From the NCBI GenBank assembly GCA_048882505.1, contig JBHLRO010000041.1:1-12816 (forward strand): a stretch of 12,816 nucleotides of DNA. Direction: 5' to 3'. The position numbers and the translations under genes were made by a program. Positions 1-12,816 of this stretch are shown here, in pieces. The number at the start of each line of letters is the position of its first letter. Position 1 is the first letter of the stretch. The stretch comes from Candidatus Thorarchaeota archaeon (GTDB taxonomy: Archaea > Asgardarchaeota > Heimdallarchaeia > Hodarchaeales > Hodarchaeaceae). The notes under the pieces are model-generated. The model did no database searches. It saw only the letters and a list, made by a program, of their open reading frames with translations, and was not told where the DNA came from.

Positions 1-1
1 G

Positions 2-1102
2 GGATTCTCAGTGGTATATGGGGAATCGTCTCGAAATATGTCATTGAATGTGCAAAGGAAACGGCTCAAACACCTTGTACAAACGATCCCGAACACCAAC
101 CTGATCACGGTCGTTGGCGGTCCCCAGGCTACAGGGGATCCAGGAAGCTTTTTAGAAATGGGAGTCGATTTCGTGGTGGTGGGTGAGGGAGAGATTACAT
201 TTCCTTTATTAGTAAAATCCTTGATCAAAAACGACTTCCGACGGGAAGCCGTACAAGATATTCCTGGCATTAGTTATCGGAACGGAACCGGAGACACCCG
301 ACGTACAAAAATGCCCGATCGGGTCAACCTTGATGATTATCCGTGCTATTCTGATAATGCAAATTTTCCTTTACATCCACCTATAGAACTTATGCGTGGA
401 TGTGCATTTCGCTGTAAGTTTTGCCAGGTTCCGTATATGTACGGAAATCCGAGGTTTCGGAGTATCCAAAATGTGGTCAAGATAGTAAGGCATTATTCGG
501 ATAACTTTCAGTTTAAAGATAGCGTAGATATCCGCTTTATCGCTCCGAATTCGCTAGGTTATATGGAAAAAAGAAGAGGCCAAGCCAATTACCTTGCATT
601 GAAAGAACTAATCCACCAAATTGGGCAATTTGATATCCGTTTATTTCTGGGTACCTTTCCATCGGAAGTACGACCTGAGTATATAACAGAAGAGACCATA
701 GGATTATTTGAAGATGTAGCGAACGATCACGTCTCAGTAGGAATCCAAAGCGGATCGGCCCGGATTTTATCATACATGCGTCGAGGACATAATGTGAATG
801 TTGCATGGAAAGCACATGATTTGATAACCAATCACGGTATCACTCCTGTTTTTGACTTTATATTGGGAAATCCAACTGAAACAGAAGACGAACAATGGGA
901 AACGATAGATCTAATACGGGATTTAGGTAAGAAAGCCCAGGTTCGGCTGCACCACTTCATGCCCTTGCCGTGGACTCCATGGAAAAATGCCGTTCCTTCT
1001 CCTGTATATGATTCAATCCAAATTGAAATAGGACGGCTAGCTCGGGACAAAATCATTTCTGGAGATTTTACAAAACAGTCTCAATATGCTGAAGATGTCT
1101 AG
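2..1102 (+). CDS. B12-binding domain/radical SAM protein (MJ1487-like, TIGR04013-type), 5'-truncated by the window edge
   Basis: Cobalamin-binding-domain signature GGPQATGDP...VVVGEGE, then ELMRGCAFRCKFC (CxxxCxxC), IRFIAPN, PSEVRPE, GIQSGS and HFMPLPWTP. The frame is open back to base 2 (GGA TTC TCA GTG), so the GTG at 11 is probably not the true start. Confidence 0.88.
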   Translation, partial: GFSVVYGESSRNMSLNVQRKRLKHLVQTIPNTNLITVVGGPQATGDPGSFLEMGVDFVVVGEGEITFPLLVKSLIKNDFRREAVQDIPGISYRNGTGDTRRTKMPDRVNLDDYPCYSDNANFPLHPPIELMRGCAFRCKFCQVPYMYGNPRFRSIQNVVKIVRHYSDNFQFKDSVDIRFIAPNSLGYMEKRRGQANYLALKELIHQIGQFDIRLFLGTFPSEVRPEYITEETIGLFEDVANDHVSVGIQSGSARILSYMRRGHNVNVAWKAHDLITNHGITPVFDFILGNPTETEDEQWETIDLIRDLGKKAQVRLHHFMPLPWTPWKNAVPSPVYDSIQIEIGRLARDKIISGDFTKQSQYAEDV

Positions 1103-2352
1103 AAATAATCTCTAAAATACGTTGTTTGTTTTGGAAAAATCTTCCCGAGACGTTCTAGCGCTTCCTGTGACCCCTTGATAGCTCCTGCTTCTGCAAGCTC
1201 CTGAGGCGAACGAAATCCAACAACAACTTGGCTTAACTCTTTTACACCCAGTAAGAGTTTTTCATCAGAGGGAGTAGTAGTTATAATACCTCGACCGTTC
1301 TCTATCTGAACTGTCAACGTTTTATTCTGCCACGAACAGTGAGGGTCTTTGAGTTCCAGTGTAACACTCGTTGATACCTCTTCAGGATATTTCAATAATG
1401 GAACTAGGCTTTCTATATTTATAATTCGAAGCATGGAATTAGCTATTAGGTAATTTTCTTTCATTCGTGGGGTTTTGAGGAAGGGAAGGTAGTTTTGGTC
1501 ATAGGGAGCGATTTTGATATATTCACGCTGAGAATCATGATCAGCCAGGAAGTTTAACAAGGCTTGCTTTGTTTCTGAATCAAAATAAACAATCTCCCGC
1601 ACTTCTAAAAAACTAAACGGGTTAAATGGGCTTTTTCGTTCAAAACGTGTAATAATATACCCAAGATCGTTTCCCTCGAGATCTTGACAGATAAACTGAA
1701 AACCACCGTTGGTCCAGTTCCATCCATACAACTTTTCCCAAACGTAAGGTGGTCTTTCAACCAAGCCCTCTAATTTCTCTGAAAGTTTACGATAGAGGGG
1801 CTGACAACGTTTGAAATTTGGATCAAAATCTTCGGTTATCATTCGGTTGGGCGTGGGTCGCTTAATAATCTCCGTCGTCTTGATAGTATGTGTTAAGATT
1901 TCATCAGCCTGTCCATATCCAAGCTTTTCATAAAAAGCAAACGTAAACGGGTATAATACGGAGACAAGGAATTCTTGCTGATTGAGTTGAACGAAAGCAT
2001 TCAGAAAAAGCCGAGTCATGTAGGATTTACGGCGGTATTCTGGTCTACAGGCGACGGCAGTAATGCCTGCCATTTTTACCCAGGTACCTCTAATGCGCTG
2101 ATTGAATTCGATGACACCTAATGTGGCGATAATATCCCCATTCTCATCCTCAAGCAGATAATCCACTATCTGATAGGGCAGTTCAAGGTCCCGTTTTTCT
2201 TCGGGATCACCATATCGATTTCTGTGCCCTTCAAACGCATAAATTAAAATATTTCGTACCGTGGTTTTATCATCTGGCGACGCTTCACGAAAGTTAACTT
2301 TGGTGACCATAGGAGAACCCGTTAAAGTCCATTTCATCTTTTTTTGATCCAT
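1099..2352 (-). CDS. Eis-like GNAT family N-acetyltransferase with a C-terminal SCP2-like domain
   Basis: Acetyl-CoA-binding segment GITAVACRPEYRRKS, LYPF...FYEKLGYG, about 410 aa, ending in an aromatic residue (..RDYF) as Eis proteins do. The true start may be the ATG at 2310 (MVTKVNFR). Confidence 0.85.
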   Translation of the reverse strand: MDQKKMKWTLTGSPMVTKVNFREASPDDKTTVRNILIYAFEGHRNRYGDPEEKRDLELPYQIVDYLLEDENGDIIATLGVIEFNQRIRGTWVKMAGITAVACRPEYRRKSYMTRLFLNAFVQLNQQEFLVSVLYPFTFAFYEKLGYGQADEILTHTIKTTEIIKRPTPNRMITEDFDPNFKRCQPLYRKLSEKLEGLVERPPYVWEKLYGWNWTNGGFQFICQDLEGNDLGYIITRFERKSPFNPFSFLEVREIVYFDSETKQALLNFLADHDSQREYIKIAPYDQNYLPFLKTPRMKENYLIANSMLRIINIESLVPLLKYPEEVSTSVTLELKDPHCSWQNKTLTVQIENGRGIITTTPSDEKLLLGVKELSQVVVGFRSPQELAEAGAIKGSQEALERLGKIFPKQTTYFRDYF

Positions 2353-2477
2353 TCCATGTTGAGGTAAAGTTTTTTTTCAGAGAATTTGAAAGGGGGGGAT
2401 ACAATGCTATGGGAGAGTCGTTTTTTTTAGTAAGAATCAAGTTTGTTTATCTTTAGGATCAACCAAGTGAGCTCGTT

Positions 2478-2777
2478 ATGTCAAAAAGAAGACGCGAAAA
2501 GCAAAAACAAGGAGCTTCGTGTGTCAATCATCCTAGTAGATACGAAACCATGGAGTGTGAAAGATGTCATCAAAACTTCTGCTCTGAATGCGTGGTTGAA
2601 GATTGGCATGAGACCTTTTTCCAACAATTCATTGGCGAAAAGCGTAAGATGGTTAAACAAGTATATTGTATACCCTGCAGACAACGGATCCTCCGCATCC
2701 GCGTGATTGCATCTATTGGATTGCTAACCATCTTGCTACTACCTTTGGTGCTTTGGTTTATCGCTGCCGTTCTTTGA
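2478..2777 (+). CDS. Small B-box-like zinc-finger protein with a C-terminal transmembrane (tail) anchor
   Basis: Eight spaced ligands: C15-x2-H18, C27-x2-C30, C35-x2-C38, C64-x2-C67. Basic N-terminus (KRRREKQK). The last ~24 aa are hydrophobic. GTGAG lies upstream of the ATG. Confidence 0.8.
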   Translation: MSKRRREKQKQGASCVNHPSRYETMECERCHQNFCSECVVEDWHETFFQQFIGEKRKMVKQVYCIPCRQRILRIRVIASIGLLTILLLPLVLWFIAAVL

Positions 2778-2780
2778 GGA

Positions 2781-4478
2781 ATGTGGAGTCGGGTGTCAAC
2801 GCTCGGTCTAAAAGATTACCAAGAGAACCGGGGAGTGGATGGAGTCTATGACAAAAGAAATACCTTAAATAATCTAACGGGTAAACAGTGGCTTTTTTCA
2901 ACAAAAACAGTAATTCCTAAGGCATATTCCAGCGAACGAAGGCAAGGAAATATCGAATTCAAATCTCCTCTCCTTCCTGAAGCATTTTGTCAAGAAATCA
3001 TAGAAACCTTCTCCAAACCCGGAGAAACAGTCCTGGATCCTTCTCCTGGATTGGGAACTACAATGCTAGGAATCCACCTTGCCAATTCAGGTGAGAGCGG
3101 TCCAAACAGAAAATACATAGGCATTCAATCTGATGACGATCTGATCAAGGAAAATCTTTCTCTGCTCAGACAAAGAAACGAATTGTCAGGAGAATTGATG
3201 AGAGAAACCATGGACAGTTTGGCTAATCTTCCGCAAAATTCTGTCGATCTTATATTCTCAGACATTCCTATTGTAAGCAACACCTCTTTATTAGATCCCG
3301 ATCGGGCTCAATTATCTCCCTCTGTTCATTCTGAGGCAAAAGTGCAACTCGTTCATGAACTGTTAGCCTTTTTCTGTCCCGTTATACTGGAAGCAGTAAA
3401 AAAACTGAAGATCAATCGCTATCTCGTCCTAACTCTTCCTGAAACCATTGAATCGGGATACCCCGCCTTGAATTTTACCCTATCCTCTCTTTTCGTTCAT
3501 AATTTCCAGCTAGTTGGACTACCTTTGAAGGCAGAAAGAATTTGGTTTATTCCAGAACCGCAGAAGGGATTTGAGGAGTTTATAACGATTTCACGACGAA
3601 TCCTTGTATTTAGAAACGAAGAAGGATTTTTGTACAGGCCCAAGCAATTCCCTGCCCTTTTTAATGGCCAAATCCCAATAGGACGGACTGAGATTATTCA
3701 TAAGGCATATCCTCCCTCGTTTAACCATAAACTTCGAAGTCAACATGGCGGAATGAAACCTCCCGAACTATGTCAATTACTCATCGAAAGATATTCTGAT
3801 CATCGTAACGATCTCGTGTTGGATCCGTTTGTTGGTGTAGGAGGAACGCTCTTAGGTGCAAGTCTTTCAGGACGGAAGGCTATTGGAATTGATATTAACG
3901 CACAATGGAGAGAGATTTATCATCAGGTAACACATGAATCGGGGTTCCCTGAACAGGAGTTCATTGTTGGAGACTCACGTGCAGGAATTCCCGACGTTAT
4001 TTCAGATGGTTCAGCTGGTCTCATATTAACAGATGTACCATATTGGGCTATGGATAAATTGAAAAAAACTCGTGGTCGTTATTCGCGTGCAGGAGAAGAA
4101 TCAAAGGGAAAACTACATTCATCGCTAAAAAGGTTTAACCAAGCGGACACAATTTCGCTAGGAGAGTGGAAATCATTACTCAACGATGTATTCACACTTT
4201 GTTACCCGAAGTTGGCCCCCAACAAATATTGCGTGGTATTTATAGGGAATATGTACCGAACCATTATTGAAGAACGAGCGGGGAAGGCAAGAAAAATTGG
4301 CAAATATCTTATGCTTTCTTCAATATTGGCTCGGATCCTTTTAGAAATAGGATATCAGTTCGAAAGAGAGATCATTTGGTATTCCCCCGATAAATCCCTT
4401 CACGTTTTTGGATACCCTTATTCTTATATCCCTAGTATTGTGCATCAAAGCATCCTTGTATTCAATAAGGGGAAGTAA
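2781..4478 (+). CDS. Tandem two-domain N6-adenine/N4-cytosine-type (amino) methyltransferase; N-terminal copy degenerate
   Basis: Copy 2 has VLDPFVGVGGT (motif I, 3822-3842), IGIDIN, GDS and LILTDVPY (motif IV variant, 4032-4043). Copy 1 has VLDPSPGLGTT (3036-3056) and LIFSDIPI (3261-3272). N-terminal NTLNNLTGKQW segment. Alternative start: GTG at 2793. Confidence 0.82.
   Translation: MWSRVSTLGLKDYQENRGVDGVYDKRNTLNNLTGKQWLFSTKTVIPKAYSSERRQGNIEFKSPLLPEAFCQEIIETFSKPGETVLDPSPGLGTTMLGIHLANSGESGPNRKYIGIQSDDDLIKENLSLLRQRNELSGELMRETMDSLANLPQNSVDLIFSDIPIVSNTSLLDPDRAQLSPSVHSEAKVQLVHELLAFFCPVILEAVKKLKINRYLVLTLPETIESGYPALNFTLSSLFVHNFQLVGLPLKAERIWFIPEPQKGFEEFITISRRILVFRNEEGFLYRPKQFPALFNGQIPIGRTEIIHKAYPPSFNHKLRSQHGGMKPPELCQLLIERYSDHRNDLVLDPFVGVGGTLLGASLSGRKAIGIDINAQWREIYHQVTHESGFPEQEFIVGDSRAGIPDVISDGSAGLILTDVPYWAMDKLKKTRGRYSRAGEESKGKLHSSLKRFNQADTISLGEWKSLLNDVFTLCYPKLAPNKYCVVFIGNMYRTIIEERAGKARKIGKYLMLSSILARILLEIGYQFEREIIWYSPDKSLHVFGYPYSYIPSIVHQSILVFNKGK
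2898..4475 (+). repeat. Internal protein-level duplication in the methyltransferase (about aa 40-280 and aa 300-565)
   Basis: Paired segments: IPKAYS/IHKAYP, LPEAFCQEIIETFS/PPELCQLLIERYS, INRYLVL/PNKYCVV, ERIWF/REIIWY, RILVFRN/SILVFNK. The DNA 10-mer TAAGGCATAT is retained at 2918-2927 and 3701-3710. Confidence 0.85.
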
Positions 4479-4488
4479 ACGACCTATT

Positions 4489-4510
4489 AAACTGGCTTTA
4501 GAAGCGGTTT
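4489..4510. terminator. Weak hairpin between the convergent methyltransferase and ClC genes
   Basis: AAACT(G)GCTT-TAG-AAGC-GGTTT folds as an imperfect stem in the 51-bp convergent gap. Confidence 0.25.
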
Positions 4511-4529
4511 AGCCTCGGCCTTTGTTAAT

Positions 4530-6356
4530 TCATTCTAGCATTCCATAAGAAAGGATATGATCATCTGCTGTTTGTAGAGCAACTGATGCCTTTTCCATAA
4601 GATAAGCTTTTGTGATGTCGTGATGAGTAATCCAACCGACCAATTTTGGAAATTCCTGACCTGAAACTTTCTCTACAATTGGTAGCCGAGAAACATCTTT
4701 TGATTCCATTATATGGATCGCGTGCATCAAGGATGCCTTTCTATCCACACAATAGAGAGGCTTTCGCTTTTTTATCAATATATCAAATACATTCCAATCT
4801 TTTGGAGAACTATGTAATGCATTTTGAACATCACTTAATGTAATAACTCCAATCAGTTTTTCTTGCTCAATAACCGGAAAACCTTCATGACCAGTGGTTC
4901 TAACAAGGTCTATCACTGCTTCCAGTCGAGTTTTGGTATCGACTACTACCAATTCCTCTCTAGGAGTCATGGCTTGTTCAATGGAGACGGTTTCTAAAAC
5001 ATCGGTGCGATTTTCACTTAGGACTACTCCTCTTCGGATGAGCTTCAAAGTGTAAATATTCTCTTTTTCAAGAAGTAATGAAATCACCCAGCTTATTGAA
5101 ACCACAACCATCAAAGGAATAGTTAGAAAATAATCTTCGGTCATTTCTGCGGTCATAATAACCGCAGTCAACGGAGCACGACCTGTTCCTGCAAAAAAAG
5201 CGGCCATTCCTAGTACTGCGAGTAGGGCGATGGGAACGTTTGCAATTATAATGATATCATCAACGACTATCCCGAACGCCGCACCTAACATTACACCTAA
5301 AAAGAGGGTAGGCGCAAAAACACCCCCTGAACCCCCCGTACCCACAGTAAACACCGTAGCAAGTATTTTTAAGGTAAATAATAGGATCAGAATAATGAGT
5401 ACTAATGATGCCGGTTCTTGAAACAGTGTTCCTTGAAAAACCGCCTCCATTGGAAGATAAGTTAAGCCCATCGTGGTGAATAATTGCCATTGTTCACCAA
5501 CAAAGAAATAGGTTGCAATTAAGATTAGCCCGACAAAGAGTCCTCCTAGAGCGGGTTGCACGATTTCAGGTACTGCAAGTTTCCCAGATATGTATTCAAA
5601 GATGTCTTCAAATTTATAGAAGAATTTAATCCATAAGGCTGAGCCAATTCCACAAATTAGACCTAAAATTACAAATAAAGGGATTAAATAGGGTTCATGA
5701 TATGCTAATGGAGGAAACCCAATGAAAGCTGGCTCGGTTCCTATTAAAAATTGGCCTGTCACTACCCCAACTACACCAGCTAAAACAATTGGGATCAGTA
5801 ATCCCGTCGCGCTTTCACCCATTAAGATTTCAAGAGCAAATAATGTTCCACCAATAGGCGCATTGAATGTTGAAGCAATTCCAGCAGCCACTCCTGAAAT
5901 TACCAAAGTTCGCAGTTCACGTGGAGAAAGGTTTAATTTTTGTCCTAACAAGGAAGCAAAGCCAGCGCCTATTTGTGCAATCGGTCCTTCTCTTCCTGCC
6001 GATCCACCTGTACCAATAGTTGTGGCAGAGGCAATGATCTTGATGAACGGAACCCTCAAACTCATACGACCGTTATGTAAAGCAACAGATTCCAAAACCT
6101 CAGGTACCCCATGTCCTTTGGTTTCTTTTGAAACACGAGACGTAAGAAAACCGACACAAAGGCCCCCAATAATTGGGGCAAGTAGAAAAGGTAACCAGCT
6201 AATGTTAGAAAAACCGAATGAATTTAAGATTTCCATAGGAACAGTGAAAAAGAGCCAAAAAATAAAAGCAATCGCCAAACGAAAGATCCAAGACCCAATT
6301 CCGCCGACTATTCCTACGAGTATAGCAAGCAGATTTAATCTTACAATGGATGGCAA
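4530..6356 (-). CDS. ClC family chloride channel/Cl-:H+ antiporter with C-terminal CBS pair
   Basis: GHGVPE (6116-6099), GREGP (5996-5982), FNAPIGG..FALE, GGSGGVFAP, GRAPLTAVIMTAEMT and IYT. CBS repeats follow (HEGFPV, VSRLPIV, GWITHHDI). TTG start; the exact start is uncertain. Confidence 0.95.
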   Translation of the reverse strand: MPSIVRLNLLAILVGIVGGIGSWIFRLAIAFIFWLFFTVPMEILNSFGFSNISWLPFLLAPIIGGLCVGFLTSRVSKETKGHGVPEVLESVALHNGRMSLRVPFIKIIASATTIGTGGSAGREGPIAQIGAGFASLLGQKLNLSPRELRTLVISGVAAGIASTFNAPIGGTLFALEILMGESATGLLIPIVLAGVVGVVTGQFLIGTEPAFIGFPPLAYHEPYLIPLFVILGLICGIGSALWIKFFYKFEDIFEYISGKLAVPEIVQPALGGLFVGLILIATYFFVGEQWQLFTTMGLTYLPMEAVFQGTLFQEPASLVLIILILLFTLKILATVFTVGTGGSGGVFAPTLFLGVMLGAAFGIVVDDIIIIANVPIALLAVLGMAAFFAGTGRAPLTAVIMTAEMTEDYFLTIPLMVVVSISWVISLLLEKENIYTLKLIRRGVVLSENRTDVLETVSIEQAMTPREELVVVDTKTRLEAVIDLVRTTGHEGFPVIEQEKLIGVITLSDVQNALHSSPKDWNVFDILIKKRKPLYCVDRKASLMHAIHIMESKDVSRLPIVEKVSGQEFPKLVGWITHHDITKAYLMEKASVALQTADDHILSYGMLE

Positions 6357-6370
6357 TTTTTCGTTTGTTT

Positions 6371-6393
6371 TCGATAAAAAGGATTTTATTCGA
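6371..6393. promoter_or_regulatory. Inverted repeat just upstream of the ClC start (operator or leader hairpin candidate)
   Basis: TCGATAAAA-AGGA-TTTTAT(T)CGA: 9 pairs with one bulge, 14 nt from the TTG. Confidence 0.35.
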
Positions 6394-6444
6394 CTTATTA
6401 GAGTACTCTGATTCTTGAATTGATTGAAACTCGTTTTTTTCGTA

Positions 6445-6518
6445 TTGCGGATCCTCCGAAAGAACGTTTGGGATTAGAGAGGCGATAGAGTGTTAATTCT
6501 TTCCGAGACACTCCGCAA
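6445..6518. other. Long imperfect inverted repeat with an alternative internal stem
   Basis: TTGCGGA (6445-51) pairs with TCCGCAA (6512-18), CTC (6454-56) with GAG (6505-07), and GAAAGAA (6458-64) with TTCTTTC (6497-6503). A competing stem pairs GAGTGT (6488-93) with ACACTC (6508-13). Confidence 0.5.
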
Positions 6519-6542
6519 AAGGCAGGGCTTTATATTGCCTTT
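6518..6542 (-). promoter_or_regulatory. TATA-like element flanked by a 7-bp inverted repeat, upstream of ClC
   Basis: The minus strand reads AAAGGCA-ATATAAAGCCC-TGCCTTT. The arms (6518-24 and 6536-42) flank an AATATAAAG box. Confidence 0.4.
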
Positions 6543-6573
6543 CAGAAGTGCCTTGATGATTACAGCTAATTTC

Positions 6574-6590
6574 AAAAGGAAGGGAAAAGA
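6574..6590 (-). terminator. Pyrimidine/U-rich tract downstream of the 3-hydroxyacyl-CoA dehydrogenase gene
   Basis: TCTTTTCCCTTCCTTTT begins 6 nt after the TAG. Oligo-U tracts are typical archaeal terminators. Confidence 0.4.
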
Positions 6591-6596
6591 ACCAGC

Positions 6597-7490
6597 CTAA
6601 TGGAATGAACGGGCTTTAGGTGGATTTTGGGAGTAATCATAGAATCCGATTCCTGATTTCCGCCCGAAGTGGCCGGCCCTAACCATTTTACGCAGTAGAG
6701 ATGGTACGCGATACTTTGAATCTTGGAATTCAGAGTAGAGATAATCTCCAATAAACAATGTTGTGTCAAGACCCACAAAATCCAACAACGTAAATGGCCC
6801 CATAGGATGATTCAATCCAAGCGTTATAGCTTTATCCATATCTTCCACAGTAGTGACGCCTTCTTGCAAGGCAGTGACAGCTTCTAGGAAAAAGGGAAGC
6901 AATAAACGGTTAACGGCAAATCCAGGGGCTTCATTAACCAGAACTGTTTCCTTTCCGAGTTTTTTTGAAAGTTCATCAATAAACAGATACGTTTCCTCGG
7001 AAGTCTCATATCCTTTGATTATTTCAACCAAGCGCATTACAGGGACAGGATTGAAAAAATGCATACCAATGAACTTGTCTGGGCGCTTTGTAGCTGCCGC
7101 CATGTCAGTGATGCTGATTGATGATGTATTGGAAGCGAAAACAACTTCAGGCTTACAGATCGCATCAATCTCAGCAAAAACTTTACGTTTAAGGTCACGA
7201 TTTTCAATTATTGCTTCGATAATTACATCTGCATCCTTTAATGCTTCATTTAGATCCACTACTCCGTTGATCCGCTGAAGAACTGCATCCATTTCATCTT
7301 GGGTTATTTTTCCCTTTTTAACGCCTCGAGTCAGATTTTTCTTAATCATATTGAGGCCATTCTCCACAAATTTATCCTCGATGTCTCGCATAGCAACCTG
7401 AAACCCAGCTTGGGCGCATGCCTGAGCTATTCCATTCCCCATTAATCCTGCACCAAGGATGCAGATTTTTTTTACATCTTTCACTCTCAT
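6597..7490 (-). CDS. hbd: 3-hydroxybutyryl-CoA / 3-hydroxyacyl-CoA dehydrogenase
   Basis: Rossmann motif GAGLMGNGIAQ, EAIIENRDLK, SNTSS, catalytic GMHFFNPVP, PGFAVNRLL, HPMGPF and GRKSGIGFYDY; 297 aa. Confidence 0.95.
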   Translation of the reverse strand: MRVKDVKKICILGAGLMGNGIAQACAQAGFQVAMRDIEDKFVENGLNMIKKNLTRGVKKGKITQDEMDAVLQRINGVVDLNEALKDADVIIEAIIENRDLKRKVFAEIDAICKPEVVFASNTSSISITDMAAATKRPDKFIGMHFFNPVPVMRLVEIIKGYETSEETYLFIDELSKKLGKETVLVNEAPGFAVNRLLLPFFLEAVTALQEGVTTVEDMDKAITLGLNHPMGPFTLLDFVGLDTTLFIGDYLYSEFQDSKYRVPSLLRKMVRAGHFGRKSGIGFYDYSQNPPKARSFH

Positions 7491-7620
7491 TCTCTAATAA
7501 CTTCCTCATGCTCATTTTAACGATGTGCATGTGAAAAAAACGATCTAGATACTATTATTTGAATTTTTCGGAAGATTATAAGCCGTATTGTATTCTTTAG
7601 GTATTCATCTTGACAGGAAC

Positions 7621-7634
7621 GAAAAGAAAACAAG
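7621..7634 (-). terminator. U-rich tract downstream of the DUF92 gene
   Basis: The minus strand reads CTTGTTTTCTTTTC about 60 nt after the TAA. Confidence 0.25.
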
Positions 7635-7695
7635 CGGCACACAAGCAAAACAGCCAATACAGCGAACTTATTAATTATTTCTTGGATTTATGGGG

Positions 7696-8595
7696 TTAAA
7701 ATCGAATTAGAACAATAATTAGGATACCTAGCATCGCTACTAAGAATGCACTCGAAACATTAACGATATCGTTATTGATGATAATATTTCCCCGAATGAG
7801 TGTTGTTGAATTCCCACATCGGGGATGCGGATTTGATTCCGTCTCTTTAGCACATTGCTCACAATAATAGATGCCTTGAATTACCGCACCTTCAATCGAG
7901 TCAACCACTGATCCAATCAGCCCTGCAAGAGTTATCACCCCCATTGCGAGTCCTATCATAAAAATATTGTGAGAACCAGGAGGAATAGTTAGATAAGCGC
8001 TGAAATAAACTCCTGCAATCACCATCGCTCCAATTAAGGACGCAACCAATCCATCAATAGTGATTCCTCCCGAGGTACCTTGATCCACCTGCTTTTTGAG
8101 ATTTGTTACTAGTCTTGGCTTTCGATTAGATAGCAATCCAATTTCTGTTGCCCAGGTATCCGCATTATGGGCAGCAAAGGCAATAAAAACCCCTATAAAG
8201 AAAGGGCTTGTAATTTGTGGGATTACTGTTCGATCTGTCAAAAGTAGAGGCAAGAGGTCAAAAATTCCATATCCAACAACAAGAATGAGTGCTACTGTTC
8301 CATTTGCTACGACCTGCATTGCATCCCGCTTTGTTGCCCCTTTCTCAAAATCGAGAGAGGCACTGGTTTTCTCAATTGATTTGTATTTCGAAAGAACAGA
8401 GGCACTGATAAAAAAAAAGACCATAGCCAACCAGAAAAAGGGTTGAATTATAAAAAAGAATATACCGAGAAAAGCAGCGACTCCTATTCCCCCACGGGTT
8501 AATAATTTTTTTTGCAATGAAACAGCCAATATCGGAATGTTGAAGATCACCGCCAGGGGGACCATCATAATTAGATAAGGAATTATGGAACTCAA
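7696..8595 (-). CDS. DUF92 / TMEM19 family membrane protein with a Cys/His metal-binding insert
   Basis: KRDAMQVVANG, ADTWATEIG, GTSGGIT..G, GSVVDS..GA..Q and NDIVN; multiple TM segments; CEQC..H..C insert (7863-7816). TTG start with GGAG 7 nt upstream. Confidence 0.9.
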   Translation of the reverse strand: MSSIIPYLIMMVPLAVIFNIPILAVSLQKKLLTRGGIGVAAFLGIFFFIIQPFFWLAMVFFFISASVLSKYKSIEKTSASLDFEKGATKRDAMQVVANGTVALILVVGYGIFDLLPLLLTDRTVIPQITSPFFIGVFIAFAAHNADTWATEIGLLSNRKPRLVTNLKKQVDQGTSGGITIDGLVASLIGAMVIAGVYFSAYLTIPPGSHNIFMIGLAMGVITLAGLIGSVVDSIEGAVIQGIYYCEQCAKETESNPHPRCGNSTTLIRGNIIINNDIVNVSSAFLVAMLGILIIVLIRF

Positions 8596-8643
8596 AGGGA
8601 ATCTCCGCAGTTACATCTTTTCCATGAAAGATTAATCGAGAGA

Positions 8644-10242
8644 TCAATCATTCCAATCGATTTCAGCGTTGAATCGTTCTCGTAGGACTCGGTGAATTAC
8701 TTTCCCTGATCCAGTACGGGGCATTTCCTCGTATCCAATGAAAAGTACCTTTTTGGGAACCTTGAACCGCGCCAGTCTCTCGTAACAAAAATCTCGAAGG
8801 TTCTCGGCCAAACTTTCTGATGGAGAGCGCCCTGATGCCAAGATACATACAGCCGTCACTGCTTCTCCCCATTTGGGGTGATTTAGCCCGACCACCGCGC
8901 ATTCAATGACTGAGGGGTGGGTTGTAATAGCTTTTTCAACCTCTGAAGGGAATATATGCTCCCCACCAGAGATTATCATGTTCGCCTTTCTATCAACGAG
9001 GTAATAATACCCATCGGAATCACGACGTGCCATATCCCCGGCGCTAAAAAAACTTCCGTCCATGGCCTCCCTTGTTTTGTTCGGAAGATTGTAATAATCG
9101 GTTAACTGCATTGGGCTGCGGGAAAAGAGCTCCCCAATTTCGCCCTCAGGGGTAGGCTGGCGGGTCACGGGATCAAGAATCCGGATCTTATCAGACCCAA
9201 AACACTCCTGGCCGATCGATCCCGCCTTAGCAAACTGATCCTCTGGCCTCAGAATGGTTACCAATCCTGCTTCAGTGGACCCATAGGCTTCAAAGAGCTC
9301 AACGCCCTTGAACAGTTCCATCACACCCCTCTTCATTTCCTTAGTAGCTGGAGCCGATGATGTGAGTAATTTGGTTACAGAAGAAAGGTCATATTTGGTT
9401 TTAATTTCATCAGAGAGATTCAAGATTAGGTTATAATGTGTAGGGATTAACGAGGTAAAAGTAATCTTTTCTTGGGCGAAAATCTGAAGCAATTCTTCAG
9501 GGTCAAAGTTGTACTCGCGATGAATGTAGCAAGCAGCTCCGATATAAGTAAAGACAAATGCATAGAACGTGGAATTTACGTGACTAAGCGGCATAAGTAC
9601 TAATCCGTAATCCTTGGGAGTAAAAGAATATTCAGCCGCATTAATCAGAAAAAAGGCAATATATGAACGGTGAGACCGGACAACCCCCTTGGGTTTTCCA
9701 GTTGTCCCACTGGTATACAACAAAATCCAAGTATCCTCTGGGTCAATTGAAATCTCGGGGCAGTCCTCACTGCCTGCACCCACGATATCTTCAAAATAAC
9801 TCCAACCATCGCCTATTGGAATATCGCCAATTACGACGCTCTGAAGAATGTCCAGTCCGAATTCGACCACAAGATCCCAATTATCGAGTGTGGTCTGGTA
9901 ATAGCGTTGTTCAATCATCACCATTTTACATTCTGCGTTCTGTACAATCCAATATAGATCCTCGGGTAACAGTCGAAAATTTAAAGGAACAATGATCAAT
10001 CCTGCTTTTGCCGCAGCAATATAGATCTCAGCGAACTCTAAACAGTTATTGGCAAGTACAGCAATTTTATCGCCTTTTTTCAAACCTCTTGACAACAATC
10101 CATTCGCCAATTTATTTGTACGTAAGTTAAATTCCCTGAAGGTAAGAGAACGTTTAGCATCTTTGAATGCCAGCTTATTAGGCGCCTTTTCCGCATTAAT
10201 TTGAACTAATTCACCTAGATGTAACCAAGTCAAAAGCCTCAA
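8644..10242 (-). CDS. AMP-forming acyl-CoA synthetase (long-chain fatty acid-CoA ligase-like, ANL superfamily)
   Basis: LYTSGTTGKPKGV (A3), YGSTEAG (A5), GDMARRDSDGYYYLVDRK..MIISGGE.IFPSEVE (A7/A8) and RTGSGKV (A10). TTG start. Confidence 0.93.
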   Translation of the reverse strand: MRLLTWLHLGELVQINAEKAPNKLAFKDAKRSLTFREFNLRTNKLANGLLSRGLKKGDKIAVLANNCLEFAEIYIAAAKAGLIIVPLNFRLLPEDLYWIVQNAECKMVMIEQRYYQTTLDNWDLVVEFGLDILQSVVIGDIPIGDGWSYFEDIVGAGSEDCPEISIDPEDTWILLYTSGTTGKPKGVVRSHRSYIAFFLINAAEYSFTPKDYGLVLMPLSHVNSTFYAFVFTYIGAACYIHREYNFDPEELLQIFAQEKITFTSLIPTHYNLILNLSDEIKTKYDLSSVTKLLTSSAPATKEMKRGVMELFKGVELFEAYGSTEAGLVTILRPEDQFAKAGSIGQECFGSDKIRILDPVTRQPTPEGEIGELFSRSPMQLTDYYNLPNKTREAMDGSFFSAGDMARRDSDGYYYLVDRKANMIISGGEHIFPSEVEKAITTHPSVIECAVVGLNHPKWGEAVTAVCILASGRSPSESLAENLRDFCYERLARFKVPKKVLFIGYEEMPRTGSGKVIHRVLRERFNAEIDWND

Positions 10243-10392
10243 ATCCTTAATTATACGTTTATTGCACTTTAAACATTATATTCAATCGTAGGAATTTTCT
10301 GAGGATGTTAGAGATAGATTTTCTTGGTATTTTTATTTCGCTCCACTCATCTTAAAATTCGCAAAAAAGAGGGAAGACATGTATGAGGATGA

Positions 10393-11826
10393 ATGAGCAT
10401 GACTGACTGTTCTGATCATGATTTAGTAGATGTGGCTATTGTAGGAGCTGGGCCTGCCGGATTGACCGCAGCAATGTATGCAGCCAGAGCCGAACTTAAT
10501 ACCGTTGTATGGGGTGATCCTTACGCAAGCCTGTTAGCCAAAGCTCGCGTTGTAGAAAATTACCCAACCTGGACCAACCCCGAGACTAAAGGACTAGAAC
10601 TCATAGATAAGTTTATTGAACATGCAACCCAGTACGGGGCGGTCTTGGATGAACAAGAAATAAGGCAAATCGTTCGGGGAGAAGGAGAACACAGCGCTTT
10701 TCAACTTTTTGATACTGAAGGGAGGGCCACATGCGCCAATACTGTTATTATAGCTTCTGGAACGAAACACAAGAGACTGGGGATCAAGGGCGAAGAGGAA
10801 TTTTATGCACGCGGGGTGGGCTACTGTACGATTTGTGATGGTCCTTTATATAAGGAGGCTCCAGTTGCCATCGTTGGATTTGGCAATGAGGCCGCAACTG
10901 CCGCTCTCAGGATGGCTGATATTGCAAATGAGGTCTTTCTTCTCGCTACCAAAGCGCGAATAGGGGCCGATCCAGCGTTAGTTGATGAACTAGATAATAC
11001 TAAGAATATCGTCTTTTGTGAAAATATTAAACCCCTGGAAATCATAGGAGGAGATGATAAGACTGTGACAGCCTTCAAGTTCGATATTGATGGGATGGTA
11101 AAAACCATTCAGGTAAAAGCAGTATTCGTGGAAGTCGGAGTAACACCTTCCTCGGCTCTGGTCGCTGGCCTTGGAGTGGAACTAGATGGACAGTTTATTC
11201 AAGTTGGATCGATGCAAACTACTAATATAAATGGCGTTTTTGCGGCGGGGGACGTAACCGGGGGGATTGCACGTCAGGCCATAGTATCAGCGGGAGATGG
11301 TGCCCGTGCGGCTATCGGAGCAATTGATTATCTAAAAAGAGTAGGATTAAGTTCTAAAAAGCTTAAAACAATCCAATGGGGATTTACGAAGGTCAAAGTG
11401 AGCACTCCTACGGCAACGGATCAACCTGCTGTTATAAGTGAATTATACGCCTATGTCCACGCTAACAAAGGATTCGTCGCATCTTATGACCGCTATGCGC
11501 CACGAATGGAAACAATCGCCTCCATGAGAGAGATATCTAAGCTTAAGGGACATCAAATTACCGTAACTATCGTCTCGGCCCACTGGTGTCCCGATTGTCG
11601 ACGTGGTGTCCCAAAAATGGCCCGAATCGCGGAATATCTTCCAGAGTGGGAATTTCACGTGGAAAATCGCGATTCAAATGGAATTCGGGAAAAATATAAT
11701 GTAAGAAAAATCCCAACGTTCATAATAAGTAGTAATGGAAAGGAATTAGGCCGTATTATTGAAGTTCCTAAACTTGGAAGCTTCGAAGAGGACTTACTCG
11801 CTATTGTTAAGGGAGAATATCAATAG
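10393..11826 (+). CDS. Thioredoxin reductase (TrxB-like flavoprotein) fused to a C-terminal thioredoxin domain
   Basis: GAGPAG, VENYP, active-site CTIC (10825-36), GVFAAGD and RQAIVSAGDG. These are followed by a linker and a Trx fold with WCPDC (11584-98) and the cis-Pro motif KIPTF. The start may be the ATG at 10399. Confidence 0.92.
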   Translation: MSMTDCSDHDLVDVAIVGAGPAGLTAAMYAARAELNTVVWGDPYASLLAKARVVENYPTWTNPETKGLELIDKFIEHATQYGAVLDEQEIRQIVRGEGEHSAFQLFDTEGRATCANTVIIASGTKHKRLGIKGEEEFYARGVGYCTICDGPLYKEAPVAIVGFGNEAATAALRMADIANEVFLLATKARIGADPALVDELDNTKNIVFCENIKPLEIIGGDDKTVTAFKFDIDGMVKTIQVKAVFVEVGVTPSSALVAGLGVELDGQFIQVGSMQTTNINGVFAAGDVTGGIARQAIVSAGDGARAAIGAIDYLKRVGLSSKKLKTIQWGFTKVKVSTPTATDQPAVISELYAYVHANKGFVASYDRYAPRMETIASMREISKLKGHQITVTIVSAHWCPDCRRGVPKMARIAEYLPEWEFHVENRDSNGIREKYNVRKIPTFIISSNGKELGRIIEVPKLGSFEEDLLAIVKGEYQ

Positions 11827-11845
11827 ATCCGTAATCTCGGGATGA

Positions 11846-12475
11846 TTATCGCGTTAGATTTAGCCTTTGCTCCCATGAATCGATTTCATCTAATACCTCC
11901 TCCAAATACTTGATATTCTCTGACCTTAATTCGCGGCAAAACTTAGAGATGTCATATAGTAGTTTAGAAGACTGAATAGTATCCGCGAGGTCATCACGGA
12001 ATGCTTCAATCAAATTTGGAATGCTTTCGGGTTTTTCCAGCCTTTCCTCCCATAATCGTGAGATAGTTTCCCGTAACGACTGAATTTCAATCCGAAGGCT
12101 ACCCACTTCGGTTGCTGACTGTACAGGAGTAAGTGTTCCCTCCAAGCGTTTCCTAATTTGCTTGATCAGACGATTAATGGCATCGTTCCGATTCTTTGCA
12201 AGGCCTGTGGAAACCCAATTCTCTGCAACTACTTCGATGAGCTGAAAGACAGCCGCATCCTCATTACCTTGAATTTCGGGAAGATAATGGAAAAGCCCCA
12301 GCTTGGTAACGACGAAACGAAAGTTCGCACTGATATACTGACGCTCACGTTTCGTAAATTCGATCTGCTTTAACAGGTGGCGGAACTCCGAAACGTCCAT
12401 CCGGCCAGATTGATACGCAGGGCCTATACGAGGCTTAATTTTTTCAACTACCTGATCTACGACTTTCAAGCTCAA
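11846..12475 (-). CDS. Hypothetical helical protein with a coiled-coil segment
   Basis: 209-aa ORF with protein-like composition, a TTG start and a TATA-like box just upstream. Heptad-like LRIEIQSLRETISRL. I do not recognise the family. Confidence 0.75.
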   Translation of the reverse strand: MSLKVVDQVVEKIKPRIGPAYQSGRMDVSEFRHLLKQIEFTKRERQYISANFRFVVTKLGLFHYLPEIQGNEDAAVFQLIEVVAENWVSTGLAKNRNDAINRLIKQIRKRLEGTLTPVQSATEVGSLRIEIQSLRETISRLWEERLEKPESIPNLIEAFRDDLADTIQSSKLLYDISKFCRELRSENIKYLEEVLDEIDSWEQRLNLTR

Positions 12476-12489
12476 GCATCCAAAATCCA

Positions 12490-12498
12490 GTTATATTG
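12490..12498 (-). promoter_or_regulatory. TATA-like box for the 209-aa hypothetical gene
   Basis: The minus strand reads CAATATAAC about 15-23 nt upstream of the TTG. This is somewhat closer than a canonical leaderless spacing. Confidence 0.3.
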
Positions 12499-12677
12499 AA
12501 ATGAAAAATACGATCCCGTAAGAAAGAACTGCGTCCTTTATAGGTTCGTGTGGTATTCTCAGGACTACGGGGATAATAAAGCTTTCTCAATCAGCCTAAA
12601 AGAGGAAGAAGATCTCTTCGGATAATATTGCACATACTAGGCCGGCTAAATAGGGTCTCACCTAATGTTGTAAAGGG

Positions 12678-12691
12678 GAGGTGGCGACCTC
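12678..12691. terminator. Short GC hairpin 3' of alba
   Basis: GAGGT-GGCG-ACCTC. On the minus strand it is followed by CCCTTT, about 30-45 nt after the alba stop. Confidence 0.3.
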
Positions 12692-12723
12692 ATGTGTACA
12701 ATATGGCGAGATCGATATATGGA

Positions 12724-12816
12724 TCAAATCTTCTTTATAGTTATCTCAATGGCGGAAACGTTACTCATGTTTCCTTCCCTAGTCTCAATTTGCTCAGTTC
12801 CGATTTCAATATTGGT
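12724..12816 (-). CDS. albA: DNA/RNA-binding protein Alba, C-terminal 30 aa (5' part outside the window)
   Basis: Manual translation from 12816 gives TNIEIGTEQIETREGNMSNVSAIEITIKKI-TGA. This matches the conserved Alba C-terminus (I.IGTE......G....VS.IEI.L). Absent from the ORF track. Confidence 0.9.
   Translation of the reverse strand, partial: TNIEIGTEQIETREGNMSNVSAIEITIKKI

What the first reader, a model, noticed from the sequence alone, without database searches (positions are those of the whole stretch)
10393..11826. Single-chain thioredoxin reductase-thioredoxin that lacks the NADPH-specificity motif
Seen: intact FAD motifs and CTIC. GxGxxA survives as GFGNEA, with an acidic residue where S/T is usual. 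The HRRxxxR 2'-phosphate-binding motif is replaced by ATKARIG, and the usual GGQL is replaced by ASLL. A QWG aromatic tail (11374-82) follows the reductase, then a linker and a WCPDC thioredoxin. Known: NTRC and the Mycobacterium leprae hybrid are TrxR-Trx fusions but use NADPH, while reductases lacking HRR use ferredoxin, F420H2 or other donors, and some carry an aromatic C-terminal tail over the flavin. Inference: an NTRC-like self-contained thiol relay driven by a non-NADPH donor in an archaeon. I do not know of a described example of this combination.
Basis: partly seen in the sequence, partly recalled or inferred. Interest (0 to 1): 0.72.

Follow-up and report, generated by a model that had tools for sequence, protein, structure and literature searches.

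The report
Single-chain thioredoxin reductase-thioredoxin, non-canonical donor site
This Asgard-archaeal gene fuses a thioredoxin-reductase-like flavoenzyme to its own thioredoxin. The fusion is real and conserved, the reductase lacks the usual NADPH-recognition motif, and sequence alone does not show where its electrons come from.

Summary
ORF 10393-11826 (+) encodes a 477-aa protein with three parts:
- a low-Mr thioredoxin-reductase (TrxR) core: GAGPAG, C145-T-I-C148, GFGNEA, and ATKARIG in place of HRRxxxR;
- a conserved tail ending in Q328-W329-G330;
- a Thioredoxin_9 domain with WCPDC.

The fusion is not an assembly artefact. About 50 sequence clusters from independent assemblies share the architecture. 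They come from Heimdall-type and other Asgard archaea and from Chloroflexota.

In a tree the fused family is one clade (support 100). It nests (97) among standalone 299-310-aa archaeal TrxR-like proteins that also lack HRRxxxR. QWG, both CxxC pairs and a replacement motif T-[KR]-x-R-L-G are invariant or nearly so.

The same genome also encodes a canonical HRR-type TrxR, so this gene is a specialised paralogue. It occurs patchily: about 10 of 301 Asgard genomes sampled.

The inference of a non-NADPH donor is plausible but unproven. GxGxxA survives, two basic residues follow strand beta2, and Trp tails also occur on HRR-containing TrxRs. I favour a pyridine-nucleotide-independent donor: ferredoxin about 0.35, F420H2 about 0.15-0.2. 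NAD(P)H stands at about 0.3.

I found no paper describing this family. It is a new variant of a known kind, of moderate interest.

The parts
10393..11826 (+). Whole gene: 477-aa TrxR-like flavoprotein fused to a thioredoxin (stop codon included). Homologues begin at the equivalent of M3 (MTDC...), so the true start may be 10399.
10393..11343 (+). Low-Mr thioredoxin-reductase-like core (residues 1-317): an FAD domain and an inserted 'NADPH-type' Rossmann domain
   Evidence: Pfam Pyr_redox_2 13-299. PDB 3cty E 6e-50. AF2 model pLDDT 84.5, last helix 296-317. Foldseek TMt 0.8-0.85 to TrxR and AhpF structures.
10444..10461 (+). FAD-binding GxGxxG (G18-A-G-P-A-G23)
   Evidence: invariant or nearly invariant
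10525..10536 (+). A45-S-L-L48 in place of the canonical GGQL. The family consensus is G-D-P-Y-x-[SG]-Q-L, shared with the standalone HRR-less clade.
10825..10836 (+). Redox-active disulfide of the reductase, C145-T-I-C148, within the invariant Y-C-T-x-C-D-G
10876..10893 (+). Retained glycine-rich motif G162-F-G-N-E-A167 (family G-[FH]-G-x-E-A)
   Evidence: G162 46/46, F163 32/46 (H 9), G164 43/46, E166 42/46, A167 43/46
10945..10965 (+). A185-T-K-A-R-I-G191, replacing HRRxxxR after strand beta2. The family motif is [SAG]-[TSN]-[KR]-x-[RK]-[LI]-G-A-[DE].
   Evidence: T186 29/46, K187 28 plus R 10, R189 37 plus K 4, G191 39
11344..11382 (+). Conserved basic tail G318-L-S-x-x-K-L-K-T-x-Q328-W329-G330. 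QWG is invariant. It lies upstream of the Thioredoxin_9 domain and is absent from the standalone relatives.
11383..11439 (+). Variable, low-complexity linker (residues 331-349)
   Evidence: no conserved column; pLDDT below 50 for 328-345
11440..11823 (+). Thioredoxin_9-type thioredoxin domain (residues 350-477), including its N-terminal helices (L351, Y354, D358, F361, Y368)
   Evidence: Pfam PF14595 E 1.4e-12. PDB thioredoxins to E 5e-10. Aligns with two standalone Thioredoxin_9 paralogues of the same genome.
11584..11598 (+). Thioredoxin active site W398-C-P-D-C402. The cis-Pro motif I440-P-T442 follows at 11710-11718.
   Evidence: W398, C399, D401, C402, P441 invariant

Best explanation
The gene encodes a self-contained disulfide-reducing relay on one polypeptide.

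Inferred path, by homology with low-Mr TrxR, NTRC and AhpF: a donor reduces the FAD. The FAD reduces the C145/C148 disulfide on the mobile Rossmann domain. That dithiol reduces the C399/C402 disulfide of the tethered Thioredoxin_9 domain, probably across the homodimer. The thioredoxin then reduces client disulfides. A peroxiredoxin is a plausible client class.

The reductase belongs to an archaeal clade that lost HRRxxxR and the GG of GGQL. In the fused family the site was rebuilt as T-[KR]-x-R-L-G, and a basic tail ending in an invariant Q-W-G was added.

I read this as electron input other than canonical NADPH. My favoured donor is reduced ferredoxin, with W329 capping the flavin in trans and the basic tail helping to dock the acidic ferredoxin, as in Gloeobacter FFTR. 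F420H2 is the second choice.

My estimates:
- real functional TrxR-to-Trx relay: about 0.9
- donor not NADPH at a canonical site: about 0.65-0.7
- ferredoxin specifically: about 0.35
- F420H2: about 0.15-0.2
For: Shown:
- Intact ORF and domain pair.
- Both CxxC pairs, the FAD motifs and QWG are invariant in 46 homologues.
- The fused family is monophyletic (SH-aLRT 100). It nests (97) in a clade of standalone proteins that all lack HRRxxxR. HRR-bearing enzymes, including own-genome paralogue C30, fall outside.
- The genome keeps a canonical GGGNSA/HRRDQLR TrxR, so this gene is a specialised extra.
- QWG lies 12 residues after the last core helix. It is upstream of the Thioredoxin_9 domain as delimited by standalone paralogues, so it belongs to the reductase tail.

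From literature:
- In GvFFTR a conserved tail Trp (W315) stacks on the re-face of the partner monomer's FAD and is required for ferredoxin binding (PMC8154056).
- The HRR-less TrxRs whose donor is reported in the papers I read use NADH (Thermoplasma), F420H2 (M. jannaschii) or ferredoxin, none NADPH (PMC6262447, PMC9025218).

Context hints:
- Ferredoxin-reducing enzymes sit directly upstream on the same strand in two lineages: POR in two related Heimdall contigs and AFOR in another.
- A peroxiredoxin gene lies 4 nt downstream in one bacterial member.
Against: - GxGxxA is strictly conserved here and in the sister clade. Cyanobacterial FFTR and DDOR lost it (PMC9025218). This argues for a bound nucleotide-type ligand.
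- Two conserved basic residues and a Thr or Ser after beta2, with no acidic residue, resemble NADPH 2'-phosphate pockets of related flavoproteins (my knowledge of the superfamily, not tested).
- By sequence the core is nearer to Thermoplasma TrxR (174 bits) and AhpF (171) than to FFTRs 6gna (126) or 5j60 (117).
- W-containing tails also occur on HRR-bearing TrxRs.
- The AF2 monomer leaves residues 328-345 unplaced (pLDDT below 50), so stacking on the flavin is not shown.
- Gene neighbourhoods are otherwise not conserved.
Confidence: 0.55

Rival explanations
1. It is an NAD(P)H-dependent TrxR-Trx fusion, functionally an archaeal and Chloroflexota analogue of NTRC. Only the 2'-phosphate pocket was remodelled: T186, K/R187 and R189 replace R176, R177 and R181 (E. 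coli numbering). The tail Trp is displaced by the nicotinamide, as the C-terminal aromatic residue is in ferredoxin-NADP reductases.
For: - GxGxxA is invariant.
- T-[KR]-x-[RK] is conserved and there is no acidic residue at the end of beta2.
- The closest solved relative, Thermoplasma TrxR, lacks HRR but uses NADH (PMC6262447).
- [SV]-W-G tails coexist with HRR and GGGDSA in other TrxRs.
- Other paralogues in the same genome already show divergent motifs: IIRSGEPR and YRGPKEKMR.
Against: - No HRR-less low-Mr TrxR in the papers I read uses NADPH (PMC6262447, PMC9025218).
- NADH users (Thermoplasma TrxR, AhpF) carry Glu at the end of beta2, where this family has Ala, Ser or Gly (alignments).
- The genome already has a canonical NADPH-type TrxR.
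- The equivalent of R181 is Gly in 39 of 46 sequences.
Confidence: 0.3
2. It is an F420H2-dependent enzyme, a DFTR-like reductase with its thioredoxin attached. The retained glycine-rich loop and the basic residues would bind the phospholactyl-oligoglutamate tail of F420.
For: - M. jannaschii DFTR sets the precedent of an HRR-less TrxR using F420H2 (PMC6262447, PMC8498797).
- CofD and CofE are present above cut-off in this genome and in all five other fusion-bearing Asgard genomes tested.
- The named sister sequences come from Methanothrix and Asgard, lineages known to make F420 or to carry its genes (Asgard: PMC8498797; Methanothrix: my knowledge).
- Retention of GxGxxA fits a phosphate-bearing cofactor.
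Against: - CofD is nearly universal in the class (77 of 83 genomes), so co-occurrence says nothing.
- CofH was not found in this 94.5%-complete genome.
- DFTR is reported only from Methanococcales (PMC8498797).
- I could not place a DFTR sequence in the tree.
- A Trp tail is not known for DFTR.
Confidence: 0.17
3. The fusion is an artefact, a decaying gene, or a non-catalytic thioredoxin-fold appendage, so no relay operates.
For: - structure prediction leaves the linker disordered.
- The gene is rare: found in only 1 of 20 other species of the same genus.
Against: - The same architecture occurs in about 50 clusters from NCBI, JGI, ENA and Logan assemblies.
- All four catalytic cysteines, the cis-Pro and the FAD motifs are invariant.
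- A contig from an independent study bridges the core and the QWG tail (X2 record 6, 11138-11426).
Confidence: 0.03

Closest known systems
NTRC (NADPH-thioredoxin reductase C of chloroplasts and cyanobacteria) and the Mycobacterium leprae TrxR-Trx hybrid
   Same: Order of domains (low-Mr TrxR, linker, C-terminal thioredoxin) on one chain, and the presumed FAD-to-CxxC-to-CxxC relay. Known fused forms (NTRC, AhpF) serve peroxiredoxins. One bacterial member of this family sits 4 nt upstream of a peroxiredoxin gene.
   Different: - NTRC has GxGxxA plus HRRxxxR and uses NADPH. Its thioredoxin is WCGPC-type.
- Here HRRxxxR is absent, the thioredoxin is Thioredoxin_9-type (WCPDC), and an invariant QWG tail precedes the linker.
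- The NTRC reductase domain (7p9d) scores lower than Thermoplasma TrxR (147 against 174 bits).
- Other fused TrxR-Trx proteins in the databases (P0150, P0159 and others, 30-32% identity) keep GGGDSA and lack QWG.
- The fusion therefore appears to be independent.
Cyanobacterial ferredoxin-dependent flavin thioredoxin reductase (GvFFTR, formerly DTR; PDB 5j60)
   Same: A low-Mr TrxR fold without HRRxxxR. A conserved Trp sits in a short tail after the last helix: W315 in GvFFTR (PMC8154056) and W329 here, 12 residues after the helix end.
   Different: - GvFFTR lacks GxGxxA/G (PMC9025218); this family keeps it.
- GvFFTR is not fused to a thioredoxin.
- Sequence similarity is only moderate (117 bits).
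- Stacking of W329 on the FAD and ferredoxin use are untested.
Thermoplasma acidophilum TrxR (PDB 3cty)
   Same: Best solved sequence match (E 6e-50, about 36% identity). It is archaeal, lacks HRRxxxR and keeps a glycine-rich motif.
   Different: TaTrxR has GG in the FAD loop, GGGNSG, and Glu at the end of beta2 (IIEY), and is NADH-dependent (PMC6262447). It has no QWG tail and no fused thioredoxin.
Uncharacterised standalone HRR-less TrxR-like proteins of Asgard archaea and Methanothrix (299-310 aa; for example P0057, P0079)
   Same: Sister grade in the tree (support 97). They share G-[DN]-x-Y-x-S-Q instead of GGQL, G-[YFH]-G-x-x-A-A, and the loss of HRRxxxR.
   Different: They have no tail, no QWG and no thioredoxin domain. 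After beta2 they have one basic residue followed by acidic ones (for example T-K-E-E-L-K). None is characterised, so they give no functional label.
AhpF (alkyl hydroperoxide reductase subunit F)
   Same: A TrxR-like core fused to a thioredoxin-fold module. It is the second-best PDB sequence hit (E 3e-49) and the top Foldseek hit.
   Different: AhpF carries a tandem thioredoxin-fold module at the N-terminus, uses NADH (Glu at the end of beta2) and belongs to a separate family. TIGR03140 scores 203 bits against a cut-off of 503.

Membership tests
Low-Mr thioredoxin reductase (TrxB, TIGR01292) | Two-Rossmann-domain fold with an FAD GxGxxG and a GD motif | tested here: met
   GAGPAG 18-23 and FAAGD 283-287. 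Pyr_redox_2 E 1e-31. Foldseek TMt up to 0.85 to TrxR structures.
Low-Mr thioredoxin reductase (TrxB, TIGR01292) | Redox-active CxxC in the pyridine-nucleotide domain | tested here: met
   C145-T-I-C148, invariant in 46 homologues
Low-Mr thioredoxin reductase (TrxB, TIGR01292) | NADPH site: GxGxxA/G plus HRRxxxR | tested here: not met
   GFGNEA is present but HRRxxxR is replaced by ATKARIG. The R181 equivalent is Gly in 39 of 46 sequences.
Low-Mr thioredoxin reductase (TrxB, TIGR01292) | Score above the curated equivalog cut-off (343.45 bits) | tested here: not met
   257.8 bits. Own-genome paralogue C2 scores 373.
NTRC | C-terminal thioredoxin fused to a low-Mr TrxR | tested here: met
   Thioredoxin_9 at 365-460 after the TrxR core
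NTRC | NADPH-dependent reductase domain (HRRxxxR) and a WCGPC thioredoxin; common descent with cyanobacterial and plant NTRC | tested here: not met
   There is no HRRxxxR, and the active site is WCPDC of Thioredoxin_9 type. The reductase nests among archaeal HRR-less proteins. No NTRC reference sequence was included in the tree, so descent is judged from motifs and PDB scores only.
Ferredoxin-dependent flavin TrxR, cyanobacterial type (GvFFTR/DTR) | Loss of the NADPH-binding GxGxxA/G motif | tested here: not met
   G162 is invariant and G164 and A167 are each in 43 of 46. The criterion is taken from PMC9025218.
Ferredoxin-dependent flavin TrxR, cyanobacterial type (GvFFTR/DTR) | [quoted passage not shown] | tested here: inconclusive
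   An invariant W329 lies in a conserved tail. Its position in 3D was not obtained: the monomer model has pLDDT below 50 there.
Ferredoxin-dependent flavin TrxR, cyanobacterial type (GvFFTR/DTR) | Reduced ferredoxin as electron donor | not testable with these tools
   Only context hints exist: POR or AFOR upstream in two lineages.
F420H2-dependent TrxR (DFTR) | F420H2 as donor; orthology with M. jannaschii MJ1536 | not tested
   No DFTR sequence could be fetched as a reference. CofD and CofE are present, but they are near-universal in the class.
NADH-dependent TrxR-like enzymes (Thermoplasma TrxR, AhpF) | Acidic residue at the C-terminal end of strand beta2 | tested here: not met
   The alignments show Glu in 3cty (IIEY) and in AhpF (LLEF), where this protein has Ala185. 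The family has S, A or G there.
Thioredoxin_9 (PF14595) thioredoxin-fold domain | Score above the Pfam gathering cut-off; WCxxC and cis-Pro | tested here: met
   48 bits against a cut-off of 25. WCPDC and I-P-T are invariant. The domain aligns with two standalone Thioredoxin_9 paralogues carrying WCGDC and WCFDC.

The most novel reading that the evidence does not exclude
This is a pyridine-nucleotide-independent counterpart of NTRC. A ferredoxin-driven (or F420H2-driven) flavin thioredoxin reductase carries its own thioredoxin. An invariant Trp tail gates the flavin and recruits the donor. The gene has been exchanged between Chloroflexota and Heimdall-type Asgard archaea. It would link low-potential anaerobic metabolism directly to thiol repair or peroxide defence in one polypeptide.
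Probability: 0.5. Interest if true: 0.6.

Novelty: new variant of a known kind. Interest (0 to 1): 0.5.

Why it matters
Thioredoxin systems are classified by their electron source: NADPH, ferredoxin through FTR or FFTR, F420H2, or NADH. A conserved fused enzyme without the NADPH-specificity motif would add a new combination. It would show how anaerobic archaea close to the eukaryotic stem, and Chloroflexota, connect central redox carriers to disulfide reduction. The family is small, well defined by motifs and soluble, so the donor question can be tested directly with recombinant protein. The invariant QWG tail gives a clean mutational handle on how flavin-capping tails work in this enzyme superfamily.

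Tried and rejected
- **Complex prediction**, reductase core 1-335 against Trx domain 346-477 with FAD: 'no answer', score 0.00. Not evidence either way.
- **AF2 monomer**: core and Trx domain are confident, but tail 328-345 has pLDDT below 50. W329 stacking could not be assessed. No dimer-with-FAD coordinates were obtainable.
- **The search for related loci** on genome contigs with the standalone HRR-less alignment A3. The patterns chosen were generic (SYCxxCDG, GAGPAG). The 80 loci are ordinary TrxRs from many phyla. This was useless for finding M. jannaschii DFTR or delimiting the clade.
- **Reference sequences** (MjDFTR, CaFFTR, GvFFTR, DDOR, NTRC) could not be obtained as ids, so there is no tree against characterised classes.
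- **PDB search with the tail alone**, residues 280-350: matches stop at the core helix and nothing matches the tail.
- **PDB searches with two standalone sisters**, P0079 and P0057: closest to ordinary NADPH TrxRs, so no functional label.
- **F420 co-occurrence**: CofD and CofE are present in all fusion-bearing genomes, but also in 77 of 83 genomes of the class. Uninformative.
- **Gene neighbourhood**: no neighbour is conserved across lineages. The small ORFs next to the gene in L010 and L014 are not ferredoxins.
- **Papers not held**: PMC5087728 (DFTR), PMC6304961 (clostridial FFTR), PMC5579543 (TaTrxR re-examination). Their content is cited only through PMC6262447, PMC8154056 and PMC9025218.
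- **The look-up of sequencing runs**: no RNA holder listed. Read laying gave only fragmentary contigs outside the probable source sample.
- **E166 in GFGNEA** as evidence against nucleotide binding: considered and rejected, because GGGDSA is canonical in NADPH enzymes (my knowledge of the family).
Full report
**1. The observation**

The window has GC of 39-44%. It contains one uninterrupted + strand ORF at 10393-11826, which translates to 477 residues.
- GAGPAG (18-23)
- ASLL (45-48)
- C145-T-I-C148
- G162-F-G-N-E-A167
- A185-T-K-A-R-I-G191
- Q328-W329-G330 (nt 11374-11382)
- W398-C-P-D-C402

Pfam reports Pyr_redox_2 at 13-299 (E 1e-31) and Thioredoxin_9 at 365-460 (E 1.4e-12), with the general Thioredoxin model at 387-457. 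NCBIfam's TrxR equivalog TIGR01292 matches end to end but scores 258 bits against a cut-off of 343. The protein is therefore TrxR-like but outside the curated family.

The gene is monocistronic. It diverges from an acyl-CoA ligase gene (8644-10242, minus strand) and converges on an unannotatable 209-aa ORF (11846-12475, minus strand).

**2. The fusion is real and conserved**

A search of 5.8 billion proteins returned about 50 clusters of 463-487 aa that cover 96-100% of the query and carry the same Pfam pair. They come from NCBI, JGI, ENA and Logan assemblies.

The names given by the sources are Heimdallarchaeota (91% identical, P0002), Kariarchaeaceae, Hermodarchaeota, Promethearchaeota, Ardenticatenaceae and Chloroflexota. 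Two members (P0003, P0011; about 615 aa) carry a second, degenerate Thioredoxin_9 domain.

At 50% clustering the family collapses to two full-length representatives, so it is small and tight. Contigs from an independent study bridge the reductase core and the QWG tail. Assembly error is excluded.

**3. What is conserved**

In 46 aligned fused proteins (46-91% identity to the query) the following columns are invariant:
- D13, G18, G20 and P21 (FAD motif)
- Y144-C145-T146, C148, D149 and G150
- G162, R173, Q295, G301 and G303
- K315
- Q328-W329-G330
- W398, C399, D401 and C402
- P441

The segment 315-330 reads K-x-L-G-[LV]-S-x-x-K-L-K-[TS]-x-Q-W-G. It is followed by about 20 unconserved residues.

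After strand beta2 the family motif is [SAG]-[TSN]-[KR]-x-[RK]-[LI]-G-A-[DE]:

| Position | Counts in 46 sequences |
|---|---|
| T186 | T 29 |
| K187 | K 28, R 10 |
| R189 | R 37, K 4 |
| G191 | G 39 |

ASLL is specific to this orthologue pair. The family has x-[SG]-Q-L preceded by G-D-P-Y.

**4. Position among TrxR-like proteins**

I aligned the reductase cores of the 121 best database hits (five partial sequences left out) and three own-genome paralogues, and built a tree from them.
- The 50 QWG-bearing proteins form one clade (SH-aLRT 100).
- Together with 46 standalone proteins of 299-320 aa they form a clade with support 97. The named ones are Borrarchaeum, Promethearchaeota, Heimdallarchaeota and Methanothrix.
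- Members of this clade share G-[DN]-x-Y-x-S-Q in place of GGQL, and G-[YFH]-G-x-x-A-A. They lack HRRxxxR.
- HRR-bearing enzymes lie outside.
- The standalone relatives have no tail.

Within the fused clade, sequences whose names or gene contexts are bacterial are basal. They include P0045 (Ardenticatenaceae), and P0040, P0044 and P0032, which have bacterial-type neighbours. All named Asgard sequences form a nested clade of 32 rows (support 100). This points to transfer between Chloroflexota and Asgard archaea. The direction depends on the root, which I did not test.

**5. The genome**

The window is contig C41 of a 4.3-Mb assembly that is 94.5% complete. It encodes three more TrxR homologues:
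- C30, canonical: GGGNSA and HRRDQLR.
- C2: 373 bits, motif YRGPKEKMR.
- C9: an N-terminal glutaredoxin-like WCRDC domain fused to a TrxR with IIRSGEPR.

The studied gene is thus an additional, specialised paralogue. Two standalone Thioredoxin_9 proteins (WCGDC, WCFDC) exist in the genome. They align with residues from about 342 to 477 of the fusion, including its N-terminal helices. QWG therefore belongs to the reductase tail and not to the thioredoxin domain.

In a sample of 301 genomes of the phylum, full-length or fragmentary fused homologues occur in about 10. Only 1 of 20 other species of the same genus has one. This is a patchy accessory gene.

**6. Structure**

AlphaFold2 with the 46-row alignment gives mean pLDDT 84.5. 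The reductase core is confident, with its last helix at 296-317, and so is the thioredoxin domain (350-477). Residues 328-345 are below pLDDT 50.

Foldseek finds AhpF and many TrxRs at E of about 1e-33 to 1e-30, with TM-scores of 0.8-0.85 normalised to the target. A monomer model cannot show a tail that acts in trans, so the Trp-on-flavin idea remains untested.

**7. The electron donor**

*From the literature I read:*
- HRR-less low-Mr TrxRs whose donor is reported use NADH (Thermoplasma) or F420H2 (M. jannaschii) (PMC6262447), or ferredoxin (clostridial and cyanobacterial FFTR) (PMC8154056, PMC9025218).
- In GvFFTR a conserved tail Trp (W315) stacks on the re-face of the partner monomer's FAD. 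It stabilises the semiquinone and is required for ferredoxin binding (PMC8154056).

*For a ferredoxin-type mechanism here:*
- An invariant Trp lies 12 residues after the last helix, in a basic tail.
- The tail was acquired specifically by the fused clade.
- HRRxxxR is lost.
- POR (two related Heimdall contigs) or AFOR (another lineage) lies immediately upstream on the same strand.

*Against it:*
- GxGxxA is strictly retained, whereas cyanobacterial FFTR and DDOR lost it (PMC9025218).
- The conserved T-[KR]-x-R with no acidic residue looks like a 2'-phosphate pocket.
- PDB similarity is higher to TaTrxR and AhpF than to FFTRs.
- [QSV]-W-[GS] tails also occur on HRR- and GGGDSA-bearing TrxRs such as P0111 and P0215.

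NADH is disfavoured because TaTrxR and AhpF have Glu at the end of beta2, where this family has Ala, Ser or Gly.

F420H2 cannot be excluded. CofD and CofE are present here and in five other fusion-bearing genomes. They are also near-universal in the class (77 of 83), and CofH was not found here.

My estimates are ferredoxin about 0.35, NAD(P)H about 0.3, F420H2 about 0.15-0.2, and other donors the remainder.

**8. The acceptor**

Both known fused TrxR-type enzymes (NTRC, AhpF) serve peroxiredoxins. In one bacterial member (P0040) an AhpC/TSA gene starts 4 nt downstream. It has an in-frame TGA at the W-x-V-W-C position, so it is probably a selenoprotein. This is a single case, and other neighbourhoods differ. 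A dedicated peroxiredoxin-reductase role is a reasonable but weakly supported guess.

**9. Comparison and novelty**

The architecture matches NTRC. The loss of HRR matches TaTrxR, DFTR and FFTR. The Trp tail matches GvFFTR. No known family has all three, and several membership criteria fail (see the membership table). Four literature searches found no description of this family. I therefore class it as a new variant of a known kind.

It is a clean, testable candidate for a pyridine-nucleotide-independent single-chain thioredoxin system. The key claim, the donor, rests on inference.

Noticed in passing
own genome, contig C9:29312-30622 (minus strand; outside the window): A second single-chain fusion occurs in the same genome. 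An N-terminal glutaredoxin/NrdH-like domain (WCRDC) is joined to a TrxR core with GGGNSA and IIRSGEPR, about 417 aa in all. Similar Glutaredoxin plus Pyr_redox_2 proteins appear among the hits (P0114, P0117).
   Followed up: partly
L019:7427-7924 (+), 4 nt downstream of fused homologue P0040: An AhpC/TSA peroxiredoxin-like gene was called as two ORFs because of an in-frame TGA at ...GEW[TGA]VWC.... Read as Sec, it matches PF00578 at E 1e-27. It is probably a selenocysteine peroxiredoxin partnered with the fused reductase.
   Followed up: partly
P0003 (L016:329-2173) and P0011: Variants of about 615 aa carry a second Thioredoxin_9-like domain. Its WCPDC is degenerate (C-R-H-S-R-E-C). It may be a regulatory or docking module.
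   Followed up: no
P0111 (Gottesmanbacteria), P0215, P0142, P0216, P0166: These standalone TrxRs have short C-terminal tails ending in [QSV]-W-[GS]. Several of them have canonical HRR and GGGDSA motifs. Trp tails therefore recur in this superfamily independently of the loss of the NADPH motif.
   Followed up: partly
window 6597-10242 (minus strand): Three co-oriented genes: acyl-CoA ligase (AMP-binding), DUF92 membrane protein and 3-hydroxyacyl-CoA dehydrogenase. An AMP-binding enzyme also neighbours the fused gene in the Ardenticatenaceae contigs (L020, L021), there together with an MBOAT gene.
   Followed up: no
window 11846-12475 (minus strand): A 209-aa ORF with no Pfam hit. An unannotated 207-aa gene sits in the same position in the 91%-identical relative's contig (L009:2448-3071).
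   Followed up: no
own genome (whole): CofD and CofE are found above cut-off, but there is no match to the CofH model in a 94.5%-complete assembly. This may reflect FO salvage, a divergent FO synthase or an assembly gap.
   Followed up: partly
window 2781-4478 (+): A 565-aa protein with three separate N6_N4_Mtase (DNA methylase) matches. It looks like a tandem or duplicated methyltransferase. A related Mtase also lies near fused homologue P0010 (L013:1-428).
   Followed up: no
tree: Within the fused clade the apparently bacterial (Chloroflexota-like) sequences are basal, and all named Asgard sequences form one nested clade. This points to inter-domain transfer of the whole fusion. The direction was not tested.
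   Followed up: partly
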